Shown here: positions 1 to 64,000 of the stretch, piece after piece
How the letters are laid out: each line of letters begins with the position of its first letter
How positions within the stretch are numbered: the first letter of the stretch is position 1
Assembly: GCA_011915565.1 (NCBI GenBank)
Contig: GCA_011915565.1_3920.1
Length of the DNA stretch: 64,000 bases
DNA from: a phage
Direction: 5' to 3' (one strand)
Made by a program: the position numbers and the translations under genes
Notes under the pieces: generated by a model
Seen by the model: only the letters and a program-made list of their open reading frames with translations
The model's database searches: none
Told to the model about the DNA's origin: nothing

Positions 1-1159
1 AAAAGACCTTAACGAATGGTGGACAAAGTTCTATAAAGAGAAAGACACAGTTCTTGAAGGGTTTAAGCAGCGTATCTACAATGCGCCCCGTTACTGCCCT
101 GCTGGTATCAAGAACTTCGCAGATGGTTTTGAGGCAATGAAGAATCGTGGTCAGATTCCATTGATTCCTTTCCCAGAATCTTTCGGAGATTTGAACAGGC
201 TGACTTATGGCGGTTATGGTTTAGGTGAGATTACAACTCTGGCAGCACCATCTTCAGTGGGTAAATCAGCATACACTCGTGAAATGATTTATACTGCTTG
301 GAAAGATACCGATTACAATATTGGTGTAATTCCGGTCGAAGATACCTATGAAGAGTTGATGGAGATGCTCTGTGCAATCCACCTCAGCAAGCAGATTTCT
401 GAGATTCCTTATGACGAACGTGATTGGGATGAATTGAAGGAAGCACATGCAGAGCTATCTAAAGGTCGTCGTATCCACATCGTAGACCATCAAGGTGCAA
501 TTGACCAAGATAACCTGCTGGAATTTGTTGACTATCTTGTTAACAGTTTAGACTGTAAGATTATTATTCTTGACCCTATCACGTTAGCTCTGTCACGTTC
601 AGATACGGATGAAGAGGAAGTTTTGTCTGAGCTATTGCGTCGTTGCAAACGCTACCAGTATGCGCAGGTAAACGTATGTCACGTTCGTAAGAGTGCAGGT
701 GGTCAGAAAGCTAACTCTGAAGGTGGGGATATCTCTGAAGAGGATATCAAGGGTTCTGGTGCGTATTTCCAGATTTCCATGAATAATATTTTGTTAATGC
801 GTAACAAGGTTGACCCAGACCCTGTTAAGAAAAACTTGACAAAAATCAAGTTAACTAAATGTCGTCGTCACGGTAAGTCAACGGGTATTGCTGGTCATAC
901 TTGGTACAATCCAGATACAGGGCGTCTCATTAAAGCATCTGGTTGTGGAGTTGACATTGATGGTGCAGCAGAAAATATCCGTCAACAGTTTGGTATTGGT
1001 GAGGCTGAAGACCATTACGATGACTCTTTGCCACATTATGAGGATGAAGTGTTTGACCGTGAGACTGGTGGAGTCTATACTGAAGAACAACGTCAAAGCT
1101 CAACGATTCCACCTGTATTAAGTGAGGATGCAGATGACTGCCCGTTTGAAACTGAGTGA
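1..1159 (+). CDS. DnaB-family replicative helicase (possibly primase-helicase), 5' end outside window
   Basis: Frame is open from position 2 to the listed start at 137; Walker A-like LAAPSSVGKS in a RecA-like core resembling T7 gp4 / DnaB C-terminal domain. Confidence 0.75.
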   Translation, partial: KDLNEWWTKFYKEKDTVLEGFKQRIYNAPRYCPAGIKNFADGFEAMKNRGQIPLIPFPESFGDLNRLTYGGYGLGEITTLAAPSSVGKSAYTREMIYTAWKDTDYNIGVIPVEDTYEELMEMLCAIHLSKQISEIPYDERDWDELKEAHAELSKGRRIHIVDHQGAIDQDNLLEFVDYLVNSLDCKIIILDPITLALSRSDTDEEEVLSELLRRCKRYQYAQVNVCHVRKSAGGQKANSEGGDISEEDIKGSGAYFQISMNNILLMRNKVDPDPVKKNLTKIKLTKCRRHGKSTGIAGHTWYNPDTGRLIKASGCGVDIDGAAENIRQQFGIGEAEDHYDDSLPHYEDEVFDRETGGVYTEEQRQSSTIPPVLSEDADDCPFETE

Positions 1160-1411
1160 TAGTTATAAAAGAGAGGGGTTCACACCCTTCTTTGAAGAAA
1201 AAAGTTTAAATAAATTTCAGGAAGAGTGTTTGACAAAGATTGATAGGTTCTATAGAATGCTCTACATGAAATGTGATGGGGGTGTTGAGGTAGAAGAAAA
1301 GTTCCATCACAGTATTATCACAGTCACTATTACTATACCTGAACATAATATTGGTTGGCTGTTTATAATGAAAGAAAATGTGTTTGAATATCAAGTATAT
1401 CGGAGAATATC

Positions 1412-1561
1412 ATGAAACACTCTAAAGCATTTGAAAAAGTTTTTGGGGACTCTTTAAAAGCCACTGCTGGAAAACCAGCAAAATACTATGAAGAAAAACG
1501 TGTAAGAACTGGAAAAACTGCACGTAAAGCAGCTTCTAAAGATAAGCACAACTTCCAGTAA
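1412..1561 (+). CDS. small basic hypothetical protein (49 aa)
   Basis: ATG preceded by GGAG about 6 nt upstream; below the 60-aa ORF-track cutoff; Lys/Arg-rich. Confidence 0.3.
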   Translation: MKHSKAFEKVFGDSLKATAGKPAKYYEEKRVRTGKTARKAASKDKHNFQ

Positions 1562-1568
1562 TTAATGT

Positions 1569-1597
1569 TTGACAATAGAGTATCAACAAATTAGAAT
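1569..1597 (+). promoter_or_regulatory. sigma70-like promoter (TTGACA-17-TAGAAT)
   Basis: Near-consensus -35 and -10 hexamers with 17-nt spacer, 37 nt upstream of the 1634 ORF. Confidence 0.55.
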
Positions 1598-1633
1598 TGG
1601 TACTCTTCATAAATTGAGATAGAGGTTTAAATA

Positions 1634-2491
1634 ATGTCTAAAGTTGTTAAAATGAAAGCTCCGGTAGAGAAGTACAATGGTACTGAACGTCAAACTCTGC
1701 GTTACCTGCTGAAAGATGTCTGGTTTTATTACCTGAATACTTCACCACGTCCGGGAAAAGGTAAGTCTATTGATAAGAAATTCCCAGGAAAAGATTGTAA
1801 CTACAGCGTTTCAATTCTGGCAGAAGATGGTAACAAGCTGTTTAAAGAGTTTACTAAGTCTAAGAAAAACCCAGAAGGTTGGGATAAAGTTACCACTGAA
1901 GCAGTTGATGCAGATGACTTCGAAGAGAAGTTTGGTTGCAAACCACCATTTGAAGCAGACACTTACTACATCTTGAAAGTAAGTCGTGCAGCAGCTTATA
2001 AAGATGGTGCTGTATGGACAGCTAAACAGTCATTCCCTGTAATGCTGATTGAAGAAGTAAATGGTAAGCGTGTAGCTGTTAAGCAGCCGATGAAGAAAAT
2101 CAAAGCTCAAGCATCTGACAAACATGAAGATGATAAGAACTATGATGTAATTCATCCAGATATTGCAGTTGGTAACGGTTCTTTTGGTAGTGTGATTCTT
2201 TCTACTCACTTCTACACTTTTGAGAACAATGTCTTGACAAAGCCTATTCAGGAACAGTTTATCATTGATACTCTTGTACCTTACACTGGTGGTAACGGTG
2301 CTAACGGTGAACCTGAACTGGATGAAGATGAACTGGCTATGCTTGGTCTTGATGGTGTCGAAGATAACGGTGAAATCACTGAAGAAGACGCAACAGACCA
2401 TAAATCTTCGAATGATTCTGATGATGGTGACGATGAAGACTTGCCAGACCCAGATGACGAAGAAGATGAAGACTTCGATACAGAAGACTAA
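1634..2491 (+). CDS. putative ssDNA-binding protein with acidic C-terminal tail
   Basis: 285 aa; C-terminus DDGDDEDLPDPDDEEDEDFDTED resembles acidic tails of phage SSBs (T7 gp2.5 / T4 gp32 style); follows helicase; good RBS. Confidence 0.6.
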   Translation: MSKVVKMKAPVEKYNGTERQTLRYLLKDVWFYYLNTSPRPGKGKSIDKKFPGKDCNYSVSILAEDGNKLFKEFTKSKKNPEGWDKVTTEAVDADDFEEKFGCKPPFEADTYYILKVSRAAAYKDGAVWTAKQSFPVMLIEEVNGKRVAVKQPMKKIKAQASDKHEDDKNYDVIHPDIAVGNGSFGSVILSTHFYTFENNVLTKPIQEQFIIDTLVPYTGGNGANGEPELDEDELAMLGLDGVEDNGEITEEDATDHKSSNDSDDGDDEDLPDPDDEEDEDFDTED

Positions 2492-2507
2492 TCTCTAAAA
2501 GTTACTT

Positions 2508-2536
2508 TAAAGCCCTGTACTTAGTATGGGGCTTTT
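2508..2536 (+). terminator. intrinsic terminator
   Basis: AAGCCC/GGGCTT stem followed by TTTTT. Confidence 0.6.
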
Positions 2537-2553
2537 TCATATGGAGAGCCATA

Positions 2554-3594
2554 ATGGAGAAGTACACATTAACAAAGCTTCCCGATTCAGTTACACATGT
2601 CTTTATTGACTCTGACAGCATTGCCTATAAAGGTGCTTGTGTAGTTGAGAAAGCAAAGTATAAATACGTTAATAAACTCACAGCAGAAGAATCTGAACCA
2701 TTTGATAATGCGAAAGATGCTGCAAGATGGTTAGCAGACCAGAGAATCCTTGTGGAAGAGCTTGGCCTGACATTTGATGAAGATGAATGGGAAAGACAGA
2801 CTTGGAAAGAAGCTAAGAGTGAAAAAGAAGCTATCATGGCTACTCAACAGGTGCTTCAGGAATGGCTTAAGGTTGTTGGGAAAGAGAGAACTTGGGTAGG
2901 CTATTTAACAGAGAAAGGTGTGCATAAACATAAAGACGTTAAAGGTCTTGAGCACCAATATCAAGGCAACCGTAAAGATGCTGTCACACCAACACACTTA
3001 GTTGCTTGTCGTGAATACCTTCTGTCAAGACCAGAGTTTAAGCTCTTAAAGGGGGGCTTCGAAGCCGATTCAATCGTAATCGCTAAAGCTGAAAAGATGG
3101 GTAAGAAAGCTGCTCTTATGAGTATTGACAAAGACCTTCGACAAGCTGAAGGAACTTATTGTATTGATATGACTTATGAAAAGTCACCACTAATTTTTAT
3201 TGCTGACAATAATGTTGGTGATATCTGGGATTGCCCTATCAAATCAAAACCAAAAGCTGCAAAAACAGTTGGCGTAGGTTTTAAATTCTTGTGTTATCAG
3301 GCTGTTGCTGGAGATAATGCAGACAACTACTTCGGCCTAAAAGGTGCTGGTAAAGTAGCTGTGATGAATGCTTTAGAGGGTAAAGAGACCTACAAAGAGT
3401 GTCTTGACGCTATCTATGAACTTTATGCTAAAAAAGATTCTTATACCTATGTGTCATGGGATGGACAGACTGTTACCAAAACACCATTAGAGTTAATGGA
3501 ACAGCATTTCTGGATAGCATATCAAGAGAGAAATCCAAAAGACAATTTCTCTTTCAAGAAATATAATTGGGAGCCGTGTATGAATGAAGATTAA
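2554..3594 (+). CDS. hypothetical protein, possible 5'-3' exonuclease/FEN-like nuclease
   Basis: 346 aa; N-terminal VFIDSDSIAYKGA resembles the acidic metal-binding start of T7 gp6-type exonucleases; tentative. Confidence 0.55.
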   Translation: MEKYTLTKLPDSVTHVFIDSDSIAYKGACVVEKAKYKYVNKLTAEESEPFDNAKDAARWLADQRILVEELGLTFDEDEWERQTWKEAKSEKEAIMATQQVLQEWLKVVGKERTWVGYLTEKGVHKHKDVKGLEHQYQGNRKDAVTPTHLVACREYLLSRPEFKLLKGGFEADSIVIAKAEKMGKKAALMSIDKDLRQAEGTYCIDMTYEKSPLIFIADNNVGDIWDCPIKSKPKAAKTVGVGFKFLCYQAVAGDNADNYFGLKGAGKVAVMNALEGKETYKECLDAIYELYAKKDSYTYVSWDGQTVTKTPLELMEQHFWIAYQERNPKDNFSFKKYNWEPCMNED

Positions 3595-4081
3595 AGGATT
3601 TGGCAATTGCCCCACCTACGGTCATTGGGTATCTTTATGTGGGGAAGTTGACCCCACTAAACATTTTGGCTTTGTCTATTTAGTGCACTGTAAGAAGACT
3701 GGACAATATTATATCGGAAAGAAACAGCTTAACAGCGTGACAAAAAGAAAAGTTGCTGGGAAGACTCGGAAGAAGGTAGTCACTAAGGAGAGTGATTGGA
3801 TGACTTACGAGACTTCTTCTGAGTATATTAAAAAAGATATTGAGAGCTTTGGAAAAGAATTTTTTGACTTTTACATCATTCAGACCTACTACACAAAAGG
3901 TGGCCTAGTCTATGGTGAAGCAAACCTTCAACATAAATTCGATGTAATGACAAAAAGGATTGACTCGAAGCTCAGACTCTTCTACAATGCCAATATTGCA
4001 GCAATTAAGTTTATTACTAAAGAAACTTATGAAGATGCTGAAAAAAGAATCCATAAGGTAATGAAAGCAAATTGTGCTTGA
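3584..4081 (+). CDS. GIY-YIG-like nuclease domain protein
   Basis: 165 aa; FGFVYLVHCKKTGQYYIGKK matches the GIY...YIG motif spacing; could be endonuclease II-like or a small homing endonuclease. Confidence 0.5.
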   Translation: MKIKGFGNCPTYGHWVSLCGEVDPTKHFGFVYLVHCKKTGQYYIGKKQLNSVTKRKVAGKTRKKVVTKESDWMTYETSSEYIKKDIESFGKEFFDFYIIQTYYTKGGLVYGEANLQHKFDVMTKRIDSKLRLFYNANIAAIKFITKETYEDAEKRIHKVMKANCA

Positions 4082-4102
4082 TAACTATTGAGAGAGAATA
4101 AA

Positions 4103-4351
4103 ATGTTTAACAAAAGCAAAGCTGTGAATTATGTAGCAAAAGTTGACAGTAAGATTGAAGAACTTGAGCGCATTCTTGCAAATGCTAGAGAATCAATAAT
4201 TAAAGAAGTTGAAGCTGTTGAATCACAAATGCAGCACCTAATGCTTAAACGCCAAGAGCTACGTGAGCATCTAGAATATATTGAAACACGAGAGCTAAAA
4301 GTTAACAGATATTTTAAGGAGTCCGAATGTTTAACTCAAGAGAATCAGTAA
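4103..4351 (+). CDS. hypothetical protein (coiled-coil)
   Basis: Track start at 4088 is TTG; first ATG at 4103 chosen. Confidence 0.5.
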   Translation: MFNKSKAVNYVAKVDSKIEELERILANARESIIKEVEAVESQMQHLMLKRQELREHLEYIETRELKVNRYFKESECLTQENQ

Positions 4352-5082
4352 AAAACTGGAACCTTCGTTGTGGAAACACTCAAAAGCAACCTTACAGTAA
4401 TGAGTATTGGGAATCTTTAAAATCTCAATCTCTGTGTATGCTTGAAGAAGCAAAAGAGCTTGTAAAAGCAATTGAAGAGAAAGACCCCATTGAGACATTG
4501 GATGCTCAGGTAGATTTGCAATATGTTCTTAACGGTTTGATTTACCTGTCACAACATGACCACAACGGTGCTATGGAAGCTGTTTGCCATAATAATGACC
4601 TGAAGTACACAGATGACTATGAAGAAGCTTTAAAACGTCTTGCAGACATTGAAAAGCGTACTGGTCAAGAGTGTATTATTCGAATGTCAGTGGTTGATGG
4701 TAAAGAGTGGTATGCGATTGTCCGTGCAGCCGATGGGAAGATTATGAAGCAATCAAATCTCCCTAAAGTACAGCTTGGTGAATACATTGTAGAGCTTGAA
4801 AGCCAAGAACTTTTTGTGGTAGTATCTGAGACATGCGTTATCTGCAAAGGTATTGTAGGTAGCTTAAAGGATTTGGGTGTAGATGGTTTTGTAGAAGTTA
4901 ATCCAATTACCTCTAAAGCAGATAAAGACTTCTGTAAAGAGAATGGACTATGGATTGCAGATATTGTCTACTATGATGGTGAGCAGTTCCATGTAACCTC
5001 ATACCCGAAACTGAATTATGATGCTAATAACCTGAAGTGCTGGTTAAAAGGGGTTGGTTATAATGGATTCACAGAACATTAA
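4327..5082 (+). CDS. hypothetical protein
   Basis: 251 aa ORF; AAGGAG RBS 7 nt upstream of ATG. Confidence 0.65.
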   Translation: MFNSRESVKNWNLRCGNTQKQPYSNEYWESLKSQSLCMLEEAKELVKAIEEKDPIETLDAQVDLQYVLNGLIYLSQHDHNGAMEAVCHNNDLKYTDDYEEALKRLADIEKRTGQECIIRMSVVDGKEWYAIVRAADGKIMKQSNLPKVQLGEYIVELESQELFVVVSETCVICKGIVGSLKDLGVDGFVEVNPITSKADKDFCKENGLWIADIVYYDGEQFHVTSYPKLNYDANNLKCWLKGVGYNGFTEH

Positions 5083-5386
5083 TAAAGAGGGTGTGGCTCA
5101 GAAGAGCCACTTCTCAAACTACAATATTTCTATGACGGTGTTTATGAATGACCCGTTACTTGAAAAGTATGGTGAGACTCCAGATACACTTCTGGATAAT
5201 GAACAAGTTTTAAAAGCAGTCCTGTACAAATACGGGATTGACATTGAGAAAGAGTATTCTTTTGAAATCTGCCAACACAGGAATACTTTTGGTAAAGTTG
5301 TGATGGCTCCACTTTTTATGGGTGTAGAAAGGACTGACTACGGTTGGTTATATCTAAAAAGAAACTTGGAGAAATACCGTGTTTAA
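5063..5386 (+). CDS. hypothetical protein
   Basis: Track start 5054 is TTG; ATG at 5063 chosen. Confidence 0.5.
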   Translation: MDSQNINKEGVAQKSHFSNYNISMTVFMNDPLLEKYGETPDTLLDNEQVLKAVLYKYGIDIEKEYSFEICQHRNTFGKVVMAPLFMGVERTDYGWLYLKRNLEKYRV

Positions 5387-5714
5387 AGCAAAGAAGTTAG
5401 ATTACGATGACATTATCTCAGGTGCTAAATTAGGTGTTGATAGTATCGGACAAGATGTTAAGCACGGGGACACAGTTATGTACTGTGATGACCGAAGAGG
5501 AAGAAGTGCAATCTTGTTTGGAAAAGTTGTATGTAAAATACGCGGTAATTATGTTGTTTCAGATATGGATGGCAACGTCGCACAAAAGCTCAAAATAATC
5601 ATGGATAGCAAGACTCCATCATGGCTCTTAAATTGTATGCACGCTTCGTCTATCACAAAAGTAAGTGATAAGTTTTACGATATGTGGCAGAATGAGCAAA
5701 TTTTCAAGATTTAA
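5379..5714 (+). CDS. hypothetical protein
   Basis: GTG start with GGAG upstream; followed by a strong terminator. Confidence 0.5.
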   Translation: MFKAKKLDYDDIISGAKLGVDSIGQDVKHGDTVMYCDDRRGRSAILFGKVVCKIRGNYVVSDMDGNVAQKLKIIMDSKTPSWLLNCMHASSITKVSDKFYDMWQNEQIFKI

Positions 5715-5719
5715 ACTAG

Positions 5720-5743
5720 GGAGCCTCTTCGGAGGCTCTTTTC
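5720..5743 (+). terminator. intrinsic terminator
   Basis: GAGCCTC-TTCG-GAGGCTC hairpin plus TTTT. Confidence 0.75.
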
Positions 5744-5760
5744 ATCTGTAGGATTAGAAA

Positions 5761-7995
5761 ATGATTAAGACAATTAAAAAATCAAATGGTACAGTAGTAA
5801 GCTTTGACCCAGAAAGACTGAATAAGTGGGCATCATGGGCAGATAAACGTGGAATTATCTGGTCAGAAGTCACTATGGAAGCTATGAAACGTGTCTATGA
5901 GGGTTGCACTACAAAAGAGATGCACCAAGCCATGATTGATGTTTGTGTTGATAAACAAACTCAAGAGTACTCAGATATGGCTGGACGACTGCTTTTGGGT
6001 ATTATCTACAAAGAAGCCTTTGGAGGCTTTACTAAGGTTCCTACGCTGATTACCTTCGTTAAAAATATGGAGAGAGCAGGACTTTGGGAGAAGATGGATT
6101 ATTCACAGGAAGAGCTTGAATACCTGCAAGGTTACATCGTGCACTCAAAAGATATCTCTTACGGTTATGCAGTCTTGAAACAGTTCAGAGACAAGTACGG
6201 TATCCGTGATATTAAAACGGGAAGACTGTTTGAGTCACCACAATTTATGTTCATGGGTATGGCTATGAAAGCCTTTGAGAAGCAACCAAAGCACCGTAGA
6301 CTGCAAGATGTTATCAAGCTGTACACTTACCTATCTGACCTGAAGATTAACGCTCCTACGCCCTATTTAAACGGGTTAAGAGCAACTAAATCAGGTTATG
6401 CGTCATGCTGTTTGATTAAGGCAAATGACACTGCTGAATCACTTGGTATTGCTGCAAAGGTTGCTTATGATATGACTACAAAGCAAGCTGGTATTGGTAT
6501 GCTTATGGAGACTCGCACTATTGGTGATGGTATCCGTCAAAATACTATTGAGCACATGGGTAAGCTACCTTATTACAAGCTTGTACGTTCATCTGTAGAG
6601 GCAAATAAACAGAAGAGCCGTGGTGGTTCAGCTAATAACTTCTACACTGCTCTAGACCCGCAGATTGAAGATTTACTGCGTTTGAAGCACCCTACAACGG
6701 TTCCTTCTAAACGTATTAATGAGATGGACTATTCATTCGGCACAAACGATTATTTCTGGCAGTGTGTTCAGTATGATACAGATTGGTTGCTATTCTCTTA
6801 CAAAGATGCACCAAAACTCTATGACATGTTCTACACAGCATCTGCTGATGAGTTTGCTATGGCAGTTGGTCATGCAGTACATTCAGGTGTTAAGCACAGA
6901 CGGGTAAAGGCTCGTGAAATTGCTAAGCTGTTTATTCAACAGCGTTATGCTACAGGTCGTGTGTATCCATTCTTCACTAACAATGTAAACACACATACAC
7001 CATTTAAAGAACCATTGAAGATGTCAAATCTTTGTATGGAAATTGTATTGCCAGTGTATGGTTTTGAGAAAGAGACAGACCTTTACAGAGATGATGCTGT
7101 GAAAGAGGATGGTGAGGTGGCTCTTTGCTTCCTAGCTAGTTTGGTTGCAGGGAGAATTTCAGAAGATGAATACGCTGACGTTGCTTATTATGCTCTTGCA
7201 ATGGTTGACTCCGTTATTGACCTTATGGATTATCCGTATCCGTCGATGCGTAACCATGTTCAGAAGCGTCGTTCTGTTGGGATTGGCCTTACAAATGTGG
7301 CTCATTACCTTGCGAAGAACTACGTGAACTACTCTTCACGAGCAGGTAAGACAAAGCTTCATGAACTTGCAGAGATGCACTCTTACTACTTACACGAAGC
7401 CTCTCTGAGACTTGCTAAAGAACGTGGTGTACCTGAGTATATGCAGTTCACTAAGTATCCTGAAGGTTGGGTTCCTCCGAAGACAGCTAACAGGAAGATT
7501 GATGAGAAGCATGATGCAAAGCTTCGTTATGATTGGGATGACTTAGCACAACGTATTAAAGAAAATGGTGGAATCCGAAACTCTGTATTAGAAGCTTACA
7601 TGCCTAATGAGAGTTCTTCACTGGCAACTAATACGACAAATGGCTTGTATCCAATTCGTGACTTTATTTTAACTAAAAAGTCTGCAACTGGTAACGTACT
7701 GTTTATTGTTCCAGATTATGAAGAGTTGAAGTATGTCTATGAAATTGCTTGGGATATTGACACCTTTGATATGATTGATTGTTATGCAATTGTTCAAAAG
7801 TTCACTGGTCAAGCTATCTCTTCAGACTTCTATGTTGACTATGCAAAGTCTAAGAAGGTATCATTGGCTCAAGCTCTGAAGTACATGATTTATGCCAACT
7901 CGGTAGGTATGAAAACCATGTACTATCTTAACAGTCGCATTGGTGTAGGTAAATCTGCACTGCAAGATGCTTATTGCGAGGGTTGTGGTGTTTAG
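5761..7995 (+). CDS. nrdA: ribonucleotide reductase class I large subunit
   Basis: 744 aa; N-terminal ATP-cone-like region (VSFDPERLNKW), active-site-like CCLIKAND, C-terminal CEGCG tail. Confidence 0.85.
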   Translation: MIKTIKKSNGTVVSFDPERLNKWASWADKRGIIWSEVTMEAMKRVYEGCTTKEMHQAMIDVCVDKQTQEYSDMAGRLLLGIIYKEAFGGFTKVPTLITFVKNMERAGLWEKMDYSQEELEYLQGYIVHSKDISYGYAVLKQFRDKYGIRDIKTGRLFESPQFMFMGMAMKAFEKQPKHRRLQDVIKLYTYLSDLKINAPTPYLNGLRATKSGYASCCLIKANDTAESLGIAAKVAYDMTTKQAGIGMLMETRTIGDGIRQNTIEHMGKLPYYKLVRSSVEANKQKSRGGSANNFYTALDPQIEDLLRLKHPTTVPSKRINEMDYSFGTNDYFWQCVQYDTDWLLFSYKDAPKLYDMFYTASADEFAMAVGHAVHSGVKHRRVKAREIAKLFIQQRYATGRVYPFFTNNVNTHTPFKEPLKMSNLCMEIVLPVYGFEKETDLYRDDAVKEDGEVALCFLASLVAGRISEDEYADVAYYALAMVDSVIDLMDYPYPSMRNHVQKRRSVGIGLTNVAHYLAKNYVNYSSRAGKTKLHELAEMHSYYLHEASLRLAKERGVPEYMQFTKYPEGWVPPKTANRKIDEKHDAKLRYDWDDLAQRIKENGGIRNSVLEAYMPNESSSLATNTTNGLYPIRDFILTKKSATGNVLFIVPDYEELKYVYEIAWDIDTFDMIDCYAIVQKFTGQAISSDFYVDYAKSKKVSLAQALKYMIYANSVGMKTMYYLNSRIGVGKSALQDAYCEGCGV

Positions 7996-8050
7996 TTTTA
8001 ACAACTATGAGGGTCGTAAAAGACCCTCTAAAAATAACTTTGGAGAGAGT

Positions 8051-8308
8051 ATGAAGGACTTAATAGCAAATCATGAGTGGCCAATTTATCTGTTCTACAA
8101 ACCTCGGAAAACGTTGTACTATGTAAGTAGCACAGATATGATGATAAAACAAAATGATGACTCATGGGTCGATGGTGTGTCATACATCTCTACAGCAGAT
8201 GGTAAAATCTATGCAAGACCATATGAAATGTTCAATGAAGAAAATTGGGAAGTTCTAGACCGAAAACAAGCCTTAGAAATGATAAAGAAAGGAGAAATCA
8301 CACTATGA
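8051..8308 (+). CDS. hypothetical protein
   Basis: ORF listed from 7967 overlaps nrdA; in-frame ATG at 8051 with GGAGAGAG RBS is the likelier start. Confidence 0.5.
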   Translation: MKDLIANHEWPIYLFYKPRKTLYYVSSTDMMIKQNDDSWVDGVSYISTADGKIYARPYEMFNEENWEVLDRKQALEMIKKGEITL

Positions 8309-9378
8309 TTAACCAACACCCAATCTTTTTAGGTGGTGAGAGAAAGACATTTGACTCACTTAATAAACACTACCCAAAAATCTTTGAGCTATATAAACAA
8401 CAAAAAGCGCAAGACTGGTCAGAAGATGAGTTTCCTTTTGAACAATCACGTCTTGATTTTGAGAGTGTGCCAGCATCAATGTCAGGTGTAATGCTTGAGA
8501 TTCTTAAGTGGCAGTGGGAAGCAGATACCCAAGTTGCTAAGAGCTTGGCATTCGCCTTTGCACCATTCATCTCTGATGACATCTATGCAACTGCAATTAT
8601 GAAGCAGTCTGAGATTGAAAACCTACATGCTCTTACTTACTCAGAGATTGTAAGGCAATGTATTAAAAACCCTGAAACAATCTTAGATGAGATTAACCAG
8701 AATGTTGCTGTGCAAGACCGATTAAAAACCGTGAATCGTGTTCTTGAAGAATTACTGGATGAAGGTATAAACTATCGCCTGAGTTATGTCCGTGATTCAC
8801 TTCTGGACAAAGACCCTTTACACTTCCATAAAGCGATTCTGAAAGGGCTGTTTGCAGTGACTGCACTTGAAGGTATATCTTTTATGGCATCCTTTGCATG
8901 TACTTTTGCACTTGATGCTCAAGATAAATTTCAGGGTATTGCTCAAGCTGTCCAGAAAATTATGCTTGACGAAATCCTTCACACTAAAATTGATATTGAA
9001 GTTTTAAAAGAAACTTTAAGAGATGATGAGTGGCAGAAAGCTTTTCAACAAATTCTTCCAGAGATTAAAGTAATCTTAGATGAAGTAGTTGAAAGTGAAG
9101 AGAAATGGTCGTATTATATCTTCTCCGAAGGACGTGCTGTAGTTGGCTTAAATACAAAGCTTCTTCATGAGTGGGTTTACTATAATGCTGCCCCACTGTA
9201 TGATATGTTTGGCATTCCCAGAGATTTTGTAGCTCCTAAAGAACCACCTTTGAAGTATATGATTAAGAAGATGGAAATTGATAAAGAGCAGAATGCTAAT
9301 CAGGAGCAACAGAACGGTGCGTACCTGTTGAATACTGTTGTAGATGATTTGAATAGTGGATTTTTAGAGGTTCCTTAA
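8305..9378 (+). CDS. nrdB: ribonucleotide reductase class I small subunit
   Basis: Listed ORF starts 8245; in-frame ATG at 8305 with AAAGGAGAAA RBS; size and position after nrdA fit R2 subunit. Confidence 0.75.
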   Translation: MINQHPIFLGGERKTFDSLNKHYPKIFELYKQQKAQDWSEDEFPFEQSRLDFESVPASMSGVMLEILKWQWEADTQVAKSLAFAFAPFISDDIYATAIMKQSEIENLHALTYSEIVRQCIKNPETILDEINQNVAVQDRLKTVNRVLEELLDEGINYRLSYVRDSLLDKDPLHFHKAILKGLFAVTALEGISFMASFACTFALDAQDKFQGIAQAVQKIMLDEILHTKIDIEVLKETLRDDEWQKAFQQILPEIKVILDEVVESEEKWSYYIFSEGRAVVGLNTKLLHEWVYYNAAPLYDMFGIPRDFVAPKEPPLKYMIKKMEIDKEQNANQEQQNGAYLLNTVVDDLNSGFLEVP

Positions 9379-9620
9379 TGACTTATGTGATTTACTCCAA
9401 AACTGGATGCCATCAGTGTGAGACTGCAAAGAATTTTGCAAAAGCTCGTGGTATTGACCATGTTGTGAGAATGTTAGGGCAGGATTATGAACTGTCAGAC
9501 CTGATGGATATTGCACAGATGCCAGTTCGTCAGATGCCGTTCATCATGAAAACTGATGGACAAAACCTAAAACCTGTTGGAACGCTACAGAATTTTATGG
9601 CAGAGGTGAATAATGCTTAA
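9378..9620 (+). CDS. nrdH: glutaredoxin/NrdH-like redoxin
   Basis: 80 aa; CHQC (CxxC) near N-terminus; sits between nrdB and nrdD. Confidence 0.65.
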   Translation: MTYVIYSKTGCHQCETAKNFAKARGIDHVVRMLGQDYELSDLMDIAQMPVRQMPFIMKTDGQNLKPVGTLQNFMAEVNNA

Positions 9621-9819
9621 ACGCCTTTGGGAAGGTTTGGTTGTTGATGCACCAGCTATTGTGATTGGTATGCTTGTTGTTAACCTATTTACTGATTTTG
9701 AACAAGGTTCATTGTTTGGGGCCATGTTACTATGGGTTATCTTTGAAATATTAGAGATACAGCTAGGCATCACTGAAAAACTGAGAAAACTCGTTTCTAA
9801 GTTTTCTAAAAAGATTTAA
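9613..9819 (+). CDS. small membrane protein
   Basis: 68 aa with two hydrophobic helices; followed by terminator. Confidence 0.45.
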   Translation: MLKRLWEGLVVDAPAIVIGMLVVNLFTDFEQGSLFGAMLLWVIFEILEIQLGITEKLRKLVSKFSKKI

Positions 9820-9826
9820 AATGAAA

Positions 9827-9848
9827 GGGTCTCTTCGGAGACCTTTTT
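9827..9848 (+). terminator. intrinsic terminator
   Basis: GGGTCTC-TTCG-GAGACC hairpin plus TTTTT. Confidence 0.75.
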
Positions 9849-9867
9849 AGCATGTAAAGGGGCAATA

Positions 9868-12012
9868 ATGAACAAAGTACAGATTATTAAAAAGAATGGC
9901 TCACTTGAAGAACCCGATATCAAAAAAGTTTTAGCGGCAGTAACAAAGTCAGCTAACAGGGTTGGATATAAAGAACTGCCACCAGATGTTACCCAAGCTC
10001 TTGAGTCAGCATTCATGAGGATTTTGGTAAAGTCCACTAAGCAGAATAATTTGCTTATCTCGGTAAATGATATTCACAGTATTGTTGAAGGTGCTTTGGC
10101 AGAGGTCAATCACGAGATTTATGAGTCTTACTCAACATACAGAAATTACCGTAAAGAGGTTGCTCAAAATTGGGACGAACTCTACCAGAAGACTAAAGAT
10201 ACACTCTTCTTAGGTGACCGTGAAAATGCTAACTTTGACAGCAGTTTAATTTCTACGAAAGGTTCAATTATCCGTGGTTACCTGACTAAAGAAATCTTTA
10301 AACAGTATCATCTAACACCAGAGGAACTTGAAGCCATTGAGAAAGGCTTTATCTATATCCACGATTTGAGAGACCTGATTTTTGGTGGTATTAACTGTTG
10401 CCTGTTTGACATTGGTAAAGTACTAAAAGGTGGCTTTGAAATGTCCGGCATTGAGTACTGTGAACCTAAATCTGTACTGTCAGCGTTGCAGGTTATTGGT
10501 GACGTAGTACTTTCAGCAACTGCACAGCAATTTGGTGGTTTTACTTTAGCAGAGATTGATAAGGTACTTGTACCGTATGCTAAGAAGTCTCTACGCTATC
10601 ATGCTGAGAAAGCATCATCTTATGGTATTCCTAAAGAGCATTACCACAATTATGTAATGGAGCAGTTACAAATTGAACTGACTCAAGGTTTTCAGTCACT
10701 TGAGATGAAACTAAATACCGTACCTTGTAGCCGTGGTGATTTTGCATTCACAACTTTAACATTTGGTTTACTTGACTCAGATATGTCTAATGAGGATAAT
10801 CGACTACAATACATGATTGCAAGTACTCTCCTAGATGTTCGTATGAATGGACAAGGCAAGAGTAAAAAACCTGTTGTATTCCCTAAACTGGTTTATATTT
10901 ATGACCAGAAGAGACATGATGAGAATATCTGTCAAGGTCACCTGTACAGTAAAGCTATTGAGTGTTGCTCTAAAGCAATGTACCCAGATTTCTTAAGTGT
11001 GTCTGGTCATGGTGCTGTAGCAGAGGCTTTTGAGCGTTCTGGTAAGGTAATTTCACCGATGGGTTGCAGAGCCTTCTTATCTCCATATTTTAATGAGGAT
11101 GGGGAAGAGTTTTACGTTGGTCGTGCTAACATTGGTGCTGTATCTTTGAACTTGCCAATGATTTACCAGTACTCTAAAGAGAATGGTTTAGATTTCTGGA
11201 AAGAGCTTGATAAGTACCTAGAGATGATTCGCAACTTCCACAAGAAACGCTACGAAATGATTGCTAATATGCCAGCAAGTTCTAACCCTCTTGCGTTCAC
11301 ACAAGGTGGTCTGTACAAAGGAACTAAGAAACCTACTGACAAGGTTGGTTGGGATATTGTGAAGTCCTTCACAGCTTCTTTTGGTGTTACTGCGCTTGAT
11401 GAGTTGTCTGTTCTTGCTGAAGGTAAACGACTTCATGAAGTTGGAAGCTATAGTTTTGCATATGATGTTCTGGCATACATTAACATGAAAACCGAAGAGT
11501 TTAAAAATGAAGATGGCTTCTTATATGCCGTCTATGGTACTCCAGCAGAATCACTATGTGGGACTCAGCTAAAACAGTTCAGAGATATGTTTGGGGTTAT
11601 CAAAGGTGTTTCCGATAAGGAATACTTTACAAATAGTTTCCATATGAATGTTGCAGCAGACATCTCACCATTTGAGAAGCAGGACTTAGAAGAGCCATTC
11701 TTCCATATCTGTAGAGGCGGTAGAATCCAGTATGTAAGAGTAGCTAACCCAGAAAACTTAACAGCACTTAAAAGTTGTATTACAAGAGGTATGTTGAAAG
11801 GTTTCTATCAGGGACTTAACTTTGACTTAGCAATCTGTGAACATTGTGGTAACAGGCCAAAGGCTGATGTTGAAGAATGTGAAGTTTGTCACTCACATGA
11901 TATCTCTGTGATTAACAGGGTGTGTGGGTATCTTGGATGGACTAAGATTAAAGGTGAATCCCGAATGAACGATGCAAAAATCGCTGAGATTCGTGACAGA
12001 GTTTCTATGTAA
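9868..12012 (+). CDS. nrdD: anaerobic ribonucleoside-triphosphate reductase (class III)
   Basis: 714 aa; C-terminal Cys cluster (CEHCG...CEVC) and glycyl-radical-like RVCGYLG motif. Confidence 0.85.
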   Translation: MNKVQIIKKNGSLEEPDIKKVLAAVTKSANRVGYKELPPDVTQALESAFMRILVKSTKQNNLLISVNDIHSIVEGALAEVNHEIYESYSTYRNYRKEVAQNWDELYQKTKDTLFLGDRENANFDSSLISTKGSIIRGYLTKEIFKQYHLTPEELEAIEKGFIYIHDLRDLIFGGINCCLFDIGKVLKGGFEMSGIEYCEPKSVLSALQVIGDVVLSATAQQFGGFTLAEIDKVLVPYAKKSLRYHAEKASSYGIPKEHYHNYVMEQLQIELTQGFQSLEMKLNTVPCSRGDFAFTTLTFGLLDSDMSNEDNRLQYMIASTLLDVRMNGQGKSKKPVVFPKLVYIYDQKRHDENICQGHLYSKAIECCSKAMYPDFLSVSGHGAVAEAFERSGKVISPMGCRAFLSPYFNEDGEEFYVGRANIGAVSLNLPMIYQYSKENGLDFWKELDKYLEMIRNFHKKRYEMIANMPASSNPLAFTQGGLYKGTKKPTDKVGWDIVKSFTASFGVTALDELSVLAEGKRLHEVGSYSFAYDVLAYINMKTEEFKNEDGFLYAVYGTPAESLCGTQLKQFRDMFGVIKGVSDKEYFTNSFHMNVAADISPFEKQDLEEPFFHICRGGRIQYVRVANPENLTALKSCITRGMLKGFYQGLNFDLAICEHCGNRPKADVEECEVCHSHDISVINRVCGYLGWTKIKGESRMNDAKIAEIRDRVSM

Positions 12013-12023
12013 AACTTGACATG

Positions 12024-12060
12024 GTGGTGTGAGTCTTGATAGGCTTACATCACCTTTTTT
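12024..12060 (+). terminator. candidate intrinsic terminator
   Basis: Imperfect hairpin followed by a T6 run directly after nrdD. Confidence 0.4.
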
Positions 12061-12166
12061 ATTGGATGTTAGATATGGCAGAGAGTATTATTGGGTTGTT
12101 CATAGGTTCTGTCTTACTAGGGTTCTTTTTAGTACTCTCTTATTGTGAATTAAGAGGCAAGTTAAA

Positions 12167-12367
12167 ATGTTTAAAATATCAAAAGCGTTGATATACATTC
12201 TCCACATTCTAATCTTCTTCTTTGGGGTTAGTGTTATGGTATGGGGTTTTTCAGACCCACAATGGAGTTTCGCATATCAGGGTCAGATGGATTTATGGTC
12301 ATGCTTCAAACCATTTTTAGGGTTAGTCATAGCATTCAGTGCATTGCCAACTAAGGTGAAATTATGA
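12167..12367 (+). CDS. small membrane protein
   Basis: 66 aa, hydrophobic N-terminal helix; a further unlisted 38-aa hydrophobic ORF lies at about 12075-12191. Confidence 0.4.
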   Translation: MFKISKALIYILHILIFFFGVSVMVWGFSDPQWSFAYQGQMDLWSCFKPFLGLVIAFSALPTKVKL

Positions 12368-12759
12368 TTAAGTTGAACAAAAAACAGTTAGAGTGGATTA
12401 AAGATTATGCCTCAGAGTGTGGCTCTTGCGAAAAGAATCACGTAAGATATTCAACATTCCATACGACCTTCACATTGTACATCAGCGACAACGTTCTAAG
12501 TGATTCCGTAGAAGATGGCGTAGCGTTACCTAATGAATTGCTTGACAAATTAGCTGTAGTCTCTGGAACTTGGTCTGAAGAAGACGGTCATGAATTATCT
12601 AATGATGTTGTCTTCTACACTCTTGAAAACATTATGAATCCAGAGTACATTATACTAATGACTTGTGCACAAGATTGTGTGCCATTACAAAACTTCATTA
12701 AAGAACACTGCGAAGAATTTATTACTAAACAGGTTCCTTGTCAGGTGGTGTTTGAATGA
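12364..12759 (+). CDS. hypothetical protein
   Basis: 131 aa ORF with start overlapping the upstream stop. Confidence 0.55.
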   Translation: MIKLNKKQLEWIKDYASECGSCEKNHVRYSTFHTTFTLYISDNVLSDSVEDGVALPNELLDKLAVVSGTWSEEDGHELSNDVVFYTLENIMNPEYIILMTCAQDCVPLQNFIKEHCEEFITKQVPCQVVFE

Positions 12760-13055
12760 GTAAAACAATTCGAAGAAAAGGTTTAAAGAACGTTCATGGA
12801 CTCTATGAGTGGAGAAATGAGGTACGTAACAGAGAAAATGCTTCAGATGTCTACTCCCATTCTGATATGATGTCCAGAAAAGGTGGCTCTTACGACTTCA
12901 CAAGCCAGCCTTGTAGAGAGATTAAGAAGGCCACTAAACGTCTTACAAGAACACAAATAAGGCAGCTTTCTAAGACATCCTTCTTAGATGAAGATTTTGA
13001 TATTGATAGCAAGTCTCCAAAGAAAGCCGCTAAGAACACTTATATGTATTGGTGA
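12756..13055 (+). CDS. hypothetical protein
   Basis: 99 aa ORF with overlapping start. Confidence 0.5.
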   Translation: MSKTIRRKGLKNVHGLYEWRNEVRNRENASDVYSHSDMMSRKGGSYDFTSQPCREIKKATKRLTRTQIRQLSKTSFLDEDFDIDSKSPKKAAKNTYMYW

Positions 13056-13064
13056 GGTAACTAG

Positions 13065-13550
13065 ATGAATTACATGGAGATTCGACCATTTGACACAGCT
13101 AATGGTGAAGGGGTTCGTGTAAGCCTCTTCGTAGCTGGTTGTAAGCATCACTGTGAAGGTTGCTTTAATAAGGAATCTTGGAAGTTTAATGCTGGTAAAG
13201 AGTTTACTTATGCAAACCTCTACGGTATCATTAAGTTAATGGATGATGAGGCCATCAGTGGGTTGTCAATACTCGGTGGAGAGCCTCTGGATGATAGAAA
13301 TATTCAAGAGGTTACCAACATATGCAAGCGTATTAAAACTGTTTATCCAGAAAAGTCTATATGGCTTTGGACAGGTTTTCAACTGCACGAAAAAATCCAC
13401 TTAGATGTGATGAAATATGTTGACGTGGTGATTGATGGTAAGTATGATTCATCTAAACCAACAGTTAAACCATATCGTGGTTCAGACAACCAAAACCTCT
13501 GGAGAAAAGAGTACGGATGGCAAGGTGATTGTCAGTGGAGAGCAGAGTGA
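13065..13550 (+). CDS. nrdG: anaerobic RNR activating protein (radical SAM)
   Basis: 161 aa; Cys cluster CKHHCEGCFNKESW typical of NrdG-type activases. Confidence 0.8.
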   Translation: MNYMEIRPFDTANGEGVRVSLFVAGCKHHCEGCFNKESWKFNAGKEFTYANLYGIIKLMDDEAISGLSILGGEPLDDRNIQEVTNICKRIKTVYPEKSIWLWTGFQLHEKIHLDVMKYVDVVIDGKYDSSKPTVKPYRGSDNQNLWRKEYGWQGDCQWRAE

Positions 13551-13645
13551 TTATTCTGGCAAATGGACTAAGGTATAACTCCAATTGGTATCACTGAAGA
13601 AGAACTCCATAAGTTCTGTATTAAACTTTAATGAGAGAGACTAAA

Positions 13646-13912
13646 ATGGGAATTTTAGGTAATATGAAGGCTGGCTTCTTGAAGGCACTGGCAAAAGCAG
13701 CAGCAATCATTTCTATGACTGGAAAGCAGGTTGGTGTAGATGCTTCAGCAGTTGCACAAGTTCTTACAAGCCAAATTGAACAGCAACCTTACATCTACGT
13801 AGGCCGTGGCAAAGGTGGTAAAAAACAAGCACATCGACCAACTGGTGCAGCAGCAATTAAACGTGCAGCTAAAAAAGCTCGTAACCGTAAACGTAATAAG
13901 AAGGCTAAATAA
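13646..13912 (+). CDS. hypothetical protein with polybasic C-terminal tail
   Basis: Amphipathic N-terminal segment then KRAAKKARNRKRNKKAK tail; ATG at 13646 has the better RBS than the track start at 13631. Confidence 0.5.
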   Translation: MGILGNMKAGFLKALAKAAAIISMTGKQVGVDASAVAQVLTSQIEQQPYIYVGRGKGGKKQAHRPTGAAAIKRAAKKARNRKRNKKAK

Positions 13913-13914
13913 TC

Positions 13915-14235
13915 ATGAGCAAAGTTTATAACACTCGCAAATTACAGATTTTCGTACTGTGCCAGTTTATGGCTAAAGAATACAACTTCTACTATTGCGG
14001 CACAGGTTTTATTAGTGATGATGATGGCTCATACCTTCCATTCAAAGAAGCTGTGAAGCTCTTTAATGAAGAGGAAAGCTCTAAGAAAGATATTGAAAAG
14101 GTGAAACTGACCTACAGCAAGAAAGATAAGAAGATTATCTGCCTAGATAACTTTGTAAAAGTTACTGGAAAAGCAAAAGAGCTTATGGATGAGAGTGAGA
14201 TTCCATTCACAAGCCTCTTGAAAGTAGCTCAGTAA
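13915..14235 (+). CDS. hypothetical protein
   Basis: 106 aa ORF. Confidence 0.5.
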   Translation: MSKVYNTRKLQIFVLCQFMAKEYNFYYCGTGFISDDDGSYLPFKEAVKLFNEEESSKKDIEKVKLTYSKKDKKIICLDNFVKVTGKAKELMDESEIPFTSLLKVAQ

Positions 14236-14246
14236 ACAGATACTAT

Positions 14247-14273
14247 AAGGGGACTGTAAAGGTTCCCTTTTTA
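14247..14273 (+). terminator. intrinsic terminator
   Basis: GGGGAC/GTTCCC stem plus TTTTT. Confidence 0.55.
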
Positions 14274-14286
14274 TTTTGGAGGTAAA

Positions 14287-14802
14287 ATGTATCTGTCAAA
14301 CCTGAAACGTTCGGTTGCAATGTCAGTTCTAAGACTCAGCTTTGATGAGCGTCAAGAGTTTATAGACTCCCACAAATATGACCCTTCAAATTCTAATCAC
14401 ATGGTTCTTTGGAATCGTGATAACTTCCGTGAAAGAGCACTTGTCCGTTATTACCCACACTACACAATAGATAACCTGTATGAATGGTGTGTTGTGAAGA
14501 ACACCATTGCAACACTGAACAATCTTTGCAGGTATACGGGTAAGCAAACATTTACATTAGGTCATCACAAACCTGTTACAAAAGGTGGTGAACATCACTG
14601 TGCAAACTGGTTTATCCAAACTAAAGCTGATAACCAGAAGCAAGGAGATAGCCTCCTAAGTATTCCTAAGATGACCTATGAAGAGCAAGAGAGGTATATC
14701 AAAAATAATATGCCAGATGTGCTTGACAACAACTATACAGATTTGGCAATATCTCTCCTGTTGAAGTTCGAGACAGTTTATAGGGCAACTTATAATGGCT
14801 AA
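14287..14802 (+). CDS. HNH endonuclease (possible homing endonuclease)
   Basis: 171 aa; LGHHKPVTKGGEHHCANWFIQTKADNQKQ fits the HNH motif; GGAGGT RBS. Confidence 0.65.
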   Translation: MYLSNLKRSVAMSVLRLSFDERQEFIDSHKYDPSNSNHMVLWNRDNFRERALVRYYPHYTIDNLYEWCVVKNTIATLNNLCRYTGKQTFTLGHHKPVTKGGEHHCANWFIQTKADNQKQGDSLLSIPKMTYEEQERYIKNNMPDVLDNNYTDLAISLLLKFETVYRATYNG

Positions 14803-15073
14803 AGAAAAGTGGGAGATTTTACCATTAGTCAGTGAAGGAGGTAATGGTTGTGAAATGTACATGATACGTGGTCATGTTCCAGAGCCAATTGCACTTGAGA
14901 TGGTAAACAACTTTACAGATGGTTCTTACAAAGACTTAGGCGAACCAACTGTCAAGCAACAATGGGTTAAACCTGTACCAGACAGCACAGGTAACTGTAG
15001 TGTACTTTATCACGTTGTAGACCCTGCAAAATGCAAATCTGCAATGGCAGTAACAAACGTAACTTTTGATTGA
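14795..15073 (+). CDS. hypothetical protein
   Basis: 92 aa ORF. Confidence 0.45.
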   Translation: MAKEKWEILPLVSEGGNGCEMYMIRGHVPEPIALEMVNNFTDGSYKDLGEPTVKQQWVKPVPDSTGNCSVLYHVVDPAKCKSAMAVTNVTFD

Positions 15074-15084
15074 GAGAGAAAACT

Positions 15085-15966
15085 ATGAAAACATCTATCC
15101 GTGTTACAGTTCATTCACCAACTAAAGGGACTCATGAAGAAGAGTTTAACATCGTCCAATTCCCTTCTGGTGAGATTGGTGGACACTTTTCGCCAGAGTT
15201 TGTTGATTTTACTGCTTATGCAGCATCATCCATCAACAATGTGATTATGATTGTAAAAGGTTATGACAAGGACACATTGTTTGCTGTGGCACTTGCTAAA
15301 GAAGCAATTGATGATTTAATTCCTCATGATTATGCTTTAAAGACTGTCATCTTTTACTACTTACCAAATGCACGATATGACCGTCACATGTTTAAAGGTG
15401 ACGCAGCAGCTTTAAAGGTTTTTGCTAAACAGATTAATGCAATGGGATTTGGCGCAGTCTGTGCAGTTGACCCTCACAGCTATGTACCAGATAACCTGTT
15501 TAACTGCTTCCAGAGTATTCCTCAAAAGGAAATTGCAGTCCACTATGCAAATGACCCACTGATTGATTACTTAGTAGCCCCAGATGCAGGTGCTGCTAAG
15601 AAGATTGCAGAGACTGCTAAAGAGGTGGATAAACCATACATCACAATGTCTAAAGTACGCAACCTTAAGACTGGTGAAATTACTGGTATGCGAATCCTTG
15701 ATGATGTTGATTTGACAGATAAAACCGTCATGATTCTGGATGATATCTGTGATGGTGGTCGAACCTTCATAGAAGCAGCTAAACATCTTCGTGAAGCAGG
15801 TGCAAAACGTGTGGAACTCTATGTAACACACGGTATCTTCTCTAAAGATGTTGAAAACCTTCTTGACAATGGCATTGACCACATCTACACTACAAACTCT
15901 TTAGGGGAAGCTAAAGACCGTGGCTTAACACATTATGGTCAAGTTACTGTAGCAAACCTTGATTGA
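15085..15966 (+). CDS. ribose-phosphate pyrophosphokinase-like (PRPP synthetase family; candidate ADP-ribose pyrophosphokinase)
   Basis: PRTase-type nucleotide-binding loop VMILDDICDGGRTF; track start 15070 is TTG, ATG at 15085 chosen; immediately upstream of the NAMPT-like gene. Confidence 0.7.
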   Translation: MKTSIRVTVHSPTKGTHEEEFNIVQFPSGEIGGHFSPEFVDFTAYAASSINNVIMIVKGYDKDTLFAVALAKEAIDDLIPHDYALKTVIFYYLPNARYDRHMFKGDAAALKVFAKQINAMGFGAVCAVDPHSYVPDNLFNCFQSIPQKEIAVHYANDPLIDYLVAPDAGAAKKIAETAKEVDKPYITMSKVRNLKTGEITGMRILDDVDLTDKTVMILDDICDGGRTFIEAAKHLREAGAKRVELYVTHGIFSKDVENLLDNGIDHIYTTNSLGEAKDRGLTHYGQVTVANLD

Positions 15967-15975
15967 AACTTTATA

Positions 15976-15997
15976 GGGGCTTAAAAGCCCCATTTTG
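15976..15997 (+). terminator. intrinsic terminator-like hairpin
   Basis: GGGGC-TTAAAA-GCCCC followed by ATTTTG. Confidence 0.5.
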
Positions 15998-16011
15998 AGA
16001 GAGATTAAAAG

Positions 16012-17793
16012 ATGACTAAATCACTTTATGCAGTACCAGCAGGTTTAAACGCAGATGCTTACAAATCTGGTCATGTTTACCAGTACCCTAGTGCAACAGA
16101 GTACTTGATGTTCAACCTGACACCACGTAGTGACAAATGGTTTAACAGCCCCTTAGCAATTGATGGTGTAGTAGCTTTTGGTATTCAACGTTTCGTTAAA
16201 GATTACTTGATAGACCACTGGAACGCCACTTTCTTTGAACGTGATAAAAAAGAAGCCATTGATGAAATCTTAGAAGTTATGAATGGTGTTCTGGGTAAAG
16301 ATGCTATCGGTCGAGAGCATTGGGAAGCACTTCACGACTTAGGTTATCTACCAGTTGAAGTATACGCTGTAGAAGAAGGTACAGTTGTTCCTATGCGTGT
16401 ACCAATGATTGTCTTCCAGAACACTGTTTCAGGTTTCCATTGGGTAGCGGGATATCTGGAAGATGCTTTCTCTGCTGAGATTTGGAAGGCTTGTACCATT
16501 GCAACTATTGCATTGCATTATAAACGCATCTGTAAGAAGTGGGCTGACCTTACTTGCGACAATGACTTACATTTACCTTATCAGTGCCATGACTTTGCTA
16601 TGCGTGGTATGTCCGGCTTTACTGATGACGCATTTAACGCTGTAGGCCACTTAACCAGCTTTAAAGGGACTGATAGCTTCCCTGCTGTATATACAGCTAA
16701 ACGCATCTACGGACAGTCTTACCCAGTCTCTGATATTGGTGGTTCTGTACCAGCCACTGAACACTCTGTAATGTGTGCAAACATTGCTTGGGAAGGTGGT
16801 AATGAGTTGGTTGAAGAAGAAAGACGCTTTAAAGGTGAGTTGCAAACCTTCCGTCGCTTCTTAACAGAAACTTATCCAACTGGTATTGCAAGTGTTGTTT
16901 CAGACACTTATAACTTCTGGAGAACTGTGTCAGAAATCTTACCAGCACTCCGTAAAGAAATTATGGAACGTGATGGCAAACTGGTAATTCGTCCTGACTC
17001 TGGAGACCCTGTACACATTGTCACAGGTTATAAAGCAATCCACTTAGAGTGTGCTAAAAAGGCTTATTATGAGCACCTAAGCAATCTGGAAGCCAGTGAC
17101 ACAATGCTGAATGCTGTTCTGAACATGAAGCTTGAAAACATCAGCTATGGTATTGCTGGATGGCTACTGTCAGAAGGCTACGAAATGGTTGTTGACAGAG
17201 AAGACTTTGAAGTTGCTGATACAGTGATGTTGAAGAACGCTTATATGGTTGGTTCTGCAAACGTTGTAACACGCCCTGTAGCAGAGATTGATGGAGCTAT
17301 TAAGACCTTGTATAACATCTTTGGAGGAACTATTAACTCTAAAGGTTTTAAGGTACTGGATGAGCACATTGGCCTTATCTATGGCGACTCTATCACGTTG
17401 GAACGTGCAAACGAAATCCTGAAGCGTCTGTATGAAATGGGGTTTGCAAGCTCTAACGTGGTGTTTGGTGTAGGCTCTTACACTTACCAGTACATGACTC
17501 GTGACACCTTTGCATTTGCTGTCAAAGCAACTCTTGCAAGCATTGGTGGCAAAGAGATTATGCTTGCAAAAGACCCTAAAACAGATAGTGGTGTTAAGAA
17601 ATCTGCCTTTGGTGGTGTAGCACCTATGTGGGATGGTGAGAATTTGAAAGCTGTAGATGGCTATGGATTCCAGAGCTTTGCAGATGCACTTGAACATCCA
17701 GCTTGTGCTTTACGTTTAGTCTTTAGCGACTCTGAGCAGTACGGTTACACAACTCTTGGTGATATTCGAAATAATATTGACAATCAGCTTTAA
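16012..17793 (+). CDS. nicotinamide phosphoribosyltransferase-like enzyme (NAMPT/NadV family; candidate NAD+-forming transferase)
   Basis: 593 aa; N-terminal NADAYKSGHVYQYP resembles the conserved NAMPT start (DSYK..H..QYP). Confidence 0.75.
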   Translation: MTKSLYAVPAGLNADAYKSGHVYQYPSATEYLMFNLTPRSDKWFNSPLAIDGVVAFGIQRFVKDYLIDHWNATFFERDKKEAIDEILEVMNGVLGKDAIGREHWEALHDLGYLPVEVYAVEEGTVVPMRVPMIVFQNTVSGFHWVAGYLEDAFSAEIWKACTIATIALHYKRICKKWADLTCDNDLHLPYQCHDFAMRGMSGFTDDAFNAVGHLTSFKGTDSFPAVYTAKRIYGQSYPVSDIGGSVPATEHSVMCANIAWEGGNELVEEERRFKGELQTFRRFLTETYPTGIASVVSDTYNFWRTVSEILPALRKEIMERDGKLVIRPDSGDPVHIVTGYKAIHLECAKKAYYEHLSNLEASDTMLNAVLNMKLENISYGIAGWLLSEGYEMVVDREDFEVADTVMLKNAYMVGSANVVTRPVAEIDGAIKTLYNIFGGTINSKGFKVLDEHIGLIYGDSITLERANEILKRLYEMGFASSNVVFGVGSYTYQYMTRDTFAFAVKATLASIGGKEIMLAKDPKTDSGVKKSAFGGVAPMWDGENLKAVDGYGFQSFADALEHPACALRLVFSDSEQYGYTTLGDIRNNIDNQL

Positions 17794-17808
17794 AAGTATA
17801 TGATAAGA

Positions 17809-17829
17809 GGCTCCTACGGGAGCCTTTTT
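17809..17829 (+). terminator. intrinsic terminator
   Basis: GGCTCC-TACG-GGAGCC plus TTTTT. Confidence 0.75.
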
Positions 17830-17846
17830 AATTTCTGGAGAAGATT

Positions 17847-18182
17847 ATGAAAATCAAAGAGATGAACATCAACATTGTCTTAGAAGAACGTTGGGAGAAT
17901 ATTAAGAAACCTGAAGATGGTAAAAAGTTCCTTAACAAAATTTTAGTAGCAGCTAAAGAAGAACTGACTGGCAAGATTGCAGCAGCAGTCACAATAAAAG
18001 TTTGTGTAAAAGGTCTTCCAGACAACCACCAATTTGCGCTTGACGAGTTTAAAAAAAGCTTCTACAATCCAAACAAACAGATGCTTGAAAGTAACTTTGC
18101 AGTATCTACAAGTATCGTCCATGACAGAAGCTTTATCCTTTACAAAAATATGAGAGGTGAGTCATGCAAGCATATTGGATAG
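17847..18182 (+). CDS. hypothetical protein
   Basis: 111 aa; GGAGAAG RBS. Confidence 0.55.
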   Translation: MKIKEMNINIVLEERWENIKKPEDGKKFLNKILVAAKEELTGKIAAAVTIKVCVKGLPDNHQFALDEFKKSFYNPNKQMLESNFAVSTSIVHDRSFILYKNMRGESCKHIG

Positions 18183-18340
18183 AAATTTTACTGTCACTTG
18201 GCAGCGTAGCAGTATTTGTTTACCTTCTTTGCAAGTACTATGCAGAGTACAAGAAGTGTGATTACTGCAATGGGGAAGGGTATACAAGAGCAGGTTGTTG
18301 CCCTATGTGTGGTGGTTCTGGTAAAATGTTTAATAAGTAA
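18164..18340 (+). CDS. small membrane-anchored protein with DnaJ-type zinc-finger repeats (58 aa)
   Basis: Not in ORF track (under 60 aa); strong GAGGTGA RBS; N-terminal hydrophobic helix then CDYCNGEGYTRAGCCPMCGGSGK (two CxxCxGxG units). Confidence 0.5.
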   Translation: MQAYWIEILLSLGSVAVFVYLLCKYYAEYKKCDYCNGEGYTRAGCCPMCGGSGKMFNK

Positions 18341-18368
18341 TTTAACAGTAAACTAAGAGGAAAGTATT

Positions 18369-20735
18369 ATGCGCATGGTAAATGACCACGCAGAAGTGAT
18401 TAAGAGTTCAACTTCTTTAGAGACGTCTCAAGCACAGATTACAATGACACCTGAGATGTTCAGCCTTTTGAGTTCTGGTGTGTATACCTTTAAAGAAAGG
18501 GCAGTGATTCGTGAACTGTCATGTAACGCAGTAGATGCTCAGAAAGAAGCTGGAAAAGAGAACATTCCATTCCATGTGCATTTACCTACTCGTTTTGAGC
18601 CTTACTTCGAAGTTCGTGATTTTGGAACTGGATTGACTCATGATAAAGTTATGAGTTTGTACCTAAACTATGGAGCTTCTACGAAGAATGACTCTAATGA
18701 CTACATTGGTGCAATGGGTATCGGCTCAAAGTCACCATTTGCAATTGCTCAGTCATTCACAGTATCTAGCTATGTTGACGGTGTTGTTAATAAGTACTCT
18801 GTTTATCTTGAGAATGGTATCCCTCAAGTAACTAAGCTGACAACTAACCCAACAAAAGAACCTAATGGTTTAGCTGTACGTGTGGCAGTTGCTGACCACC
18901 GTATCTCAAAGTTCTTTGAAGAAGCTGGGAATGTGTACTCATACTTCACTGTAAAACCAGAAAGTAATATTGAGTACGACGATATATTAGCAGATATGAA
19001 CGTCATTGCCCGTGAAGAAGGTGTTTATGATGCCATGATTCATAAGCAAAGCTGGCGTTCTGGCGCTAACAGAACAGAGTTTAATGTGGTGATGGGTAAC
19101 ATTGCCTACCCTGTTAACATGGAAGCATTACTTGGAGATGATTTCTTCAAAGTATTGCCAGAATTTTTCCGTAGGAGCGTAGACCTTGTAAACATCTACA
19201 TGCCTATTGGTTCAGTTGCTATTGCAGCTTCTCGTGAAGCATTGCAGATGAATGACACGACAAAAAATGTTATCATTGAGGCTACTAAAAAGATAACTGA
19301 AGCCATTACAAAGGATGTTATCAAGAAAGTTAATAGCCAACCTACACTCATGGATGCTGCACAGGCTTATGCTGAGTTACGTTTGAACTCACGAGAGATG
19401 TTTAATGCTGTGTGTCCAAAGCTAGAATGGGGAGGCGTTAAGCTTGATTCTCTGGAAGAAGAATTACTAAACATTCGTCGTGGGATTATCTACGCAGAAG
19501 ACGGCTCAGTCATTTATGAACGTGACGGCAAAGGTAATATTAAGGTTGATAGGAACGGGAACAATATCCCTAAAGTAGACTATCTTTATGACCCAGTTGC
19601 TTATGTCAAGTTCAACTCTTTAGAGAGTAAGATTCGTGCAACAGCACTTTCCTACACTCAAGAGGCAAGCATGTTCAATATCTTTGGTGCAATGCGTAAA
19701 AGCCAAATTGAACAGTTTTTGTTCGTGATTAATGACCGTCGCAATAAAAACGGTACTGAGAAGACTGTAGGACGCAATCAAATTTTGCGTGGTGCATGTC
19801 GAGACTATGCCAGTGAATCAAATCTGTTTCACAGATACAATGGCATTGTGTTTGTATTCTCGACTGAAAAAGAGTTAGATGATTTAATCAATCTACACAA
19901 ACTTGATAAAAGCTTGTTAAAGATTGTGAAGATGTCTGATAAGGAACACCACTATCAGCGCAAAGAAGCTGTAAGGGGTGTTGTAAAACTATGGAAAGCT
20001 GTTCCAGCAGAATCTGTAGCTTCATACAAAGAGGTGTCAGAAGACTTAGACACAATTGAAGAACCTCAGCTTTACATTAAGGCAGTTGGTGACACAGTTG
20101 ATGGTAGATGTTTTTGCTCATCTCCAGAAGATGTAGCTAAGTCAGTTGCTAATGTTACAGGTAAGACAGTCTATGTTTTCCGAAAAGCAAATTGGAAAAA
20201 GATACCAGAAGACTGGATTGAAGTAGATGAGCAACTCTTGAACGATAGCTTAACTGATGTTCACTGGATTAACCATAACAGATATATGACACGTATCTAT
20301 ATGAATGGTGTCCTTGACCTTACAAGCAGTTGGATTATTGCCAGAAACTTTACGTTTAATAACAGGAAGATTTCTCGCGGGTATTGTTATTCAAGGGATA
20401 CTATTAAGACAATCTTCTTAGAAGGGAATGAAGATGCTGTTGAGGCAATGTTCGGTAAGATTCAGTATGTGGCTGCACCGTTTGCATACACTTACACTAT
20501 CAGTGTTCTTCAGGATTTGAAGACATGCCTTGATAATGACACAAAACTGTACAAAAAGATTAAGAAAGCAGGTGACCGCATGGTTATCAAGCTGACAAAC
20601 TATCTTTCAAAAAGAAAACAAGAAAACTTCTTGCTTTCACACTTAGATTGGAATAAAGTATCACCTATCGAAGTGAGTAAGTTTTTAGGCTTTGATGTGA
20701 AATGTGTTCCAGAAGGTACAACAATTTACGATTAA
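18369..20735 (+). CDS. rIIA: rIIA protein (GHKL-type ATPase fold)
   Basis: Blocks align by eye with T4 rIIA: VYTFKERAVIRELSCNAVDA, FEVRDFGTGL, DYIGAMGIGSKSPF, MPIGSVAIAASREALQ. Confidence 0.85.
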   Translation: MRMVNDHAEVIKSSTSLETSQAQITMTPEMFSLLSSGVYTFKERAVIRELSCNAVDAQKEAGKENIPFHVHLPTRFEPYFEVRDFGTGLTHDKVMSLYLNYGASTKNDSNDYIGAMGIGSKSPFAIAQSFTVSSYVDGVVNKYSVYLENGIPQVTKLTTNPTKEPNGLAVRVAVADHRISKFFEEAGNVYSYFTVKPESNIEYDDILADMNVIAREEGVYDAMIHKQSWRSGANRTEFNVVMGNIAYPVNMEALLGDDFFKVLPEFFRRSVDLVNIYMPIGSVAIAASREALQMNDTTKNVIIEATKKITEAITKDVIKKVNSQPTLMDAAQAYAELRLNSREMFNAVCPKLEWGGVKLDSLEEELLNIRRGIIYAEDGSVIYERDGKGNIKVDRNGNNIPKVDYLYDPVAYVKFNSLESKIRATALSYTQEASMFNIFGAMRKSQIEQFLFVINDRRNKNGTEKTVGRNQILRGACRDYASESNLFHRYNGIVFVFSTEKELDDLINLHKLDKSLLKIVKMSDKEHHYQRKEAVRGVVKLWKAVPAESVASYKEVSEDLDTIEEPQLYIKAVGDTVDGRCFCSSPEDVAKSVANVTGKTVYVFRKANWKKIPEDWIEVDEQLLNDSLTDVHWINHNRYMTRIYMNGVLDLTSSWIIARNFTFNNRKISRGYCYSRDTIKTIFLEGNEDAVEAMFGKIQYVAAPFAYTYTISVLQDLKTCLDNDTKLYKKIKKAGDRMVIKLTNYLSKRKQENFLLSHLDWNKVSPIEVSKFLGFDVKCVPEGTTIYD

Positions 20736-20740
20736 AGTGT

Positions 20741-20770
20741 TTGACAAGGGGCTTTGAAGCCCCTTAGAAT
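20741..20770 (+). promoter_or_regulatory. sigma70-like promoter with hairpin across the spacer (TTGACA-18-TAGAAT)
   Basis: Spacer contains the AGGGGCTT-TG-AAGCCCCT inverted repeat; 45 nt upstream of rIIB. Confidence 0.45.
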
Positions 20771-20814
20771 AGCCTCACAAATTGATTGATTAACTAACAA
20801 GAGAGAGTAATAAG

Positions 20815-21924
20815 ATGACTACTAAAACTAAAGCACAGATTGACGCAGAAATTTACAAACTGGTTAAAGAAGGTAAGCTGACCAAAACAGCTATTGCACA
20901 GAAATTTAACACTTCAACCCGTTCAGTTGGTCGTGCTGTAGAGCGTCATGAAGCAACCCTAAAAGGGAATAAAAAGGCAACTTCTACACCAGCTACGAAG
21001 ACTTTGAAACAAGTTGCTAAGACTTTTAAAAAGAAAGCTGGCAAACCAGTTGAAAAGGTCGTTAAAGAGACTGTACAGAAAGCTCCAGTAAATAAACTGC
21101 ACGAAGCTATGCAGAAAGATGACAAAATTGAGTACATGATTACTGGTGACTCTGTAATTATGACTTATGGTTCAGAATCTGAAATTGTTGAGTCTACTCA
21201 TCCAAACTATCAAGAGATTGTAGTTCATGTTGTGAAAGGTGAGTTCAAGAAAGCATTTGAACTGATGAACATCCGTAAGTCTATCGAAAACTTCACTCAG
21301 GGTGCTATTACAATCAAAGGTGACAAGCTATTCTACGGTGCTGTTGAGATGCGTTCTACTCTGGTTGACCGTATTCTCCACATGATGAAGACTGGTGATA
21401 AAGGTTTTGAACGACTTGTAATGTTCTTCGAAAAACTGATGGAAAACCCATCTAAAGATTCTGTAGAACAACTTTGGGGATTTGTATCTCACCTTGATGT
21501 TGAAATTGATGAAGAAGGCTACATCATTGGTTGGAAGAAAGTCTCTACTCGTGAAGGCAAGCTGGTTGACTCTCACACCTACAAAGTGCCTAATGATTTG
21601 GGTAACATTGTAGAAATGCCACGTTGGATGGTTGATAATAACCGTAACGTAACTTGCTCTCAAGGTCTTCATGTTGGTGCTTGGGATTATGTTCGTTGCT
21701 TCTCAGGTGATACAATCCTGAAGGTTCGCGTACATCCACGAGATGTTGTATCTGTTCCAACTGATTACAACGATATGAAGATGCGTTCCTCTCGTTATGA
21801 AGTTGCAGCAATCGTTGATAATCAACGTAAAGTGCTGGAAGCATGGGACGGTAAGACTGAAGCTTTGCATGTCATCGTTGGCACTGCTGGTGAACTCATC
21901 TCTCAACGTAAACGTGAAATCTAA
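20815..21924 (+). CDS. rIIB: rIIB protein
   Basis: C-terminal half aligns by eye with T4 rIIB (FEKLMENPSKDSVEQLW, CSQGLHVG, VRVHPRDVVSVPTDYNDMKMRSSRYEV). Confidence 0.85.
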   Translation: MTTKTKAQIDAEIYKLVKEGKLTKTAIAQKFNTSTRSVGRAVERHEATLKGNKKATSTPATKTLKQVAKTFKKKAGKPVEKVVKETVQKAPVNKLHEAMQKDDKIEYMITGDSVIMTYGSESEIVESTHPNYQEIVVHVVKGEFKKAFELMNIRKSIENFTQGAITIKGDKLFYGAVEMRSTLVDRILHMMKTGDKGFERLVMFFEKLMENPSKDSVEQLWGFVSHLDVEIDEEGYIIGWKKVSTREGKLVDSHTYKVPNDLGNIVEMPRWMVDNNRNVTCSQGLHVGAWDYVRCFSGDTILKVRVHPRDVVSVPTDYNDMKMRSSRYEVAAIVDNQRKVLEAWDGKTEALHVIVGTAGELISQRKREI

Positions 21925-21941
21925 TAAGTAATTTCTTAAAA

Positions 21942-21964
21942 GGCTGCTTCGGCGGCCTTTTTTA
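21942..21964 (+). terminator. intrinsic terminator
   Basis: GGCTGC-TTCG-GCGGCC hairpin plus T6. Confidence 0.7.
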
Positions 21965-21993
21965 TTTGTATTTTGTGCAGAGTGCTGTATAAT
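21965..21993 (+). promoter_or_regulatory. candidate promoter (TTTGTA-17-TATAAT)
   Basis: Consensus -10 TATAAT with weak -35, upstream of the 22025 ORF. Confidence 0.35.
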
Positions 21994-22024
21994 TGTTGTC
22001 ACGATAAACTAAACAGGAGAACCA

Positions 22025-22573
22025 ATGAAGAAATTGATTCTAGGTTTGTGCTTAATGTTTACAGCACACTTATCTTATGCAGTTGACTGCCCAGAGCTAT
22101 CAATTAGCCAAAAAGTGAACATGTTAAAAGCTTACCAGTATGGTGAGAATAACATGGGTAAAGGTTGGGGTATCACTCTAGCAGCTATAGCCTTACAAGA
22201 GTCAGAGTTAGGTCTGAAGGTAGAAAATAAAAAGACCCATGACTATGGTATCTTCCAGAATCACTTGAAGACTGTTGTAAAGCGTAACAAAATTAGTCCT
22301 AATGTTGCTAAAAAGAAACTCTTAAAAGATTTTGACTATGCTGCGAAGGAAACGCACAAAGAACTTGAGTTTTGGACAAAGGTGCATGGTCAGCCAAAGT
22401 CAAAGAAGACTTTACAAAAAGTTTTAGCATCATATAATGCTGGGTATTCGTACAGAATCCCTAAAGCTAAGAAGTATTCTCAAGATGTCTATAACAACAT
22501 GAAAGTTATTGCTCAATGTGAATTTGCAACAAACATTTCTAAGGTAAACCATGAAAAAATTAAAAAAGTCTGA
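22025..22573 (+). CDS. secreted protein with signal peptide (possible lytic-transglycosylase-like)
   Basis: MKKLILGLCLMFTAHLSYA signal peptide; ALQESELG...GIFQ loosely SLT-like; AGGAGA RBS. Confidence 0.55.
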   Translation: MKKLILGLCLMFTAHLSYAVDCPELSISQKVNMLKAYQYGENNMGKGWGITLAAIALQESELGLKVENKKTHDYGIFQNHLKTVVKRNKISPNVAKKKLLKDFDYAAKETHKELEFWTKVHGQPKSKKTLQKVLASYNAGYSYRIPKAKKYSQDVYNNMKVIAQCEFATNISKVNHEKIKKV

Positions 22574-23246
22574 TGAAGTCCTGTGCCACGCTTATGACTT
22601 ACATCCTCATGAGTTAGGTCTTGATTCCTGTGTATGGACTCCAGAACAGTGCAGAGATTTTGAAGACACTGCAAGAGAGGTTGTATGTTCACTTGAAGAG
22701 TTCCACACATCAGAACCCATTGTGAACGTTGTGGACAAAGAGACTGGACAAACTATAGGTGTAAGGCGTGATAGTTTAGTGATAGTCAATAAAGACCTTG
22801 TAGAAAAAGGTAACCTCATCTTAGCAGATATTGATGGTGTTCTTACAAATTTTAATCACGAAGATTGCTCAACGGAATTGACTGATGGGTCATTCTCACA
22901 GTACACTAATCTTCTTGATTCTGTAAGAGCAAAACCAACATATGTTTTCAACATTATTGATGCAATTGCAAATCATGCAGCAGTTGGACTCTTGACAGCA
23001 AGAGGTGAATCTCAGAGAATACCTACTGAGATGTTTTTAAGGCACAATATAGAGCATGATTACTTGCTTTTTATGCGTGGTTTTGGAACTAACTCTATAA
23101 GTGCAGAAAGTTTGAAAGTGAGGATGATTCAGTCTTGCATTCTTCCTTACTTTAATATAGTATGCTTTATAGAAGATACAGAGAAGAATGTTCAGAAGGT
23201 AAACAGAATCCTTCCACACATTAAAACCATGTTAGTTAAACATTGA
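22551..23246 (+). CDS. HAD-superfamily hydrolase-like protein
   Basis: LILADIDGVLT matches HAD motif I (DxDG); tentative. Confidence 0.5.
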   Translation: MKKLKKSDEVLCHAYDLHPHELGLDSCVWTPEQCRDFEDTAREVVCSLEEFHTSEPIVNVVDKETGQTIGVRRDSLVIVNKDLVEKGNLILADIDGVLTNFNHEDCSTELTDGSFSQYTNLLDSVRAKPTYVFNIIDAIANHAAVGLLTARGESQRIPTEMFLRHNIEHDYLLFMRGFGTNSISAESLKVRMIQSCILPYFNIVCFIEDTEKNVQKVNRILPHIKTMLVKH

Positions 23247-23257
23247 GAGAAGAACTT

Positions 23258-23722
23258 ATGAACAATATCATTACGGTAGCACTGGACGATACGGCAAACA
23301 AATCTGAAGTAGTTCGTAAAATGATTCAAGGTAACTTTGAAGGTAAAATTTTCCGTGCTGTTAATGTAAAAGCTGATGGCAGCATTCGTGAATATCGTGC
23401 ATTGTTGAACGTTAAGAAGCACGTAAAAGGTGTTGGTTCAACGACTGCACACAAAGAAAACCTGATGACTATCTATGATATGGGTAAGGCTTCAGAGTTA
23501 GGTGCTGAAGGTATCGTTAAAGAAGGTGCTCCGTATCGCTCTTTCAATCTGGAAACTACCCTTATGCTTTCCTTTACAAGTGGTTCCAAAACAATCACTT
23601 ATCTCTTTACTGATGCTGCAACGGTATCTGCTATTAAGGATAGCACTGTCAAAGCTGGCGTAGTTGCTGCTGCAAAAGCTTCTTCGATGGCTGCAAATAT
23701 CCTTGCTAAAGTCCTCGGTTAA
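23258..23722 (+). CDS. hypothetical protein
   Basis: Track start 23243 is TTG; ATG at 23258 chosen; followed by terminator. Confidence 0.5.
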   Translation: MNNIITVALDDTANKSEVVRKMIQGNFEGKIFRAVNVKADGSIREYRALLNVKKHVKGVGSTTAHKENLMTIYDMGKASELGAEGIVKEGAPYRSFNLETTLMLSFTSGSKTITYLFTDAATVSAIKDSTVKAGVVAAAKASSMAANILAKVLG

Positions 23723-23733
23723 GGTTAAGATAC

Positions 23734-23756
23734 AGGCTCCTTCGGGAGCCTTTTTC
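23734..23756 (+). terminator. intrinsic terminator
   Basis: GGCTCC-TTCG-GGAGCC plus TTTTT. Confidence 0.75.
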
Positions 23757-23774
23757 ATTTCAGGAGATTGTTAA

Positions 23775-24122
23775 ATGACATTTAAAGAGTTCTGTCAAGC
23801 TACTTTCATAGTTGTTTTCTTAGTTGGGGCAGGTGTCTGGGGAGGATACTCTTACAGAGACTACCAAGTTGCTGAAACTGAGCTAAACAATGAGAAGCTG
23901 ATAAGTGTTGCTAAAGATGCTTATCAGGAAGGATTAGCTACACTGAGCACCAATTACAAAAATGATTTGAAAGATGTGCTTGCTAAGAATAAGCACACAA
24001 AAGAGGTACTAACGTATGAAAAAACTAAGCCAGAGTTTTATAATGTTTGTGTTACTGATAATTATGTCAGGGTGTTCAACGAACAAAGTGAACAGTACAT
24101 TCAAAAACTCCCAAGTAAGTGA
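23775..24122 (+). CDS. membrane protein with N-terminal TM helix (candidate i-spanin-like)
   Basis: 115 aa; FIVVFLVGAGVWGGYSY helix then polar domain; AGGAGA RBS; 3' end overlaps a lipoprotein ORF. Confidence 0.5.
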   Translation: MTFKEFCQATFIVVFLVGAGVWGGYSYRDYQVAETELNNEKLISVAKDAYQEGLATLSTNYKNDLKDVLAKNKHTKEVLTYEKTKPEFYNVCVTDNYVRVFNEQSEQYIQKLPSK

Positions 24123-24285
24123 GGGTGACAAGTACACTCAAGAAGAATCACGGTATATCATCAAAGGTAACACAGGCAGTGATGTAGCAGCAGCACTTGA
24201 GTTCTACCGTGACGGCTTTTACCAGTGTACAATTAAAGCTAATAACCTTATTGACATGATTTTATTAGGAAATAAACAGCAATGA
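24016..24285 (+). CDS. lipoprotein (candidate o-spanin-like)
   Basis: 89 aa; signal peptide with lipobox-like IMSGC; starts inside the 3' end of the preceding TM-protein gene in another frame. Confidence 0.4.
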   Translation: MKKLSQSFIMFVLLIIMSGCSTNKVNSTFKNSQVSEGDKYTQEESRYIIKGNTGSDVAAALEFYRDGFYQCTIKANNLIDMILLGNKQQ

Positions 24286-24551
24286 CAGAGAATGAAGATA
24301 CTTTTTACGTAGAAGGGTACTTACTGTTACCGCGACCAAAAGAAACTTATATGCGAATTGACTTCATACCAACCATTATGGATAATGTGATGTGTCATAT
24401 CTTTATGCAGGGTGTCACAGCACAGCTTAAGTATGTTGGTAAAGAGTGCAAAATAAAGGTTGACACTCATCCAGAAATCAAAGAGAATCACTACACATGG
24501 TTCTTACCAGACTCTAAAGAAATCTTAGCAGTTCTTAAAACGAGGAAATGA
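24282..24551 (+). CDS. hypothetical protein
   Basis: 89 aa ORF. Confidence 0.45.
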   Translation: MTENEDTFYVEGYLLLPRPKETYMRIDFIPTIMDNVMCHIFMQGVTAQLKYVGKECKIKVDTHPEIKENHYTWFLPDSKEILAVLKTRK

Positions 24552-24862
24552 TTATGCAATTCCAGCCAACAAATCGTGGATTTTCTTATGCAGAATTTAA
24601 AGATGCTAAAGGGGAAATTTGTACTTTACAAGAAAGTTCATCATACGAACCATGTATCTGGTTAGGTGCTAAAGAGGTCTCTGTTCAGTACCTAGATAAT
24701 GGCTGGAAAACACTTGACATCCCAGCATTAGTTGGTAAAGATTTTGTAGGTAATCAAAGAATGAAGCTCAATCAAGAACAGGTAAAAGAGTTGTTGCCGT
24801 ACCTCCAATACTTTGCTGAAAATGGTGAATTGCCAACAGAGGAACTTACAAATGCAGATTAA
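24548..24862 (+). CDS. hypothetical protein
   Basis: 104 aa; second ATG at 24554 has better RBS spacing. Confidence 0.45.
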   Translation: MIMQFQPTNRGFSYAEFKDAKGEICTLQESSSYEPCIWLGAKEVSVQYLDNGWKTLDIPALVGKDFVGNQRMKLNQEQVKELLPYLQYFAENGELPTEELTNAD

Positions 24863-25178
24863 TGGAAGAGACTTTGTAGCCGTTTACTACGAGAAAGACA
24901 AAGAAGTTGGCGTAGCACAAGTATCTTATGGCAATGGTAAGTGGCTATATGGAACAATCGCAGTAGTAGGAACAAGAAGTGATACAAAAACTTTTAAAGA
25001 TTGTGTTGACCTTCTTGAAGAATCCATTCAGAATCACTGGTGTCTGATATGGATGACTGACAACGAAGTGATAGAACGCTTCAAAAAGATTGGTATCAAC
25101 ATCGACAGTATTGAGCATGTTGATTTATATGAGCTAACTGAGAAGGTAAACTATGAAAGTAATACTAGCCAGAGATAA
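24852..25178 (+). CDS. hypothetical protein
   Basis: Listed from 24813; in-frame ATG at 24852 with GAGGAA RBS. Confidence 0.45.
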   Translation: MQINGRDFVAVYYEKDKEVGVAQVSYGNGKWLYGTIAVVGTRSDTKTFKDCVDLLEESIQNHWCLIWMTDNEVIERFKKIGINIDSIEHVDLYELTEKVNYESNTSQR

Positions 25179-25380
25179 AAAGACACGGAAACTCATCCGG
25201 TCAGCGGTGTTCATTGGACGAAATGAGGTCATCCCATTTACAGCAAATGATGTGATAACTTACCGGAAGAACTTAGTATTTACTGACTGTTTACGTGGCT
25301 TCATCTCCCAACCGTTGGAAGACTTTAAAAGCCGTTGTGGTAAAGGTATCATCATTCAAGAGGCAATTATCAATGGCTGA
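25153..25380 (+). CDS. hypothetical small protein
   Basis: 75 aa; overlaps neighbours. Confidence 0.3.
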   Translation: MKVILARDKKTRKLIRSAVFIGRNEVIPFTANDVITYRKNLVFTDCLRGFISQPLEDFKSRCGKGIIIQEAIING

Positions 25381-25573
25381 CTTCTGCAAAGACTGTTCTA
25401 TCGAAATGTTCGGACGTGATACAGGTGACTTAAAAGGTCTTATCACTGAAGATGACTTTAAAGCTGGTTATGCAATGCCAGTAATCTGTGAAGGCTGTGG
25501 GTGTATCTGGGTAGACCACGAAGGACAACGTGTAAAACCTTCAGAAGACAAAGAATCTTGGGAGAGATGTTAA
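25373..25573 (+). CDS. hypothetical Cys-rich small protein
   Basis: Internal ATG of ORF 25295..25573 with AGAGG RBS; CKDC...CEGCGC motifs. Confidence 0.4.
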   Translation: MADFCKDCSIEMFGRDTGDLKGLITEDDFKAGYAMPVICEGCGCIWVDHEGQRVKPSEDKESWERC

Positions 25574-26359
25574 ATGGGTATTGTAAAAATAATTAATGGT
25601 GATATCTTTGCCGCATTTGATAAAGGTAAGTTTGACATCATCGGTCACGGTTGCAACTGTATGAACTTAATGGGTGCAGGTATCGCTGACAAGATTTCTA
25701 AACTTTACCCAAAAGCGTATGAGACCGATACAGAAGTTTATCTGTATGCAGGTGGTATAGGTCACAAACCCTGTGAAAATTTACTAGGTAATTTCTCTGT
25801 AGCACGTTTAAAACAAGGTCGTATAGCTAATCTTTACACTCAGCTTAAGACTGGTAAAGATGCCCGATACAGTGCTTTAGAGTCATCTTTGAAACAGCTT
25901 AACAGATACTGTGAAGTTAATCAGTTGAAGAAAGTTGGGTTACCTATGATTGGTGCAGGTATCGGTGGACTTGACCCTCAAGCCGTTACCGTTATCATTA
26001 ATCAGGTGATGAAGAGTGTAGATGTGTATCTGTATGTCTACGAAGGAGAGATGTACCACAAGTTACGCTCAGGTTGGAATAACTACTGCGAACCAGAATA
26101 CTTTGCAGGTGTAGTAACGTTCACAGACAATGCAGTTACCCTCTTCAGACGAAGAAAAGGTAAGATACATCAAAGTAACCCTCCGGTTGAAAAGATGTCT
26201 CTAAGTAACGCTCTAGTTACCCACCTGTCGAAGAGCAATCACAGAATTGCAGTAACATTTGGCAGTGATGCAGACACATATATCTATGCAAGGACTGATG
26301 AAGATATCGAGGAGATTTTCTCATCACAAGAAGTTACCTTCTTAGACGCAAAGAACTAA
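25574..26359 (+). CDS. hypothetical protein, tentatively macro-domain-like (ADP-ribose binding/processing)
   Basis: 261 aa; N-terminal FDIIGHGCNCMNLMGAGIADKI loosely resembles the macro-domain Gly-rich loop region; low certainty. Confidence 0.55.
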   Translation: MGIVKIINGDIFAAFDKGKFDIIGHGCNCMNLMGAGIADKISKLYPKAYETDTEVYLYAGGIGHKPCENLLGNFSVARLKQGRIANLYTQLKTGKDARYSALESSLKQLNRYCEVNQLKKVGLPMIGAGIGGLDPQAVTVIINQVMKSVDVYLYVYEGEMYHKLRSGWNNYCEPEYFAGVVTFTDNAVTLFRRRKGKIHQSNPPVEKMSLSNALVTHLSKSNHRIAVTFGSDADTYIYARTDEDIEEIFSSQEVTFLDAKN

Positions 26360-26390
26360 TAAACTCTGTAGAATATTCACAATAGATTAA

Positions 26391-26434
26391 GCCTTCCTTA
26401 TCTGGTAAATTTTTCAGGTAAGGAAGGCTTTTTT
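26391..26434 (+). terminator. intrinsic terminator
   Basis: 10-bp stem GCCTTCCTTA/TAAGGAAGGC followed by TTTTTT. Confidence 0.8.
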
Positions 26435-26627
26435 ATTTCAAGATTGTGCAGGTAGAGTTCTGTAGAGAAATCTGTAGAGAAAATTTTGAACTCCAAAGAG
26501 AAAATTCATTTTCAAACTGTGCAGGTAATCTCCAAAGAGCTTTTTCATTTTCAAAACGTGCAGACCCCGCTCAGGTCGGGCAAGAAAAATCATTTTAGAA
26601 TTGTGCAGGTAGGTGGATGCAGGTGGG
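26435..26627 (+). repeat. four direct repeats, consensus CATTTTCAAAnTGTGCAGGTA
   Basis: Copies near 26435, 26505, 26544, 26590; two also share CTCCAAAGAG upstream; lies between a terminator and the first early promoter. Confidence 0.6.
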
Positions 26628-26787
26628 GATGTCGCCATTTCTCACAAGGCTAACACATCTGGAAATAAAAGTCAACAGAAAAATTTGTAGCGGATTGAAA
26701 AATAATTCTTGATTGTAGTTCTGTTTTGTGGTAGTCGCGTGCGCCCGTTTCATTACAATTTTTGCAAAAATATTTTTAAAATTCCTA

Positions 26788-26816
26788 TTGACTCTTTGAG
26801 TATGGTTATCTAATAT
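26788..26816 (+). promoter_or_regulatory. sigma70-like promoter (TTGACT-17-TAATAT)
   Basis: Directly upstream of the first class-A hairpin leader. Confidence 0.55.
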
Positions 26817-26820
26817 TTGC

Positions 26821-26879
26821 ATCAACGGGGAGGGAATGACCTTCCCCACTAAGTAAAGTCCTAAACTGGAGATTCTAAA
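26821..26879 (+). promoter_or_regulatory. class-A leader element, copy 1
   Basis: ATCAACGGGGAGGGAATGACCTTCCCCACTAAgTAAAGTCCTAAACTGGAGATTCtAAA then ATG; GGGGAGG/CCTTCCCC hairpin plus RBS. Confidence 0.6.
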
Positions 26880-27260
26880 ATGGCATACCGTGCACCTAAA
26901 TTCATCAACAAAGACAACTTCCGCAACGCACTGGAGAAGTCACTTGATGAAAAATTTAACGGCAAATTGATTGTTGTTCACGCATTCAATTTTAAGTATG
27001 ATATTAACGGGAATAAAATCAACCATTACACGGCAACCATGTTAGATGGTACGCTATCAAGTGAAAAAGCCGTACTGAATGCACTTGCAGGACGTGGTAA
27101 AAACCTGATAAGCTGCAATAAGAGACGTTATCAAGGTGGCGCATATGGTTATGATGATGCTGTTTACCATCTTGAAAATATGGGCTATTCAGTGGAGAAA
27201 GCTGGAGCGTCTCAAATAATTGGTAGTGATGGTTATGTGACAATCTTCAAAATTAAATAA
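26880..27260 (+). CDS. early-array small protein 1
   Basis: 126 aa ORF after class-A leader. Confidence 0.6.
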   Translation: MAYRAPKFINKDNFRNALEKSLDEKFNGKLIVVHAFNFKYDINGNKINHYTATMLDGTLSSEKAVLNALAGRGKNLISCNKRRYQGGAYGYDDAVYHLENMGYSVEKAGASQIIGSDGYVTIFKIK

Positions 27261-27346
27261 AAGTACTTTACAAGGGGCTTATAGTTCGATAAAGTAAGCC
27301 CCAGATAAAGAGCTTTATCACTCAATCCTAAATTGGAGATTCAAAA
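27258..27346 (+). promoter_or_regulatory. class-B leader element, copy 1
   Basis: AAGTACTTTACA, GGGGCTTA-loop-TAAGCCCC hairpin, AGATAAAGAGCTTTATCACTCAATCCTAAATTGGAGATTCAAAA then ATG; embedded TTTACA-17-TAAAGT promoter-like spacing. Confidence 0.6.
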
Positions 27347-27604
27347 ATGGCTATTATCAAAAACGTTGTAGTTCCTGCAAAAACTCGTGATGACGCTCGC
27401 ATCATGGCGAAAAAGTTAGGCGGGAAAGTGGTTGACAACGGAAAACAATCTGCTGTAAGATGGAGCGTGAAGGCTGATAAGCAACTAACCTTAAAACGCA
27501 GTTCAAACAATCTTTTTAAAGGTGTAAAATCACTCGGTAAAGTGAACGTGTTTACCAAAAAAGGCTATAAAATGCACTTATCATTAACTGGCAATTTAAT
27601 CTGA
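27347..27604 (+). CDS. early-array small basic protein 2
   Basis: 85 aa, Lys-rich. Confidence 0.55.
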   Translation: MAIIKNVVVPAKTRDDARIMAKKLGGKVVDNGKQSAVRWSVKADKQLTLKRSSNNLFKGVKSLGKVNVFTKKGYKMHLSLTGNLI

Positions 27605-27605
27605 T

Positions 27606-27694
27606 AAAGTACTTTACAGGGGGCTTAAAAGCTGATATCTTAAGCCCCAGATAAAGAGCTTTACCACTCAATCCTTAAACTAGGAGATTCAAAA
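27606..27694 (+). promoter_or_regulatory. class-B leader element, copy 2
   Basis: Same architecture as copy 1 (TTTACA, GGGGCTTAA hairpin, AGATAAAGAGCTTTACCACTCAATCC, GGAGATTCAAAA-ATG). Confidence 0.6.
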
Positions 27695-28207
27695 ATGAAA
27701 ACTGTAGAAGCTACCTTTGAAGTTGTAAAAGAAAAATTTTCCATCATTTACGAAGCTGTTAATTGCTTTGAAGCAAGCCATAACCTTGATAATTGGGAGT
27801 TTACAGATGACCATCAAGGCGGCGTGACTATTAAAAACCCCAACTGTCAGCGTAATGATTTTAAATATGCAATCCCTTTACATTACAGCCTTAAACAGCT
27901 TTCAAGTGACTATGCAAAACAAGGCCGGGAAAATCCATCAAAAGAGGCTTACATAAGCTTACAGAAAGAACTAGAAAGAGATTTAGAGGCTTCAGAATAC
28001 AACCTTGCCGCGAAAGTTGTCGATGCAAATGGTCAAACAATTTTAGATAGTTTTTATATTGGTTACGCTTTCGATTGGTGCTATAGTGACGGCGATGATT
28101 TAGAGGATAGACTAAAAGAAGAGGTGAGCAATTCAGACGCAGAATCTGAAGTATTAGAACGCTTGGAAGCATTAAAAGATTCAGTGATGAATATCTTTAA
28201 GAACTAA
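27695..28207 (+). CDS. early-array acidic protein 3
   Basis: 170 aa, Asp/Glu-rich C-terminal half. Confidence 0.6.
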   Translation: MKTVEATFEVVKEKFSIIYEAVNCFEASHNLDNWEFTDDHQGGVTIKNPNCQRNDFKYAIPLHYSLKQLSSDYAKQGRENPSKEAYISLQKELERDLEASEYNLAAKVVDANGQTILDSFYIGYAFDWCYSDGDDLEDRLKEEVSNSDAESEVLERLEALKDSVMNIFKN

Positions 28208-28295
28208 ATAGATTTCTTTACACGGGGCTATCAAGCTGATAAGATAGCCCCAGATAAAGAGATTTATCAACTATCCTAAACTGGAGATTCAAAAA
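28208..28295 (+). promoter_or_regulatory. class-B leader element, copy 3 (diverged)
   Basis: TTTACAC-GGGGCTATC hairpin-GATAGCCCC-AGATAAAGAGATTTATCAACTATCC...GGAGATTCAAAAA-ATG. Confidence 0.55.
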
Positions 28296-28592
28296 ATGAA
28301 ATTATCAAATAAAGTCCGTGAAAATCTAAGCAAGTTACTCAACAAAATTGATTTTATCGAGACATCAAGGAATAGTCATGATGTTATGGAATGGTTACAC
28401 GGAAAAATCAAAGGCCGTCGTGTAGTGATTTGCTTATGGAATAGTTGCAGGGAATATAAAAAACCTGTATTACAAGTCAATATCTATGATGATACTTTTA
28501 AAAGCCCTGTAAAGTCTAAAAGTGATTTATTAGAATCCTATGAGATAACTGTAAATGGCAAAGTATCAAGTAAAGAGGAAACACCATGTTAA
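28296..28592 (+). CDS. early-array small protein 4
   Basis: 98 aa. Confidence 0.55.
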   Translation: MKLSNKVRENLSKLLNKIDFIETSRNSHDVMEWLHGKIKGRRVVICLWNSCREYKKPVLQVNIYDDTFKSPVKSKSDLLESYEITVNGKVSSKEETPC

Positions 28593-28918
28593 TGACTGGT
28601 ATCACTGCAATCATTGCCATTTTCGCGCTATATAAGGCATATAAAGCCTATAATCTAGCAAATAAGGCAATCACACAGCAGGTTAGCAATAGCCTTGTAG
28701 AAAGCTTTCTAGGGCGTCTCAGTGATGAGCAAATAAAGCGGTTAGAAATGAGCTTCAGATTCAAAGCGAAAACCTATCAGATAAGTGACATCTTCAAGGA
28801 TGATTTCCAGTTAGTCGATGATTATAATTCTCTGATAAATGCTTTAAATATCAGTGACTTAAAAGACTACTACGCTGTAATTGTTCAAGAGTTGAGCAAA
28901 CGAAAACAAAACTGTTGA
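28586..28918 (+). CDS. early-array small membrane protein 5
   Basis: 110 aa; N-terminal TM helix; AAGAGGAAA RBS; no leader element of its own. Confidence 0.55.
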   Translation: MLMTGITAIIAIFALYKAYKAYNLANKAITQQVSNSLVESFLGRLSDEQIKRLEMSFRFKAKTYQISDIFKDDFQLVDDYNSLINALNISDLKDYYAVIVQELSKRKQNC

Positions 28919-29007
28919 CACTGATTTTTAGATAGATTAAATTACACATCAACGGGGAGGGAACAACCTTCCCACTAAATAAAGTCCTTAAACTAGGAGA
29001 TTCTAAA
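28914..29007 (+). promoter_or_regulatory. class-A element copy 2: promoter TTGACA-17-TAAATT plus hairpin leader
   Basis: TTGACACTGATTTTTAGATAGATTAAATTACACATCAACGGGGAGGGAACAACCTTCCCACTAAATAAAGTCCTTAAACTAGGAGATTCTAAA then ATG; near-identical to 29779-29870. Confidence 0.65.
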
Positions 29008-29280
29008 ATGTATACTACTAACAATGGCCTCACTTTGAACGTCACACTACGTCACTATGTAGATGGTGTCATGCACTTTGAAGATTTACAAGCTGAACAA
29101 CATATCTTAGATTGGCAAGTCGCAGGACTCCAAAAAACTGCTACGGGATACGGTAAAAAGATTCCAACTAGTTGGAAAGTTCACTATGAAGGACGTTTGC
29201 GCAGAATTTATCAAGATGTGCAAAGCAATAGCGCATCGAGTTACATTATAGTAAAAGGTGAAAAACTGCATTTAGTATAA
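29008..29280 (+). CDS. early-array small protein 6
   Basis: 90 aa. Confidence 0.55.
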   Translation: MYTTNNGLTLNVTLRHYVDGVMHFEDLQAEQHILDWQVAGLQKTATGYGKKIPTSWKVHYEGRLRRIYQDVQSNSASSYIIVKGEKLHLV

Positions 29281-29365
29281 AGTACTTTACATGGGGTTTA
29301 AAAGTTGGTATCTTAAGCCCCAGATAAAGAGCTTTACCCCTAAATCCTAAATTGGAGATTCAAAA
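29279..29365 (+). promoter_or_regulatory. class-B leader element, copy 4
   Basis: AGTACTTTACATGGGGTTTAAAAGTTGGTATCTTAAGCCCCAGATAAAGAGCTTTACCCCTAAATCC...GGAGATTCAAAA-ATG. Confidence 0.6.
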
Positions 29366-29770
29366 ATGGCTATTAATAATCGTGAGTTATCAATCTTAAA
29401 AGCACGTTTAACCGTTAATCGAATCAATGTTATCACGTCATCAGCACCAGACGAGACATTACACAACATTATCGGGAAGATTCAAGGTGTTATCTTAGAC
29501 GTTGAGAATGTAAAAAACTCATTAGCAGACGTTGCAGCAGGTGTTACACTAGACGGCGCACAATATGAAATGATTGACATGTTAGGCAAATCAAAGGTTA
29601 TGAATAAAGAGTTAGACTTAAAAATGTTTCGATTTGCCGTGAAAGTATGGCTATCTGTCGAGTATGATGCTAATTTTGCAATTGCTGATTTCTTTGCCAC
29701 TTGGTTGCAACGTAACTTAACAAATCATGATTTTCGTGATATCTGTGATGCAATTTACGCAGAACTTTAA
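29366..29770 (+). CDS. early-array small protein 7
   Basis: 134 aa. Confidence 0.6.
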   Translation: MAINNRELSILKARLTVNRINVITSSAPDETLHNIIGKIQGVILDVENVKNSLADVAAGVTLDGAQYEMIDMLGKSKVMNKELDLKMFRFAVKVWLSVEYDANFAIADFFATWLQRNLTNHDFRDICDAIYAEL

Positions 29771-29778
29771 AAATTTTA

Positions 29779-29870
29779 TTGACACTGATTTTTAGATAGA
29801 CTAAATTACACATCAACGGGGAGGGAACAACCTTCCCACTAAATAAAGTCCTTAAACTAGGAGATTCAAA
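29779..29870 (+). promoter_or_regulatory. class-A element copy 3: promoter TTGACA-17-TAAATT plus hairpin leader
   Basis: About 90-nt near-exact duplicate of 28914-29007. Confidence 0.65.
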
Positions 29871-30413
29871 ATGAAATGCTTTCACGGTACTACTCAAGAA
29901 AACTTTATCAACCTGATTAATAACGGTGATAAACCATCAGGTGTATGGAATTGTTCGGATATGGACGGCAATTTTTACGTGTACCCAGAAAATAAACTCT
30001 ATGGTGATGATGAGGAAGAGATAGCATCGGAAGGTATCCAGCAAGCTCTAGGAAATGCCACTATCACGGCAGCTTTTCAGATGAAAACTCAAAATATTGT
30101 TATCTTAGAACTTGACATTCCAGAGGATGAGCTAAATGATGATTATTCTTGTGATAACATGTCAAATATAGCAAGCTTTACAGAGTACTTTGATGTAAAT
30201 TGGATTAAAAAGGTCTATACAACAGAGTTCAACGCTATGTATTCACCTTTTTGTCTCCCTTCACTGGATAATCCAAATTTGAATTATCTTGATGAAACAT
30301 TGGAGCTACTTGCTAAAAGTATCCAACAATCCGACAGTATTCAGGTTTTTTGTGACATCATGGATACACTGACAGAAAACATTGTAGAGAGTGATTTAAA
30401 GGTCTTTTTCTAA
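29871..30413 (+). CDS. early-array acidic protein 8
   Basis: 180 aa, strongly Asp/Glu-rich. Confidence 0.6.
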   Translation: MKCFHGTTQENFINLINNGDKPSGVWNCSDMDGNFYVYPENKLYGDDEEEIASEGIQQALGNATITAAFQMKTQNIVILELDIPEDELNDDYSCDNMSNIASFTEYFDVNWIKKVYTTEFNAMYSPFCLPSLDNPNLNYLDETLELLAKSIQQSDSIQVFCDIMDTLTENIVESDLKVFF

Positions 30414-30479
30414 AAACCTATACATTCACCTTATAAACACTGATTAACCCCTTACAGGGGCTTTTAGAGGGCTTAAATC

Positions 30480-30713
30480 ATGCTTACAACCATTTATCTC
30501 ATCCTTTCTATCTGTAACGGTCATTCATGTGACTTTAAAGGGCTTGAAGAGTTTACAGGAAGTAAAGAAAATGCTATTCAGGTTTGCCAGATAGCAAGAC
30601 AAGACTATCCCGCCAGTGACGACATTCAATGCTACTTTAAGACAGAAGATGAAGACGGCATCTATTTTGACAGCGTTGACGGTCAATATGAAATTATCAT
30701 TGAAAAAGACTAG
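30480..30713 (+). CDS. early-array small protein 9
   Basis: 77 aa; hydrophobic N-terminus; leader differs from classes A and B. Confidence 0.5.
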   Translation: MLTTIYLILSICNGHSCDFKGLEEFTGSKENAIQVCQIARQDYPASDDIQCYFKTEDEDGIYFDSVDGQYEIIIEKD

Positions 30714-30804
30714 ACAAGCCTGATAAAAGTCTGTAAATTACACATCAACGGGGAGGGAATGACCTTCCCCACTAAATAAAGTCCTTAAACTAGGAGATTC
30801 AAAA
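30711..30804 (+). promoter_or_regulatory. class-A element copy 4 (TAGACA-17-TAAATT plus hairpin leader)
   Basis: ...TAAATTACACATCAACGGGGAGGGAATGACCTTCCCCACTAAATAAAGTCCTTAAACTAGGAGATTCAAAA-ATG. Confidence 0.6.
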
Positions 30805-31146
30805 ATGGCTTATGTAACCGTAATTACCGATAAAGCTGGCTCATCTTGGTCAACTCAGGTTAGTGATAAGATGTCGCCTATGCAGTGCCTAAAATACTTT
30901 GAGCAGTGGAACAAAGGCGAGGATGTAAGCCCCTTTCAAGTGATGCAAATCATCCATACAGATAACGAAGGGAATAAAACGACCTTGAACAGTGAATACT
31001 ACGCAAGCCGTTTTGAAACGAGAAGTAAAACAATGAAGCTTTTACGTGAATCCGGCTATTCTCATATTGCCGCGCTAATCTGGGATGACCTGCTAAAAAG
31101 CCAGCGTATCAGCTATGTAAAACCTGAAAAAATATTCATCAGTTAA
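30805..31146 (+). CDS. early-array small protein 10
   Basis: 113 aa. Confidence 0.6.
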   Translation: MAYVTVITDKAGSSWSTQVSDKMSPMQCLKYFEQWNKGEDVSPFQVMQIIHTDNEGNKTTLNSEYYASRFETRSKTMKLLRESGYSHIAALIWDDLLKSQRISYVKPEKIFIS

Positions 31147-31275
31147 TCAATAACTTACAAAAAACTTTTAAAAAAGTGTTGACAATACCCCTTGACATTG
31201 GTAACTTTGTTCGAGGGGGTTTATCTAAAAGGGATTCACTTAAAAGATTCTTTATAGATAAACTTAAAAAATTGC

Positions 31276-31304
31276 TTGCAATCATCTTCCAAAAACTTTA
31301 TAGT
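31276..31304 (+). promoter_or_regulatory. sigma70-like promoter (TTGCAA-17-TATAGT)
   Basis: In the 200-nt leader of ORF 31347; a second TTGACA/TTGACAT pair lies at about 31178-31200. Confidence 0.45.
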
Positions 31305-31346
31305 TTATCTCAAGCAATAATGCTTTCCTAAACTGGAGATTCAAAA

Positions 31347-31877
31347 ATGAACAAGTTCAAAGCTATCAACTACATTCGCTCAAATAGTGTCATGTCTAAG
31401 CCTGTTAAGGATACCTACGAATTTCGTTGCAATGGTGAACACTTTGCTACCATCACCAAATCAAACAACGGGGCTTATTATATCCATCGTCGTAATGTTT
31501 CTACGGTTGTAGTTTCTAACTTTATGCAAGCTGTAGCGGAACTCCTCCCGCTCTTCTTAGAAAAGTATGCCGTACAGTGTGAAAGTGTTCGTGAATGCAC
31601 TAAAACAGTGTTAAACGGTTATCGTATGGCTTACGAGCGCTCTTTAAAGAATCTCAATAAATACTACAAAGCACCGGAAGGCACTTCATCCACAGCCTAC
31701 GGGGTAGGGGGCTTCAATGTCAGCCTTTACGAAGTGGAAGAAATCGAGCTTTATGACCATCGCCCAAATGGTTACGCTAAGACACTGGGAGAGGGGTTAA
31801 TGCTGAATATCAAGAACTTAGAAAAAACTTTAAGAGAAATTGAAAAAGATATTGACGAGACAATCAAAAATCTGTAA
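31347..31877 (+). CDS. early-array protein 11
   Basis: 176 aa; CTAAACTGGAGATTCAAAA-ATG translation-initiation motif shared with classes A and B. Confidence 0.6.
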   Translation: MNKFKAINYIRSNSVMSKPVKDTYEFRCNGEHFATITKSNNGAYYIHRRNVSTVVVSNFMQAVAELLPLFLEKYAVQCESVRECTKTVLNGYRMAYERSLKNLNKYYKAPEGTSSTAYGVGGFNVSLYEVEEIELYDHRPNGYAKTLGEGLMLNIKNLEKTLREIEKDIDETIKNL

Positions 31878-31939
31878 ATTGTCAATCAACGGGGGGTAAC
31901 CTGCCCCACTAAACAAAATCCTAAACTGGAGTTATCAAG
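31852..31939 (+). promoter_or_regulatory. class-A element copy 5 (diverged; TTGACG-17-TAAATT plus hairpin)
   Basis: GTCAATCAACGGGGGGTAACCTGCCCCACTAAACAAAATCCTAAACTGGAGTTATCAAG-ATG. Confidence 0.5.
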
Positions 31940-32203
31940 ATGGAAAACGTAGAATTAACCACACTATTGCAGATTGCAACTGACAAAGAAGACGTAGCGT
32001 TGTTTCACCGTATCGAAAGTGATTTGTTCAATGGTGAAATCATTAAAGAATCTTACGAAGTTGTCGGATTCAAAGATGGTAAAGCATTTGGCTTTTTTGA
32101 CCTCGACAAAAGCAAAGCGGTTACAATGTACGATGTTCTATCTTGTGAAATTCTGACAAAATACAACGAAAAAAGGCTTGCAACCTACGCCAATATGCAG
32201 TAA
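31940..32203 (+). CDS. early-array small protein 12
   Basis: 87 aa. Confidence 0.5.
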   Translation: MENVELTTLLQIATDKEDVALFHRIESDLFNGEIIKESYEVVGFKDGKAFGFFDLDKSKAVTMYDVLSCEILTKYNEKRLATYANMQ

Positions 32204-32270
32204 ATTACTAATCAACGGGGAGGGAATGACCTTCCCACTAAACAAAGTCCTAAACTGGAGAATCTAAATT
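32178..32270 (+). promoter_or_regulatory. class-A element copy 6 (TTGCAA-17-TAAATT plus hairpin leader)
   Basis: TAAATTACTAATCAACGGGGAGGGAATGACCTTCCCACTAAACAAAGTCCTAAACTGGAGAATCTAAATT-ATG. Confidence 0.55.
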
Positions 32271-32519
32271 ATGTCAACTATCCGCGTAACTGTTAATGCT
32301 TATGGCTGCCACCAACTTGATGCAAAATTCGATATCGGTGGAACAGATAACACCTTTGACCTTATCAAAATGCTGATTCAGCAGGTGATACCAGATTATA
32401 ACCCTACTGATGACTTCTGGAAAGATGCCGTAAAAGAAGCCATAAACGAGGAATCTCACTACCATTATTGGGGTGACTTGATTATCTCTCTGTACTACAG
32501 CAAACAAGGTTACAACTAA
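32271..32519 (+). CDS. early-array small protein 13
   Basis: 82 aa. Confidence 0.5.
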   Translation: MSTIRVTVNAYGCHQLDAKFDIGGTDNTFDLIKMLIQQVIPDYNPTDDFWKDAVKEAINEESHYHYWGDLIISLYYSKQGYN

Positions 32520-32521
32520 TC

Positions 32522-32580
32522 GACGCAGCGGGGCTATTTAGCCCCAGATACCTGAAAAGCTCCTTCTCATAGGGGCTTTT
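32522..32580 (+). terminator. candidate terminator / truncated class-B hairpin
   Basis: GGGGCTATTTAGCCCCAGATA (class-B-like hairpin start) then AGGGGCTTTTTT. Confidence 0.4.
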
Positions 32581-34235
32581 TTACGTCTATAAAGAGACTC
32601 TATACAGTCCCTTTCCTTTCCTTCCTAGAATCTATCCCACTAATTCGATAGAGACTATCTCATACCTTAAAAAGCAATAACTCTATAGTCTACTCTATAA
32701 CCTCTTATCAAATCAACTTAAATATAAGCCCATAACCCGAAAGGGAAGGGCAACCACTAAAACGCTCTATAAAGCTCTATAACAGCCTTATCAACCTAAC
32801 TTAAGCAATCATATTAACCCACTCTAAAAAGCCCTTTATAGAGCTTCCCAGAGCCTTAAAAGAATCTTATAAGGGTGTAAGCTTTATCATCTCGTTAGTA
32901 TTCTTGTGAATAACTAAAAAGGGATTGGTAGTTCCTTTAAAGTATGTTATAGGGGCTATAAAGTTACTCAAAAGTTACGTAAAAGAGGCTATAAAGTTAC
33001 GTGATAGATAGCTTAAAAGTTACGTAAATGCTAGCCCCCTTAACATTTTCTTAACAATTTCTTAACAATCCCTACATAGTTATGCTTTTAAGGCACTTGT
33101 TAGAGACTTGTTAGCCCTTGTTAAATCTCTGTTAAGACCACGTAAAAGCCTTGTAAGAGTCTTTGACATAGCCTTAAAAGCCTCTGTAAAGCCCTATAAA
33201 GAGCTATCCATACAGTTGAGGGGTAGATACTAGGAAGAGATTTAAAAGAGCTTATAAAGAGTTATAGAGAGCTTTTAAGAGGTATGTTTAAGAGTTCACT
33301 AAGAAAGGAAAGGGAATGATAAGAAAAGAGATAGTGACCATGCTAATAGCTTGTTAAAAAGATTAAACACTTGTTAGAAACTTGTTAATTATCTTAACAA
33401 AATAACTCTTTAAAATTAACTTGTTAACTCTTGTTAGTCATCTGTTAAGCCTCTGTAAAGTCTATGTATCAACTGTTAAGAAACTGTTACATCCCTGTTA
33501 GTTCTGTTAAGAATCTGTTAAGACCTCTGAAGAGATGTTAAGAGAATGTAGTAGCTGTTAAGAGATTGTTAAGGATATTTTAAAATTTTGCAAAGTACTT
33601 GTAAGGGAGCTGTTAAGGGCTACCAAGCAGATATACATCCTAATCAGATATTTTTGAGTTCCTTCAAAGACCCTAAAAAATGACTTGATAGTCCTATTTT
33701 ATAAAAATTTTAAAAATCTGAATAATTACCTAGACAGTCTTTTAAAAATACAGGTAGAAACAGGCTTATAAGATACCTTGTTAGTACCGTGTTAGACCTT
33801 GTGAGATAAGGTCTGTAAAGATATTCCTGTTAAGTTTGTTAAAACAGTCTATATAGAGGCTTAGTAGTGCCTAGTGAACACCTATAGAGGGTAACATAGC
33901 TGACATAGAGATTAAGGGGTGTATAGAGGCTTCTAAGAGCGTATAGAGAGATGGTTAAGGTGATTGTATAGGTTGTTAAGAAGGCTTGTTAGAAGAGTGT
34001 TTAGAGGGCTTATTAAAGGGCTAGTTAGAAGGGTTATACAGAGGGCTATTAAGACCACTAGATAGTTACTAAGATACTATATAGTACTATATAACTATAT
34101 AGAGAGTAAGATTAAGGAGGTTGTTAAGAAGGATAGATATTTTGTTCACATATGATGGTGACCCAGAGGTTGGGACAACCGATAAAATTTTATAAAAATT
34201 AAAAAGCCCCCGATTAAGGAGGCTCTTAAGATATT
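32581..34235. repeat. 1.65 kb ORF-free repeat-dense region between convergent gene blocks
   Basis: No 60-aa ORF in any frame; dozens of short motifs (CTGTTAAG, CTTGTTAG, YTATAAAG, TATAGAG); in 33420-33620 the TGTTA cores recur at about 10-bp multiples. Confidence 0.7.
34196..34226 (-). terminator. candidate intrinsic terminator (minus strand)
   Basis: Reverse complement gives AGCCTCC-TTAATC-GGGGGCT followed by TTTTT, just downstream of the 34236 gene end. Confidence 0.45.
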
Positions 34236-34829
34236 TTAAATCAGTGTTTCCAGAACTGTTTTAAGGGATGACTTAGTTGTCTGATAAAAATGAATGAATC
34301 CGTTGTTGTTATCGAATATCTGCATCATGATATCATCTCCCTTGATTGGGTATACTCGGATATCATAGTGAAAACCATTAAAGACACAAGACCCATTACA
34401 GAATGCGCTAAAGTCATCCACTGAGATATACTCTTCATGTCCTGTGATTTTTATACAAACACCTTTACTCGGTCTCTTAGGGTTGATATCTTCCATCACA
34501 GACATACTCTGTCCACCAAGAGATACCATAGTGACCACTTTACGGTTCTTCTGTCTAAAGTACATCTTAACTTTCTGCAAAGTGTCTTCATAGAACGGAT
34601 AAGACCTAGCTACAAAGATTCCTTCAAGTGGCTCTTTACCATTTTCAACTTCTCTGGTATGTCGTACTGCAAAGATAATTTGTTGGAACCAGTCAAGATT
34701 TTCTTCGGAGAGTGCTTCTCGAACATCACTCCAGTCAAGGACTAAGTAGTTACCTTCAACTTCTTTTAAGTTATCTTTTTCCATATCTATCACACCATTA
34801 TCGTAAAACTTGGTAAGCTGGTACTGCAA
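34236..34829 (-). CDS. hypothetical protein
   Basis: 197 aa; start may be the internal Met at about 34784 given overlap with the upstream gene. Confidence 0.6.
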   Translation of the reverse strand: MQYQLTKFYDNGVIDMEKDNLKEVEGNYLVLDWSDVREALSEENLDWFQQIIFAVRHTREVENGKEPLEGIFVARSYPFYEDTLQKVKMYFRQKNRKVVTMVSLGGQSMSVMEDINPKRPSKGVCIKITGHEEYISVDDFSAFCNGSCVFNGFHYDIRVYPIKGDDIMMQIFDNNNGFIHFYQTTKSSLKTVLETLI

Positions 34830-35262
34830 ACTTGTTGCTATTGTTCCTAATAATGTCTTCTTCTGTTACTAAGAATGTAATCCCACATAAGTGCGTATAG
34901 TGGCTGTCATACTCGAATATTTTAAGTAAGTATTTACCATCATGATAAACAAATTCTACTACACCTTTTGCAACAATCTTTCCAGTCTTGAAGTCTTTAA
35001 GAGGGTATGTATTACCAACTTTAGGGGCTGTTTTCACTTCAGGTTCTTTTAGCTTCTCACTAGCTTCTACATCACCTAGTAAGTTAGAACTTTCAAAAGC
35101 TCTGAATCTCATATAAGCTTCTGAACATTCCCAGATAAAACAATGTACAAGAACCTTAGCAGCATGTCTTGAGCAATTCAACTCATCACAGATTTCTTTG
35201 TACATTTCATCTTTAGTTGAATTGGTAAGCATTGCTTTTCGAACTGTTTCTTTAATTTTCAT
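34798..35262 (-). CDS. hypothetical protein
   Basis: 154 aa ORF. Confidence 0.55.
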   Translation of the reverse strand: MKIKETVRKAMLTNSTKDEMYKEICDELNCSRHAAKVLVHCFIWECSEAYMRFRAFESSNLLGDVEASEKLKEPEVKTAPKVGNTYPLKDFKTGKIVAKGVVEFVYHDGKYLLKIFEYDSHYTHLCGITFLVTEEDIIRNNSNKFAVPAYQVLR

Positions 35263-35674
35263 AAGCTCTCCGAATAACCCTATTAAGCATCTCTAAAGTC
35301 AGCTTTCCAGATTCTAAATGCGGCATAACAAGCTTTAAAGCTTTTTCAACATCATGCACAATATCTATTATACCTTCTGCATAGGCTTCTACAAGGATAT
35401 CTTTTACACCGATATAGCCTTCATTGATAATGATTTGCATATCAAAATCTTCTGATTGCTTGTTTAACTTACCTCTCCAATACCCATCAGCATTAAAAGA
35501 TATCACTTCACACTCTTTAAAATCCATATCATCTGCATGGAATGGAGTAATTATTGTGCATTGGATTGGGTACTCTACACCAGTGGTGTCAACATCAAAG
35601 ACCTTCACAGAAGTAAGTGGTTTCTTTGTTTTAGAGCAGTAAACTGCCAATCTTTTACCAATAAGCTCTTTCAT
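35252..35674 (-). CDS. hypothetical protein
   Basis: 140 aa ORF. Confidence 0.55.
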   Translation of the reverse strand: MKELIGKRLAVYCSKTKKPLTSVKVFDVDTTGVEYPIQCTIITPFHADDMDFKECEVISFNADGYWRGKLNKQSEDFDMQIIINEGYIGVKDILVEAYAEGIIDIVHDVEKALKLVMPHLESGKLTLEMLNRVIRRAYEN

Positions 35675-35726
35675 TTCGCTACCTTCTAAGTTTCTACAAA
35701 GGGGCTATCAAGTAACCCCTAAGTTA

Positions 35727-35951
35727 TTACTCAGACTTTTCAGTCTTCTTATCGGATTTCTTGCTAGTCTTCTTCTCAGCTTTCTGTTCAGGTTCCTTCT
35801 CAGAAGTTGCCTTGATAACCATATCAAGAAGCTCTGATAAGTCACTCTTCAGCAAAGTAACAGGCTGCTCATTGTAGAAGTTTTTGTCAAGATAAACTTT
35901 GAACTCTTCTATAGAAGGAAATCCAAAAATTGGTACAGGTGTCTTAATCAT
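35727..35951 (-). CDS. hypothetical protein with Lys/Glu-rich tail
   Basis: 74 aa. Confidence 0.4.
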   Translation of the reverse strand: MIKTPVPIFGFPSIEEFKVYLDKNFYNEQPVTLLKSDLSELLDMVIKATSEKEPEQKAEKKTSKKSDKKTEKSE

Positions 35952-36027
35952 TACTTAGTTTCTCCATAGGCATCTTTCAAGATTGCCTTGTTAATCATTT
36001 CAGCGATTGCAAAACGAACACATACAG

Positions 36028-36531
36028 CTATAATTGTAGGTTGCATTCTTTACTTACCTCTTCAAGTTTAACCTCAGAGTCCTTAAGTCGTTTCTTATGA
36101 ACTCTGAATCTTATTAGTGAGATGATGATACCAGCTAAAGGAACAGCATACAAGTACCAGATATCATGTAGCTTTGCAGTAATCTGTGTAATTGTCAAAT
36201 CTTGAGCTATGTAGCTGATTGCTGATACTGCTAGTAATGTTGCTAAGAAAAACACTAGTATCATTGCAATATTCATACAACCTCTTGCATGGTACTCATG
36301 CTTAATACACTTATTCTTTTCGTCAACAACCCTGTTGTAGTCGTTTGTAAAGTCTCTGTAGAAAGCTTTCAAGTATTCTTTATTGTAGCCTTCAAAGCAA
36401 CCTGTACCGTACCAATAATCACCACCAAAATGTGCTATGATACCAGTATCTCCGTTTGGTTTGGTTACTCTTAGAGAGACATGATGACCAGTCTTCTGGT
36501 AATCTATCTTATATCTTTCTTCGTAAATCAT
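36028..36531 (-). CDS. membrane protein (two predicted TM helices)
   Basis: 167 aa; hydrophobic segments IAMILVFFLATLLAVSAISYIA and YLYAVPLAGIIISLI. Confidence 0.55.
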   Translation of the reverse strand: MIYEERYKIDYQKTGHHVSLRVTKPNGDTGIIAHFGGDYWYGTGCFEGYNKEYLKAFYRDFTNDYNRVVDEKNKCIKHEYHARGCMNIAMILVFFLATLLAVSAISYIAQDLTITQITAKLHDIWYLYAVPLAGIIISLIRFRVHKKRLKDSEVKLEEVSKECNLQL

Positions 36532-36746
36532 TTTTCAACCCCTCTCAATCTCTTGTTCCATTCAAGGTCAACAAATCTTTGCAGAACTTTTCCTCTAGGT
36601 GTTACACCTTTTAAATCTGCATCGTAACAATGGTAAAAGTCACCTTCAGCGTGTTTACCATAGCATTTTCTGATATTCTGGCTTCTGCGATACTGTTCTA
36701 ACAAGGACAGTTTGTAGTAATCTTCAACTGTAGTTAGTTTTTTCAT
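36528..36746 (-). CDS. hypothetical protein
   Basis: 72 aa. Confidence 0.4.
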   Translation of the reverse strand: MKKLTTVEDYYKLSLLEQYRRSQNIRKCYGKHAEGDFYHCYDADLKGVTPRGKVLQRFVDLEWNKRLRGVEK

Positions 36747-36830
36747 TCTTTCACCACGTATCTTCTCAAGAAACTAAAAAAGGGAACTACCTCTCGATAG
36801 CCCCCATCATAGTTAATGTTGTATATTCGG

Positions 36831-37412
36831 TCAAGAGTATTTTTTAGGCAGTAATGCACTGCGCTTATTGCTCTCTTCACTCAATAGTGCGATAAATTCA
36901 TCACCTTTACCCTTCCACGGGCTGAATGTCGGAATGTGCTCTCTGATAGCATCAATCACTGTTTTAAGGGCGTTGTTCTTTAACCACCAATCAGATACCG
37001 CTGAAGCTACAATGTAGTAAGCACCGTCATCTGTGAAGATTGGCTCAGAGATACATGGCGAAATCATAGTGGTAATGATAGAACCATTATTCATGTAGTA
37101 TGTTCTTTTTTCAACCTTATCAAGAAGCTTATGAAGGTCTGCAAAGAGACTCACCACCTCTTTATGGTCAATATCTTTTTCAAGATTTGCTCTATATTTC
37201 AATAGTGCAGCATCGACCTCTTTGTCATTGAATTTGAAGTATTGAACTTCTTCATTCACACATACACTGATGTTGTTGGTGTTTATCGTCAATTTGCACA
37301 GTTTGACTGGAGAGTTAATGTTGGTCTGAAAAAGTGCTACACAGCCTTCTACATTCCCGAAATGTTTGACTAATGTAACTTCTGGTTGGATGTGCTCATG
37401 TTCTTCTGACAT
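36831..37412 (-). CDS. hypothetical protein
   Basis: 193 aa. Confidence 0.55.
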   Translation of the reverse strand: MSEEHEHIQPEVTLVKHFGNVEGCVALFQTNINSPVKLCKLTINTNNISVCVNEEVQYFKFNDKEVDAALLKYRANLEKDIDHKEVVSLFADLHKLLDKVEKRTYYMNNGSIITTMISPCISEPIFTDDGAYYIVASAVSDWWLKNNALKTVIDAIREHIPTFSPWKGKGDEFIALLSEESNKRSALLPKKYS

Positions 37413-37756
37413 TATAGTTTCCTCATTAAATACTTTTTAAGTTGTGTGTTAGGTTTCTCAAAAACTTCTATAGAAGATATCTTGACAGACTCACCACGCA
37501 TACCTGTATGTTTAAATATGTAATACTCTAACATCCCTATGTACTTTGCTGGTAAGTCATGTTTGACATACACTGTTACAGAATCTTCAAATTCAACAAC
37601 CTTTGTACCATCCTTGTAGTTAAACTCTCTAGGGTGGTTGTAGTTATCAATGTCATACATTAAAAAGAGTCTTTTCCGTTGCATGTCAAGCTTATTGGTT
37701 AAAGACTCTTTAATATCTGAGAAGTTTTTGTACACTGTGACATGGAGCTTACTCAT
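37412..37756 (-). CDS. hypothetical protein
   Basis: 114 aa. Confidence 0.5.
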   Translation of the reverse strand: MSKLHVTVYKNFSDIKESLTNKLDMQRKRLFLMYDIDNYNHPREFNYKDGTKVVEFEDSVTVYVKHDLPAKYIGMLEYYIFKHTGMRGESVKISSIEVFEKPNTQLKKYLMRKL

Positions 37757-38042
37757 CGTTAAACTCTCTGACGAAGAAATAGTTGACTTTGTTATTACCT
37801 ACCATAAGGTCAAAGCAGGTATTTTCAAAAGGTTTGTTGTAGGCATCGTATGAAATATATGGGTCAGCTACTTGCTTAGTGCTTAACTTCTTACTTGATG
37901 GATTTAAGAGGCCACCATACAGCTTCTTGATAGCCTCTTCTACAACAGACCAGATAATTTCGTCAGTAATTTCTTCGTACAGGTCAAGTTCACGCTCCAG
38001 TGAGAAGTCACAAATAGGGAAAACAACCTGTACTTTACTCAT
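37749..38042 (-). CDS. hypothetical protein
   Basis: 97 aa. Confidence 0.5.
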   Translation of the reverse strand: MSKVQVVFPICDFSLERELDLYEEITDEIIWSVVEEAIKKLYGGLLNPSSKKLSTKQVADPYISYDAYNKPFENTCFDLMVGNNKVNYFFVREFNDE

Positions 38043-38449
38043 TAACGAATAACCTGTGAGACTTGAATTGCTTCAGTTACTGACAAGTCACCTACTTTCT
38101 CTTCTTTGATAAAAGTGAAGGTGAGTTCAACAGGTTCTTGCTCTTCTTGCTCTTCTTGCTCAACTGGAACACCATTAAGCTCATCAAAGATTGATTGGGT
38201 TGTCCAGTCTTCTCCACCATCTGGATAGTGGATTACGTAGAGAGGGAACTCTGTGTTAAACCAACCAAATACAGGGCAGCCATCTTCATCATCTCGCACC
38301 CGATGAAGGGTGCTTCCAGACCCTGTAAAACGAAGGAATAAATCTCCGTTGCACTTGAATATTACTGCGTCGGCAAAACCGATGTCTTCTCGACCATCAT
38401 GACCAAATGTGTCAACCTTTACTTGAATATCTCTAACATCTTTATTCAT
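38042..38449 (-). CDS. hypothetical protein
   Basis: 135 aa. Confidence 0.5.
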   Translation of the reverse strand: MNKDVRDIQVKVDTFGHDGREDIGFADAVIFKCNGDLFLRFTGSGSTLHRVRDDEDGCPVFGWFNTEFPLYVIHYPDGGEDWTTQSIFDELNGVPVEQEEQEEQEPVELTFTFIKEEKVGDLSVTEAIQVSQVIR

Positions 38450-38840
38450 AAAAACCTCTCTCTGCTTGTTCGATTTTTGCTCTTAAAGTTTCGCAATGCT
38501 GTAGATGGTAGTTAGCTTCTTGTTCATGTGTTGCTAACTGCCTTTCCAGAACAGATTTATAGTAACCTGCAAGTTGCTCTTTTGTCAATGGGTGCTCTGA
38601 AATAATATCAAGTCCACTTTCACCAAGAGGATTGAATTGTCCATGCTCATTGACATTGTAAGTCTCAAACTTGAACATACCATTGTTCACAGACTTAATA
38701 GGTGACAGTTCAACAAGCTCTACAGTAAACCGTGTATACACCTTGTCGCCTCTTGAAACTACATTGTTTCCAATGATGCGTACAAGCGAACCATTACGAG
38801 TGTATTTAAAAGTCCCAAAATCACTAGCCCAAAGCTTCAT
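38442..38840 (-). CDS. hypothetical protein
   Basis: 132 aa; AAGGAGAAAACT RBS on minus strand. Confidence 0.55.
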   Translation of the reverse strand: MKLWASDFGTFKYTRNGSLVRIIGNNVVSRGDKVYTRFTVELVELSPIKSVNNGMFKFETYNVNEHGQFNPLGESGLDIISEHPLTKEQLAGYYKSVLERQLATHEQEANYHLQHCETLRAKIEQAERGFYE

Positions 38841-38851
38841 AGTTTTCTCCT

Positions 38852-38882
38852 TAGAAAATAAAAAAGGCTCCCGAAGGAGCCT
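38852..38882 (-). terminator. intrinsic terminator (minus strand)
   Basis: Reverse complement AGGCTCC-TTCG-GGAGCC then TTTTTT, downstream of the endolysin gene. Confidence 0.7.
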
Positions 38883-38891
38883 ATGAAGATA

Positions 38892-39356
38892 TTACTTTGG
38901 ATATACACTGTCAAGATAAATGTCAGCTTCCATTCTACGTCTGTTTTTCAGACCGTTTGAAGTGACCTTCTTACCTTTGACTGTAACCTTGTTCCACCAC
39001 TGCATAGCTTCTGCACAACCTACCTTATTACCAGCATTGTGGCGCTTGATAAATGTGGAATCCTGCATAGCTGTGATACCGATGTTGTATGTTTCACTTA
39101 CAAGTGCATCGAACTCATTCTGAGTAGTTGGAACCTTGATAGCTTTGTTCACTGCTGCAACAAACTTCTCAACATCCGCGAGAAGATACTGTTCAGCTTG
39201 TTCAGCGGTGATTTTCATTCCCATCTTAACAGGTTTTCCGTCAATACGGATTGTACCATACCCGATTGTTGGGATTCCGGCAGAGTCTTCGTAAGCCTCT
39301 AACTCCAGACCTTCGAAGAACTTAATAGCTTCTAAACCTTTTCTTGAGAGTTGCAT
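38892..39356 (-). CDS. endolysin, phage lysozyme (GH24, T4-lysozyme-like)
   Basis: 154 aa; GLEAIKFFEGLELEAYEDSAGIPTIGYGT matches the T4/lambda lysozyme catalytic N-terminal region. Confidence 0.8.
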   Translation of the reverse strand: MQLSRKGLEAIKFFEGLELEAYEDSAGIPTIGYGTIRIDGKPVKMGMKITAEQAEQYLLADVEKFVAAVNKAIKVPTTQNEFDALVSETYNIGITAMQDSTFIKRHNAGNKVGCAEAMQWWNKVTVKGKKVTSNGLKNRRRMEADIYLDSVYPK

Positions 39357-40489
39357 TATGCCTCCCCTGCTGGGTTAACAGTAACTGTTGCAGCATTAGA
39401 CGTTACAGAACCACCTGCACCAGTAACTACACAGGTGTAGCTTCCTGCATCAGCAGCGGTTGCACCTTCTTTGGTGTAAGTTGCAGTAGTTGCATCGAGG
39501 ATGTCTTCCTCACCTTTCTTCCATTGGTAACCTGTCGCACCTGTTGCCACAACATTCAGCGTTAAGGTCTCACCTTCAGTGATTTCTTGATTGGTTGGCT
39601 GTTGAGTGATAACTGGTAAAGCTTTCACAGTAACGGTTGCAGGGTTAGAAGTGACAGAACCACCTGCACCTGTTACAACGCAAGTGTATGAACCTGCATC
39701 TGCTGGCAGAGCACCAGACTTACTATAGGTTGCATCTGTAGCCGAAGGAATGTCAGAGCCATCTTTCTTCCACTGATAACCTGTTGCACCTGTTGCAGTC
39801 ACTTCCAAGTTGATGTTTCCACCCTCATTGACGGTCTGGCTAGAAGGTTGTTGTGTAATCACAGGCAGTGCGTTGACAGTAACTGTTGCCGCATCTGAGG
39901 TAACGCTTGTCCCAGCCTCTCCAGATACAACACAAGTGTATGAACCAGCATCAGAAGGTTCTACAGACTGTTTTGTGTAGGTTGCAGATGTGGCGCTAGT
40001 GATATCCTCACCATCCTTTTTCCATTGATATCCAGTGGCATTAGTTGCAATAACACTTAGGGTAAGTGTACCACCTTCATTTACTGTTTGATTGGTTGGT
40101 TGCTGAGTGATTGATGGTGGCTTGATAGCGTCCTTCAACTTAGCATTCAACATTGAGAATGGTTTAACTCTTGCCAGCCATTCACAATAAACTGTATCAA
40201 CGTCTTTACCATTGATAATTGCATATTGTAAGTCCATGAAGAAGTCAGAAGTTCTCATTTGAGCACCAACACTGTAAAGCAACTCATCACTAAATGGAAC
40301 TTTGTAGTCTGGTTTATAGTCAAACTTCTCAACTTCTGCAATATCAGCTTCAGGCCAATACGAGCTATAGGTAAGTGGTAAAATAGCCTCTTGATATGTT
40401 CTAAAATCATATCTCTTACCAGCCTTTACGTTTGCAATGAAGCCCTTCACAAACTCTTTGAAGTCTGGGTAAGTCTTTGCTTTAATCAT
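39356..40489 (-). CDS. protein with three tandem Ig-like (I-set-type) domains
   Basis: 377 aa; three repeats of about 80 aa each containing GYQWKKDG...DAGSYTCVV; N-terminal 110 aa paralogous to the adjacent 123-aa protein. Confidence 0.7.
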   Translation of the reverse strand: MIKAKTYPDFKEFVKGFIANVKAGKRYDFRTYQEAILPLTYSSYWPEADIAEVEKFDYKPDYKVPFSDELLYSVGAQMRTSDFFMDLQYAIINGKDVDTVYCEWLARVKPFSMLNAKLKDAIKPPSITQQPTNQTVNEGGTLTLSVIATNATGYQWKKDGEDITSATSATYTKQSVEPSDAGSYTCVVSGEAGTSVTSDAATVTVNALPVITQQPSSQTVNEGGNINLEVTATGATGYQWKKDGSDIPSATDATYSKSGALPADAGSYTCVVTGAGGSVTSNPATVTVKALPVITQQPTNQEITEGETLTLNVVATGATGYQWKKGEEDILDATTATYTKEGATAADAGSYTCVVTGAGGSVTSNAATVTVNPAGEA

Positions 40490-40857
40490 TTCTTTTCAGC
40501 CTCTAAATGTGCGTTTAGTCTAAAATAACCTTTGTGATTCGGAGATACATCACCAACGACAATACCTTTAACCTTATATCCTTTACCAATTACATACTGG
40601 ATATCCATAAGGAATCTTCCAAGACCAACAATATGGAACATTGGGTATAATAGACTCTCAGAGTCTGGAATATTGATTTCAGGTTTGTAGGTACGCTGTT
40701 CGCTTGTTGGTGTAATATCTTCTTCAGGCCATTTACTGAGTCTCCATGTCAAAGGTGTTGGGATAACATCATTAAGGTTGTACCTTTCACCATTTTGCAC
40801 GGAATTGATATAGGATTGTAGGAAGCAATAAAAGTCTTTTGCACTCTTAGCTTTCAT
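40486..40857 (-). CDS. hypothetical protein, paralog of the Ig-like protein N-terminal domain
   Basis: 123 aa; shared blocks (ERYNL/KRYDF, YKP, FLMDIQYVI/FFMDLQYAI, LNAHL/LNAKL). Confidence 0.6.
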   Translation of the reverse strand: MKAKSAKDFYCFLQSYINSVQNGERYNLNDVIPTPLTWRLSKWPEEDITPTSEQRTYKPEINIPDSESLLYPMFHIVGLGRFLMDIQYVIGKGYKVKGIVVGDVSPNHKGYFRLNAHLEAEKK

Positions 40858-40904
40858 TAAATATCCTTATAAATAGTTAAAGGGGCATAAGCCCCTATTC
40901 ACAC

Positions 40905-41495
40905 TTAAGCTTTGGTCTTAAGTAGGTTCTTAAGTTTTTTAAGATTCATACTCTCATCAAACTTAAAACCAAATCCATTGACATAATCAATGAACTCGGA
41001 TTTCTTACTGAGTGACAATGCGTAACTCATATCAAAGTTCTTACTTGTTTCTGCATCTGGACTAGAGTTCACATCAAATGAAATTTCCGTAGGCTCTTGC
41101 TTACTTTTTCTCATATTATCAACCAACAAACATGTATAGTTTGCTGGATAGAAATTTACACTACCATCAACGTAGCTGTACTTATTATTATGGACAAGGT
41201 TGGAAAATACCTTAAGGAATGTTTCTGAGTCGTGGCAAACAAGTTTGAATTGGCTGCTCTCTCCAAGCGCAACTAATGAATACGGACTTTCACTATCGAA
41301 GTGATAATTTGGATTCGATGCCGTTACTGTTACACGCATCAAGTTATTAGCAATAGTCTTCTGTTTAAAAGAATTTTGAACATAGTGAAGACCTCTATCA
41401 CACTGATTGACTAGCTCTTTAAGTAGGTCATTTGCATAAGGTGAATTAATTGATACAGAGCCATCACTATTGTAATTAAAACTTACTGTTAACAT
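40905..41495 (-). CDS. hypothetical protein
   Basis: 196 aa. Confidence 0.55.
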   Translation of the reverse strand: MLTVSFNYNSDGSVSINSPYANDLLKELVNQCDRGLHYVQNSFKQKTIANNLMRVTVTASNPNYHFDSESPYSLVALGESSQFKLVCHDSETFLKVFSNLVHNNKYSYVDGSVNFYPANYTCLLVDNMRKSKQEPTEISFDVNSSPDAETSKNFDMSYALSLSKKSEFIDYVNGFGFKFDESMNLKKLKNLLKTKA

Positions 41496-41722
41496 TTTTC
41501 AGTTCTCCTGCGATTTATAATTTTGCTGCAATAGAGAAACGAAGTAAACTCACTGGAAGAAACCATTAAGTGTTGTTCACTAGATTGAGCCATTGCCCTG
41601 AAATACATTCCAGTCAAAGCATCATAGTGACTATTCTTTCCAATTGAGGTTATATAGCCATGACTCTTTGCAGTTTGATATAAATCTATAATATCTGCGA
41701 TTTCTAATTGGGAACTACACAT
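41489..41722 (-). CDS. hypothetical protein
   Basis: 77 aa; first gene of the minus-strand block. Confidence 0.4.
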   Translation of the reverse strand: MCSSQLEIADIIDLYQTAKSHGYITSIGKNSHYDALTGMYFRAMAQSSEQHLMVSSSEFTSFLYCSKIINRRRTEKC

Positions 41723-42114
41723 AGATAATCCTCTTGTCTTCTGTAATTTTGAAAGAACAGGTACAGACCAATTTCAGAGGATGAATAGTAGATTAACTCT
41801 ACCCTTTTTGATTCCTTACAGTGATTGGTATTCTTACCTTTCTTCGGTTTATTTGATTTTCTCATTAAGTCTCCTTTGTAGAACAAGGCAGACCTACAGC
41901 TTTAACTAAGATGGTACAGTAATCCATACAACAAGTCAAGAACTATTGCAAGTTAAAAAAGTTGTTGACAAAGTACTTGACAAGGTGTAGGCTTATAAAT
42001 ACTTAGAAGATAACTTAAAAGGTTCCTCTAAAAAGGCTATTTAAACAGATATCTTTCTGGATATCTATCTTTTATCTTAAAAGCCTTTTAAGAGGTCTTA
42101 TAAGAGGCATACCA

Positions 42115-42486
42115 ATGAAAAACAGAACAAACAAAGGCCAGTTTAAAAAAGGCCAGTCTGGAAACCCATCTGGAAGACCAAAAGGCTCTCGTAACAAAAG
42201 CTCACTTGTAAAAGCTCAACTGACCATTGATAATTCTGCTGAGTTTGCTGCAAAGTTGTTTGAAGCGATTGTTACAAGGGATGCTGCTAAGCTTGCAGAG
42301 TTCGGTTTGACGACTGACGATGTAAACCTGAAGTCGATGATGGAAGCTGGTAAAACTATCATGACTCACTCAGCAGGTGAGATGAAAGCAATTGCAGCAG
42401 ACACTAAGAAGACCCCTGATAATGGTGGTCAGCCTCAGACAGATAACAAACCAACGTTCTCTGCTGTTGCAACCCTCAAAAAATAA
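42115..42486 (+). CDS. hypothetical protein with GNPSGRPKG motif
   Basis: 123 aa; basic N-terminus KKGQSGNPSGRPKGSRNK. Confidence 0.55.
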   Translation: MKNRTNKGQFKKGQSGNPSGRPKGSRNKSSLVKAQLTIDNSAEFAAKLFEAIVTRDAAKLAEFGLTTDDVNLKSMMEAGKTIMTHSAGEMKAIAADTKKTPDNGGQPQTDNKPTFSAVATLKK

Positions 42487-42498
42487 TTTTAAAAGATG

Positions 42499-42528
42499 TT
42501 GACAGACTCTATAAAGTTGCTCTAAAGT
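42499..42528 (+). promoter_or_regulatory. sigma70-like promoter (TTGACA-18-TAAAGT)
   Basis: Upstream of the vWA-domain gene. Confidence 0.45.
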
Positions 42529-42567
42529 CTGTCACATCAAACAACAAATGAGAGAAGAGAGGAAAAT

Positions 42568-43983
42568 ATGAGCGAATTATTTAAACATGCGCACCTTCAT
42601 GCAGGTCGAACTGAAAATGGTGCTGTAAACCATACTTCATCAATGTCTGCTCTTGTAGACTTTTACAAAGCTGCTGGTTCAAGCCGTAGCAATGTAGAAA
42701 TCTTACCAGACCTGTTCTACAAAGCTTTGCGTGAGGATGTTGATGTTGCAGTTCGTATTTTACTGCATATGCGAGATGTACGAGAAGGTATGGGTGAGCG
42801 TAAGGCCTTCAGAACTGTTTTACTTCAAGCGATTGAAGACAAAGTTTTAGAGCCTACGCAGGTTCTTCGCATTATGGATAAGGTTGCAGAACTTGGTCGT
42901 TTTGATGACTTCAAAATCTTCGTAGGTACTCGTTTCGAGACAGATGCCTTCAAGCATTTAGAAGCAGCATTACTAGACCCTGCAACAGCAGGTTTGGCGG
43001 CTAAGTGGTTACCACGAGTCAAACCACGTCATAAGCAGTTTGTAAAACGTTTCTGCAAGTTTGCCAACTTGAGTGAGAAAGAGTACCGCACACTGTTGTC
43101 TGCACTATCTGATACAGTTGAGCAAAAAATCTCTGCTAATGAGTTTGGTAAGATTGATTACAGCAAGATTCCTTCACTTGCTGCTGCACGTTACCAAAAA
43201 CTCTTTAACCGTAAAGATGGGGAACGTTACAAAGCTTACATTGAGTCTTTATCAAAGGGCGAGGCTAAGATTAATGCTGGTGCTGTTTACCCATACGATG
43301 TGATTAAATCTGTTAAGTATGGTAATGCAGATGTTGCTAATGAGCAGTGGAAAGCACTACCAAACTGGATGGCAGAAGGTGAAAACATCCTATGTATGAC
43401 TGATGTTTCAAGCTCAATGTATTGGGTGAATTTTGGTTCAATCACTGCACTTGATATTGGTGTATCACTTGCCTTGTATGTAGCAGAACGCAATACAGGT
43501 TGCTTTAAGGATGAGTTGATGGTTTATTCAACAAACCCTCACTTCATCGAACTGAGTGGTGATTTACGAAACCGTCATCGTCAGGTGATGCGACACGTTG
43601 AATATGGCTCAACCAACTTACAAGCAGCTTTTGACCGCATTCTTGAAACAGGTAAAAGAAACAACTTGACTCAGAAAGATATGCCAAGTAAGCTTATCAT
43701 CTTCTCCGATATGGAGTTTAATCAGGTTGATGGTGCTAATGGTCGTACAAACTTCGAAGCAATTCGAGATAAGTACGAAAAAGCTGGATATGAGATGCCA
43801 CAACTGGTATTCTGGTACTTAGCAAACCGTAATGGTACTTGCGAAGTATCTATTAAGGATAACGGTGTAGCAATGGTATCTGGTTTCTCTCCAGCCACTT
43901 TAAAAGCTTTGCTTGGTGGTGAGAAGTTTGACCCAATCAGCGTAATGCTCAAAGCAGTAATGATTGACCGTTACATCTGGTAA
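42568..43983 (+). CDS. von Willebrand factor A (vWA) domain protein with N-terminal helical domain
   Basis: 471 aa; MIDAS-like DVSSSM at about residue 280; domain order resembles Ro60/TROVE or DUF2828-type proteins (inference). Confidence 0.7.
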   Translation: MSELFKHAHLHAGRTENGAVNHTSSMSALVDFYKAAGSSRSNVEILPDLFYKALREDVDVAVRILLHMRDVREGMGERKAFRTVLLQAIEDKVLEPTQVLRIMDKVAELGRFDDFKIFVGTRFETDAFKHLEAALLDPATAGLAAKWLPRVKPRHKQFVKRFCKFANLSEKEYRTLLSALSDTVEQKISANEFGKIDYSKIPSLAAARYQKLFNRKDGERYKAYIESLSKGEAKINAGAVYPYDVIKSVKYGNADVANEQWKALPNWMAEGENILCMTDVSSSMYWVNFGSITALDIGVSLALYVAERNTGCFKDELMVYSTNPHFIELSGDLRNRHRQVMRHVEYGSTNLQAAFDRILETGKRNNLTQKDMPSKLIIFSDMEFNQVDGANGRTNFEAIRDKYEKAGYEMPQLVFWYLANRNGTCEVSIKDNGVAMVSGFSPATLKALLGGEKFDPISVMLKAVMIDRYIW

Positions 43984-44002
43984 AAAGTTTTAAAAAGGGT
44001 AT

Positions 44003-44031
44003 TGACAATGTGTTTAATACCCTTTAATATG
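44003..44031 (+). promoter_or_regulatory. sigma70-like promoter (TTGACA-17-TAATAT) with overlapping inverted repeat
   Basis: GGGTATT...AATACCC palindrome spans the -35 and spacer; heads the tRNA array. Confidence 0.55.
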
Positions 44032-44148
44032 TTCTACATAGAAACGAGATGAGGGCTTTTCTAAGATACTGAAAAATATTTTAAAAAAGTTCTTGACAAC
44101 CACTAAAAAATAATGTTAAAGTGGTTACATAGAGTTTGAAAAGTTTAT

Positions 44149-44225
44149 CTCTGTTTAGCTCAGCTTGGTAGAGCGTTCCGTTTGGGGCGGTAAGGCCGGA
44201 GGTTCAAGTCCTCCAACAGAGACCA
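44149..44225 (+). tRNA. tRNA-Pro (anticodon TGG)
   Basis: Manual cloverleaf: acceptor CTCTGTT/AACAGAG, GGTTCAAGTCC T-arm, CCA encoded. Confidence 0.7.
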
Positions 44226-44232
44226 AATTAAT

Positions 44233-44310
44233 GTTCCAGTAGACAAAATGGTAAAGTCACCACTCTTTCAAAGTGGATATCTGAGGGTTCAAATCCCTTC
44301 TGGAACGCCA
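44233..44310 (+). tRNA. tRNA-Glu (anticodon TTC)
   Basis: Acceptor GTTCCAG/CTGGAAC; anticodon stem CCACT/AGTGG, loop CTTTCAA; CCA encoded. Confidence 0.7.
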
Positions 44311-44315
44311 GTTTT

Positions 44316-44392
44316 GACAGAAGACCAATTACAGCAAACTTAATCTTATTCATCTGAAGGTAAATCGGACAAAGAAGAGATTTGGTCTGGTC
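44316..44392 (+). other. tRNA-spacer structured element, copy 1 (CAGAAGACC...GGTCTGG)
   Basis: Conserved CAGAAGACCAATTACAGCAA head and TTGGTCTGG tail forming a 7-bp closing stem. Confidence 0.5.
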
Positions 44393-44401
44393 ATTAAGAA
44401 T

Positions 44402-44478
44402 TGCGGGTATAGAGAAAGGGTGTCTCACATGTCTCATTAGCATGGTATCGGCAGGTTCGACTCCTGCACCCGCCTCCA
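44402..44478 (+). tRNA. tRNA-Met (anticodon CAT)
   Basis: D-stem GAGA/TCTC, anticodon loop CTCATTA, T-arm GCAGG-TTCGACT-CCTGC, CCA encoded. Confidence 0.65.
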
Positions 44479-44480
44479 AA

Positions 44481-44550
44481 TTTACAGAAGACCGTTTACA
44501 GCAATACTTATTAAATTTTTAGCGGAAAAATTGAAAGATACGGTCTGGTA
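44481..44550 (+). other. tRNA-spacer structured element, copy 2
   Basis: TTTACAGAAGACCGTTTACAGCAA...ACGGTCTGG. Confidence 0.5.
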
Positions 44551-44561
44551 ATACTAAACAT

Positions 44562-44638
44562 GGTTAGGAAGCACATAAGGTATGTGCGGTCGCCTGTTAA
44601 GCGAATGGCACAGGGTTCGAATCCCTGACTAACCGCCA
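44562..44638 (+). tRNA. tRNA-Asn (anticodon GTT)
   Basis: Acceptor GGTTAGG/ACTAACC; anticodon loop CTGTTAA; T-arm CAGGG-TTCGAAT-CCCTG. Confidence 0.65.
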
Positions 44639-44646
44639 AATTAAAT

Positions 44647-44734
44647 GTGTCGTTATCCCGTAGATGGTAGCGGTGGGGACTGTAAATCCCTTGTCATTGA
44701 GACTCGGTAGGTTCGACTCCTACACGGCACACCA
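44647..44734 (+). tRNA. tRNA-Tyr (anticodon GTA), long variable arm
   Basis: 88 nt; anticodon stem-loop GGGGA-CTGTAAA-TCCCT; type II structure. Confidence 0.65.
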
Positions 44735-44739
44735 ATAAA

Positions 44740-44816
44740 GGCTATGTAGTTTAACTGGAGAAAATACTCCCCTGTCACGGGAGATGATGTGAGTTCAAGT
44801 CTCATCGTAGCCGCCA
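44740..44816 (+). tRNA. tRNA-Asp (anticodon GTC)
   Basis: Acceptor GGCTATG/CGTAGCC; anticodon stem CTCCC/GGGAG, loop CTGTCAC. Confidence 0.7.
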
Positions 44817-44875
44817 ATTTTGAGAGGGCTATTTAGTTCCTCCCTTAAAGAGTTCTTACGAGTATTCTTTAAAGG

Positions 44876-44952
44876 AGCAGAAGACCAAATACAGCAAGAA
44901 TGTATGAAATTTCAAGCCAATTTAATTTTGAAAATTTAAAACTTGGTCTGGC
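44876..44952 (+). other. tRNA-spacer structured element, copy 3
   Basis: GCAGAAGACCAAATACAGCAA...CTTGGTCTGG. Confidence 0.5.
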
Positions 44953-44963
44953 TCAACAAATTT

Positions 44964-45098
44964 ACAGAAGACCGTTTACAGCAAAACTTAAACAATCTAT
45001 TTCTCCGGTAAAGAAAAGGCGAAGGTTCGATTCCTTCACTCGGCAGATGTCGAGTTGGTGTAATGGTAGCACTTAAGATGATAAACAACGGTCTGGTA
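44964..45098 (+). other. tRNA-spacer structured element, copy 4, containing a degenerate tRNA-like segment
   Basis: TTTACAGAAGACCGTTTACAGCAA head; T-arm-like GAAGG-TTCGATT-CCTTC, hairpin ACTCGGCA/TGTCGAGT, D-arm-like TGGTGTAATGGTAGCAC, then ACGGTCTGG. Confidence 0.45.
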
Positions 45099-45239
45099 AT
45101 TATCTTTGTAGATAAGTTATTAAGCTTACCTGTGAGTATGCGACCACAAAGGGTGAAGGGTAAATTCTAGATTTAAACCCAAAAGGCACATCGCTACAGA
45201 CCTTAAGCAAGTCTGGGTAGCTTATCTACAAAGATAATT
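45098..45239 (+). other. perfect 19-bp inverted repeat enclosing 104 nt
   Basis: AATTATCTTTGTAGATAAG at 45098-45116 and its exact reverse complement at 45221-45239; lies between spacer element 4 and tRNA-Lys. Confidence 0.6.
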
Positions 45240-45243
45240 TAAT

Positions 45244-45319
45244 GGAAGTGTAGCAGAATGGTGATGCGGCAGACTTTTAATCTGACAGGCGATGGGTTCG
45301 AATCCCTCCACTTCTACCA
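45244..45319 (+). tRNA. tRNA-Lys (anticodon TTT)
   Basis: Anticodon loop CTTTTAA; T-arm ATGGG-TTCGAAT-CCCTC; paralog of the 46541 tRNA. Confidence 0.6.
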
Positions 45320-45397
45320 AATTCACCCTTAACTGAGAAACACCTGCGCGGCTGGAAACACCCACTCAACAGTTTCTCTAACTAGGGTACTTATTCT

Positions 45398-45474
45398 GGT
45401 TCAGTCGCAGATAAGGTAATGCAAGGGTCTCATAAGCCCTATGAATGTGGGTTCGATTCCCATCTGAACCTCCA
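45398..45474 (+). tRNA. tRNA with CAT anticodon (Met or lysidine-Ile)
   Basis: Acceptor GGTTCAG/CTGAACC; anticodon stem AGGGT/GCCCT, loop CTCATAA. Confidence 0.6.
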
Positions 45475-45475
45475 A

Positions 45476-45551
45476 GCTGGTATAGTTAAGAAGGTTATAA
45501 CACTCCCCTGATAAGGGAACATCGGTGGTTCGATTCCACCTACCAGTACCA
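45476..45551 (+). tRNA. tRNA-Ile (anticodon GAT)
   Basis: Acceptor GCTGGTA/TACCAGT; anticodon loop CTGATAA. Confidence 0.65.
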
Positions 45552-45566
45552 ATTTCAATAAAGTTG

Positions 45567-45595
45567 TTGACATTGAGATGTGACTCCTTTATACT
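45567..45595 (+). promoter_or_regulatory. sigma70-like promoter (TTGACA-17-TATACT)
   Basis: Inside the tRNA array, upstream of a 200-nt hairpin-rich spacer and tRNA-Arg. Confidence 0.55.
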
Positions 45596-45797
45596 AACCT
45601 TAGTTTTCGTTGCGTAGCGTCTATTTTGCAAATTTAAAATAAATGCAAACGACAATGTTTTTCTGGCAGTAGCTTGATAGGCTAAACACCAGTGAGGTCT
45701 TCCAATCCCTCATCAAAGAATTTGGCGTACTCGCCCACGGTATGATTAATAAGGTGGGCATCTTTAAGGGCTTTCTAAGAGAGTCTTTAAAGATAAT

Positions 45798-45874
45798 GCA
45801 CCCTTAGTTCAATTGGATAGAGCAACGGTCTTCTAAATCGTTAGTTACAGGTTCGAATCCTGTAGGGTGTACCA
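45798..45874 (+). tRNA. tRNA-Arg (anticodon TCT)
   Basis: Acceptor GCACCCT/AGGGTGT; D-arm GTTC...GAGC; anticodon loop CTTCTAA. Confidence 0.7.
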
Positions 45875-46016
45875 AATAGTTAGCAGATTACTTAGACGGC
45901 CTTAGCGGGTCTTCCTGTAGGGAGGTGGTCTGTATCTCATGTTTTCCAGAACATGTAAATAATCTGAGAAGAAGCTTGACAGTGTTGAGATAACAGGGTA
46001 AGCTTCGAATTATAAT

Positions 46017-46099
46017 ATGGGACGATGTTAAGACTCTAAGGCATGAGCAACGGCCTCCAAAACCGTTTCAAAGGGGTTCAACTCCTCCGTCCCATGCCA
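46017..46099 (+). tRNA. tRNA-Trp (anticodon CCA)
   Basis: Acceptor ATGGGAC/GTCCCAT; anticodon loop CTCCAAA; 83 nt with enlarged D region; preceded by TATAAT. Confidence 0.55.
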
Positions 46100-46112
46100 A
46101 AGTCTTATTAGG

Positions 46113-46200
46113 GGTAGGTAGCGGCTAATGGCAGCCAAACAGTCTTGAAAACTGTTGCCACTGTAGAGATACGGTGAGGGTTCGACTCCTTTACTTACCG
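46113..46200 (+). tRNA. tRNA-Ser (anticodon TGA), long variable arm
   Basis: Anticodon stem ACAGT/ACTGT, loop CTTGAAA; type II; no CCA encoded. Confidence 0.6.
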
Positions 46201-46376
46201 CCTAATAAGATTTACTCCGTCCATGCTTGTTCGCATTGTCGGTTTATCCCTCGTGTATTGTCGTACACTGTCAAAGCACCTAGTAGGTGTCACGGAGAAG
46301 AGATAATATCAAGCTCTCCAAAGGTTCTAGTCACCGGATTAAACAAGACTATGCAAAGACCTATTTAGGTCTTTTT
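46201..46376 (+). ncRNA. candidate structured non-coding RNA ending in an intrinsic terminator
   Basis: No ORF; long-range complementarity (ACTCCGTCC ... GTCACGGAGAAG); ends with AGACC-TATTT-AGGTCT plus TTTTT at 46355-46376. Confidence 0.4.
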
Positions 46377-46456
46377 AGAGGGCTTCTAAGGTTATTAGTC
46401 GCTTGTTGTGGAACCTTGTTGCTCAGGTTCTTAGAAGTTCTCTAAAAAGATTTAAT

Positions 46457-46533
46457 GCACCTATAGCCCAACTGGTAGAGGCAGCAGACTTAGAATCTGC
46501 TCAGTGTGAGTTCGAATCTCTCTAGGTGTACCA
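46457..46533 (+). tRNA. tRNA with TAG anticodon (Leu by anticodon; short variable arm)
   Basis: Acceptor GCACCTA/TAGGTGT; anticodon stem GCAGA/TCTGC, loop CTTAGAA; 77 nt, type I. Confidence 0.55.
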
Positions 46534-46540
46534 AATTAAT

Positions 46541-46616
46541 GCAGGTGTAGCAAAATGGTTATGCGGCTGACTCTTAATCAGTAAGACGATGGGTTCAATT
46601 CCCTCCACCTGTACCA
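46541..46616 (+). tRNA. tRNA-Lys (anticodon CTT)
   Basis: Paralog of the 45244 tRNA; anticodon loop CTCTTAA. Confidence 0.55.
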
Positions 46617-46622
46617 AACAAT

Positions 46623-46698
46623 GGGGTCATAGTTTATATGGTTAAAATTCGAGTTTTGCAAACTTGGGAACCGAGTTCAATTCTCGGTGACTCCACCA
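46623..46698 (+). tRNA. tRNA-Ala (anticodon TGC)
   Basis: Clean 76-nt cloverleaf: GGGGTCA acceptor, GTTT/AAAT D-stem, loop TTTGCAA, T-arm CCGAG-TTCAATT-CTCGG. Confidence 0.7.
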
Positions 46699-46704
46699 AT
46701 TAGT

Positions 46705-46779
46705 GCATCCATAGTTTAAACGGGAAAATTACAGTCTTCCAAACTGAGGTTGAGGGTTCGATTCCCTCTGGATGCTCCA
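46705..46779 (+). tRNA. tRNA-Gly (anticodon TCC)
   Basis: Acceptor GCATCCA/TGGATGC; anticodon loop CTTCCAA. Confidence 0.65.
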
Positions 46780-46786
46780 AATTAAT

Positions 46787-46862
46787 GCTCCTATCGTATA
46801 ATTGGTTATTACGGTTGCCTTGTAAGCAACTTATCAGGGTTCGAGTCCTTGTGGGAGCACCA
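46787..46862 (+). tRNA. tRNA-Thr (anticodon TGT)
   Basis: Anticodon stem GTTGC/GCAAC perfect, loop CTTGTAA; T-arm CAGGG-TTCGAGT-CCTTG. Confidence 0.7.
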
Positions 46863-46892
46863 ATTCAGAGGTCAAGTGAAAGACCGCTTTGA

Positions 46893-46950
46893 GTCAACTG
46901 AAGACCGTAACAAATTCCACGGAGTTGAGTTAGCGGCACAACTCCAGACC
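46893..46950 (+). other. tRNA-spacer structured element, diverged copy 5
   Basis: CTGAAGACCGTAACAAATTCC related to the CAGAAGACC head; enclosed by AGAGGTC/GACCTCT inverted repeat. Confidence 0.4.
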
Positions 46951-46958
46951 TCTTTCAT

Positions 46959-47033
46959 ACTCGCTTAGTTTATATGGTAAAACATCACCCTTACAAGATG
47001 AAGAAAAAGGTTCAAGTCCTTTAGTGAGTACCA
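46959..47033 (+). tRNA. tRNA-Val (anticodon TAC)
   Basis: D-stem GTTT/AAAC; anticodon loop CTTACAA; T-arm AAAGG-TTCAAGT-CCTTT. Confidence 0.65.
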
Positions 47034-47034
47034 T

Positions 47035-47112
47035 GTTCCAGTATCCCAATTGGCAGAGGATGCAAGCTCAAACCTTGTATTAGTGACGGTTCGAATCCGT
47101 CTTGGAACACCA
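47035..47112 (+). tRNA. tRNA with CAA anticodon (Leu by anticodon; short variable arm)
   Basis: Acceptor GTTCCAG/TTGGAAC; anticodon stem GCAAG/CTTGT, loop CTCAAAC; T-arm GACGG-TTCGAAT-CCGTC. Confidence 0.55.
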
Positions 47113-47117
47113 ATTTT

Positions 47118-47193
47118 GCAGGATTAGTTCAAATGGAAAGAGCAACAGTCTACGAAGCTGTTAATAGGGGTTCGAATCCCTTATCCTGCGCCA
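47118..47193 (+). tRNA. tRNA-Arg (anticodon ACG)
   Basis: Clean 76-nt cloverleaf; anticodon stem ACAGT/GCTGT, loop CTACGAA. Confidence 0.7.
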
Positions 47194-47210
47194 GATAAAA
47201 AGGTGATACT

Positions 47211-47453
47211 ATGCAAACATTAACAGTAGTTGAACATGAAAACTGTGAGAGTATTGAGTTTGTCAGGGTCATTGGTGTTGAACACCACATTTTCTTAAAA
47301 GTTGGATACTTATGTGACCCCGCTAGAGTAGAAAGATTTATACGTGATTGTTTTGGTGGTAGACATCTGAAGAGTGTTATTTTTGAGACAGTTTTACCAG
47401 AAGGTTTAGAAACGAATAATAACATTTACCTCCTTACGAGGATTAGACAATGA
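47211..47453 (+). CDS. hypothetical protein embedded in tRNA array
   Basis: 80 aa; AAGGTGA RBS 6 nt upstream; directly follows tRNA-Arg. Confidence 0.5.
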   Translation: MQTLTVVEHENCESIEFVRVIGVEHHIFLKVGYLCDPARVERFIRDCFGGRHLKSVIFETVLPEGLETNNNIYLLTRIRQ

Positions 47454-48007
47454 GATACTTAAAGTATGCTTCATGGATTTTCTTAGCTTTGTTAGAGCCA
47501 TTTGCAGCAATCTTAGCAGTTATCTTAGCACCTTTTGTAGTTCCATTCTACAGTGAGAAGAAAGGACACTTACCTTTCGGGTTCAGATGGATGGAGACTT
47601 ATGACAACCCAATTGATGGTGATGCAGGTCATATCAAACGATGGGCTAAGATTAGAAAGATTGGTAAGCTTGGTGTCTACATGCAGAGAGTTGGATGGCT
47701 CTGGAGAAACAAAGCTTATAACTTCTCTTACCATGTGTTAGGAAGAGATGTAAAAGACGTTACTAAGTGGAAAGGTAATATCAACGTAAGTTCTAACCCT
47801 GAAGATAATCAGACAGGTTATCTCCTAATGTGGAACAGTAATGCTTGGGGATTATTCGCTTTTATCCCATCAATTAAAATCTTTGGTAAACAATTCTACT
47901 GGAGAATTTATGTTGGATGGAAACTTAAAAGTGTTGTCCCAGAAGAAAGAGCATTCTCAAGGGAAAGAGTTATGTTGGCATTCTTTATTCATCCACTAAG
48001 AAAGTAA
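47450..48007 (+). CDS. membrane protein embedded in tRNA array
   Basis: 185 aa; N-terminal TM segment WIFLALLEPFAAILAVILAPFVVPF; start overlaps upstream stop (ATGA). Confidence 0.6.
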   Translation: MRYLKYASWIFLALLEPFAAILAVILAPFVVPFYSEKKGHLPFGFRWMETYDNPIDGDAGHIKRWAKIRKIGKLGVYMQRVGWLWRNKAYNFSYHVLGRDVKDVTKWKGNINVSSNPEDNQTGYLLMWNSNAWGLFAFIPSIKIFGKQFYWRIYVGWKLKSVVPEERAFSRERVMLAFFIHPLRK

Positions 48008-48015
48008 AGATTTAA

Positions 48016-48091
48016 AGGGGATTAGTTTACAAGGTTAAAACCTCGGTCTTTGAAATCGAAGAAGTTGGTTCAATTCCAACATCCCCCGCCA
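48016..48091 (+). tRNA. tRNA-Gln (anticodon TTG)
   Basis: Anticodon loop CTTTGAA; T-arm GTTGG-TTCAATT-CCAAC; unpaired 1:72 and G73. Confidence 0.65.
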
Positions 48092-48093
48092 AT

Positions 48094-48172
48094 GCTCCAT
48101 TACTCCAATTGGCAGAGAGGCCAGACTTAAAATCTGTGTTATGTATCGGTTCGAATCCGATATGGAGTACCA
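48094..48172 (+). tRNA. tRNA with TAA anticodon (Leu by anticodon; short variable arm)
   Basis: Acceptor GCTCCAT/ATGGAGT; anticodon loop CTTAAAA; D-loop AATTGGCAGA shared with the 47035 tRNA. Confidence 0.5.
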
Positions 48173-48177
48173 AATTT

Positions 48178-48253
48178 AGCGGTATAGCATAACTGGCAAT
48201 GCAGCAGCCTCTGAAGCTGTCCTATTAAGGTTCAAATCCTTATGCCGCTGCCA
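48178..48253 (+). tRNA. tRNA-Gln (anticodon CTG)
   Basis: Acceptor AGCGGTA/TGCCGCT; anticodon stem GCAGC/GCTGT, loop CTCTGAA; G73. Confidence 0.6.
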
Positions 48254-48284
48254 CTTCTAAGGATTCTTACGAGAGTCCTTAAAT

Positions 48285-48360
48285 GTGGCCTTATCATAAA
48301 TGGTAATGACCCATGCTGTGAACATGGTCTATACGGGTTCAAATCCCGTAGGTCACCCCA
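48285..48360 (+). tRNA. tRNA-His (anticodon GTG)
   Basis: Anticodon stem CCATG/CATGG perfect, loop CTGTGAA; discriminator C. Confidence 0.7.
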
Positions 48361-48366
48361 ATTTAT

Positions 48367-48442
48367 AGTCCAAGTAGCTTATATGGTTAAAGCGCGTGTC
48401 TGAAAAACATGAGAAGAGGGTTCAAATCCCACTGGACTACCA
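48367..48442 (+). tRNA. tRNA-Phe (anticodon GAA)
   Basis: Anticodon stem CGTGT/ACATG, loop CTGAAAA; T-loop TTCAAAT; CCA encoded. Confidence 0.6.
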
Positions 48443-48458
48443 ATTTCAAAGGTGCTTA

Positions 48459-49193
48459 ATGAAAGAGATGACAGAACAAGGTAAGGAGATTTTCAATCTC
48501 TTAAAAACCGGTAAAGGGTTTTCTAACCCCCTTATTACTGGTGCAGCAGTTCTCGGTGGAACCGTAGCTGCCTCTACATCACTTGTAAGCTCTATTAGCT
48601 CTGTATCAGACCCTACAGTAAAGGATAAGCTTGTTGCTGCTGGACTTACAACAGTTCTGCTTAACAGCTTTACCACGAGTCTGACAAGCACTACATCAAC
48701 TACCAAAACACTAACAGATTACGGTCAAAAGTCCATTGATGAGTTTTCATCACGTATGCAGGTAGCAAAAGGTTACTCTAATGTTATGGGTGCAGCAGGT
48801 GAACAAGTTGGCTGTACACCATTTAGTGGTATTATGGGTGTTGCTACAGAGTATGGTCAAAAAGCTATTGATACGATTAACAGTGCACTAGATAGTGTTA
48901 ATGGTGTGTTAAGTGACTTACAAGATGCTATTGACAAAGGTCTTGATACTATTTCTGATTTAGCTGAGCAAGCTGTTAGTAAGATTAATGAAGGTATTTC
49001 AAAAATTACAGCTTATGCAGATGAAGTTGTGCAGATGATTGAAGAAGAAGCTGCTCTTATTGCAGAGTACCTTAAAACGAATATCAATGGGTTCTTAGCA
49101 GGTATCTTACCAGACTGGTTTGATGATGCTTGTAAAACTGGTGTAATTGACACTATTGCAACACCAGAAATGAAGAACGCATTACAGAAATAA
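48459..49193 (+). CDS. hypothetical protein (Ser/Thr-rich N-terminus, helical C-terminus)
   Basis: Track ORF starts at 48396 inside tRNA-Phe; first ATG after the tRNA (48459) with AAAGGTG RBS chosen. Confidence 0.55.
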   Translation: MKEMTEQGKEIFNLLKTGKGFSNPLITGAAVLGGTVAASTSLVSSISSVSDPTVKDKLVAAGLTTVLLNSFTTSLTSTTSTTKTLTDYGQKSIDEFSSRMQVAKGYSNVMGAAGEQVGCTPFSGIMGVATEYGQKAIDTINSALDSVNGVLSDLQDAIDKGLDTISDLAEQAVSKINEGISKITAYADEVVQMIEEEAALIAEYLKTNINGFLAGILPDWFDDACKTGVIDTIATPEMKNALQK

Positions 49194-49195
49194 AT

Positions 49196-49288
49196 GGAAG
49201 ATTAACCCTAAAAGGTAAGGGAGCAGTTTGCTAAACTGCCAGTAGCTGAGAAATCGGTGTACCAGTTCAAGTCTGGTATCTTCCTCCA
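49196..49288 (+). tRNA. tRNA-Ser (anticodon GCT), long variable arm
   Basis: Acceptor GGAAGAT/ATCTTCC; anticodon stem GCAGT/ACTGC, loop TTGCTAA; T-arm TACCAG-TTCAAGT-CTGGTA. Confidence 0.65.
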
Positions 49289-49292
49289 ATTT

Positions 49293-49368
49293 GAATCCGT
49301 GACAGAAACGGCTATGTGCCTGTCTGCAAAACAGGTTTATAAGGGTTCGAGTCCCTTCGGATTCTCCA
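49293..49368 (+). tRNA. tRNA-Cys (anticodon GCA)
   Basis: Acceptor GAATCCG/CGGATTC; anticodon stem CCTGT/ACAGG, loop CTGCAAA. Confidence 0.7.
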
Positions 49369-49405
49369 AGTTATTTTACTCTCTCTCAATTAAAATAATA
49401 ATAAT

Positions 49406-49465
49406 GCCCTGCTATAAGTATTCTTCCTTTCGCTACCGAAGAGTATTTTTAGACAGGGCTTTTTT
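49406..49465 (+). terminator. intrinsic terminator (long hairpin)
   Basis: GCCCTG ... CAGGGC stem with structured loop, then TTTTTT. Confidence 0.6.
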
Positions 49466-49530
49466 ACAGAGTTATACTTTATAGGAAGACTTATACAGTA
49501 TGTCTCTGACGTACATTGTGGTTTCTCCTT

Positions 49531-49554
49531 GACGGTCTCTGTGCCGTCTTTTTT
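49531..49554 (+). terminator. intrinsic terminator
   Basis: GACGG-TCTCTGTG-CCGTC then TTTTTT. Confidence 0.7.
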
Positions 49555-49590
49555 AAGGGGAAACATGATTAACTATTTGGAGAAAACATA

Positions 49591-49791
49591 ATGAGCGAGA
49601 CCGTTTATAAAGAACTTTATGAAGCTAATAAAAAGCTAGAATTTATGCAGAATACTATCATGGCAATTGCAGACAGATTGTCTGTAGCAACAGGTATTGA
49701 TATTAAAGAAGCATCTATGGATGCACTTCTTGATGCTGTTGATGCAAAGTTCGAAGTTAAGAAAGAAGAGACTGCTACAGACTCTGAATAA
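49591..49791 (+). CDS. small hypothetical protein upstream of terminase
   Basis: 66 aa; GGAGAAAACATA RBS; too small to call a small terminase subunit. Confidence 0.5.
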   Translation: MSETVYKELYEANKKLEFMQNTIMAIADRLSVATGIDIKEASMDALLDAVDAKFEVKKEETATDSE

Positions 49792-49812
49792 TTCTATTTG
49801 CGGAGGTGCTTA

Positions 49813-51414
49813 ATGGACTTAAATGCTGTTAAGCAGAAGCGAGTGGAAGATGTTAGGAAAGTCCTAGCTGGAGAGTTGGGGCTTTCTGATGAAGTAAAAG
49901 AAATTATCAAATCATTCGGTAAAGACCCCTCTAAATTCCTTCCAACTCAAATTCTGACTTTATTAAGATACACACCAGACCAAGTTCGCCTTATCTTTAA
50001 ATTGATGACTGATAAGAACTATGTAGCCCCTCAGCCGGGTTCTCAAGAGGTCTTTTTAAATACTAATGCTGACTTGGTTCTCTATGGTGGTGCTGCTGGT
50101 GCTGGTAAGACTGCCGCATTGTTAATGGACTCTTTAAGATTTATTGAAGACCCTAACTATAATGCTGTATATTTCCGTCGAAATACAACACAGTTACAAG
50201 GTGGTTTATGGCCTGCCGCAAAGAAACTATTTGGTAAGTTTGGTGGGATTCCTCACGAGCAGAAAATGACTATCACATTCCCTTCTGGGGCAACTATCAA
50301 GTTTACCTACCTAGAACTTGAAAAGCACGCTGAAGGTCATCAGGGTATTGAATACTCAGCTATTTACTTTGACGAAGGTACGCACTTCTCTGCTTCACAG
50401 ATTTCATACCTACAAACCCGTCTACGTTCTGGTGCTGAAGGTGATTCATACATGAAGATTTCCATGAACCCAGACAGAGACCACTTTATTTACGATTGGG
50501 TAGAACCATTCTTAGATGAAGAAGGTTATCCAGACCCTGAAAAGTGTGGTCGTATTCGTTGGTATGTAATGAACGATGGTGTGATGGTTTCTGATTGGGA
50601 GAGAGACAAGATTCTTGAAATGTTCCCTCTTGAGATTCCTCAAACATACACCTTTATCTCTGGTACGATTGATGATAACCCAATCCTTGACTTCTTAGAG
50701 CCTAAGTACCGTGGTAAGTTGGAAAACAACACCCCTGTAAACGTTGCAAGACTTCGTTTCGGTAACTGGAAGGCTCGTGCAGAAGGTTCAAACTATTGGC
50801 AAAGACAATGGTGTGAAATTGTTGATTCACTACCAGAAGATGTATTTGATGTTAGAGCATGGGACTTAGCAGCAACTTTACCATCGGAGATTAACCCTAA
50901 TCCAGACTGGACAGCAGGTGTTAAGATGGGTAAATCTAAAAAAGACGGTTGCTATTATATCATTGATGTAGTAAGATTTAGAGATAGACCCTCTGGAGTC
51001 GAAACACAAATTAATTTGACTGCTGAAAGTGACGGTAAGCGAACTGGTATTTTTATCCCTCAAGACCCAGGCGCTGCTGGTAAATCCTACGCAACATCCC
51101 TCATCAGGAAACTTGCCGAGAAAGGTTATCGAGCAAGAGCCAAACCAACAAATAAAGATAAAGTTACCCGCTTTGCGGGATTTTCTGCTGCTTCTGAAGC
51201 TGGACTTGTAAAAGTCTTGAGAGGTAGTTGGAATGAAGCTTACTTTCAAGAGCTTGAAGGCTTTTGTGGCGATGGTAAAACTAAAGATGACCAAGTGGAT
51301 GCTACCAGTGATGCTTTCAACAGTCTTAACGAAGTTAAATTATTCAAGCCACCATCAATGGGTGCTCACACAGATTTAGTGAGAGGAAACCCATATGAGG
51401 GGCTTAGACGTTGA
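49813..51414 (+). CDS. terminase large subunit
   Basis: Walker A LYGGAAGAGKT; track start 49798 is TTG, ATG at 49813 with GGAGGTG RBS chosen. Confidence 0.85.
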   Translation: MDLNAVKQKRVEDVRKVLAGELGLSDEVKEIIKSFGKDPSKFLPTQILTLLRYTPDQVRLIFKLMTDKNYVAPQPGSQEVFLNTNADLVLYGGAAGAGKTAALLMDSLRFIEDPNYNAVYFRRNTTQLQGGLWPAAKKLFGKFGGIPHEQKMTITFPSGATIKFTYLELEKHAEGHQGIEYSAIYFDEGTHFSASQISYLQTRLRSGAEGDSYMKISMNPDRDHFIYDWVEPFLDEEGYPDPEKCGRIRWYVMNDGVMVSDWERDKILEMFPLEIPQTYTFISGTIDDNPILDFLEPKYRGKLENNTPVNVARLRFGNWKARAEGSNYWQRQWCEIVDSLPEDVFDVRAWDLAATLPSEINPNPDWTAGVKMGKSKKDGCYYIIDVVRFRDRPSGVETQINLTAESDGKRTGIFIPQDPGAAGKSYATSLIRKLAEKGYRARAKPTNKDKVTRFAGFSAASEAGLVKVLRGSWNEAYFQELEGFCGDGKTKDDQVDATSDAFNSLNEVKLFKPPSMGAHTDLVRGNPYEGLRR

Positions 51415-51430
51415 TAGCTAGGTGAGAAGA

Positions 51431-52897
51431 ATGGCAGATATTACAGAAACACAAGAAAGCTTACCACCATTTAGAATGGGTGAAGTAGGTTCTTTGGGTC
51501 TGAAGGTTAAGAATGGAAGAATCTATGAAGAACCTCGTCAGGCACTAAGGTTCCCTGAAAGTATTAAAACTTTCCAATTAATGATGCGTGACCCTGCTGT
51601 AGCAGCATCTGTAAATATTATTAAGATGTTTGTCAGAAAAGTCAACTGGAGATTCGTACCTCCAAAGGGAAAAGAGCAAGACCCTAAAATGCTTGAAAGA
51701 GCAGACTTCTTTAATTCTTTAATGGATGACATGGAGCATGATTGGGCAGATTTTATTAACTCTGTAATGTCATTCTGCACTTATGGGTTCTGTGTTAACG
51801 AAAAGGTTTATAAGAAACGTCAGGGTAAAAAAGGAAAGTACCAGTCAAAATTTGATGATGGTCTAATTGGGTGGGCTAAATTACCAATCAGAAACCAGTC
51901 AACGCTTGATAAGTGGTATTTTGACGAAGACTTTAGAAAAGTTACTGGTGTTAGACAGAATCTGAGAAATGTTTCACACATTGCTGGAGCAATCAATCTT
52001 GGAGAAAGACCTCTAACAAGAAAACTTCCACGAGCTAAATTCATGCTGTTTAAGTATGACGATGAATATGGAAATCCAGAAGGTCGTTCACCATTACTTA
52101 ATGCTTATGTACCGTGGAAATATAAAGTACAGATTGAAGAGTATGAGGCTGTTGGCGTTTCAAGAGACTTAGTAGGTATGCCAAAGATTGGTTTACCACC
52201 AGATTATCTGGATGAAAATGCAGAACCTGAAAAGAAAGCTTTCGTACAATACTGCAAAACTGTTGTTAATGACATGATTGCTAATGACAGAGCAGGTTTA
52301 ATCTGGCCTAGATATATCGACCCAGATACTAAAGAGGACATTTTTGAGTTCTCATTAGTTTCTAGACAGGGTGCTAAAGCATACGATACAGGTTCTATTA
52401 TTGATAGATATTCCAAGCAGATTATGATGGCATTCATGTCAGATGTTCTTGCTATGGGTCAGTCAAAATATGGTTCATTCTCTCTTGCAGATTCTAAGAC
52501 AAGCCTATTAGCAATGTCAGTAGATATTCTGCTGAAGCAAATTAAGAACGTAATTAACCGTGATTTAGTTGCACAGACTTATGCTCTTAATATGTGGGAT
52601 GATGAAGAACATGTACAAATCACGTATGATGATATCGAAACTCCAGACCTTGAAGCAATTGGTTCTTATATTCAGAAGACTGTTGCAGTAGGTGCTTTGG
52701 AAGTTGACAAAGAGCTATCTAACAAACTTAGAGAGCATATTGGTCTTCCTCCTGCTGATGAGTCTCATCCAGTATCTGAAAAGCTTTCTCCAAATAGCCA
52801 AAGCCGTTCAGGAGATGGTTATAAGACCGCTGGAGAAGGTACTGCAAAGACACCTTCAGCGAAAGACCCAAGCACAGCAAATAAGGCAAATAAATAA
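51431..52897 (+). CDS. portal protein
   Basis: About 490 aa directly after the terminase; track start 51422 is GTG, ATG at 51431 chosen. Confidence 0.7.
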   Translation: MADITETQESLPPFRMGEVGSLGLKVKNGRIYEEPRQALRFPESIKTFQLMMRDPAVAASVNIIKMFVRKVNWRFVPPKGKEQDPKMLERADFFNSLMDDMEHDWADFINSVMSFCTYGFCVNEKVYKKRQGKKGKYQSKFDDGLIGWAKLPIRNQSTLDKWYFDEDFRKVTGVRQNLRNVSHIAGAINLGERPLTRKLPRAKFMLFKYDDEYGNPEGRSPLLNAYVPWKYKVQIEEYEAVGVSRDLVGMPKIGLPPDYLDENAEPEKKAFVQYCKTVVNDMIANDRAGLIWPRYIDPDTKEDIFEFSLVSRQGAKAYDTGSIIDRYSKQIMMAFMSDVLAMGQSKYGSFSLADSKTSLLAMSVDILLKQIKNVINRDLVAQTYALNMWDDEEHVQITYDDIETPDLEAIGSYIQKTVAVGALEVDKELSNKLREHIGLPPADESHPVSEKLSPNSQSRSGDGYKTAGEGTAKTPSAKDPSTANKANK

Positions 52898-53397
52898 TGG
52901 CTGAAGTTATCTCTATTTCAAATGCTACACGAGTGCATTCGTATAGGGGTGTTCTTATCATTACTGATGAGTTATCTGTAGAGGCTGGCTCAAGGGTCAG
53001 CCTTTCAGGTTATGTAAGTGATGGTGGAACCTCTGACGTTTTCACTATTTGCAGGTTACTTGATGCACCAATGAGTGGAAAACCGTTTATTTCAGGAAAT
53101 TGTAGTGAAATTGTTAAAATTCCATTTGACAGTTCATGCCTTTTGGGTGTAAAGTTATATAACTGCGAGAATAAACGTATCAATGTTAATAGCATTGAAG
53201 CCGCTTTCATTACCCTCGATACTGCATTTCAATCTCCAATGACAGTTAATAAAGAAACAAACAGACTTGAATACATTTTTTCACAAAATGATTACAAAGT
53301 ACTTGTCAAAGGTAAAGTATATGATATGATTGTAAATGTGGTAGATGAATCTGGTAACCATTCAACAGTCCTTAAACAAAAAGTAAGGTTTAATTAA
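52897..53397 (+). CDS. hypothetical structural-module protein
   Basis: 166 aa ORF, start overlaps portal stop. Confidence 0.55.
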   Translation: MAEVISISNATRVHSYRGVLIITDELSVEAGSRVSLSGYVSDGGTSDVFTICRLLDAPMSGKPFISGNCSEIVKIPFDSSCLLGVKLYNCENKRINVNSIEAAFITLDTAFQSPMTVNKETNRLEYIFSQNDYKVLVKGKVYDMIVNVVDESGNHSTVLKQKVRFN

Positions 53398-53729
53398 TGG
53401 GAACATTAACTATTGATGGTAAGAATAAAATCCTCGCCACGCTAACCCCAACGACTATTATTTTACACAATGTAGACCCAACGGCAGACCCTACAGCAAA
53501 TAAGGTTACTCAGCCAGTGGCTATTTATTTTTCTGAACCGGATAATGGCTTAATTGCCTCAGAAGACACAGTTAATATTACTGTTCCAGCTTCTGCAACG
53601 GTCTCACACTATAGCTTGTGGGATGCTAACGATAAATGCGTGGCAACTGGTGCTCTTAGCAAACCTCAATTCTTTGCTGAAGAAGGTATCTATGTTATCT
53701 CTTCAGTCTCTGTAGATTTAAACAAATAG
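53397..53729 (+). CDS. hypothetical structural-module protein
   Basis: 110 aa ORF. Confidence 0.5.
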   Translation: MGTLTIDGKNKILATLTPTTIILHNVDPTADPTANKVTQPVAIYFSEPDNGLIASEDTVNITVPASATVSHYSLWDANDKCVATGALSKPQFFAEEGIYVISSVSVDLNK

Positions 53730-53740
53730 GGTGAGTAAAA

Positions 53741-55087
53741 ATGAGTTCGAATATCTTCAGACTTGCTGATAGATTATTCAACCAACCTTTACTAGCCACT
53801 GAATCATTAGCTCACTCAGCAGCAACTTATGTGAATAACAGATTGCTGGGTGATGTCCAAGCAGCAGTAAACTTTGATAAACCTAAAGGTGAAGCAAGAA
53901 GTCTTTTAAAAGTAAAAGATGACATTGCTATTATTCCTATTATGGGTGGTTTAACTCATCGTATGACATTCATTGATGCAATGTGTACAGGTGGTTTAAG
54001 CTCTTATGAAGGTTTACGTAGAGGCTTTGACGAAGCTTTAGCAGATGAGTCAATCAAGACTATTGTTCTGCACATTGATTCTGGTGGTGGTGAAGCTTCA
54101 GGTTGCTTTGAATTAGCACGTCACATCATGGCTTCAAGAGGCCAAAAGAAAATTATTGCTTATGTAGATGAGTTCGCTTGTTCCGCTGCATATGCTCTTG
54201 CATCTTCTGCTGAAGAAATTATTGCATCACCAGATGCAGATGTTGGTTCTATCGGTGTAATCATGGTTCATCAGGAATTAACTAAGGCATTTGAAAAGAA
54301 TGGCGTAACAATTAACGTCATCAAAGCTGGTGAGTTTAAAGGTATGGGTTCACCATTCCAAGCACTTTCAGAAGAAAGCAAAGAAAGACTTCAAAAGAGA
54401 ATTAATGATACCTACGCAACCTTTACAGGTTTTGTAGCTGAAGCTCGTAATATCTCTGAAGAAGCTGTAAAGAATACTGAGGCGAATGTTTATTCTGCTC
54501 AGGAAGCTCTTGAACTTGGTTTAATTAACTCAATCATGTCTCAAGATGATTTCTTAAATTACTTACAAGGTTCTGAAGAGGCTCCTGTAAGTTTAAACGT
54601 TAACAATTCAGGTGAAGAAATGACTGAACAAGAAAAGCAAGAACTAGAAGCTTTGCGTCTTCAGGTTGCTCAAATGAAAGCTAAAGAACAGGAAGCTGCT
54701 TTGTCAGATTTGACTAATAAGATTTCTGCTTCTGCTGAAGCTTTTGGATTTGATGCAAAAGAAGCTGCAACGACTATTTTAGGTGCTGGTCTTGATAACC
54801 CTCTAAGTGTTCTGTTTATGAATGCTATGGAAGGTGCTAACCAGAAACTTAATGAAACTATCGCGTCCCATGCTTCTGCAATGGAAGAAAAAGAATCAGA
54901 AATTACCAAGCTGAAAGAAACTGCTGGTGCTGTTCTTGAACATTCTAACGCTATGGAAGAAGTGGGTAATGACGGCGAAGCTGATTTGGTTGAAGAAGAA
55001 AAAGAACCAGCTAAGAATGCTTCCGAAGACACCGCTGAACAACGCAAACTGGCTCTCCAGAATGCTCTAAAATCTCTTATCAAATAA
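53741..55087 (+). CDS. prohead protease (S49/SppA-ClpP-like) with C-terminal scaffold-like region
   Basis: IIAYVDEFACSAAYALASSAEEIIASPDADVGSIGV resembles S49 peptidase core; C-terminal 150 aa Ala/Glu/Lys-rich helical. Confidence 0.75.
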   Translation: MSSNIFRLADRLFNQPLLATESLAHSAATYVNNRLLGDVQAAVNFDKPKGEARSLLKVKDDIAIIPIMGGLTHRMTFIDAMCTGGLSSYEGLRRGFDEALADESIKTIVLHIDSGGGEASGCFELARHIMASRGQKKIIAYVDEFACSAAYALASSAEEIIASPDADVGSIGVIMVHQELTKAFEKNGVTINVIKAGEFKGMGSPFQALSEESKERLQKRINDTYATFTGFVAEARNISEEAVKNTEANVYSAQEALELGLINSIMSQDDFLNYLQGSEEAPVSLNVNNSGEEMTEQEKQELEALRLQVAQMKAKEQEAALSDLTNKISASAEAFGFDAKEAATTILGAGLDNPLSVLFMNAMEGANQKLNETIASHASAMEEKESEITKLKETAGAVLEHSNAMEEVGNDGEADLVEEEKEPAKNASEDTAEQRKLALQNALKSLIK

Positions 55088-55098
55088 GGAACACAATA

Positions 55099-55476
55099 AT
55101 GGCATATCAAGGTTTTACTAAGTTAGGTAACAGAGAACCTCTGAATGATATCATTCTTTGGGAACAGGTTACACCAACAGGCCACTCTCGTAAAGAGTAT
55201 ACCCCACAGGCATCTACAGAGTATCGTGTAGGTGAAGTTCTGAAAGCAGACGGTACTAAGGTACAAGCTGGAGAAGAATCTCAAGCAGACTCTGTATGTA
55301 TCGTTAATTTCTACGCAGACCTGCAACTGTCTTACCACGGTCAGTTGAAAGTTGTTGGTATTTACCGCGACGCAGAGCTAAAAGACATGCTTACTCTTGA
55401 ATCAAGCGTTGACGCTGAAGCAGTCAAGACAGCTCTGGCTGCTAAAGGTATTGATTTCGTACCAACTGGCCTGTAA
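55099..55476 (+). CDS. hypothetical head protein
   Basis: 125 aa between protease and capsid genes. Confidence 0.55.
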   Translation: MAYQGFTKLGNREPLNDIILWEQVTPTGHSRKEYTPQASTEYRVGEVLKADGTKVQAGEESQADSVCIVNFYADLQLSYHGQLKVVGIYRDAELKDMLTLESSVDAEAVKTALAAKGIDFVPTGL

Positions 55477-55509
55477 TAACAATAATAAGACATTCTGGAG
55501 AATTTTACA

Positions 55510-56616
55510 ATGTTGACTAATTCTGAAAAAAGCAGATTTTTCCTTGCTGACCTGACTGGTGAAGTCCAGTCTATCCCAAACACTTATGGGTATATTTCCA
55601 ACTTAGGTCTGTTCCGTTCAGCACCAATCACCCAAACTACTTTCCTTATGGACTTGACTGATTGGGATGTTAGCTTGCTTGATGCGGTAGACCGTGATAG
55701 CCGTAAAGCAGAGACTAGCGCACCTGAGCGTGTTCGTCAAATCAGCTTCCCAATGATGTACTTCAAAGAAGTTGAAAGCATTACTCCTGATGAAATTCAG
55801 GGTGTACGTCAGCCAGGCACTGCAAATGAACTGACTACTGAAGCTGTAGTACGTGCTAAGAAGCTGATGAAGATTCGTACCAAGTTCGATATTACTCGTG
55901 AGTTCCTGTTTATGCAAGCTCTGAAGGGTAAAGTTGTTGATGCTCGTGGTACTCTGTATGCTGACCTGTACAAGCAGTTCGACGTTGAGAAGAAGACTGT
56001 TTACTTCGACCTTGACAACCCTAATGCTGACATCGACGCTTCTATTGAAGAACTGCGTATGCACATGGAAGATGAAGCTAAGACTGGCACTGTAATCAAC
56101 GGTGAAGAAATTCACGTAGTTGTTGACCGCTTATTCTTCAGCAAACTGGTTAAGCATCCTAAGATTCGTGACGCTTATCTTGCACAGCAGACTCCACTGG
56201 CTTGGCAACAGATTACTGGTTCTCTGAGAACTGGTGGTACTGACGGCGTTCAGGCTCACATGAACACTTTCTACTACGGTGGTGTTAAGTTTGTCCAGTA
56301 CAACGGTAAGTTCAAAGACAAGCGTGGTAAGGTTCACACTCTGGTGAGCATTGATAGCGTAGCGGCAACTGTTGGTGTAGGTCATGCTTTCCCTAACGTT
56401 TCTATGCTGGGCGAAGCAAACAACATCTTCGAAGTGGCATATGGTCCATGTCCTAAGATGGGTTATGCCAATACACTTGGTCAGGAACTGTACGTATTCG
56501 AATACGAAAAAGACCGTGACGAAGGTATTGACTTTGAAGCTCACTCTTACATGCTGCCATACTGCACACGTCCTCAGTTGCTGGTAGACGTTCGTTCTGA
56601 CGCTAAACCAGACTAA
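55510..56616 (+). CDS. major capsid protein (probable)
   Basis: 368 aa downstream of protease/scaffold; position and size only. Confidence 0.65.
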   Translation: MLTNSEKSRFFLADLTGEVQSIPNTYGYISNLGLFRSAPITQTTFLMDLTDWDVSLLDAVDRDSRKAETSAPERVRQISFPMMYFKEVESITPDEIQGVRQPGTANELTTEAVVRAKKLMKIRTKFDITREFLFMQALKGKVVDARGTLYADLYKQFDVEKKTVYFDLDNPNADIDASIEELRMHMEDEAKTGTVINGEEIHVVVDRLFFSKLVKHPKIRDAYLAQQTPLAWQQITGSLRTGGTDGVQAHMNTFYYGGVKFVQYNGKFKDKRGKVHTLVSIDSVAATVGVGHAFPNVSMLGEANNIFEVAYGPCPKMGYANTLGQELYVFEYEKDRDEGIDFEAHSYMLPYCTRPQLLVDVRSDAKPD

Positions 56617-56637
56617 TATTCTTAAGGAGGGTTATGA

Positions 56638-57087
56638 ATGTGTTATACAGGCGACCCAGCCAATAACCCTCTTGATAGAGTAAGAATCCTCTGCACAGAC
56701 ACCAATAATGATGAAATTCTCATTGAACAGTCTGTGCTAGAGTGGTTCTATCTAGAATCTGGAAAGGATGAAAAGAAAGCAGCCATCAAAGCTCTTAAAT
56801 ATTTACTCTTTCAAGTAGCCAAGATGGGAGATGAGAAGGTTGGTGGTGTTTATTTACGTAACTCTTCCAGATTCAAATCTCTGAAAGCTGTTTATGACGA
56901 CCTTGTTAAAAGCTCTGTTTCAGGACTACCCTATGCAGGTGGTATTAATCAGTGTGATATTGATATGCGTCGTCAGAATCCTTGCTCTGTCAAGAAATAC
57001 ACAGAATATGGTGATGCTGCCAGATACGAAGGCAGAGATTACTGCAACCGTGTTAATGGCGTATTTATTATCGAGCGAGATGAATAA
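56638..57087 (+). CDS. head-tail connector/completion protein (probable)
   Basis: 149 aa; AAGGAGGG RBS. Confidence 0.55.
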   Translation: MCYTGDPANNPLDRVRILCTDTNNDEILIEQSVLEWFYLESGKDEKKAAIKALKYLLFQVAKMGDEKVGGVYLRNSSRFKSLKAVYDDLVKSSVSGLPYAGGINQCDIDMRRQNPCSVKKYTEYGDAARYEGRDYCNRVNGVFIIERDE

Positions 57088-57569
57088 TGGTTAAAAGGGT
57101 TATTCACCCCGCTAGAGCAAAATTAGTCGGGGCTATGAAGAACTTGCAAACGGCTAATGCTCAAGTTGGGTATTTTCAAGAACAAGGTCAACATAGCTCT
57201 GGTTTTTCTTATCCTGCTTTAATGTATTTACAAGAAGTTATTGGGGTTCCTTCAGCTTCTGGTAAAGTATATCGTAGGTTGTTTGAAATCACTATGATGC
57301 TAAACAAACAGACCTTGTTAGAGCAGACTAAGAAGAATCTATATAAGCAACTTAGCAGTCTCAACACAGACCCTTCAAATACCTTAGAAGCATTTGCAAA
57401 GAATGCTCAAAAGGCAATTAAAAGGGGTTTTGGTAATTCTGCTATCCTCCCTCCTAACGCACCTTCCACAGTCAAGAAAAAAGGCTTTAATGCACCTCTT
57501 GTTGAGACAGGTGACTTAAGAGATAACCTTGCTTATAAAATTTCTACTAAGAAGGGTATTAAGAAATGA
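57087..57569 (+). CDS. head-tail joining protein (probable)
   Basis: 160 aa. Confidence 0.5.
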   Translation: MVKRVIHPARAKLVGAMKNLQTANAQVGYFQEQGQHSSGFSYPALMYLQEVIGVPSASGKVYRRLFEITMMLNKQTLLEQTKKNLYKQLSSLNTDPSNTLEAFAKNAQKAIKRGFGNSAILPPNAPSTVKKKGFNAPLVETGDLRDNLAYKISTKKGIKK

Positions 57570-57967
57570 GACTCTTAAACAGACACAGCTTTGTAGTAAA
57601 GCGTAAAGTCTCTGAAGACGGTTATTACAATGATGATGGTGATTGGGTAGCTTCACAAGATATTGTAGAGGTTAACTGCAAAGGTAATATCCAGCCATAT
57701 ATCAAAGGTTCTGTAAAGAATGGTACACAGATTGCTTTACCGGAAGGTATCAGGCTTACCGATACAAGAATCCTGTATACTACATATAAACTTAGAACTT
57801 CAGATGATGTAGAGTGGAATGAGTCTGACATTGTTATGATTGATGGTCATGAGGATGAAGTATTTATGACTATGGATTGGTCACAGCAATTAGCCCATAC
57901 GTCCCATTATGAATATATCATTATTAGAAGGGATAAAATGAATGCAGTTAGAAACAGCAGAACTTGA
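57566..57967 (+). CDS. head-tail joining protein (probable)
   Basis: 133 aa. Confidence 0.5.
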   Translation: MRLLNRHSFVVKRKVSEDGYYNDDGDWVASQDIVEVNCKGNIQPYIKGSVKNGTQIALPEGIRLTDTRILYTTYKLRTSDDVEWNESDIVMIDGHEDEVFMTMDWSQQLAHTSHYEYIIIRRDKMNAVRNSRT

Positions 57968-58541
57968 AAAAGGTCTAGTTAGAACCTTAGTGGATGTTAT
58001 TGGTCACAGACTAGCTCGTGATAAAAATAATAGACCAAATGTAATTAGAGCTTACCCTTCTGATAACTCAAATGACAAAGGTTTAAAACCTGACCAGCCA
58101 TTTATTACCGTATATTGTCAAGATGCTGCAACACCTTATGGTTGGGTTCTTGATAAGTTTGTTGAGGATGATGTAGTTTGCTACAGAATTGCTTTTCAGA
58201 TTCCAGTATTAATTACGGTAAATGGTAAAGGTGCTCACAGTATTATGCTTGAGCTTAAACAACGATTAGAGATGAGTTCAGTCAGAGATTTAATTCTTGA
58301 AGAGACAGGAGCTACAGTTTTAGACACTGGAGCTATCCCGAATGACTATACCTATCTCAATACAGATTTCGAAAATTCTGCGCCTCTTGTTGTAACTCTT
58401 GTAAAAAATTCAGTCCTGAAAGATGAACGTGGGGGAATTATTGAACGTGTCATTGTTGATGGTGAATTAGTTTACGAAGAAGGACAAGAGCCACCAGAAT
58501 ATACTATCCATCTAGATGTAGACTCCAAAGGGGTAAAATAA
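57942..58541 (+). CDS. tail completion/terminator protein (probable)
   Basis: 199 aa. Confidence 0.5.
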   Translation: MQLETAELEKGLVRTLVDVIGHRLARDKNNRPNVIRAYPSDNSNDKGLKPDQPFITVYCQDAATPYGWVLDKFVEDDVVCYRIAFQIPVLITVNGKGAHSIMLELKQRLEMSSVRDLILEETGATVLDTGAIPNDYTYLNTDFENSAPLVVTLVKNSVLKDERGGIIERVIVDGELVYEEGQEPPEYTIHLDVDSKGVK

Positions 58542-59894
58542 ATGTGGAATCCAATTGTTAATGTAGATATTACATTGAACACCGCAGGAACTACAAGAGA
58601 AGGTTTTGGGCTACCACTATTTTTAGCTTCAACAGATAACTTTGAAGAAAGAGTCCGTGGTTACACTTCCTTAACTGAAGTTGCTGAAGATTTCGATGAA
58701 AACTCTGCTGCATATAAGGCTGCTAAACAACTTTGGAGTCAGACTCCTAAAGTAACTCAGCTTTATATTGGTAGACGTGCTATGCAGTACACTGTATCAA
58801 TTCCTGATGAGGTTACTGAGAGCACCGACTATTCTTTAACTGTAGCTGTGAGCGGTGGAGTTTCTCAGCCATTCCAGTACACTTCACAGTCAGAAGATAC
58901 TGCTGAGAAGGTGCTACAGCAGCTTAAAACTCAGATTGAAGCAGAGCCTTCTGTAAAAGACCTTGTTACCGTCAATGTAACTGGTGCTGGTGGTTCAGCA
59001 ACAATGGTAATCACCAAAGCGGGTGACAATGACTTCGTGAAGGTTACCACTACAGCACAAACAGTGTCAATTGCAAGTACAACTGCTGACACAGCATCGA
59101 CTGCTCTGGCAGCTATTGAGGCTTATTCAACTGACTGGTATTTCATTGCAGCAGAAGACAGAACTCAACAGTTTGTCTTAGCAATGGCTTCTGAGATTCA
59201 AGCTCGTAAGAAGATTTTCTTTACAGCTAACTCTGATGTAACAGCCTTACAAGGTACAGAATTAGCTAGTGCAAATGATGTTCCAGCACAGCTTGCTAAG
59301 AGTCAGTACACTCGTACCGTTTGCTTGTGGCATCACACAGCGGCAGAAGACTATCCAGAAATGGCATACATTGCTTATGGTGCTCCGTATGATGCAGGTT
59401 CAATTGCTTGGGGTAACGCACAGTTAACTGGTGTAGCTGCTTCTCTACAGCCATCTAATCAGAGACCTCTGACAAGTATTCAGAAGTCAGCTTTAGATGC
59501 ACGTCACTGTAACTTTATTGACCTTGATGGTGGTGTTCCAGTGGTTCGCAGAGGTATTACTTCTGGTGGGGAATGGATTGATATCATCCGTGGTGTTGAC
59601 TGGTTAGAATCAGACCTGAAAACTTCTCTGAGAGACTTGCTAATTAATCAGAAGGGTGGTAAGATTACTTATGATGATACTGGTATTACCCGTATTCGTC
59701 AAGTCATTGAAACCTCTCTGCAAAGAGCAGTCAACAGAAACTTCCTGTCATCTTACACAGTTAATGTTCCTAAAGCCTCTCAAGTTGCTTTAGCAGACAA
59801 GAAAGCTCGTATCCTGAAAGACGTTACCTTCTCAGGTATCTTAGCAGGGGCTATCTTGGATGTTGACTTGAAAGGTACAGTGGCTTACGAATAA
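58542..59894 (+). CDS. tail sheath protein (probable)
   Basis: 450 aa immediately upstream of a 148-aa tube-sized gene, chaperone pair and tape measure. Confidence 0.6.
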   Translation: MWNPIVNVDITLNTAGTTREGFGLPLFLASTDNFEERVRGYTSLTEVAEDFDENSAAYKAAKQLWSQTPKVTQLYIGRRAMQYTVSIPDEVTESTDYSLTVAVSGGVSQPFQYTSQSEDTAEKVLQQLKTQIEAEPSVKDLVTVNVTGAGGSATMVITKAGDNDFVKVTTTAQTVSIASTTADTASTALAAIEAYSTDWYFIAAEDRTQQFVLAMASEIQARKKIFFTANSDVTALQGTELASANDVPAQLAKSQYTRTVCLWHHTAAEDYPEMAYIAYGAPYDAGSIAWGNAQLTGVAASLQPSNQRPLTSIQKSALDARHCNFIDLDGGVPVVRRGITSGGEWIDIIRGVDWLESDLKTSLRDLLINQKGGKITYDDTGITRIRQVIETSLQRAVNRNFLSSYTVNVPKASQVALADKKARILKDVTFSGILAGAILDVDLKGTVAYE

Positions 59895-59909
59895 TAGAGG
59901 TAAATTGGA

Positions 59910-60356
59910 ATGGCTATGTATCAGCAATATTCCCCTAAAGACGTTGTGTGTAGCTGGAATGGTATTGCCATTGAAGGCTTTGCCCCAGACTCATTCTTAC
60001 GTCTACAGAGAACATCACCACTTGTGACACCAGTTGTAGGTGCGGGTGGTCAAGTTGCTCTGACAAGAAATGCAGACAAGACAGGTACTATTGAGATTGA
60101 GCTAATGCAGACTTCTCTCTCTAACCAGATGCTTTCTGCAATTCAAGCTAAACAAGACAATATGGAACTTGAAGAAGATATCTCTTCTAACTTCGTAATC
60201 TACGACCCATCAGGCTCTGTTCTGGCAACTGGTATTAATGCTTGGTTGCAGGAATTACCACAGATTGAACTTGGTCGTGACCAGAACTCTAAAACTTGGA
60301 TTTTTGGTTGTGAGAAGCTAGACTACACTTCTACAATTCCAGCGTCAAGTGTTTAA
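59910..60356 (+). CDS. tail tube protein (probable)
   Basis: 148 aa; followed by strong terminator. Confidence 0.6.
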   Translation: MAMYQQYSPKDVVCSWNGIAIEGFAPDSFLRLQRTSPLVTPVVGAGGQVALTRNADKTGTIEIELMQTSLSNQMLSAIQAKQDNMELEEDISSNFVIYDPSGSVLATGINAWLQELPQIELGRDQNSKTWIFGCEKLDYTSTIPASSV

Positions 60357-60368
60357 TAAATCCTATAA

Positions 60369-60400
60369 GGGGGAGACTTTAAAAGGTCTTCCCCTTTTTT
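60369..60400 (+). terminator. intrinsic terminator
   Basis: GGGGGAGAC-TTTAAAAG-GTCTTCCCC then TTTTTT. Confidence 0.75.
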
Positions 60401-60429
60401 GTTTCTTTTAAAAGTATTAAGGAATCACA

Positions 60430-60828
60430 ATGAAAACAGAATCTAGAGTAATTAATGGTAAGAAAGTAAATATCGTTCTGCTTGGGGCAAGAGATGGTAT
60501 TAAGATGTCTATGAAGTTGGGTAAAATTGTTGTTCCAACCTTTGCACAGATGCTGTCAAGTCTGACTGATAAAGACAAGAAAGAATCTCCAATGGTTCCA
60601 TTTAAAGAACTTGTTGAAGCTTGTTTTGACAGAATTGAAGAAATTAACCTTGAAGAAATGGCTACATTACTATTTCAAGGGGCAACTGTTGATGACTTCC
60701 CACTCAATATTGATACATACTTCCAAGCAAACTACGGCGAGTTTATTGATTACTTAGCATTTGCGCTGGAGGCAAACTTCGGAAGTTTTTTCGAAGCAAG
60801 CATTTTCAAAAGCCTAACTTCTCAGTAA
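60430..60828 (+). CDS. tail assembly chaperone (probable)
   Basis: 132 aa directly upstream of tape measure gene. Confidence 0.5.
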   Translation: MKTESRVINGKKVNIVLLGARDGIKMSMKLGKIVVPTFAQMLSSLTDKDKKESPMVPFKELVEACFDRIEEINLEEMATLLFQGATVDDFPLNIDTYFQANYGEFIDYLAFALEANFGSFFEASIFKSLTSQ

Positions 60829-60830
60829 AC

Positions 60831-61069
60831 ATGGGTAACACTCTACAGACACCACTAACTGATGCTGCTGTAGAGGCAACCTATGAAGAAGCAGACGAGA
60901 TGAAATTTGTGCTTGCTATTTATGGTATGGAAGGGTGTAAAGAAACACTTGACCAACTCTTTGCTATGACATTCTCTGATTTATTATCATTGAGACAATT
61001 TCTTGAGATTCAGAGGTCGTATAAAGAGGAAATTGCTTACAACGAACTTAGAAGAGCAGGAAAAATGTA

Positions 61070-61070
<1 letters not shown>
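60831..61070 (+). CDS. tail assembly chaperone, second ORF (probable)
   Basis: 79 aa between chaperone and tape measure. Confidence 0.45.

Positions 61071-64000
<2,930 letters not shown>

What the first reader, a model, noticed from the sequence alone, without database searches (positions are those of the whole stretch)
44316..45243. Family of structured spacer elements (CAGAAGACC...GGTCTGG) interspersed among tRNA genes, plus a perfect 19-bp inverted repeat
Four spacers share a head motif CAGAAGACC(A/G)nnTACAGCAA and, 40-110 nt downstream, a tail (A/T)(C/T)GGTCTGG whose core pairs with the head (AGACCnn / nnGGTCT), giving closed stem-loops at 44316-44392, 44481-44550, 44876-44952 and 44964-45098. 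Two heads are identical over 24 nt (TTTACAGAAGACCGTTTACAGCAA). A diverged relative lies at 46893-46950. Immediately after copy 4 is a perfect 19-bp inverted repeat (45098-45116 / 45221-45239) enclosing 104 nt. Two conserved hairpins with loop TTCTTACGAG (44848-44875 and 48256-48280) also recur. These resemble the small stable RNAs co-transcribed with tRNAs in T4, and could be processing scaffolds, regulatory or decoy RNAs, or miniature mobile elements that have inserted into the array.
Basis: seen in the sequence. Interest (0 to 1): 0.7.

Follow-up and report, generated by a model that had tools for sequence, protein, structure and literature searches.

The report
Phage small RNAs partnering a Ro60-like protein
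The four repeated "spacers" in this Felix O1-like phage's tRNA cluster are genes of a widespread, so far undescribed small-RNA family that always sits beside a Ro60-like protein gene and shares its defining features with the enigmatic Class I RNAs of the social amoeba Dictyostelium.

Summary
Four elements (44315-44393, 44482-44551, 44875-44954, 44962-45099) share a 4-bp helix, an AGA/G internal loop, a 7-8-bp helix and the single-stranded motif UUACAGCAA.

The window is a Felixounavirus. The ORF directly upstream (42568-43983) has the Ro60 fold and is 97% identical to Bas63 gp130, a published counter of the Ppl defence.

The same RNA module (7-bp stem, 2 nt, ACAGCAA, variable loop, complementary strand, G) lies beside homologues of this protein, on the same strand:
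- 14 of 16 phage lineages sampled
- 48 of 75 viral metagenome loci
- 65 of 80 bacterial genome loci

Stem sequences differ completely between lineages, so the pairing covaries.

Element 4 also carries a circularly permuted tRNA-like domain, as bacterial YrlA Y RNAs do. Other phages hold a third form with normal tRNA ends.

Best reading: these are Y-RNA-like partner RNAs of a divergent Ro60-like protein, released by tRNA processing. Binding and expression are inferred, not shown.

The only Rfam family that recognises them is Dictyostelium Class I RNA, and only below its threshold.

They are not mobile elements or mere processing spacers. The "relative" at 46893-46950 is not a member.

The parts
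42568..43983 (+). Gene for a 471-aa Ro60-fold protein (Pfam DUF2828 + DUF7788; PHROG 850 'RNA-binding protein'), the proposed protein partner of the RNAs.
   Evidence: ORF. Pfam hits and PHROG hit. AF2 model has pLDDT 89.9. The top 12 Foldseek hits in the PDB are all Ro60 proteins: Xenopus 2i91 (TM 0.67), Thermus phage phiLo 9kop, Deinococcus 2nvo, at 11-16% identity. MIDAS residues D279, S281, S283, T349 and D381 are invariant in 39 homologues. The protein is 97% identical to Bas63 gp130.
44093..44122 (+). Sigma-70-like promoter (TTGACA-18-TAAAGT with TG) ahead of the first tRNA. A second lies at 44002-44030 and the next at 45567-45595.
   Evidence: Consensus scan only. No terminator-like site on the + strand between 44122 and 45567, so the four elements and nine tRNAs lie in one promoter-to-promoter stretch. 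This is inferred, not shown.
44315..44393 (+). Element 1, short form. Helix 1 is 44315-44318 / 44390-44393. The loop is AGA 44319-44321 opposite G 44389. Helix 2 is 44322-44328 / 44382-44388. The motif UUACAGCAA is 44329-44337.
   Evidence: Sequence, fold, family model R1 at 43.5 bits, E 4e-8. It lies between tRNA-Glu and tRNA-Met.
44482..44551 (+). Element 2, short form. Helix 1 is 44482-44485 / 44548-44551. Helix 2 is 44489-44495 / 44540-44546. The motif is 44496-44504.
   Evidence: R1 scores 48.1 bits, E 3.4e-9. It lies between tRNA-Met and tRNA-Asn.
44875..44954 (+). Element 3, short form. Helix 1 is 44875-44878 / 44951-44954. Helix 2 is 44882-44888 / 44943-44949. The motif AUACAGCAA is 44889-44897.
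   Evidence: R1 scores 35.4 bits, E 3e-6. Conserved in six Ounavirinae, where some have UUCAGCAA instead.
44962..45099 (+). Element 4, long form. It has the same closing module (helix 2 is 44969-44976 / 45087-45094; motif ends at 44984) around a circularly permuted tRNA-like domain.
   Evidence: R1 scores 32.0 bits, E 1.9e-5; this copy was not in the seed alignment. The fold gives a four-way junction.
45000..45072 (+). tRNA-like domain of element 4, in this order: hairpin 45000-45016; T arm 45021-45037 (GAAGG UUCGAUU CCUUC); acceptor-like hairpin 45038-45055 (ACUCGGC AGAU GUCGAGU); D arm 45058-45072.
   Evidence: Partial Rfam tRNA hit of 22-23 bits covering the anticodon-like arm, T arm and 3' acceptor strand. 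The acceptor hairpin has compensatory changes in Moogle (ACCCUUC/GAAGGGU) and Sf17 (ACACGUU/GGCGUGU). The T and D arms covary in long forms from seven phages.
45098..45239 (+). Structured RNA closed by a roughly 25-bp duplex (the 19-bp perfect inverted repeat). It contains a hairpin CAGAC-CUUAAGCAA-GUCUG whose loop resembles the family motif. It is a candidate RNase III site or a fifth, atypical RNA.
   Evidence: Fold z = -5.8. Several outer-stem pairs have compensatory changes between the Felix and the Moogle/Sf17 groups. Function is inferred only.
44842..44875 (+). Hairpin with loop UUCUUACGAG directly before element 3. A second copy is at 48256-48280.
   Evidence: Sequence. The 10-mer is invariant in six Ounavirinae, and its exact copies are listed. 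Role unknown.

Best explanation
The four elements are genes for small non-coding RNAs that act as the RNA partners of the phage's own Ro60-like protein (ORF 42568-43983). In other words they are functional counterparts of Y RNAs for a divergent branch of the Ro60 fold, Pfam DUF2828/DUF7788.

Proposed mechanism, with the basis of each step:
1. The RNAs are transcribed together with the tRNAs from the promoter-like sites at about 44002 and 44093. They are freed when RNase P and the 3'-end processing enzymes cut out the flanking tRNAs. The closing helices protect the ends. (Inferred.)
2. The conserved module is a terminal stem starting A-G and ending C-U followed by G, plus the adjacent single-stranded UUACAGCAA. 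This is the protein-binding site. (Inferred from its strict conservation and its co-occurrence with the gene.)
3. The variable interior is a payload. In element 4 it is a tRNA-like domain that could recruit or distract tRNA-binding enzymes, as proposed for bacterial YrlA. (Inferred by analogy.)
4. The resulting RNP acts in RNA surveillance or repair, or in counter-defence. The Bas63 orthologue gp130 counters the Ppl system. (Published experiment on the protein only.)
For: The protein partner has the Ro60 fold:
- The top 12 PDB matches are all full-length Ro60 proteins, and the MIDAS motif is invariant.
- It sits directly upstream on the same strand.

The RNA module travels with this gene family:
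- A motif scan of loci around tblastn hits found the module within a few hundred nt of the gene in phages of Mycobacterium, Yersinia, Vibrio (two families), Citrobacter, Aeromonas, Cronobacter, Campylobacter, Listeria, Staphylococcus, Enterococcus, Bacillus and Prevotella (Lak).
- The structural frame is fixed: 24 of 26 short elements have 7/7 Watson-Crick pairs, and a G follows the 3' strand in nearly all of them.
- All 7 pairs show double-sided changes. 99.4% of cells are paired, against 31-45% when the partner is slid by 1-3 columns.
- The partner strand was chosen by complementarity, so an independent control matters. 24 of 29 associated sites have a perfect stem of at least 7 bp, against 0 of 30 other ACAGCAA sites and 3.9% of random positions.

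The family model R1 is specific:
- 34 hits in 213 kb, all on the gene strand and all next to the gene.
- 32 of 32 hits on the gene strand in 75 IMG/VR loci.
- A descriptor scan found elements on the gene strand in 48 of 75 loci against 4 on the opposite strand, and in 65 of 80 bacterial genome loci against 5.

Other support:
- Element 4 and the long forms from seven phages have the order hairpin, T arm, acceptor hairpin, D arm, which is the YrlA order in Chen et al. 2014 (PMC4201824).
- Homologues of the protein gene lie near RNA ligase genes (RtcB, Rnl2) in Listeria, Aeromonas and Erwinia phages.
- Bas63 has the same four elements. Its gp130 was noted to be Ro60-like, with unidentified Y RNAs suspected among the tRNAs (PMC11482910).
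Against: - No expression, end-mapping or binding data exist for these RNAs. The link to the protein rests on co-occurrence alone.
- gp130 alone, expressed from a plasmid or from the T7 genome, restores T7 growth on a Ppl strain (PMC11482910). The phage RNAs are therefore not strictly needed for that activity, unless host RNAs substitute.
- The canonical Ro-binding motif of Y RNAs (GNCGAAN0-1G) is absent, and Rfam's YrlA model does not hit at E < 10.
- 27 of 75 and 15 of 80 homologous loci, and the Erwinia and Acinetobacter jumbo phages, show no element with my descriptor.
- In many loci the elements lie in the 5' leader of the gene, which would also fit a purely cis-regulatory role.
Confidence: 0.72

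Rival explanations
1. The elements are cis-acting protein-binding operators. The module is a binding site through which the Ro60-like protein regulates its own mRNA or the tRNA transcript, rather than a stable trans-acting RNA.
For: - In most bacterial and many phage loci the elements lie directly upstream of the gene, in its leader.
- In Vibrio phage ValKK3 the 3' strand of the stem includes the start codon of the gene.
Against: - In the window, and in the Staphylococcus phage and mycobacteriophage Lewan loci, the elements lie downstream of the gene. In the window they also lie beyond promoter-like sites of their own.
- There are up to eight tandem copies.
- Some forms carry complete tRNA-like domains, and one form has tRNA ends with CCA. 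These features point to processed, stable RNAs.
Confidence: 0.12
2. The elements are tRNA-processing spacers. Structured linkers would guide RNase P, RNase E or RNase III cleavage of the polycistronic tRNA precursor, with no function of their own.
For: - All four lie between tRNA genes, within 5-15 nt of tRNA ends.
- A long duplex, a possible RNase III site, follows element 4.
Against: - Most tRNA junctions in the same array have no such element.
- The family occurs without flanking tRNAs in mycobacteriophage Lewan and the Staphylococcus phage locus.
- The nine-nucleotide single-stranded motif is conserved across phyla and tracks the Ro60-like gene.
Confidence: 0.06
3. The elements are tRNA-related decoys acting independently of the Ro60-like protein, for example baits for host tRNA-targeting nucleases, like other phage tRNA-array functions.
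For: - Element 4 and the long and tRNA-end forms carry authentic-looking T and D arms.
- According to work cited in PMC11482910, phage tRNAs are thought to give resistance to host tRNA nucleases.
Against: - Three of the four window copies have no tRNA-like part.
- The anticodon-like hairpin of element 4 is not conserved even in Moogle.
- The invariant part of the family is the stem plus UUACAGCAA, not the tRNA-like part.
- The strict linkage to the protein gene would be left unexplained.
Confidence: 0.07
4. The elements are miniature inverted-repeat mobile elements that have inserted into the tRNA array.
For: - There are four copies with complementary ends, and two heads are identical over 28 nt.
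Against: - There are no copies elsewhere in the 64-kb window and no target-site duplications.
- The positions are the same in six Ounavirinae and in Bas63.
- Across phyla the 'terminal repeats' differ completely in sequence yet keep one frame relative to an internal asymmetric motif, and the elements are always on the strand of one gene family.
Confidence: 0.02

Closest known systems
Dictyostelium Class I RNAs (Rfam RF01414; Kjellin et al. 2021, PMC7919456)
   Same: - Both are about 50-68 nt long with the 5' and 3' ends joined by a 6-7-bp stem whose sequence varies with compensatory changes.
- Both have a conserved A-G start and a C-U-G(-U) end.
- In both, the motif CCUUACAGCAA (phage: nnU(U/A)ACAGCAA, with all five invariant Dictyostelium positions kept) follows the 5' strand directly, and the rest of the RNA is variable.
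- RF01414 is the only non-tRNA Rfam family that repeatedly hits these elements. It scores 20.3, 19.7 and 12.8 bits on window copies and up to 29.8 bits in other phages. Seven tandem full-length hits lie in 1 kb upstream of an Aeromonas phage gene, the best with E 0.0028 after correction for all 4227 families.
   Different: - All scores are below the gathering score of 41.5 bits.
- The hosts are phages and bacteria, not amoebae. There is no DUSE promoter, and the window copies have an extra outer helix and internal loop.
- The known direct binder in Dictyostelium is an RRM protein (Rnp1A/CIBP), not a Ro60-like protein.
- Kjellin et al. reported the class as unique to Dictyostelia.
- Whether the likeness reflects common descent, gene transfer or convergence is open.
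Bacterial and phage Y RNAs: YrlA/YrlB (Rfam RF02553; Chen et al. 2014, PMC4201824) and Thermus phage phiLo Yrl1/Yrl2 (PMC12135203)
   Same: - Both are small RNAs encoded beside a Ro60-fold protein gene on the same strand, often in several copies.
- In both, a terminal stem carries the presumed protein-binding module.
- One copy per genome has a tRNA-like domain in the order V, T, acceptor hairpin, D.
- Both occur near RNA-repair genes in some genomes.
   Different: - The protein is not a Pfam TROVE member; it hits DUF2828/DUF7788 instead and shows no significant sequence match to solved Ro60 structures.
- The conserved RNA motif is UUACAGCAA next to the stem, not GNCGAA(N)G or CGAA.
- RF02553 gives no hit on the window and only 21-26-bit partial hits on relatives, against a gathering score of 69.
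T4 species 1 and 2 stable RNAs (rnaC, rnaD)
   Same: Both are small stable RNA genes embedded in a phage tRNA cluster.
   Different: The family model gives no match (best 15.8 bits, and that hit lies elsewhere in the T4 locus). The sequences lack the UUACAGCAA module. No T4 record appeared among the listed homologues of the Ro60-like protein.
Circularly permuted tRNA genes and tRNA-like domains
   Same: Element 4 has the T arm and 3' acceptor strand ahead of the 5' acceptor strand and D arm.
   Different: The acceptor stem is closed by a 4-nt loop and there is no CCA, so a functional tRNA cannot be restored. The anticodon arm is replaced by the closing module.

Membership tests
Dictyostelium Class I RNA (RF01414) | Short stem joining the 5' and 3' ends, variable in sequence with compensatory changes | tested here: met
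   7-bp stem. All 7 pairs show double-sided changes in 25 sequences from 12 phage lineages. Control for partner selection.
Dictyostelium Class I RNA (RF01414) | 11-nt motif CCUUACAGCAA next to the 5' stem strand, with U3, C6, C9, A10 and A11 nearly invariant | tested here: met
   The window copies read AAUUACAGCAA, GUUUACAGCAA, AAAUACAGCAA and GUUUACAGCAA. ACAGCAA is invariant in alignment A2. Feature definition from PMC7919456.
Dictyostelium Class I RNA (RF01414) | Length 42-65 nt | tested here: inconclusive
   Stem-to-stem cores in the window are 67, 58 and 68 nt, and 70-80 nt with the outer helix. Other phage copies are 50-66 nt. The true RNA ends are not mapped.
Dictyostelium Class I RNA (RF01414) | Conserved termini: AAG at the start, CUGU at the end | tested here: inconclusive
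   The sequences AAG...CUGG(U) are in place in the window, and ...CUGU is present in many phages. The termini of the RNAs are unknown.
Dictyostelium Class I RNA (RF01414) | Score at or above Rfam's gathering score (41.5 bits) | tested here: not met
   20.3, 19.7 and 12.8 bits in the window. The best in any phage locus is 29.8 bits.
Dictyostelium Class I RNA (RF01414) | DUSE promoter about 60 nt upstream, in a dictyostelid genome | tested here: not met
   This is a phage genome and only sigma-70-like promoter matches are present.
Y RNA / YrlA (RF02553) | Encoded within a few kb of a Ro60 orthologue, on the same strand | tested here: met
   The elements lie 330-1100 nt downstream of a Ro60-fold gene on the same strand. 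The protein is a fold-level relative, not a Pfam TROVE member.
Y RNA / YrlA (RF02553) | Ro-binding motif GNCGAAN0-1G (or GGUCCGA bulged helix) near the 5' end | tested here: not met
   The window has ACAGAAGACC. Relatives have unrelated sequences at that place, and the conserved motif is UUACAGCAA.
Y RNA / YrlA (RF02553) | tRNA-like domain with T arm, acceptor-like hairpin and D arm | tested here: met
   Met by element 4 only. Elements 1-3 lack it, as YrlB does.
Y RNA / YrlA (RF02553) | Score at or above Rfam's gathering score (69 bits) | tested here: not met
   No overlapping hit at E < 10 in the window. Relatives give 21-26-bit partial hits.
Y RNA / YrlA (RF02553) | Physical association with the Ro60 protein | not testable with these tools
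   Needs RIP or EMSA.
Ro60 / TROVE protein (for ORF 42568-43983) | HEAT-repeat ring plus von Willebrand A domain with a MIDAS motif | tested here: met
   Full-length Foldseek matches to Ro60 structures, TM up to 0.67. D279-x-S281-x-S283, T349 and D381 are invariant.
Ro60 / TROVE protein (for ORF 42568-43983) | Match to the Pfam TROVE domain, or sequence similarity to known Ro60 | tested here: not met
   Pfam gives only DUF2828 and DUF7788. phmmer and a profile search against PDB sequences give E of 0.8 or worse.
Miniature inverted-repeat transposable element | Terminal inverted repeats with target-site duplication, and dispersed copies | tested here: not met
   Copies occur only in this 800-nt stretch. 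No duplications flank them. Positions are fixed in relatives.

The most novel reading that the evidence does not exclude
The phage and bacterial RNAs and the Dictyostelium Class I RNAs may be one RNA family. They would be related by descent or transfer, or held to the same shape by a homologous partner. Proteins of the DUF2828 (Ro60-like) family, which papers also report from plants, would be their conserved partner.

One concrete prediction follows. DDB_G0281243 is the protein of unknown function that was pulled down with Class I RNA DdR-21 and is conserved in all Dictyostelia (bioRxiv 10.1101/2020.04.05.026054). It should be a DUF2828/Ro60-fold protein.

Probability: 0.3. Interest if true: 0.95.

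Novelty: new variant of a known kind. Interest (0 to 1): 0.85.

Why it matters
- Homologues of the Ro60-like protein are encoded in 710 of 50,697 phage records and in many bacterial genomes. Its RNA partner was unknown: the authors of the Bas63 study could only guess that some annotated tRNAs might be Y RNAs. These elements supply concrete, testable candidates, with a defined binding module that can be mutated.
- The protein is an experimentally shown counter-defence factor against Ppl, so the RNP bears on phage-host conflict and on phage engineering.
- The family shows one protein-binding module in three circularly permuted architectures: free, enclosing a tRNA-like domain, and embedded in a tRNA-like RNA with normal ends. 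That is an unusual case of modular RNA evolution.
- Some annotated features in these arrays are probably mis-called. These include tRNAs of 113-121 nt, a 'suppressor tRNA', and small ORFs such as bas63_0137 and bas63_0138.
- The match to Dictyostelium Class I RNAs makes a 20-year-old open question, what those abundant RNAs do, directly approachable.

Tried and rejected
- Rfam at gathering thresholds found only tRNAs, both on the window and on nine related loci.
- Rfam's YrlA model gave nothing on element 4 even in a 156-nt search. I therefore do not file the elements as YrlA.
- At first reading I considered hairpin-ribozyme or other small-ribozyme cores and a true permuted tRNA gene. I dropped both: no Rfam ribozyme hit appears at E < 10, and the acceptor stem is capped by a loop with no CCA.
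- The 'diverged relative' at 46893-46950 is rejected.
- T4 rnaC and rnaD are rejected as relatives.
- My first reading of a long element at L016 2771-2907 was wrong. It is a tRNA-end form at 2716-2830.
- I could not find out whether Dictyostelium encodes a DUF2828 protein or what DDB_G0281243 is:
  - the afdb50 structure library was unavailable;
  - the Avesson 2011 paper is not held;
  - a full-text search for DDB_G0281243 found only the preprint that names it;
  - the supplements hold nothing on it.
- The supplements of the PhageMaP paper, which would give fitness values for bas63_0137 and bas63_0138, are not held.
Full report
**What the window is**

- The region 44100-45600 is 94-98% identical to many Felix O1-like phages (Felixounavirus); 268 phage records match it.
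- ARAGORN finds 26 tRNA genes between 44149 and 49368, all on the + strand.
- Rfam at curated thresholds finds only tRNAs.

**Checking the observation**

- The head pattern AGAAGACCnnnTACAGCAA occurs four times without mismatch, at 44319, 44486, 44879 and 44966, and nowhere else in the window.
  - an outer 4-bp helix (TGAC/GTCA, TTAC/GTAA, GAGC/GCTC, TTAC/GTAA);
  - an internal loop of AGA opposite a single G;
  - an inner helix of 7-8 bp (AGACCAA/TTGGTCT or AGACCGT/ACGGTCT).
- Both helices covary among the four copies, and single-sequence folding recovers the structure for all four.
- The 19-bp inverted repeat and the two hairpins with loop TTCTTACGAG are as described.
- The proposed diverged copy at 46893-46950 has no complementary tail and is not found by the family model with filters off.

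**Copy 4 holds a permuted tRNA-like domain**

- Between its head and tail lie, in order:
  - a 5-bp hairpin with a 7-nt loop (45000-45016);
  - a T arm, GAAGG UUCGAUU CCUUC (45021-45037);
  - a 7-bp hairpin, ACUCGGC-AGAU-GUCGAGU (45038-45055), which corresponds to an acceptor stem closed by a loop;
  - a D arm (45058-45072).
- The fold gives this four-way junction. Rfam's tRNA model matches the first half at 22-23 bits.
- The order (hairpin, T arm, acceptor hairpin, D arm, with the RNA ends at the other side) is the one described for YrlA, the tRNA-like Y RNA of bacteria (Chen et al. 2014, PMC4201824).
- In Moogle and Sf17 the acceptor hairpin is rebuilt with different sequences (ACCCUUC/GAAGGGU and ACACGUU/GGCGUGU), while the T and D arms are kept.

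**The neighbouring gene**

- The ORF that ends 165 nt before the first tRNA (42568-43983, 471 aa) hits Pfam DUF2828 and DUF7788 and PHROG 850 'RNA-binding protein'.
- It has no significant sequence match to any solved structure.
- An AlphaFold2 model built on 39 homologues is confident (pLDDT 89.9). Its 12 best matches in the PDB are all full-length Ro60 proteins: Xenopus (TM 0.67), human, Deinococcus and Thermus phage phiLo, at 11-16% identity.
- The MIDAS residues of the von Willebrand A domain are invariant in the family.
- The protein is 97% identical to gp130 of phage Bas63.
- A preprint reports that gp130 is structurally Ro60-like and counters the Ppl defence system. [quoted passage not shown] Bas63 carries the same four elements at the same places.

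**The module travels with the gene**

- A tblastn search finds homologues of the protein in 710 phage records of very different kinds.
- I fetched 15 such loci from distinct lineages. In 13 of them, plus the window's own group, the motif (U/A)ACAGCAA occurs one to eight times within a few hundred nt of the gene, on its strand. The hosts are Mycobacterium, Yersinia, Vibrio (two families), Citrobacter, Aeromonas, Cronobacter, Campylobacter, Listeria, Staphylococcus, Enterococcus, Bacillus and Prevotella (Lak).
- In every case the 7 nt that end two bases before ACAGCAA are perfectly complementary to a stretch 40-130 nt downstream. The stem sequences are unrelated between lineages: AGACCGU, UGGACGC, GGACUGU, GGAUUAC, AGGAUGC, AUGGUAC, AGGAAUC, AAGACAC and others. 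A G follows the 3' strand almost invariably.
- On an alignment of 25 short elements, all seven pairs show changes on both sides. 99.4% of cells pair, against 31-45% when the partner is slid.
- I chose the partners by complementarity, so I ran a separate control. 24 of 29 gene-associated sites have a perfect stem of at least 7 bp, against none of 30 other ACAGCAA sites and 3.9% of 5000 random positions.

**A covariance model and wider sampling**

- Model R1 finds 34 matches in 213 kb of window plus loci. All are on the gene strand and beside the gene.
- In the window it finds exactly the four elements, including copy 4, which was not in the seed.
- In 75 loci from viral metagenomes it finds 32 matches at E of 0.01 or better. 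All 32 are on the gene strand, and most lie within about 600 nt of the gene ends.
- A simple descriptor scan gives elements on the gene strand in 48 of these 75 loci, against 4 on the opposite strand.
- In 80 loci from bacterial genomes and MAGs of many phyla, the same scan gives 65 loci with 156 elements, against 5 on the opposite strand.

**Three architectures of one module**

1. Short forms of 50-70 nt, such as window elements 1-3.
2. Long forms in which the variable loop is a permuted tRNA-like domain. These are window element 4 and copies in Moogle, Sf17, mycobacteriophage Lewan, and Cronobacter, Enterococcus and Bacillus phages. Their terminal stem, T arm and D arm covary.
3. Forms with normal tRNA ends, of which some end in CCA. 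Here the anticodon arm is replaced by a capped hairpin followed by UUACAGCAA or AUUCAGCA (Aeromonas L006 2494-2610, Vibrio L016 2716-2830, Cronobacter L007 6895-7015 and 7025-7137). Some of these are annotated as 113-121-nt tRNAs or as a 'suppressor tRNA'. Forms 2 and 3 are circular permutations of each other.

**How it most likely works**

- Shown here: a conserved, covarying RNA structure with an invariant single-stranded motif; strict linkage in position and strand to a gene family with the Ro60 fold; and a YrlA-like tRNA domain in some copies.
- Shown by others: the Bas63 orthologue of the protein counters Ppl.
- Inferred:
  - The RNAs are transcribed with the tRNAs. Promoter-like sites lie at 44002 and 44093, with no terminator-like site before 45567.
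  - The RNAs are freed by tRNA processing.
  - The stem plus UUACAGCAA is the site bound by the protein.
  - The tRNA-like payload recruits or distracts tRNA-binding enzymes.
- RNA ligase genes lie near the protein gene in Listeria, Aeromonas and Erwinia phages. This recalls the Ro60-Y RNA-RtcB operon of Salmonella described in the literature (PMC7790460).
- A caution: gp130 alone rescues T7 on a Ppl strain. The phage RNAs are therefore not indispensable for that effect.

**Comparison with known families**

- The elements work like Y RNAs but fail the membership tests. The canonical Ro-binding motif is absent, and Rfam's YrlA model gives nothing on the window and only 21-26-bit partial hits on relatives.
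- The only other Rfam family that recognises them is Dictyostelium Class I RNA. It scores 12.8-20.3 bits on window copies and up to 29.8 bits elsewhere. Seven tandem full-length hits lie in the 1 kb upstream of the Aeromonas phage gene, the best at E 0.0028 after correction for all families.
- The defining features of Class I RNAs are all present in the phage RNAs:
  - a length of about 60 nt;
  - a 6-bp terminal stem with compensatory variation;
  - the 11-nt motif CCUUACAGCAA beside the 5' strand, with five invariant positions;
  - a variable remainder;
  - AAG at the start and CUGU at the end (Kjellin et al. 2021; compare).
- The scores stay below Rfam's threshold of 41.5 bits, so I do not file the elements as members. 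The correspondence still covers about a dozen specified nucleotides in the same structural arrangement.
- Class I RNAs were reported as unique to Dictyostelia.
- One of the four proteins pulled down with a Class I RNA, DDB_G0281243, has no known function. I could not determine its fold with the tools at hand.

**Other parts of the finding**

- The inverted-repeat element 45098-45239 is conserved as a structure. Several pairs of its outer stem have compensatory changes between the Felix and the Moogle/Sf17 groups.
- It contains a small hairpin whose loop, CUUAAGCAA (CUUUAGCAA in Moogle), resembles the family motif.
- A duplex of about 25 bp in a tRNA precursor is a plausible RNase III site. That is an inference.
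- The hairpin with loop UUCUUACGAG is invariant in six Ounavirinae, and its role is unknown.

**Novelty**

- I found no description of this RNA family:
  - Rfam 15 has no matching family.
  - Full-text searches for DUF2828, Ro-like phage proteins, and Felixounavirus with Ro60 returned nothing on the RNAs.
- The concept of a Ro60-like protein with adjacent partner RNAs in phages is known (PMC4201824, PMC12135203).
- I therefore rate this a new variant of a known kind, with an unexpected and testable link to an unexplained eukaryotic RNA class.

Noticed in passing
window 46019-46093 (+): A tRNA-like sequence with an anticodon loop reading CUCCAAA (CCA, Trp). It appears only as a weak tRNA-Sec model hit (23 bits) and is not called by ARAGORN. 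It may be an unannotated or degenerate tRNA-Trp.
   Followed up: no
window 45493-45797 (+): Weak hits to the tmRNA_permuted (28 bits) and tmRNA (15.7 bits) models, downstream of the strong promoter-like site 45567-45595. The stretch is a 245-nt non-tRNA spacer.
   Followed up: no
window 46863-46958 (+): A stable hairpin-rich spacer between tRNA-Thr and tRNA-Val (z = -3.8). It is not a member of the family, and its function is unknown.
   Followed up: partly
window 44842-44875, 48256-48280; 59203-59212 (-): Hairpins with loop TTCTTACGAG. The first is invariant in six Ounavirinae. A third exact copy of the 10-mer lies on the minus strand far from the array.
   Followed up: partly
window 43157-43166 (+), inside the ORF: The 9-mer TTACAGCAA also occurs inside the Ro60-like gene, where it encodes the conserved peptide DYSK. 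It sits at the same place in the Moogle and mycobacteriophage homologues. It could be coincidence or an autoregulatory site.
   Followed up: no
L182 (Bas63, MZ501086) 12749-13023 (-): The annotated small ORFs bas63_0137 and bas63_0138 lie antisense over elements 3 and 4 and the inverted-repeat RNA. They are probably spurious, and published knockouts of them would in effect be RNA knockouts.
   Followed up: partly
L006 2494-2610; L016 2716-2830; L007 6895-7015 and 7025-7137: RNAs of 113-121 nt annotated as tRNAs, including a 'suppressor tRNA'. They have normal acceptor, D and T arms, but the anticodon arm is replaced by a capped hairpin plus UUACAGCAA or AUUCAGCA. This is a third architecture of the family.
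   Followed up: partly
L004 (Vibrio phage ValKK3) 4964-5006: The single element here lies in the leader of the Ro60-like gene, and the 3' strand of its stem includes the start codon. That hints at translational autoregulation in this phage.
   Followed up: no
L009 (Listeria phage WIL-1) 3429-3980: A ROOL RNA match (87 bits against a gathering score of 99) lies about 1 kb upstream of the Ro60-like gene and its three elements. RtcB-type and other RNA ligase genes follow downstream.
   Followed up: no
L101 (T4) 2054-2172 (-), rnaD: T4 species 2 RNA contains CACAGCAGAA near its 3' end, a faint echo of the motif, but the family model does not match it.
   Followed up: partly

What the first reader, a model, noticed from the sequence alone, without database searches (positions are those of the whole stretch)
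45001..45080. Degenerate or rearranged tRNA-like segment inside spacer element 4
The segment contains a canonical T-arm (GAAGG-TTCGATT-CCTTC), then ACTCGGCA which pairs with the immediately following TGTCGAGT (acceptor-like helix drawn as a local hairpin), then a D-arm-like TGGTGTAATGGTAGCAC, but no anticodon arm in register. The 3' acceptor strand therefore precedes the 5' strand, as in a circularly permuted or broken tRNA gene. It may be a pseudo-tRNA left by recombination, a tRNA-like structure used as a processing or mimicry element, or a trace of mobile-element insertion.
Basis: seen in the sequence. Interest (0 to 1): 0.5.

Follow-up and report, generated by a model that had tools for sequence, protein, structure and literature searches.

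The report
Phage Y RNA with tRNA-shaped domain
The "broken tRNA" is the conserved tRNA-shaped half of a small non-coding RNA of the Y RNA type, encoded next to the phage's own Ro60-like ring protein, and it reveals a widespread, so far undescribed set of phage RNAs marked by the box UACAGCAA.

Summary
Window 45021-45072 (+) holds a T arm, a 7-bp acceptor stem closed by a 4-nt loop, and a D arm. That is a tRNA cloverleaf circularly permuted at position 26/27. It is not a relic. The acceptor hairpin shows changes on both sides at 6 of 7 pairs across Ounavirinae and one unrelated phage group, while the T and D arms are almost invariant. The domain sits at the tip of a ~138-nt RNA (44962-45099) whose ends pair and whose 5' strand is followed by the box UACAGCAA. 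Three shorter paralogues with the same stem and box lie in neighbouring tRNA spacers. About 1 kb upstream on the same strand is a 471-aa ORF (Pfam DUF2828) whose predicted fold matches Ro60/Rsr proteins. This is the architecture of YrlA-type Y RNAs, but the canonical CGAA motif and the Rfam YrlA model do not match. The stem-plus-box module is about 10-fold enriched beside DUF2828 genes in 75 diverse phage contigs, and it occurs in Mycobacterium, Listeria, Campylobacter and Yersinia phages. It also resembles Dictyostelium Class I RNAs. Verdict: a new variant of a known kind. RNA expression, protein binding and function are all inferred, not shown.

The parts
42568..43983 (+). ORF of 471 aa encoding a Ro60-like ring protein (Pfam DUF2828 + DUF7788). 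It is the presumed protein partner of the RNA.
   Evidence: Pfam hits at E 2e-29 and 2e-42. PHROG 850 'RNA-binding protein'. AlphaFold2 model with pLDDT 88.8. The top 12 Foldseek PDB hits are all Ro60/Rsr, including Thermus phage phiLo Ro60, with E 6e-8 to 2e-6 and TM up to 0.69. The orthologous Bas63 gp130 is described as Ro60-like (PMC11482910).
44002..44122 (+). Two sigma-70-like promoters (44002-44030 and 44093-44122) between the Ro60-like ORF and the first tRNA. They are the likely start of the tRNA / Y-like RNA precursor.
   Evidence: Consensus scan gives 10 of 12 matches for each. These are consensus matches only; no transcription data exist.
44314..44393 (+). Module M1, a short Y-like RNA. 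Outer helix UGAC/GUCA, 5' internal loop AGA, inner helix AGACCAA/UUGGUCU, box UACAGCAA at 44330-44337.
   Evidence: Rfam Dicty_Class_I_RNA gives 19.7 bits at 44323-44389.
44481..44551 (+). Module M2, a short Y-like RNA with box at 44497-44504.
   Evidence: Rfam Dicty_Class_I_RNA gives 20.3 bits at 44490-44547.
44874..44954 (+). Module M3, a short Y-like RNA with box at 44890-44897. Its outer helix is GAGC/GCUC, which covaries with the outer helices of M1, M2 and M4.
   Evidence: It is nearly invariant across three genera.
44962..45099 (+). Module M4, the whole YrlA-like RNA that contains the finding.
   Evidence: The minimum-free-energy fold gives a basal stem plus a permuted cloverleaf. It is conserved in Felixounavirus, Suspvirus and Mooglevirus.
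44962..44975 (+). 5' strand of the basal stem: outer helix UUAC (44962-44965), internal loop AGA (44966-44968), inner helix AGACCGU (44969-44975).
   Evidence: It pairs with 45088-45099. The two positions after CC covary among the four paralogues as AA:UU or GU:AC.
44977..44984 (+). Box UACAGCAA, predicted single-stranded, immediately 3' of the 5' stem strand. It is the proposed recognition element for the Ro60-like protein.
   Evidence: There are 4 exact copies of CAGAAGACCNNNTACAGCAA in the window against 0.21 expected. The box is enriched at 1.05 per kb within 600 nt of DUF2828 genes on the same strand, against 0.13 per kb on the opposite strand.
45000..45016 (+). Hairpin UUUCU-CCGGUAA-AGAAA, equivalent to the 'V' stem-loop of YrlA. 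It probably derives from an anticodon arm.
   Evidence: It is 80% paired across the alignment, with a loop of 6 or 7 nt and variable loop sequence.
45021..45037 (+). T arm GAAGG-UUCGAUU-CCUUC.
   Evidence: 100% paired and almost invariant in 15 distinct sequences, including the unrelated L007 phage group.
45038..45055 (+). Capped acceptor stem: ACUCGGC, loop A-GAU, GUCGAGU (7 bp).
   Evidence: 6 of 7 pairs show changes on both sides and 98.1% of cells are paired. Mooglevirus has ACCCUUC-G-CCA-AACA-GAAGGGU, with an encoded CCA.
45056..45072 (+). Linker UG plus D arm GUGU-AAUGGUA-GCAC.
   Evidence: 100% paired and almost invariant. A14, G18, G19 and A21 equivalents are present (sequence).
45088..45099 (+). 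3' strand of the basal stem: ACGGUCU, unpaired G, then GUAA.
45098..45240 (+). Long branched hairpin immediately 3' of M4. Its relation to the Y-like RNA is unknown.
   Evidence: A stem of about 24 bp appears in the fold of the whole spacer (z-score -4.28). The stem and the inner hairpin CAGAC-CUUAAGCAA-GUCUG covary between the Felix and SUSP2/Moogle types. It is absent from some relatives.

Best explanation
The segment is the tRNA-mimic domain of a roughly 138-nt non-coding RNA of the Y RNA class, closest to bacterial YrlA.

Anatomy:
- The two ends of the RNA pair into a bulged basal helix.
- The 5' strand of that helix is followed by the single-stranded box UACAGCAA.
- The distal part folds as a circularly permuted tRNA: a variable-arm-like hairpin, a T arm, a 7-bp acceptor stem closed by a loop, and a D arm.
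- The T loop and D loop can therefore form the tRNA elbow.

Context (shown): the RNA lies in the phage tRNA array, about 1 kb downstream of a phage gene for a Ro60-like ring protein on the same strand. Three shorter RNAs in the same array share the stem and box but lack the tRNA-like part.

Proposed mechanism (inferred by analogy with Ro60-Y RNA particles):
- The stem plus box docks on the Ro60-like protein.
- The tRNA-shaped domain recruits a tRNA-binding or RNA-degrading host factor, or gates access to the ring. In this way the phage would redirect host RNA decay or repair, or counter a defence system.
- Because the acceptor stem is kept at 7 bp, the hairpin may also be opened by RNase P and given a CCA tail, as happens for Mycobacterium smegmatis YrlA.

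Shown here: the anatomy, the conservation, the covariation, the gene neighbourhood and its recurrence in unrelated phages. Inferred only: that the RNA is made, that it binds the protein, how it is processed, and what it does.
For: - **Architecture.** The order is T arm, capped acceptor stem, D arm, enclosed by a terminal stem and preceded by a V hairpin. This is the YrlA layout described in PMC4201824 and bioRxiv 10.1101/312249. T arm length (17 nt) and D arm length (15 nt) are the same as in YrlA.
- **Selection.** The acceptor helix has changes on both sides at 6 of 7 pairs and is 98% paired. The T and D arms are almost invariant.
- **Elbow nucleotides.** U8, A14, G18, G19, A21, U54, U55, C56 and A58 equivalents are all present (sequence).
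- **Partner gene.** ORF 42568-43983 has a Ro60 fold. It lies on the same strand and ends 979 nt upstream of the RNA. Every Ounavirinae locus that carries the element and reaches far enough upstream also has this gene.
- **Paralogues.** Four modules in the window share CAGAAGACCNNNUACAGCAA...GGUCUGG, with covarying stems.
- **Generality.**
  - In 75 diverse IMG/VR loci with a DUF2828 gene of 38-48% identity, stem-plus-box modules reach 0.80 per kb within 600 nt of the gene on its strand. Elsewhere or on the other strand the density is 0.08-0.13 per kb. 51 of the 75 loci have at least one such module.
  - Mycobacterium phage Lewan has three modules directly after its 'Ro-like RNA binding protein' gene. 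The middle one holds a T arm, a 7-bp capped stem, UA and a D arm.
  - Listeria WIL-1, Campylobacter CPX and Yersinia P778 also carry modules next to the gene.
- **Rfam YrlA in relatives.** Model RF02553 gives sub-threshold hits on such modules: L064 39.2 bits, L120 38.9 and 28.7 bits, Lewan 21.1 bits.
- **Literature.** Felixounavirus Bas63 gp130 is Ro60-like and counters the Ppl defence. Its authors guessed that Y RNAs hide among the tRNAs (PMC11482910). Thermus phage phiLo Ro60 binds two phage Y-like RNAs and host PNPase (PMC12135203).
Against: - The canonical Ro60-binding motif GNCGAAN0-1G (CGAA) is absent from the 5' strand. The only GGCGAAG, at 45018-45024, lies at the V-loop/T-stem junction and is not conserved.
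- Rfam YrlA (RF02553) gives no hit on the window element even at E up to 10.
- The T and D stems (GAAGG/CCUUC and GUGU/GCAC) differ from those of a canonical YrlA. Bxz1 has GCGGG/CCCGU and GCUC/GAGC.
- The Levitt-pair equivalent is A paired with C or A.
- The protein is not recognised by Pfam TROVE. Its similarity to Ro60 rests on a predicted structure.
- A distinct phage group (L007 type) has the same T and D arms but no DUF2828 gene within 5-8 kb.
- No expression, binding or processing data exist for this RNA.
- Thermodynamic z-scores of the single modules are modest, from -1.1 to -1.6.
Confidence: 0.78

Rival explanations
1. It is the tRNA-like domain of a two-piece (circularly permuted) tmRNA. 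The acceptor piece ends in CCA, and the coding piece carries the tag ANDNVFLAVA that is encoded further downstream.
For: - ARAGORN with default settings calls a 'permuted tmRNA' in Citrobacter phage Moogle. Its 3' tRNA domain is the orthologue of this element (V hairpin, T arm, ACCCUUC-G-CCA), and its tag is ANDNVFLAVA**.
- The Moogle genome announcement reports an ssrA found with ARAGORN (PMC4319497).
- A tag-like frame at window 45645-45677 is conserved, with synonymous changes, in three genera.
- Rfam gives sub-threshold tmRNA hits in that spacer.
Against: - ARAGORN's '5' tRNA domain' lies inside tRNA-Lys, not at the true complementary strand, so the call is a chimera.
- The tag lies about 600 nt away, beyond three functional tRNA genes and behind its own strong promoter at 45567-45595.
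- None of the four acceptor-stem types has the G3:U70 alanine identity pair.
- The element has a full 4-bp D arm and is closed by its own basal stem. It shares that stem and box with three paralogues that have no tRNA-like part.
- CCA is encoded only in Mooglevirus.
- ARAGORN finds no tmRNA in the window at default threshold.
Confidence: 0.04
2. It is a functional permuted tRNA gene. The transcript would be rejoined at 26/27 and opened at the acceptor loop to give a normal decoding tRNA, as happens in the red alga Cyanidioschyzon merolae.
For: - All four arms are present in permuted order, and the hairpin 45000-45016 has a 5-bp stem and a 7-nt loop.
- The SUSP2 and Sf13 types have a canonical CU-GGU-AA loop.
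- The acceptor stem is 7 bp, and Mooglevirus encodes CCA.
Against: - The 'anticodon' loop is 6 nt in many Felixounavirus genomes and 7 nt in others. It has C rather than U at position 33 in the window. It reads GGU, or AUG in L030, and the arm is different in Mooglevirus.
- No bacterial or phage machinery is known that joins 26 to 27 (established knowledge).
- The flanks are not intron-like. They are the stem and box shared with three non-tRNA paralogues.
- Rfam finds no group I intron here.
Confidence: 0.04
3. It is a decaying pseudo-tRNA: the junction of two tandem tRNA copies or a recombination scar, with no present function.
For: - The layout (3' two-thirds of a tRNA followed by the 5' third with a complementary acceptor strand) is what a tandem duplication of one tRNA gene would leave.
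- The Mooglevirus form G-CCA-AACA looks like discriminator, CCA and a typical 4-nt inter-tRNA spacer of this array.
- This fits the dimeric-tRNA origin proposed for YrlA (bioRxiv 10.1101/312249).
Against: - Compensatory changes keep the acceptor helix paired in four sequence types.
- The T and D arms are more conserved than the surrounding spacer, and are identical in an unrelated AT-rich phage group.
- The enclosing stem and box form a recurrent, positionally enriched module.
- A neutral relic would not show this pattern.
Confidence: 0.04
4. It is a tRNA mimic that works without the Ro60-like protein. For example, it could be a decoy or inhibitor for a host tRNA-targeting defence enzyme, or an RNase P 'punctuation' site that shapes processing of the tRNA precursor.
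For: - The tRNA elbow and a 7-bp acceptor stem are conserved, and these are features read by RNase P and many tRNA enzymes.
- The L007 group carries the same domain without a nearby DUF2828 gene.
- Phage tRNA arrays are often linked to escape from tRNA-cleaving defences (general knowledge).
Against: - It does not explain why the domain is always set in the stem-plus-box module, or why that module tracks DUF2828 genes in unrelated phages on the same strand.
- It lacks a conserved anticodon loop, which is the target of most known tRNA-cleaving defence nucleases.
Confidence: 0.1

Closest known systems
YrlA-type bacterial and phage Y RNAs (Salmonella Typhimurium, Mycobacterium smegmatis, mycobacteriophage Bxz1; Rfam RF02553)
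   Same: - The order is terminal stem, V stem-loop, T arm, capped acceptor stem-loop, 2-nt linker, D arm, terminal stem.
- T arm (17 nt) and D arm (15 nt) sizes match, and the elbow nucleotides are present.
- It is encoded within 4 kb of a Ro60-type gene on the same strand.
- It is accompanied by shorter Y RNAs.
- The 7-bp acceptor stem matches M. smegmatis YrlA, which RNase P cuts and which then receives CCA.

   Different: - There is no GNCGAAN0-1G/CGAA motif. A UACAGCAA box follows the 5' stem strand instead.
- The T and D stem sequences differ.
- The Levitt pair is not kept.
- Rfam YrlA gives no hit in the window.
- The partner protein belongs to Pfam DUF2828, not TROVE.
- The RNAs are interleaved with the genes of a tRNA array.
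Thermus phage phiLo Ro60 with Yrl1 and Yrl2 (PMC12135203)
   Same: A lytic phage encodes both a Ro60-fold ring protein and small stem-bulge-stem RNAs next to it. The phiLo protein is among the best structural matches (9kop and 9l5y).
   Different: The phiLo RNAs were found through their CGAA motif and have no tRNA-like domain. They lie upstream of the gene. Binding and a PNPase complex are shown experimentally there, but not here.
Class I RNAs of dictyostelid social amoebae (Rfam RF01414; PMC7919456)
   Same: - A short terminal stem joins the 5' and 3' ends, with a conserved 5' G and a 3' CUG(U).
- A single-stranded conserved motif lies directly 3' of the 5' stem strand: CCUUACAGCAA in amoebae, UUACAGCAA in M2 and M4.
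- The interior is variable and the typical length is about 60 nt.
- Genes occur in clusters.
- RF01414 is the model that picks up the phage modules over its full length: M1 19.7, M2 20.3 and M4 12.8 bits, Listeria phage WIL-1 23.1 bits, L060 25.4 bits.
   Different: - All scores are below the gathering score of 41.5.
- The amoeba genes have a eukaryotic upstream element.
- The known direct binder is an RRM protein (Rnp1A).
- Class I RNAs have no tRNA-like insert.
- The family has been reported as unique to Dictyostelia.
- Whether dictyostelids have a DUF2828 protein could not be tested here.
Two-piece (circularly permuted) tmRNA
   Same: A T arm and 3' acceptor strand precede the 5' acceptor strand in the gene. 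Mooglevirus encodes CCA at the junction. Maturation by RNase P into two base-paired pieces is conceivable.
   Different: There is no G3:U70 pair. A full D arm is present. No tag reading frame or pseudoknots lie within the unit. The domain is closed by its own stem.
Circularly permuted tRNA genes of Cyanidioschyzon merolae and some archaea
   Same: The 3' part of the tRNA is encoded before the 5' part, and the acceptor stem is initially a closed hairpin.
   Different: Those genes keep a functional anticodon arm and are processed through a circular intermediate by the splicing endonuclease and ligase. Here the 'anticodon' hairpin is not conserved, and no such pathway is known in bacteria.

Membership tests
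YrlA-type Y RNA | tRNA-like domain in permuted order: T arm, then acceptor stem closed by a loop, then D arm | tested here: met
   Sequence and folds. It is the only such site in the window. Covariation supports the acceptor helix.
YrlA-type Y RNA | The 5' and 3' ends pair into a stem that encloses the effector domain | tested here: met
   Basal helix 44962-44975 with 45088-45099. It covaries among the four paralogues and among diverse phages.
YrlA-type Y RNA | Encoded within about 4 kb of a Ro60 orthologue, on the same strand | tested here: met
   The Ro60-fold ORF 42568-43983 (+) ends 979 nt upstream. The same linkage holds in the Ounavirinae loci that reach the gene and in 51 of 75 distant loci.
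YrlA-type Y RNA | GNCGAAN0-1G (CGAA) motif in the 5' strand, the presumed Ro60 contact | tested here: not met
   None of the four modules has it in the 5' strand. The single GGCGAAG at 45018-45024 lies at the T stem and is not conserved. Canonical Bxz1 Y RNAs do have GGCCGAAGG / GGCCGAGAG.
YrlA-type Y RNA | Match to the Rfam YrlA covariance model (RF02553), with its near-invariant T and D stem sequences | tested here: not met
   No hit in the window at E up to 10. The stems differ from Bxz1. Related DUF2828-adjacent modules in other phages score 21-39 bits, below the gathering score of 69.
YrlA-type Y RNA | Nucleotides for tRNA tertiary contacts (U8, A14, G18, G19, A21, U54, U55, C56, A58; Levitt pair 15:48) | tested here: inconclusive
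   All elbow and U8:A14 equivalents are present. The Levitt equivalent is A:C in the window and A:A in Felix O1 and Mooglevirus. No three-dimensional test was possible.
YrlA-type Y RNA | Bound and stabilised by the Ro60 protein; modified by TruB and DusA | not testable with these tools
   This needs immunoprecipitation, gel shifts and modification mapping.
Ro60 / TROVE proteins (the partner) | HEAT-repeat ring plus von Willebrand A domain | tested here: met
   The AlphaFold2 model (pLDDT 88.8, pTM 0.88) aligns over its full length to Ro60/Rsr structures.
Ro60 / TROVE proteins (the partner) | Recognised by Pfam TROVE (PF05731) and vWA_Ro60 (PF25045) | tested here: not met
   Only DUF2828 and DUF7788 match at E up to 10. 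Bxz1 gp220 matches both TROVE and vWA_Ro60.
Two-piece tmRNA | G3:U70 alanine identity pair in the acceptor stem | tested here: not met
   Pair 3:70 is C:G in the window and SUSP2 types, A:U in Mooglevirus and U:A in the L007 type.
Two-piece tmRNA | Tag reading frame and pseudoknots within the coding piece that starts at the 5' acceptor strand | tested here: not met
   The only tag-like frame (45645-45677) lies beyond tRNA-Lys, tRNA-Met and tRNA-Ile and behind a promoter. The ARAGORN call in Moogle is chimeric.
Permuted tRNA gene (decoding tRNA) | Conserved 7-nt anticodon loop with U33 and a fixed anticodon | tested here: not met
   The loop is 6 or 7 nt, position 33 is C or U, the 'anticodon' is GGU or AUG, and the arm is different in Mooglevirus.
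Dictyostelid Class I RNA (RF01414) | Short terminal stem with conserved 5' G and 3' CUG(U), and the motif CCUUACAGCAA next to the 5' stem strand | tested here: met
   M2 and M4 have UUUACAGCAA after the stem and end in GGUCUGG. The consensus of 67 phage modules is A-G-R-W-U-NNN-U-W-CAGCAA ... Y-C-U-G. The features themselves are as described in PMC7919456.
Dictyostelid Class I RNA (RF01414) | Score at or above Rfam's gathering threshold (41.5 bits) | tested here: not met
   Scores range from 12.8 to 25.4 bits.
Canonical tRNA | Contiguous cloverleaf found by ARAGORN or by Rfam RF00005 at or above 29 bits | tested here: not met
   ARAGORN does not call it. Rfam gives a partial match of 22-23.3 bits.

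The most novel reading that the evidence does not exclude
The stem-plus-UACAGCAA modules would be the dedicated RNA partners of the DUF2828 branch of Ro60-like proteins. That branch is present in at least 710 phage records and also occurs in mimivirus-like sequences and plants. The dictyostelid Class I RNAs would belong to the same RNA family. Their function has been open for about 20 years, and they were reported as unique to social amoebae. If so, Class I RNAs would be Y RNAs of a second Ro60 lineage. The phage versions carrying a 7-bp-acceptor tRNA mimic would be opened by RNase P and CCA-tailed into two-piece tRNA-like particles.
Probability: 0.25. Interest if true: 0.85.

Novelty: new variant of a known kind. 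Interest (0 to 1): 0.62.

Why it matters
Ro60 and its Y RNAs are conserved from bacteria to humans, yet what the tRNA-shaped domain of bacterial Y RNAs does is still unknown.

This work pins down concrete Y-like RNAs in the Felix O1 group of E. coli and Salmonella phages:
- There are four of them, and one carries a tRNA mimic.
- These phages are genetically tractable.
- The partner protein has already been linked to escape from a defence system (Ppl) in the related phage Bas63.

It also defines a different recognition box (UACAGCAA instead of CGAA). That box tracks a large, divergent Ro60-like protein family across phages of Proteobacteria, Firmicutes, Actinobacteria and Campylobacterota.

It corrects a published annotation: the 'tmRNA' called by ARAGORN in Moogle-type phages is a chimera built partly on this element.

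If the resemblance to Dictyostelium Class I RNAs reflects common descent or a common partner, it gives a direct, testable hypothesis for the function of those RNAs.

Tried and rejected
1. **Permuted group I intron.** The idea was a natural 'permuted intron-exon' that would circularise a tRNA. No Rfam intron hit appears in or around the spacer. The flanks turned out to be the stem and box shared with non-tRNA paralogues.
2. **The repeat CAGAAGACCNNNTACAGCAA as a promoter.** M3 lacks any -35-like hexamer, and the -10 candidates are poor. True promoters in the region look different.
3. **The repeat as terminal inverted repeats of a miniature mobile element.** The positions are fixed across genera, and the pairing covaries as in RNA, with G:U pairs tolerated.
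4. **tmRNA.** See the rival explanations; the ARAGORN call is chimeric.
5. **An 'anticodon-stem' helix CUUA/UAAG seen in the fold.** It is not kept in the Sf13 and SUSP2 types, so I did not include it.
6. **A coding function for the long hairpin 45098-45240.** No frame is conserved between the sequence types (inspection).
7. **A Ro60-like gene near the L007-group element.** None lies within the fetched 5-8 kb.
8. **Whether Dictyostelium has a DUF2828 protein.**
   - The AlphaFold database libraries were unavailable.
   - The key paper, Avesson 2011, is not held.
   - No eukaryotic genome collection is on offer.
9. **Supplementary alignments of Chen 2014.** They are not held, so I used mycobacteriophage Bxz1 as the canonical YrlA reference instead.
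Full report
**What the window is**

The window comes from a Felix O1-like phage (Ounavirinae). The region around the finding is 99.7% identical to Escherichia phage vB_EcoM-Ro111lw. ARAGORN finds 26 tRNA genes on the + strand between 44149 and 49368. The finding lies in the 427-nt spacer 44817-45243, between tRNA-Asp and tRNA-Lys(UUU).

**The observation**

| Element | Sequence | Coordinates |
|---|---|---|
| T arm | GAAGG-TTCGATT-CCTTC | 45021-45037 |
| Acceptor strands | ACTCGGC pairing with GTCGAGT | 45038-45044 and 45049-45055 |
| Linker | TG | 45056-45057 |
| D arm | GTGT-AATGGTA-GCAC | 45058-45072 |

- The acceptor helix is 7 bp with a 4-nt loop.
- Just upstream, TTTCT-CCGGTAA-AGAAA (45000-45016) followed by AGGC stands where an anticodon arm and variable loop would be. 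Rfam's tRNA model aligns 44955-45045 to positions 14-71 (23.3 bits).
- The gene order is therefore tRNA positions 27-73 followed by positions 1-26.
- A scan I wrote for 'T arm, adjacent hairpin, 2 nt, D arm' finds this site and no other in the 64-kb window on both strands.

**Conservation and covariation**

The spacer is found in 252 phage records. An IMG/VR pattern scan and GenBank records gave 15 distinct versions, in four acceptor-stem types:

| Type | Acceptor hairpin |
|---|---|
| Felixounavirus | ACUCGGC-A-GAU-GUCGAGU |
| Suspvirus / Sf13 | ACACGUU-A-C-GGCGUGU |
| Mooglevirus | ACCCUUC-G-CCA-AACA-GAAGGGU |
| Unrelated AT-rich phage group (L007 type) | CAACAUU-CUAGU-AAUGUUG |

- On this alignment the acceptor helix is 98% paired, with changes on both sides at 6 of 7 pairs.
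- The T and D arms are 100% paired and almost invariant.
- The covariation score is 0.233, against 0.094 for shuffles (0 of 500 reach it) and at most 0.121 for slid registers.
- The upstream hairpin is much less constrained. It is 80% paired, has a 6- or 7-nt loop within one genus, and has variable loop letters.
- This rules out a neutral relic and argues against a decoding tRNA.

**The element is part of a larger, repeated RNA module**

Folding the spacer shows that GACCGUUU upstream pairs with AAAC..GGUC downstream and encloses the cloverleaf. A repeat search and a pattern search show four copies of CAGAAGACCNNNTACAGCAA in the window (0.21 expected). Each copy is followed 40-110 nt later by GGTCTGG(T/C).

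Each of the four modules folds the same way:
- an outer 4-bp helix that covaries (UGAC/GUCA, UUAC/GUAA, GAGC/GCUC);
- an internal loop, AGA opposite G;
- an inner 7-bp helix whose variable positions covary (AA:UU or GU:AC);
- the single-stranded box UACAGCAA.

The modules are M1 (44314-44393), M2 (44481-44551), M3 (44874-44954) and M4 (44962-45099). Only M4 carries the tRNA-like domain.

**What it resembles**

This is the layout of YrlA, the tRNA-mimicking bacterial Y RNA. YrlA has a terminal stem that binds the Ro60 protein, a 'V' stem-loop, a T arm, an acceptor stem closed by a loop, a UA linker and a D arm. [quoted passage not shown]
- YrlA genes lie within 4 kb of Ro60 on the same strand.
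- They are accompanied by shorter Y RNAs.
- The one YrlA with a 7-bp acceptor stem (M. smegmatis) is cut by RNase P and receives CCA.

These points come from PMC4201824 and bioRxiv 10.1101/312249.

**The partner gene**

The ORF just upstream of the array (42568-43983, + strand, 471 aa) matches Pfam DUF2828 and DUF7788 and PHROG 850 'RNA-binding protein'.
- An AlphaFold2 model built on 44 homologues (pLDDT 88.8) has Ro60/Rsr structures as its 12 best PDB matches: Xenopus Ro60, D. radiodurans Rsr and Thermus phage phiLo Ro60. E-values run from 6e-8 to 2e-6 and TM-scores reach 0.69.
- Every Ounavirinae locus that carries the element and extends far enough upstream also has this gene.
- A 2024 preprint on the Felixounavirus Bas63 noted that the orthologue, gp130, looks like Ro60, lies upstream of the tRNAs and counters the Ppl defence. 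It guessed that some annotated tRNAs might be Y RNAs (PMC11482910).
- The RNAs identified here are not annotated tRNAs. They lie in the spacers.

**Where it departs from YrlA**

- The Ro60-contact motif GNCGAAN0-1G is absent from the 5' strands. The one GGCGAAG at 45018-45024 is at the T stem and is not conserved.
- Rfam's YrlA model gives no hit here even at E up to 10.
- For a canonical reference I read mycobacteriophage Bxz1. Its gp220 is a true TROVE + vWA_Ro60 protein. Upstream lie Y RNAs with GGCCGAAGG, GUCGGUUAYC, a T arm GCGGG/CCCGU, a long capped stem, UA and a D arm GCUC/GAGC. Rfam YrlA scores that element at 32.5 bits.
- The window element therefore shares the architecture but not the motifs.

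**Generality**

I analysed 75 diverse IMG/VR loci carrying a gene of 38-48% identity.

| Measure | Within 600 nt of the gene, same strand | Opposite strand or elsewhere |
|---|---|---|
| Stem-plus-box modules per kb | 0.80 | 0.08-0.13 |
| Box alone per kb | 1.05 | 0.13 opposite strand; 0.20-0.24 elsewhere |

- 51 of the 75 loci have at least one module near the gene on its strand.
- The consensus of 67 modules is A-G-R-W-U-NNN-U-(A/U)-CAGCAA ... Y-C-U-G.
- Ten of those modules hold a T arm. Several hold the full permuted set with acceptor stems of mostly 7 bp.

Named examples:
- Mycobacterium phage Lewan has three modules right after its 'Ro-like RNA binding protein' gene. The middle one contains CUGGG-UUCGAGU-CCCAG, UAGCGGC-CCUGU-GUCGCUA, UA and GCUU-AAGGGCA-GAGC.
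- Listeria phage WIL-1 has two modules.
- Campylobacter phage CPX has two modules.
- Yersinia phage P778 has three modules.

Rfam YrlA gives sub-threshold hits on such modules: 39.2, 38.9, 28.7 and 21.1 bits.

**An unexpected resemblance**

The only Rfam family that aligns over its full length to the modules is RF01414, the Class I RNA of Dictyostelium.

| Module | Bits |
|---|---|
| M1 | 19.7 |
| M2 | 20.3 |
| M4 | 12.8 |
| Listeria WIL-1 module | 23.1 |
| L060 module | 25.4 |

- All scores are below the gathering score of 41.5.
- The last two hits were independent tests made after the idea arose. Dividing their E-values by the number of families gives about 1e-4 to 3e-4.
- Class I RNAs are about 60-nt RNAs with a 6-bp terminal stem, an invariant 5' G, a 3' CUGU and the motif CCUUACAGCAA next to the 5' stem strand. 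Their function is unknown and they are reported as unique to Dictyostelia (PMC7919456).
- DUF2828 proteins also occur in plants and in mimivirus-like sequences.
- I could not test whether dictyostelids have a DUF2828 protein.
- I treat this as a lead, not a finding.

**Rival readings**

- **Two-piece tmRNA.** ARAGORN at default settings calls a permuted tmRNA in Moogle. Its 3' tRNA domain is the orthologue of this element, and its tag ANDNVFLAVA lies 626 nt downstream. This probably explains the 'ssrA' in the Moogle announcement. The call is a chimera:
  - its 5' tRNA domain sits inside tRNA-Lys;
  - three tRNA genes and a strong promoter separate the parts;
  - no acceptor type has G3:U70.
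- **Decoding permuted tRNA.** This fails on the unconserved 'anticodon' hairpin.
- **Permuted group I intron.** No Rfam intron hit supports it.
- **Relic of a tandem tRNA duplication.** This is a good account of the origin. The Mooglevirus junction G-CCA-AACA looks like discriminator, CCA and a typical spacer, and it fits the dimeric-tRNA origin proposed for YrlA. It does not describe the present state, because the helix is kept by compensatory change.

**Mechanism, with its status**

- Shown here: the anatomy, the conservation, the covariation, the linkage to a Ro60-fold gene, and the recurrence of that linkage in unrelated phages.
- Inferred from Ro60-Y RNA biology (PMC4201824, PMC12135203):
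  - the bulged stem and box bind the ring protein;
  - the tRNA-shaped end recruits a tRNA-binding or RNA-degrading factor such as PNPase, or gates the ring;
  - the particle reshapes host RNA decay or repair, or blocks a defence.
- Suggested by the strict 7-bp acceptor stem and the Mooglevirus CCA: opening by RNase P and addition of a CCA tail.
- None of this has been tested experimentally.

**Verdict**

The finding is real and functional. It is a Y RNA-like tRNA mimic of a divergent type. It is a new variant of a known kind, of moderate to high interest, with a more far-reaching but unproven link to amoebal Class I RNAs.

Noticed in passing
window 45645-45677 (spacer 45552-45797, + strand): A reading frame GCA AAC GAC AAT GTT TTT CTG GCA GTA GCT TGA TAG encodes ANDNVFLAVA followed by two stops. 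It is very like an ssrA/tmRNA tag (E. coli ANDENYALAA, from memory).
- It lies behind a strong promoter at 45567-45595.
- It is conserved in three genera, with synonymous changes and one V-to-A change.
- Rfam tmRNA and tmRNA_permuted hits are sub-threshold.
- I found no tRNA-like domain belonging to it.
   Followed up: partly
L131 (Citrobacter phage Moogle) 5582-6330: ARAGORN's 'permuted tmRNA' call in Moogle is a chimera of three things: the YrlA-like element, a stretch inside tRNA-Lys, and the distant tag frame. The 'ssrA' reported in Moogle-type genome announcements probably rests on this call.
   Followed up: yes
window about 46016-46096 (spacer 45875-46112, + strand): A tRNA-Trp(CCA)-like sequence that ARAGORN misses.
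- It has a 7-bp acceptor ATGGGAC/GTCCCAT followed by G-CCA, an anticodon loop CTCCAAA and a T loop TTCAACT.
- About 8 extra nt lie between the acceptor and the D stem, and there are mismatches in the anticodon and T stems.
- Trp is the only amino acid without a called tRNA in the array.
   Followed up: no
window 45098-45240: A long branched hairpin directly after the Y-like RNA. Both its roughly 24-bp stem and its inner hairpin CAGAC-CUUAAGCAA-GUCUG covary between phage genera. It is missing in some relatives. Its function is unknown.
   Followed up: partly
L007, L010, L016, L019, L039 (IMG/VR contigs of 54-136 kb): An unrelated AT-rich phage group carries the same T arm and D arm sequences with a different capped acceptor stem.
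- The domain sits inside a module with a variant box (AACUGCAA).
- That module is preceded by a plain UUACAGCAA module lying right behind a sigma-70-like promoter.
- No DUF2828 gene lies within the 5-8 kb fetched.
   Followed up: partly
L087 5742-5841: A stem-plus-UUCAGCAA module encloses a tRNA-like body in normal order (D arm, anticodon arm CUUGUAA, T arm). The terminal stem takes the place of the acceptor stem, and Rfam calls a tRNA at 5753-5824. The tRNA-like insert of these RNAs therefore comes in more than one topology.
   Followed up: no
L128 (Listeria phage WIL-1) 1-481 and 1123-1265: A ROOL RNA (Rfam RF03087, 82 bits, cut off by the locus end), a tRNA and two box modules lie in a row just upstream of the DUF2828 gene.
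- An RtcB-type 'tRNA splicing ligase' and an HD-domain gene lie downstream.
- Several tiny annotated CDS in the record overlap these RNAs.
   Followed up: no
window 44848-44872 and 48259-48283: A small hairpin with the loop region UUCUUACGAG is repeated in two spacers of the array (AAGAGTTCTTACGAGTATTCTTTAA and AAGGATTCTTACGAGAGTCCTTAAA). The first copy is invariant across genera.
   Followed up: no
L064 11696-11922: A group I intron (Rfam 71.5 bits) lies in a metagenomic phage contig that also carries the DUF2828 gene and box modules. It is unrelated to the finding.
   Followed up: no

What the first reader, a model, noticed from the sequence alone, without database searches (positions are those of the whole stretch)
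46201..46376. Candidate structured non-coding RNA with its own terminator inside the tRNA array
About 175 nt after tRNA-Ser(TGA) contain no credible ORF (the overlapping 64-aa track ORF begins inside the tRNA), show long-range complementarity (ACTCCGTCC ... GTCACGGAGAAG) and end in a clean intrinsic terminator (AGACC-TATTT-AGGTCT plus TTTTT). The region downstream (46380-46455) carries CTTGTTG / GGTTCTTAGAAG motifs reminiscent of the 32.6-34.2 kb repeat region.
Basis: seen in the sequence. Interest (0 to 1): 0.5.

Follow-up and report, generated by a model that had tools for sequence, protein, structure and literature searches.

The report
Conserved small RNA inside phage tRNA array
Between two tRNA genes of this Felix O1-like phage lies a non-coding RNA element of unknown function that is conserved as tightly as the tRNAs themselves, is often mis-annotated as a small protein, and sits in an array that also holds a Ro60-like protein gene and a tRNA-mimicking Y-RNA-like gene.

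Summary
The window is a Felixounavirus, 100% identical here to Escherichia phage fjerdesal. The flagged interval is the spacer between tRNA-Ser(UGA) and tRNA-Leu(UAG).

The element is real and non-coding. A core of about 130 nt (46249-46378) is 94-100% identical across Felixounavirus, Suspvirus, Mooglevirus and a more distant metagenomic lineage, where neighbouring protein genes are only 67-86% identical. It forms four small hairpins (P1-P4) plus a terminator-like hairpin (P5), preceded by a hairpin (P0) whose sequence varies but whose structure is kept. Every stem substitution in 39 distinct sequences preserves pairing. Both candidate ORFs are broken in relatives.

The "clean terminator" is weak and overlaps a 26-bp helix (P6, 46365-46455). 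P6 is strongly supported by covariation and ends one base before tRNA-Leu.

No Rfam family, T4 rnaC/rnaD, E. coli genome or GTDB bacterial or archaeal genome matches the core.

Context: the gene at the head of the array (42568-43983) has a predicted Ro60 fold. A YrlA-type tRNA mimic lies at 44999-45079.

Best reading: a stable small RNA matured from the tRNA transcript, function unknown. It is a new member of the phage "tRNA-cluster small RNA" kind.

The parts
46203..46214 (+). Conserved AU-rich trailer of tRNA-Ser (UAAUAAGAUUUA). tRNA-Ser has no encoded CCA. This is the likely site of endonucleolytic 3' processing that would create the 5' end of the spacer RNA (inferred).
   Evidence: Nearly invariant in all aligned relatives. 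Its role as a processing site is an inference from general tRNA-operon maturation.
46215..46244 (+). P0: a hairpin of variable sequence but conserved structure, followed by a short U-run.
   Evidence: Unrelated sequences in the different clades. All 7 variants tested fold into one hairpin of -7 to -15 kcal/mol.
46249..46354 (+). Conserved core with four hairpins. P1 is 46253-58/46263-68. P2 is 46276-81/46285-90. P3 is 46294-98/46315-19, with an inner 46302-04/46308-10. P4 is 46328-32/46347-51. The loops and linkers are invariant, for example CAC, AAGGU and ACCGGAUU.
   Evidence: 46274-46340 is 94-100% identical where flanking protein genes are 67-86% identical. In 39 distinct sequences 99.8% of stem cells are paired and all one-sided changes are wobble-compatible; P4 has one compensatory U-A to C-G change. 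The covariance model matches 46250-46378.
46355..46376 (+). P5: terminator-like hairpin AAAGACC / GGUCUUU with a U-run ending at 46376.
   Evidence: -8.7 kcal/mol, z -3.5. The loop varies in length and sequence, while stem changes are only A-U to G.U and C-G to U.G. Not listed by the terminator scan. In the L034 lineage the U-run is UUUGU.
46365..46455 (+). P6: 26-bp leader helix (arms 46365-46390 and 46430-46455) with a 39-nt apical region carrying the conserved YUUGUUGCU. It overlaps the P5 3' arm and U-run and ends 1 nt before tRNA-Leu.
   Evidence: Found as inverted repeat I1. -37.6 kcal/mol, z -6.2. 97.4% of cells paired, 7 pairs changed on both sides, 0 of 500 shuffles reach the observed values, and slid controls give 34-63% paired. 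The many G.U pairs would be mismatches on the - strand.
46457..46533 (+). tRNA-Leu(UAG), the first of eight closely spaced tRNAs for which no sigma70-like promoter was found downstream of P5.

Best explanation
The interval encodes a clade-specific structured small RNA, transcribed on the + strand as part of the tRNA array.

Proposed maturation (inferred). The 5' end comes from processing in the conserved AU-rich trailer of tRNA-Ser. The variable hairpin P0 then protects that end. The 3' end comes either from leaky termination at P5 (about 46376) or from cleavage within or behind the 26-bp helix P6, which resembles an RNase III substrate, together with RNase P cleavage at tRNA-Leu +1.

P5 and the base of P6 are mutually exclusive. 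When P5 forms, the last ~11 nt before tRNA-Leu are single-stranded, as RNase P prefers. Read-through must be frequent, because no sigma70-like promoter was found for the next eight tRNAs.

The invariant loops and linkers of P1-P4 point to sequence-specific recognition by a protein or another RNA. My best guess at the role is a trans-acting stable RNA belonging to the phage's RNA-centred module, which comprises a Ro60-like protein, a YrlA-like tRNA mimic and the tRNAs.

Shown: conservation, non-coding nature, strand, and helices P5, P6 and P0. Inferred: transcript ends, the processing enzymes and the function.
For: - Conservation equals or exceeds that of the flanking tRNAs and far exceeds that of the protein genes.
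- The core is present, with the same neighbours, in 254 GenBank phage records, 27 IMG/VR contigs and 20 metagenome stretches. It is also present in a lineage whose Ro60-like protein is only 63% identical.
- Across 39 distinct sequences, every substitution in stems P1-P5 keeps a standard pair, apart from one non-standard cell at the base of P5 in the L034-type sequences. P4 has a compensatory change.
- Variation concentrates in the linker, the P3 and P5 loops and P0.
- The G.U pattern and the P6 covariation place the structure on the + strand RNA.
- Both ORFs are broken in relatives and substitutions show no third-codon-position bias.
- No sigma70-like promoter was found between 46013 and 47393 on the + strand.
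- Precedent: T4 annotates rnaC and rnaD, small stable RNAs, within its tRNA cluster.
Against: - There are no expression data, so no transcript ends are known.
- The core alone is not unusually stable (z -0.6) and is so invariant that only one true compensatory change supports P1-P4.
- P5 is a weak terminator, and its U-run is interrupted in the L034 lineage.
- Nothing links the core physically to the Ro60-like protein. More distant phages with that protein lack the core.
- The same data fit a purely cis-acting element.
Confidence: 0.5

Rival explanations
1. The element acts only in cis. The core plus P5/P6 would be an attenuator and processing platform that sets how much transcription reads from the tRNA-Arg/tRNA-Ser unit into the eight-tRNA block, and that organises cleavage of the precursor. 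The invariant loops would bind a phage or host factor such as an antiterminator or RNase. No stable trans-acting RNA would result.
For: The core sits immediately upstream of a terminator-like hairpin whose 3' arm has a conserved alternative partner. No promoter was found for the downstream tRNAs. Similar long hairpins end just before tRNA-Lys (45098-45119 with 45218-45239) and tRNA-Arg (45760-45794), and share the 3'-arm ending AAAGAU..AAU. The linkage tRNA-Ser / core / P5 / P6 / tRNA-Leu is never broken in any relative.
Against: The alternative partner of P5 lies downstream, so it cannot influence the termination decision co-transcriptionally. The other leader hairpins function without any core-like element. 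Sequence invariance of about 70 nt, including the loops, is more than a spacer or processing signal usually needs. No known riboswitch or leader family matches.
Confidence: 0.3
2. It is a second Y-RNA-like partner of the phage Ro60-like protein, analogous to YrlB or Yrl2. It would tether or gate that protein alongside the YrlA-like RNA encoded 1.2 kb upstream.
For: The gene at 42568-43983 has a predicted full-length Ro60 (TROVE + vWA) fold. Its Bas63 homologue gp130 was reported as Ro60-like and as a counter to the Ppl defence system, and the authors suggested that Y RNAs might lie among the tRNAs (PMC11482910). The core is on the same strand, 2.3 kb downstream. Known Ro60 systems often have two or more Y RNAs (PMC4201824, PMC12135203). 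The L034 lineage lacks the YrlA-like unit but keeps both the core and the Ro60-like gene.
Against: The core has no closing stem between its 5' and 3' ends, no GNCGAA/CGAA motif and no T or D arm. Distant phages with the same protein family carry YrlA-like modules but no core.
Confidence: 0.12
3. It is a DNA-level signal, such as a homing-endonuclease target, protein operator, promoter or replication signal, or it encodes a micro-peptide of about 26 aa from the GTG at 46287.
For: HNH or other endonuclease ORFs come and go in this array. The arms of P6 share words with an iteron-like region at about 34 kb. One frame stays open across the core in most relatives.
Against: G.U-only substitutions and the strand-specific pairing argue for RNA. 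The linker between P1 and P2 varies in length by up to 7 nt, so no fixed promoter spacing exists. A 1-nt deletion (L031) and a premature stop (L004) break the frame, there is no Shine-Dalgarno sequence, and there is no third-position bias. Variable flanks on both sides rule out simple recent co-conversion.
Confidence: 0.06

Closest known systems
Phage T4 small stable RNAs rnaC (species 1) and rnaD (species 2)
   Same: Non-tRNA small RNA genes embedded in a phage tRNA cluster on the tRNA strand, with a homing endonuclease gene in the same cluster. That their function is still unknown and that species 1 is an RNase III substrate in vitro come from my own knowledge.
   Different: No sequence or structure homology. 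nhmmer and the covariance model find nothing in the T4 tRNA locus. T4 rnaC carries a tRNA-like T arm; the core here does not.
Bacterial and phage Y RNAs of the YrlA type, partners of Ro60/Rsr
   Same: Encoded near a Ro60-type gene on the same strand. Modular, multi-hairpin, about 100-150 nt (PMC4201824).
   Different: The core lacks the closing 5'/3' stem, the GNCGAA motif and the T/AS/D tRNA-like domain. Those features are present in a different element of this window, at 44999-45079.
Intrinsic terminators and attenuators, and RNase III processing hairpins of phage and rRNA/tRNA operons
   Same: P5 is an A-tract / hairpin / U-tract element on the transcribed strand. P6 is a double-stranded RNA helix of 20 bp or more lying between two mature RNAs.
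   Different: P5 is short and GC-poor. The alternative pairing partner lies downstream of the terminator rather than upstream, as it would in classical attenuators. Cleavage by RNase III is untested.

Membership tests
Intrinsic (Rho-independent) terminator | Stable G+C-rich stem-loop on the transcribed strand | tested here: inconclusive
   8-bp stem with only 3 G-C pairs, -8.7 kcal/mol. The stem is conserved with a variable loop. Not listed by the consensus scan.
Intrinsic (Rho-independent) terminator | Run of U's immediately after the stem | tested here: inconclusive
   UUUUU in 37 of 39 distinct sequences, but three of the U's can pair with the upstream AAA. The L034 type has UUUGU. The U-run is kept even where its P6 partner is C, giving a mismatch in 7 of 15 sequences.
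Intrinsic (Rho-independent) terminator | Transcripts end there | not testable with these tools
   Needs 3'-end mapping. No sigma70-like promoter was found for the 8 downstream tRNAs, which argues that termination is at most partial.
YrlA-type Y RNA | Encoded near a Ro60 orthologue on the same strand | tested here: met
   The Ro60-fold protein gene is at 42568-43983 on the + strand. The core starts 2.3 kb downstream on the + strand.
YrlA-type Y RNA | T-arm / closed acceptor-like hairpin / D-arm tRNA-like domain | tested here: not met
   No tRNA-like hit in 46203-46456 with ARAGORN or Rfam. Model R2 of that domain hits 44999-45079, not the finding.
YrlA-type Y RNA | 5'/3' closing stem with the GNCGAA(N)G Ro-binding motif | tested here: not met
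   No CGAA in the conserved core. The closing stem of the minimum-energy fold is not conserved and conflicts with P4.
T4 rnaC / rnaD | Sequence or structure homology | tested here: not met
   No nhmmer or cmsearch hit in T4 69000-75000.
T4 rnaC / rnaD | Non-tRNA gene inside a phage tRNA cluster, same strand | tested here: met
Any Rfam 15 family (riboswitch, ribozyme, sRNA, leader) | Covariance-model match | tested here: not met
   The gathering-threshold scan finds only tRNAs. The E-value scan gives only chance-level miRNA and sRNA hits driven by the long hairpin.
Small protein-coding gene (FelixO1 ORF102, wV8 gp51, bas63_0145) | Reading frame conserved, with a synonymous-biased substitution pattern | tested here: not met
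   The ORF64 frame has a stop at codon 4 in most relatives. The ORF52 frame is cut by a 1-nt deletion, by a stop, and by indels in the P5 loop. Substitutions fall 6/2/4 on codon positions 1/2/3.
RNase III processing helix (P6) | About 20 bp or more of largely uninterrupted double-stranded RNA between mature RNAs | tested here: met
   26 bp, 97.4% of cells paired, 7 pairs with double changes.
RNase III processing helix (P6) | Cleavage by RNase III | not testable with these tools
   Needs an rnc mutant host or an in vitro assay.

The most novel reading that the evidence does not exclude
The invariant core is a new class of phage regulatory RNA that works with the Ro60-like protein and the YrlA-like tRNA mimic encoded in the same array. 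It could act as a second RNP component or decoy that helps the phage protect or mature its tRNAs and escape an RNA- or tRNA-directed host defence (the Bas63 Ro60-like gp130 counters Ppl). Alternatively, it could be a factor-binding switch that meters read-through into the distal tRNA block.
Probability: 0.2. Interest if true: 0.75.

Novelty: new member of a known kind. Interest (0 to 1): 0.5.

Why it matters
Felix O1-like phages are widely used for typing, biocontrol and therapy, yet this element is either unannotated or called a hypothetical protein (FelixO1 ORF102, wV8 gp51, bas63_0145). An RNA conserved as tightly as tRNAs across several genera is almost certainly functional.

It lies in an array that also encodes a Ro60-fold protein, already tied experimentally to defence evasion in Bas63, and a YrlA-type tRNA mimic. 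That makes a concrete, testable system for a long-open question: what non-tRNA RNAs in phage tRNA clusters do. The question has stood since T4 species 1 and 2.

At minimum, the result corrects annotation and defines exact targets for mutagenesis.

Tried and rejected
- Rfam at gathering and E-value thresholds: no family for the core.
- Homology to T4 rnaC/rnaD: none.
- Host mimicry: no blastn match in 5,426 E. coli genomes. The 6 pattern hits in GTDB genomes are about the number expected by chance, in unrelated organisms. Three metagenome pattern hits were also chance.
- More distant homologues: nhmmer and covariance model R1 found nothing in about 80 loci of phages carrying the same Ro60-like family.
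- Other copies of the core in the window: none.
- The multibranch closing stem of the minimum-energy fold: not conserved, and it conflicts with the covarying P4.
- Promoter reading of the core: the linker length varies.
- Coding readings: rejected.
- Tracing P2 (GCACCUA-G-UAGGUGU) to the acceptor stem of the window's tRNA-Leu allele: noted, but a 7-mer match near by is only weakly significant and the rest of the core does not align to the tRNA.
- A kissing interaction between the P4 loop (ACCGG) and the V loop of the YrlA-like RNA (CCGGU): not conserved in other clades.

Full report
**Identity and setting**

The 561 bases around the finding are 100% identical to Escherichia phage fjerdesal and 95-99.8% identical to many other Felixounavirus genomes. 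The window carries 26 tRNA genes on the + strand between 44149 and 49368. The finding is the 254-nt spacer between tRNA-Ser(UGA), 46113-46202, and tRNA-Leu(UAG), 46457-53. Some GenBank records annotate a hypothetical protein here: FelixO1 ORF102, wV8 gene 51 and bas63_0145. Most annotate nothing.

**Checking the observation**

The hairpin AAAGACC-UAUUU-GGUCUUU lies at 46355-46374, followed by U's to 46376. It folds at -8.7 kcal/mol with z -3.5. It has only three G-C pairs, and the terminator scan did not list it.

The ORFs overlapping the interval are a 64-aa ORF that starts inside tRNA-Ser and a 52-aa ORF from a GTG at 46287.

However, its 5' half lies in a segment that is replaced by unrelated sequence in other clades, and the minimum-energy fold does not use it.

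The downstream 'motifs' are in fact the two arms and the loop of a 26-nt inverted repeat, 46365-46390 with 46430-46455. This repeat includes the terminator's 3' arm and U-run and ends one base before tRNA-Leu.

**Comparative anatomy**

Homologous spacers occur in 254 GenBank phage records from Escherichia, Salmonella, Shigella and Citrobacter phages of the genera Felixounavirus, Suspvirus and Mooglevirus. They also occur in 27 IMG/VR contigs and 20 metagenome stretches. One further homologue sits in a Logan contig (L034) whose neighbouring Ro60-like protein is only 63% identical to the window's.

The alignments divide the spacer into these parts:
- A conserved AU-rich trailer, 46203-46214.
- P0, 46215-46244. 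Its sequence differs between clades, but all seven variants tested fold into one hairpin of -7 to -15 kcal/mol followed by a U-run.
- A core, 46249-46354, with hairpins P1 to P4.
- P5, the terminator-like hairpin.
- P6, the 26-bp helix, whose apical region carries a conserved YUUGUUGCU.

**Conservation**

Against four divergent relatives, 46274-46340 is 94-100% identical. The flanking tRNAs are 87-99% identical. The Ro60-like, DUF7217 and DUF7338 genes are 67-93% identical. The flanks on both sides (P0 and the distal part of P6) are variable. The invariance is therefore purifying selection on the core, not recent co-conversion.

**RNA or protein**

In the 64-aa frame, most relatives have a stop at codon 4. 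The 52-aa frame is open across the core in most sequences. It is shifted by a 1-nt deletion in L031, stopped early in L004, and ends at different places because the P5 loop differs in length. The twelve variable columns inside it fall 6/2/4 on codon positions 1/2/3. That is not how a protein evolves.

**RNA structure**

Among 39 distinct core sequences, 99.8% of stem cells are standard pairs. Every one-sided change keeps a standard pair: G.U to A-U, A-U to G.U, C-G to U.G and G-C to G.U. P4 (UAGUC/GACUA) shows a compensatory U-A to C-G change in the L034-type lineage. Of 64 paired columns 12 vary, against 33 of 73 unpaired columns. The unpaired variation sits in the P1-P2 linker and in the P3 and P5 loops.

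The core is so invariant that covariation support for P1-P4 is thin, and its folding energy is unremarkable (z -0.6).

P6 is well supported. It has 97.4% of cells paired and seven pairs changed on both sides. None of 500 shuffles reaches the observed values, and slid controls give 34-63% paired. In L034 the arms read CUUUGUAGAUGGCUAC and GUAGCCAUCUACAAAG, against CUUUUUAGAGGGCUUCUAAG and CUUAGAAGUUCUCUAAAAAG in the window. The many G.U pairs would be A.C mismatches on the other strand, so the selected structure is the + strand RNA.

**P5 versus P6**

The P5 3' arm and the U-run form the base of P6, so the two cannot form fully together. Both show signs of selection:
- The P5 5' arm changes only in wobble-compatible ways while its loop drifts in length and sequence.
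- The base pairs of P6 also change only compatibly.
- The U-run is kept as UUUUU even where its P6 partner became C, giving a mismatch in 7 of 15 sequences. In L034 it became UUUGU, which restores pairing.

The promoter scan found no sigma70-like site on the + strand between 46013 and 47393. If that is right, the eight tRNAs from 46457 to 47193 depend on read-through of P5, and P5 can only be a partial terminator.

When P5 forms, the last ~11 nt before tRNA-Leu are unpaired. Full P6 buries them up to position -2. This is an inference from the structures.

**What it is not**

- No Rfam family matches.
- There is no similarity to T4 rnaC or rnaD.
- There is no second copy in the window.
- There is no match in E. 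coli genomes.
- GTDB genomes give only chance matches.
- Covariance model R1 finds the core only in the Felixounavirus, Suspvirus, Mooglevirus and L034 clade. It finds nothing in about 80 loci from more distant phages with the same neighbouring gene family.

**Context that bears on function**

*The Ro60-like gene.* The gene just upstream of the array, 42568-43983, matches Pfam DUF2828 + DUF7788 and PHROG 850 'RNA-binding protein'. Its AlphaFold model (pLDDT 89.5) has Ro60/Rsr/TROVE structures as its twelve best PDB matches over its full length. These include the Ro60 of Thermus phage phiLo (E about 1e-8 to 1e-6; TM 0.5-0.66 for most).

Its Bas63 homologue is bas63_0130. It was reported as Ro60-like and as a counter to the Ppl defence system, and the authors speculated that some 'tRNAs' might be Y RNAs (PMC11482910).

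*The YrlA-like module.* I found such an RNA, but not at the finding. At 44999-45079 there is a module made of:
- a V hairpin;
- GGCGAAG;
- a T arm, GAAGG-UUCGAUU-CCUUC;
- a closed acceptor-like hairpin;
- a D arm, GUGU-AAUGGUA-GCAC.

This is the architecture described for YrlA (PMC4201824). The acceptor-like hairpin has three unrelated sequences in three clades, and all of them pair. The module is enclosed by a bulged stem, AGACCGUU with AACGGUCU.

A model of the module (R2) finds the same arrangement on the same strand next to DUF2828 genes in five distant phage loci. In 27 of 46 such loci, tRNA or tmRNA genes lie within 6 kb, always on the gene's strand.

*Consequence for the core.* The core shares none of the YrlA features, so it is not a YrlA. 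It could still be a second partner RNA. L034 lacks the YrlA-like unit yet keeps both the core and the Ro60-like gene. But the distant phages have the protein without the core.

**Verdict**

The finding is a real, conserved, non-coding element that behaves like a structural RNA gene. I commit to a stable small RNA matured from the tRNA-array transcript, with a protective 5' hairpin, a recognition core and a leaky terminator-like 3' hairpin. The 26-bp P6 would act as the processing and insulating helix for the next tRNA. I put this at 0.5.

A purely cis-acting attenuator and processing platform is the main rival, at 0.3. The Y-RNA-partner reading is at 0.12 and overlaps in mechanism with the best explanation. 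DNA-level or peptide readings are at 0.06.

It belongs to the known kind 'small non-tRNA RNAs in phage tRNA clusters', but it is a new, undescribed member.

Noticed in passing
window 42568-43983 (+): The 471-aa protein at the head of the tRNA array matches Pfam DUF2828 + DUF7788 and PHROG 850. Its predicted structure matches full-length Ro60/Rsr (TROVE + vWA), including the Ro60 of Thermus phage phiLo. It equals bas63_0130 (gp130), reported as a counter to the Ppl defence system. Sequence search of the PDB finds nothing, so the family is a very divergent Ro60.
   Followed up: yes
window 44963-45097 (+), core module 44999-45079: A YrlA-type Y-RNA candidate (permuted tRNA mimic): V hairpin, GGCGAAG, T arm, closed acceptor-like hairpin with three covarying sequence versions, and D arm, enclosed by the bulged stem AGACCGUU/AACGGUCU. 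ARAGORN does not call it, and it scores below the Rfam tRNA threshold (24 bits). In Bas63 it is overlain by two minus-strand 'hypothetical protein' CDSs (bas63_0137 and 0138).
   Followed up: yes
L072:10389-10465, L035:9982-10068, L046:5579-5661, L099:7422-7498, L066:7968-8051: The same T-arm / closed-acceptor / D-arm module lies on the same strand next to DUF2828 Ro60-like genes in distantly related phage contigs whose proteins are 39-57% identical to the window's. In 27 of 46 such loci, tRNA or tmRNA genes lie within 6 kb, all on the gene's strand. Four loci carry a tmRNA gene.
   Followed up: partly
window 44318-44398, 44485-44556, 44878-44955, 44965-45097 (+): Four units share the stem CAGAAGACC(NN)...(NN)GGUCUGG, with covarying extensions (AA/UU or GU/AC). 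All four CAGAAGACC words and four of the five GGTCTGG words in the 64-kb window are here. The 5' arm also looks like a -35 box plus spacer (TTGACA or TTTACA). These could be Ro60-binding stems or small Y-like RNAs. L034 keeps three of them.
   Followed up: partly
window 45098-45119/45218-45239; 45760-45776/45778-45794; 46867-46873/46947-46953: Long hairpins that close 4-8 nt before tRNA-Lys(UUU), tRNA-Arg(UCU) and tRNA-Val. Their 3' arms end in ...AAAGAU(N)AAU, like P6. The tRNA-Lys hairpin (22 bp around 98 nt) recurs with different sequence in L034 (9280-9421) and in Yersinia phage P778 (L036:10495-10656).
   Followed up: partly
window 46019-46093 (+), with TATAAT at about 46011-46016: An aberrant tRNA-like gene: acceptor and T arm are present, and there is a 9-nt 'anticodon' loop containing CCA. 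ARAGORN does not call it, and Rfam gives 23 bits. It is annotated as a pseudo tRNA-OTHER in wV8. A -10-like TATAAT sits just upstream.
   Followed up: no
L001:742-1134, L002:959-1363, L005:993-1397 versus window about 46094-46112: Felix O1, SUSP1 and wV8 carry a ~400-nt ORF at the same position between the tRNA-like gene and tRNA-Ser, annotated as an HNH endonuclease in SUSP1 and as unknown or hypothetical in Felix O1 and wV8. The window lacks it.
   Followed up: no
window 46457-46533; L023 and L032 (alignment): Two very different alleles of tRNA-Leu(UAG) circulate in the clade (GCACCUAUAGC... and GGGAGAUUGAC...), independently of the upstream spacer type. In L023 and L032 the second allele is interrupted after GGGAGATTGAC by an insertion starting ATGGCACGTAG..., probably a homing-endonuclease ORF or an intron. 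P2 of the core (GCACCUA/UAGGUGU) equals the acceptor stem of the first allele.
   Followed up: no
window about 33900-34100, 30465: An iteron-like run of TTAGAAG / TAGAGGGCT / TTAAGAAGGCT words. TAGAGGGCTT occurs only at 30465, 34002 and 46376 (in the P6 5' arm). This may be a protein-binding or origin region.
   Followed up: no
window 9799-9819 (+): AAGTTTTCTAAAAAGATTTAA matches 20 of 21 bases of the P6 3' arm. It is followed by ATG and a strong terminator-like hairpin, GGGTCTCTTCGGAGACC followed by TTTTT.
   Followed up: no
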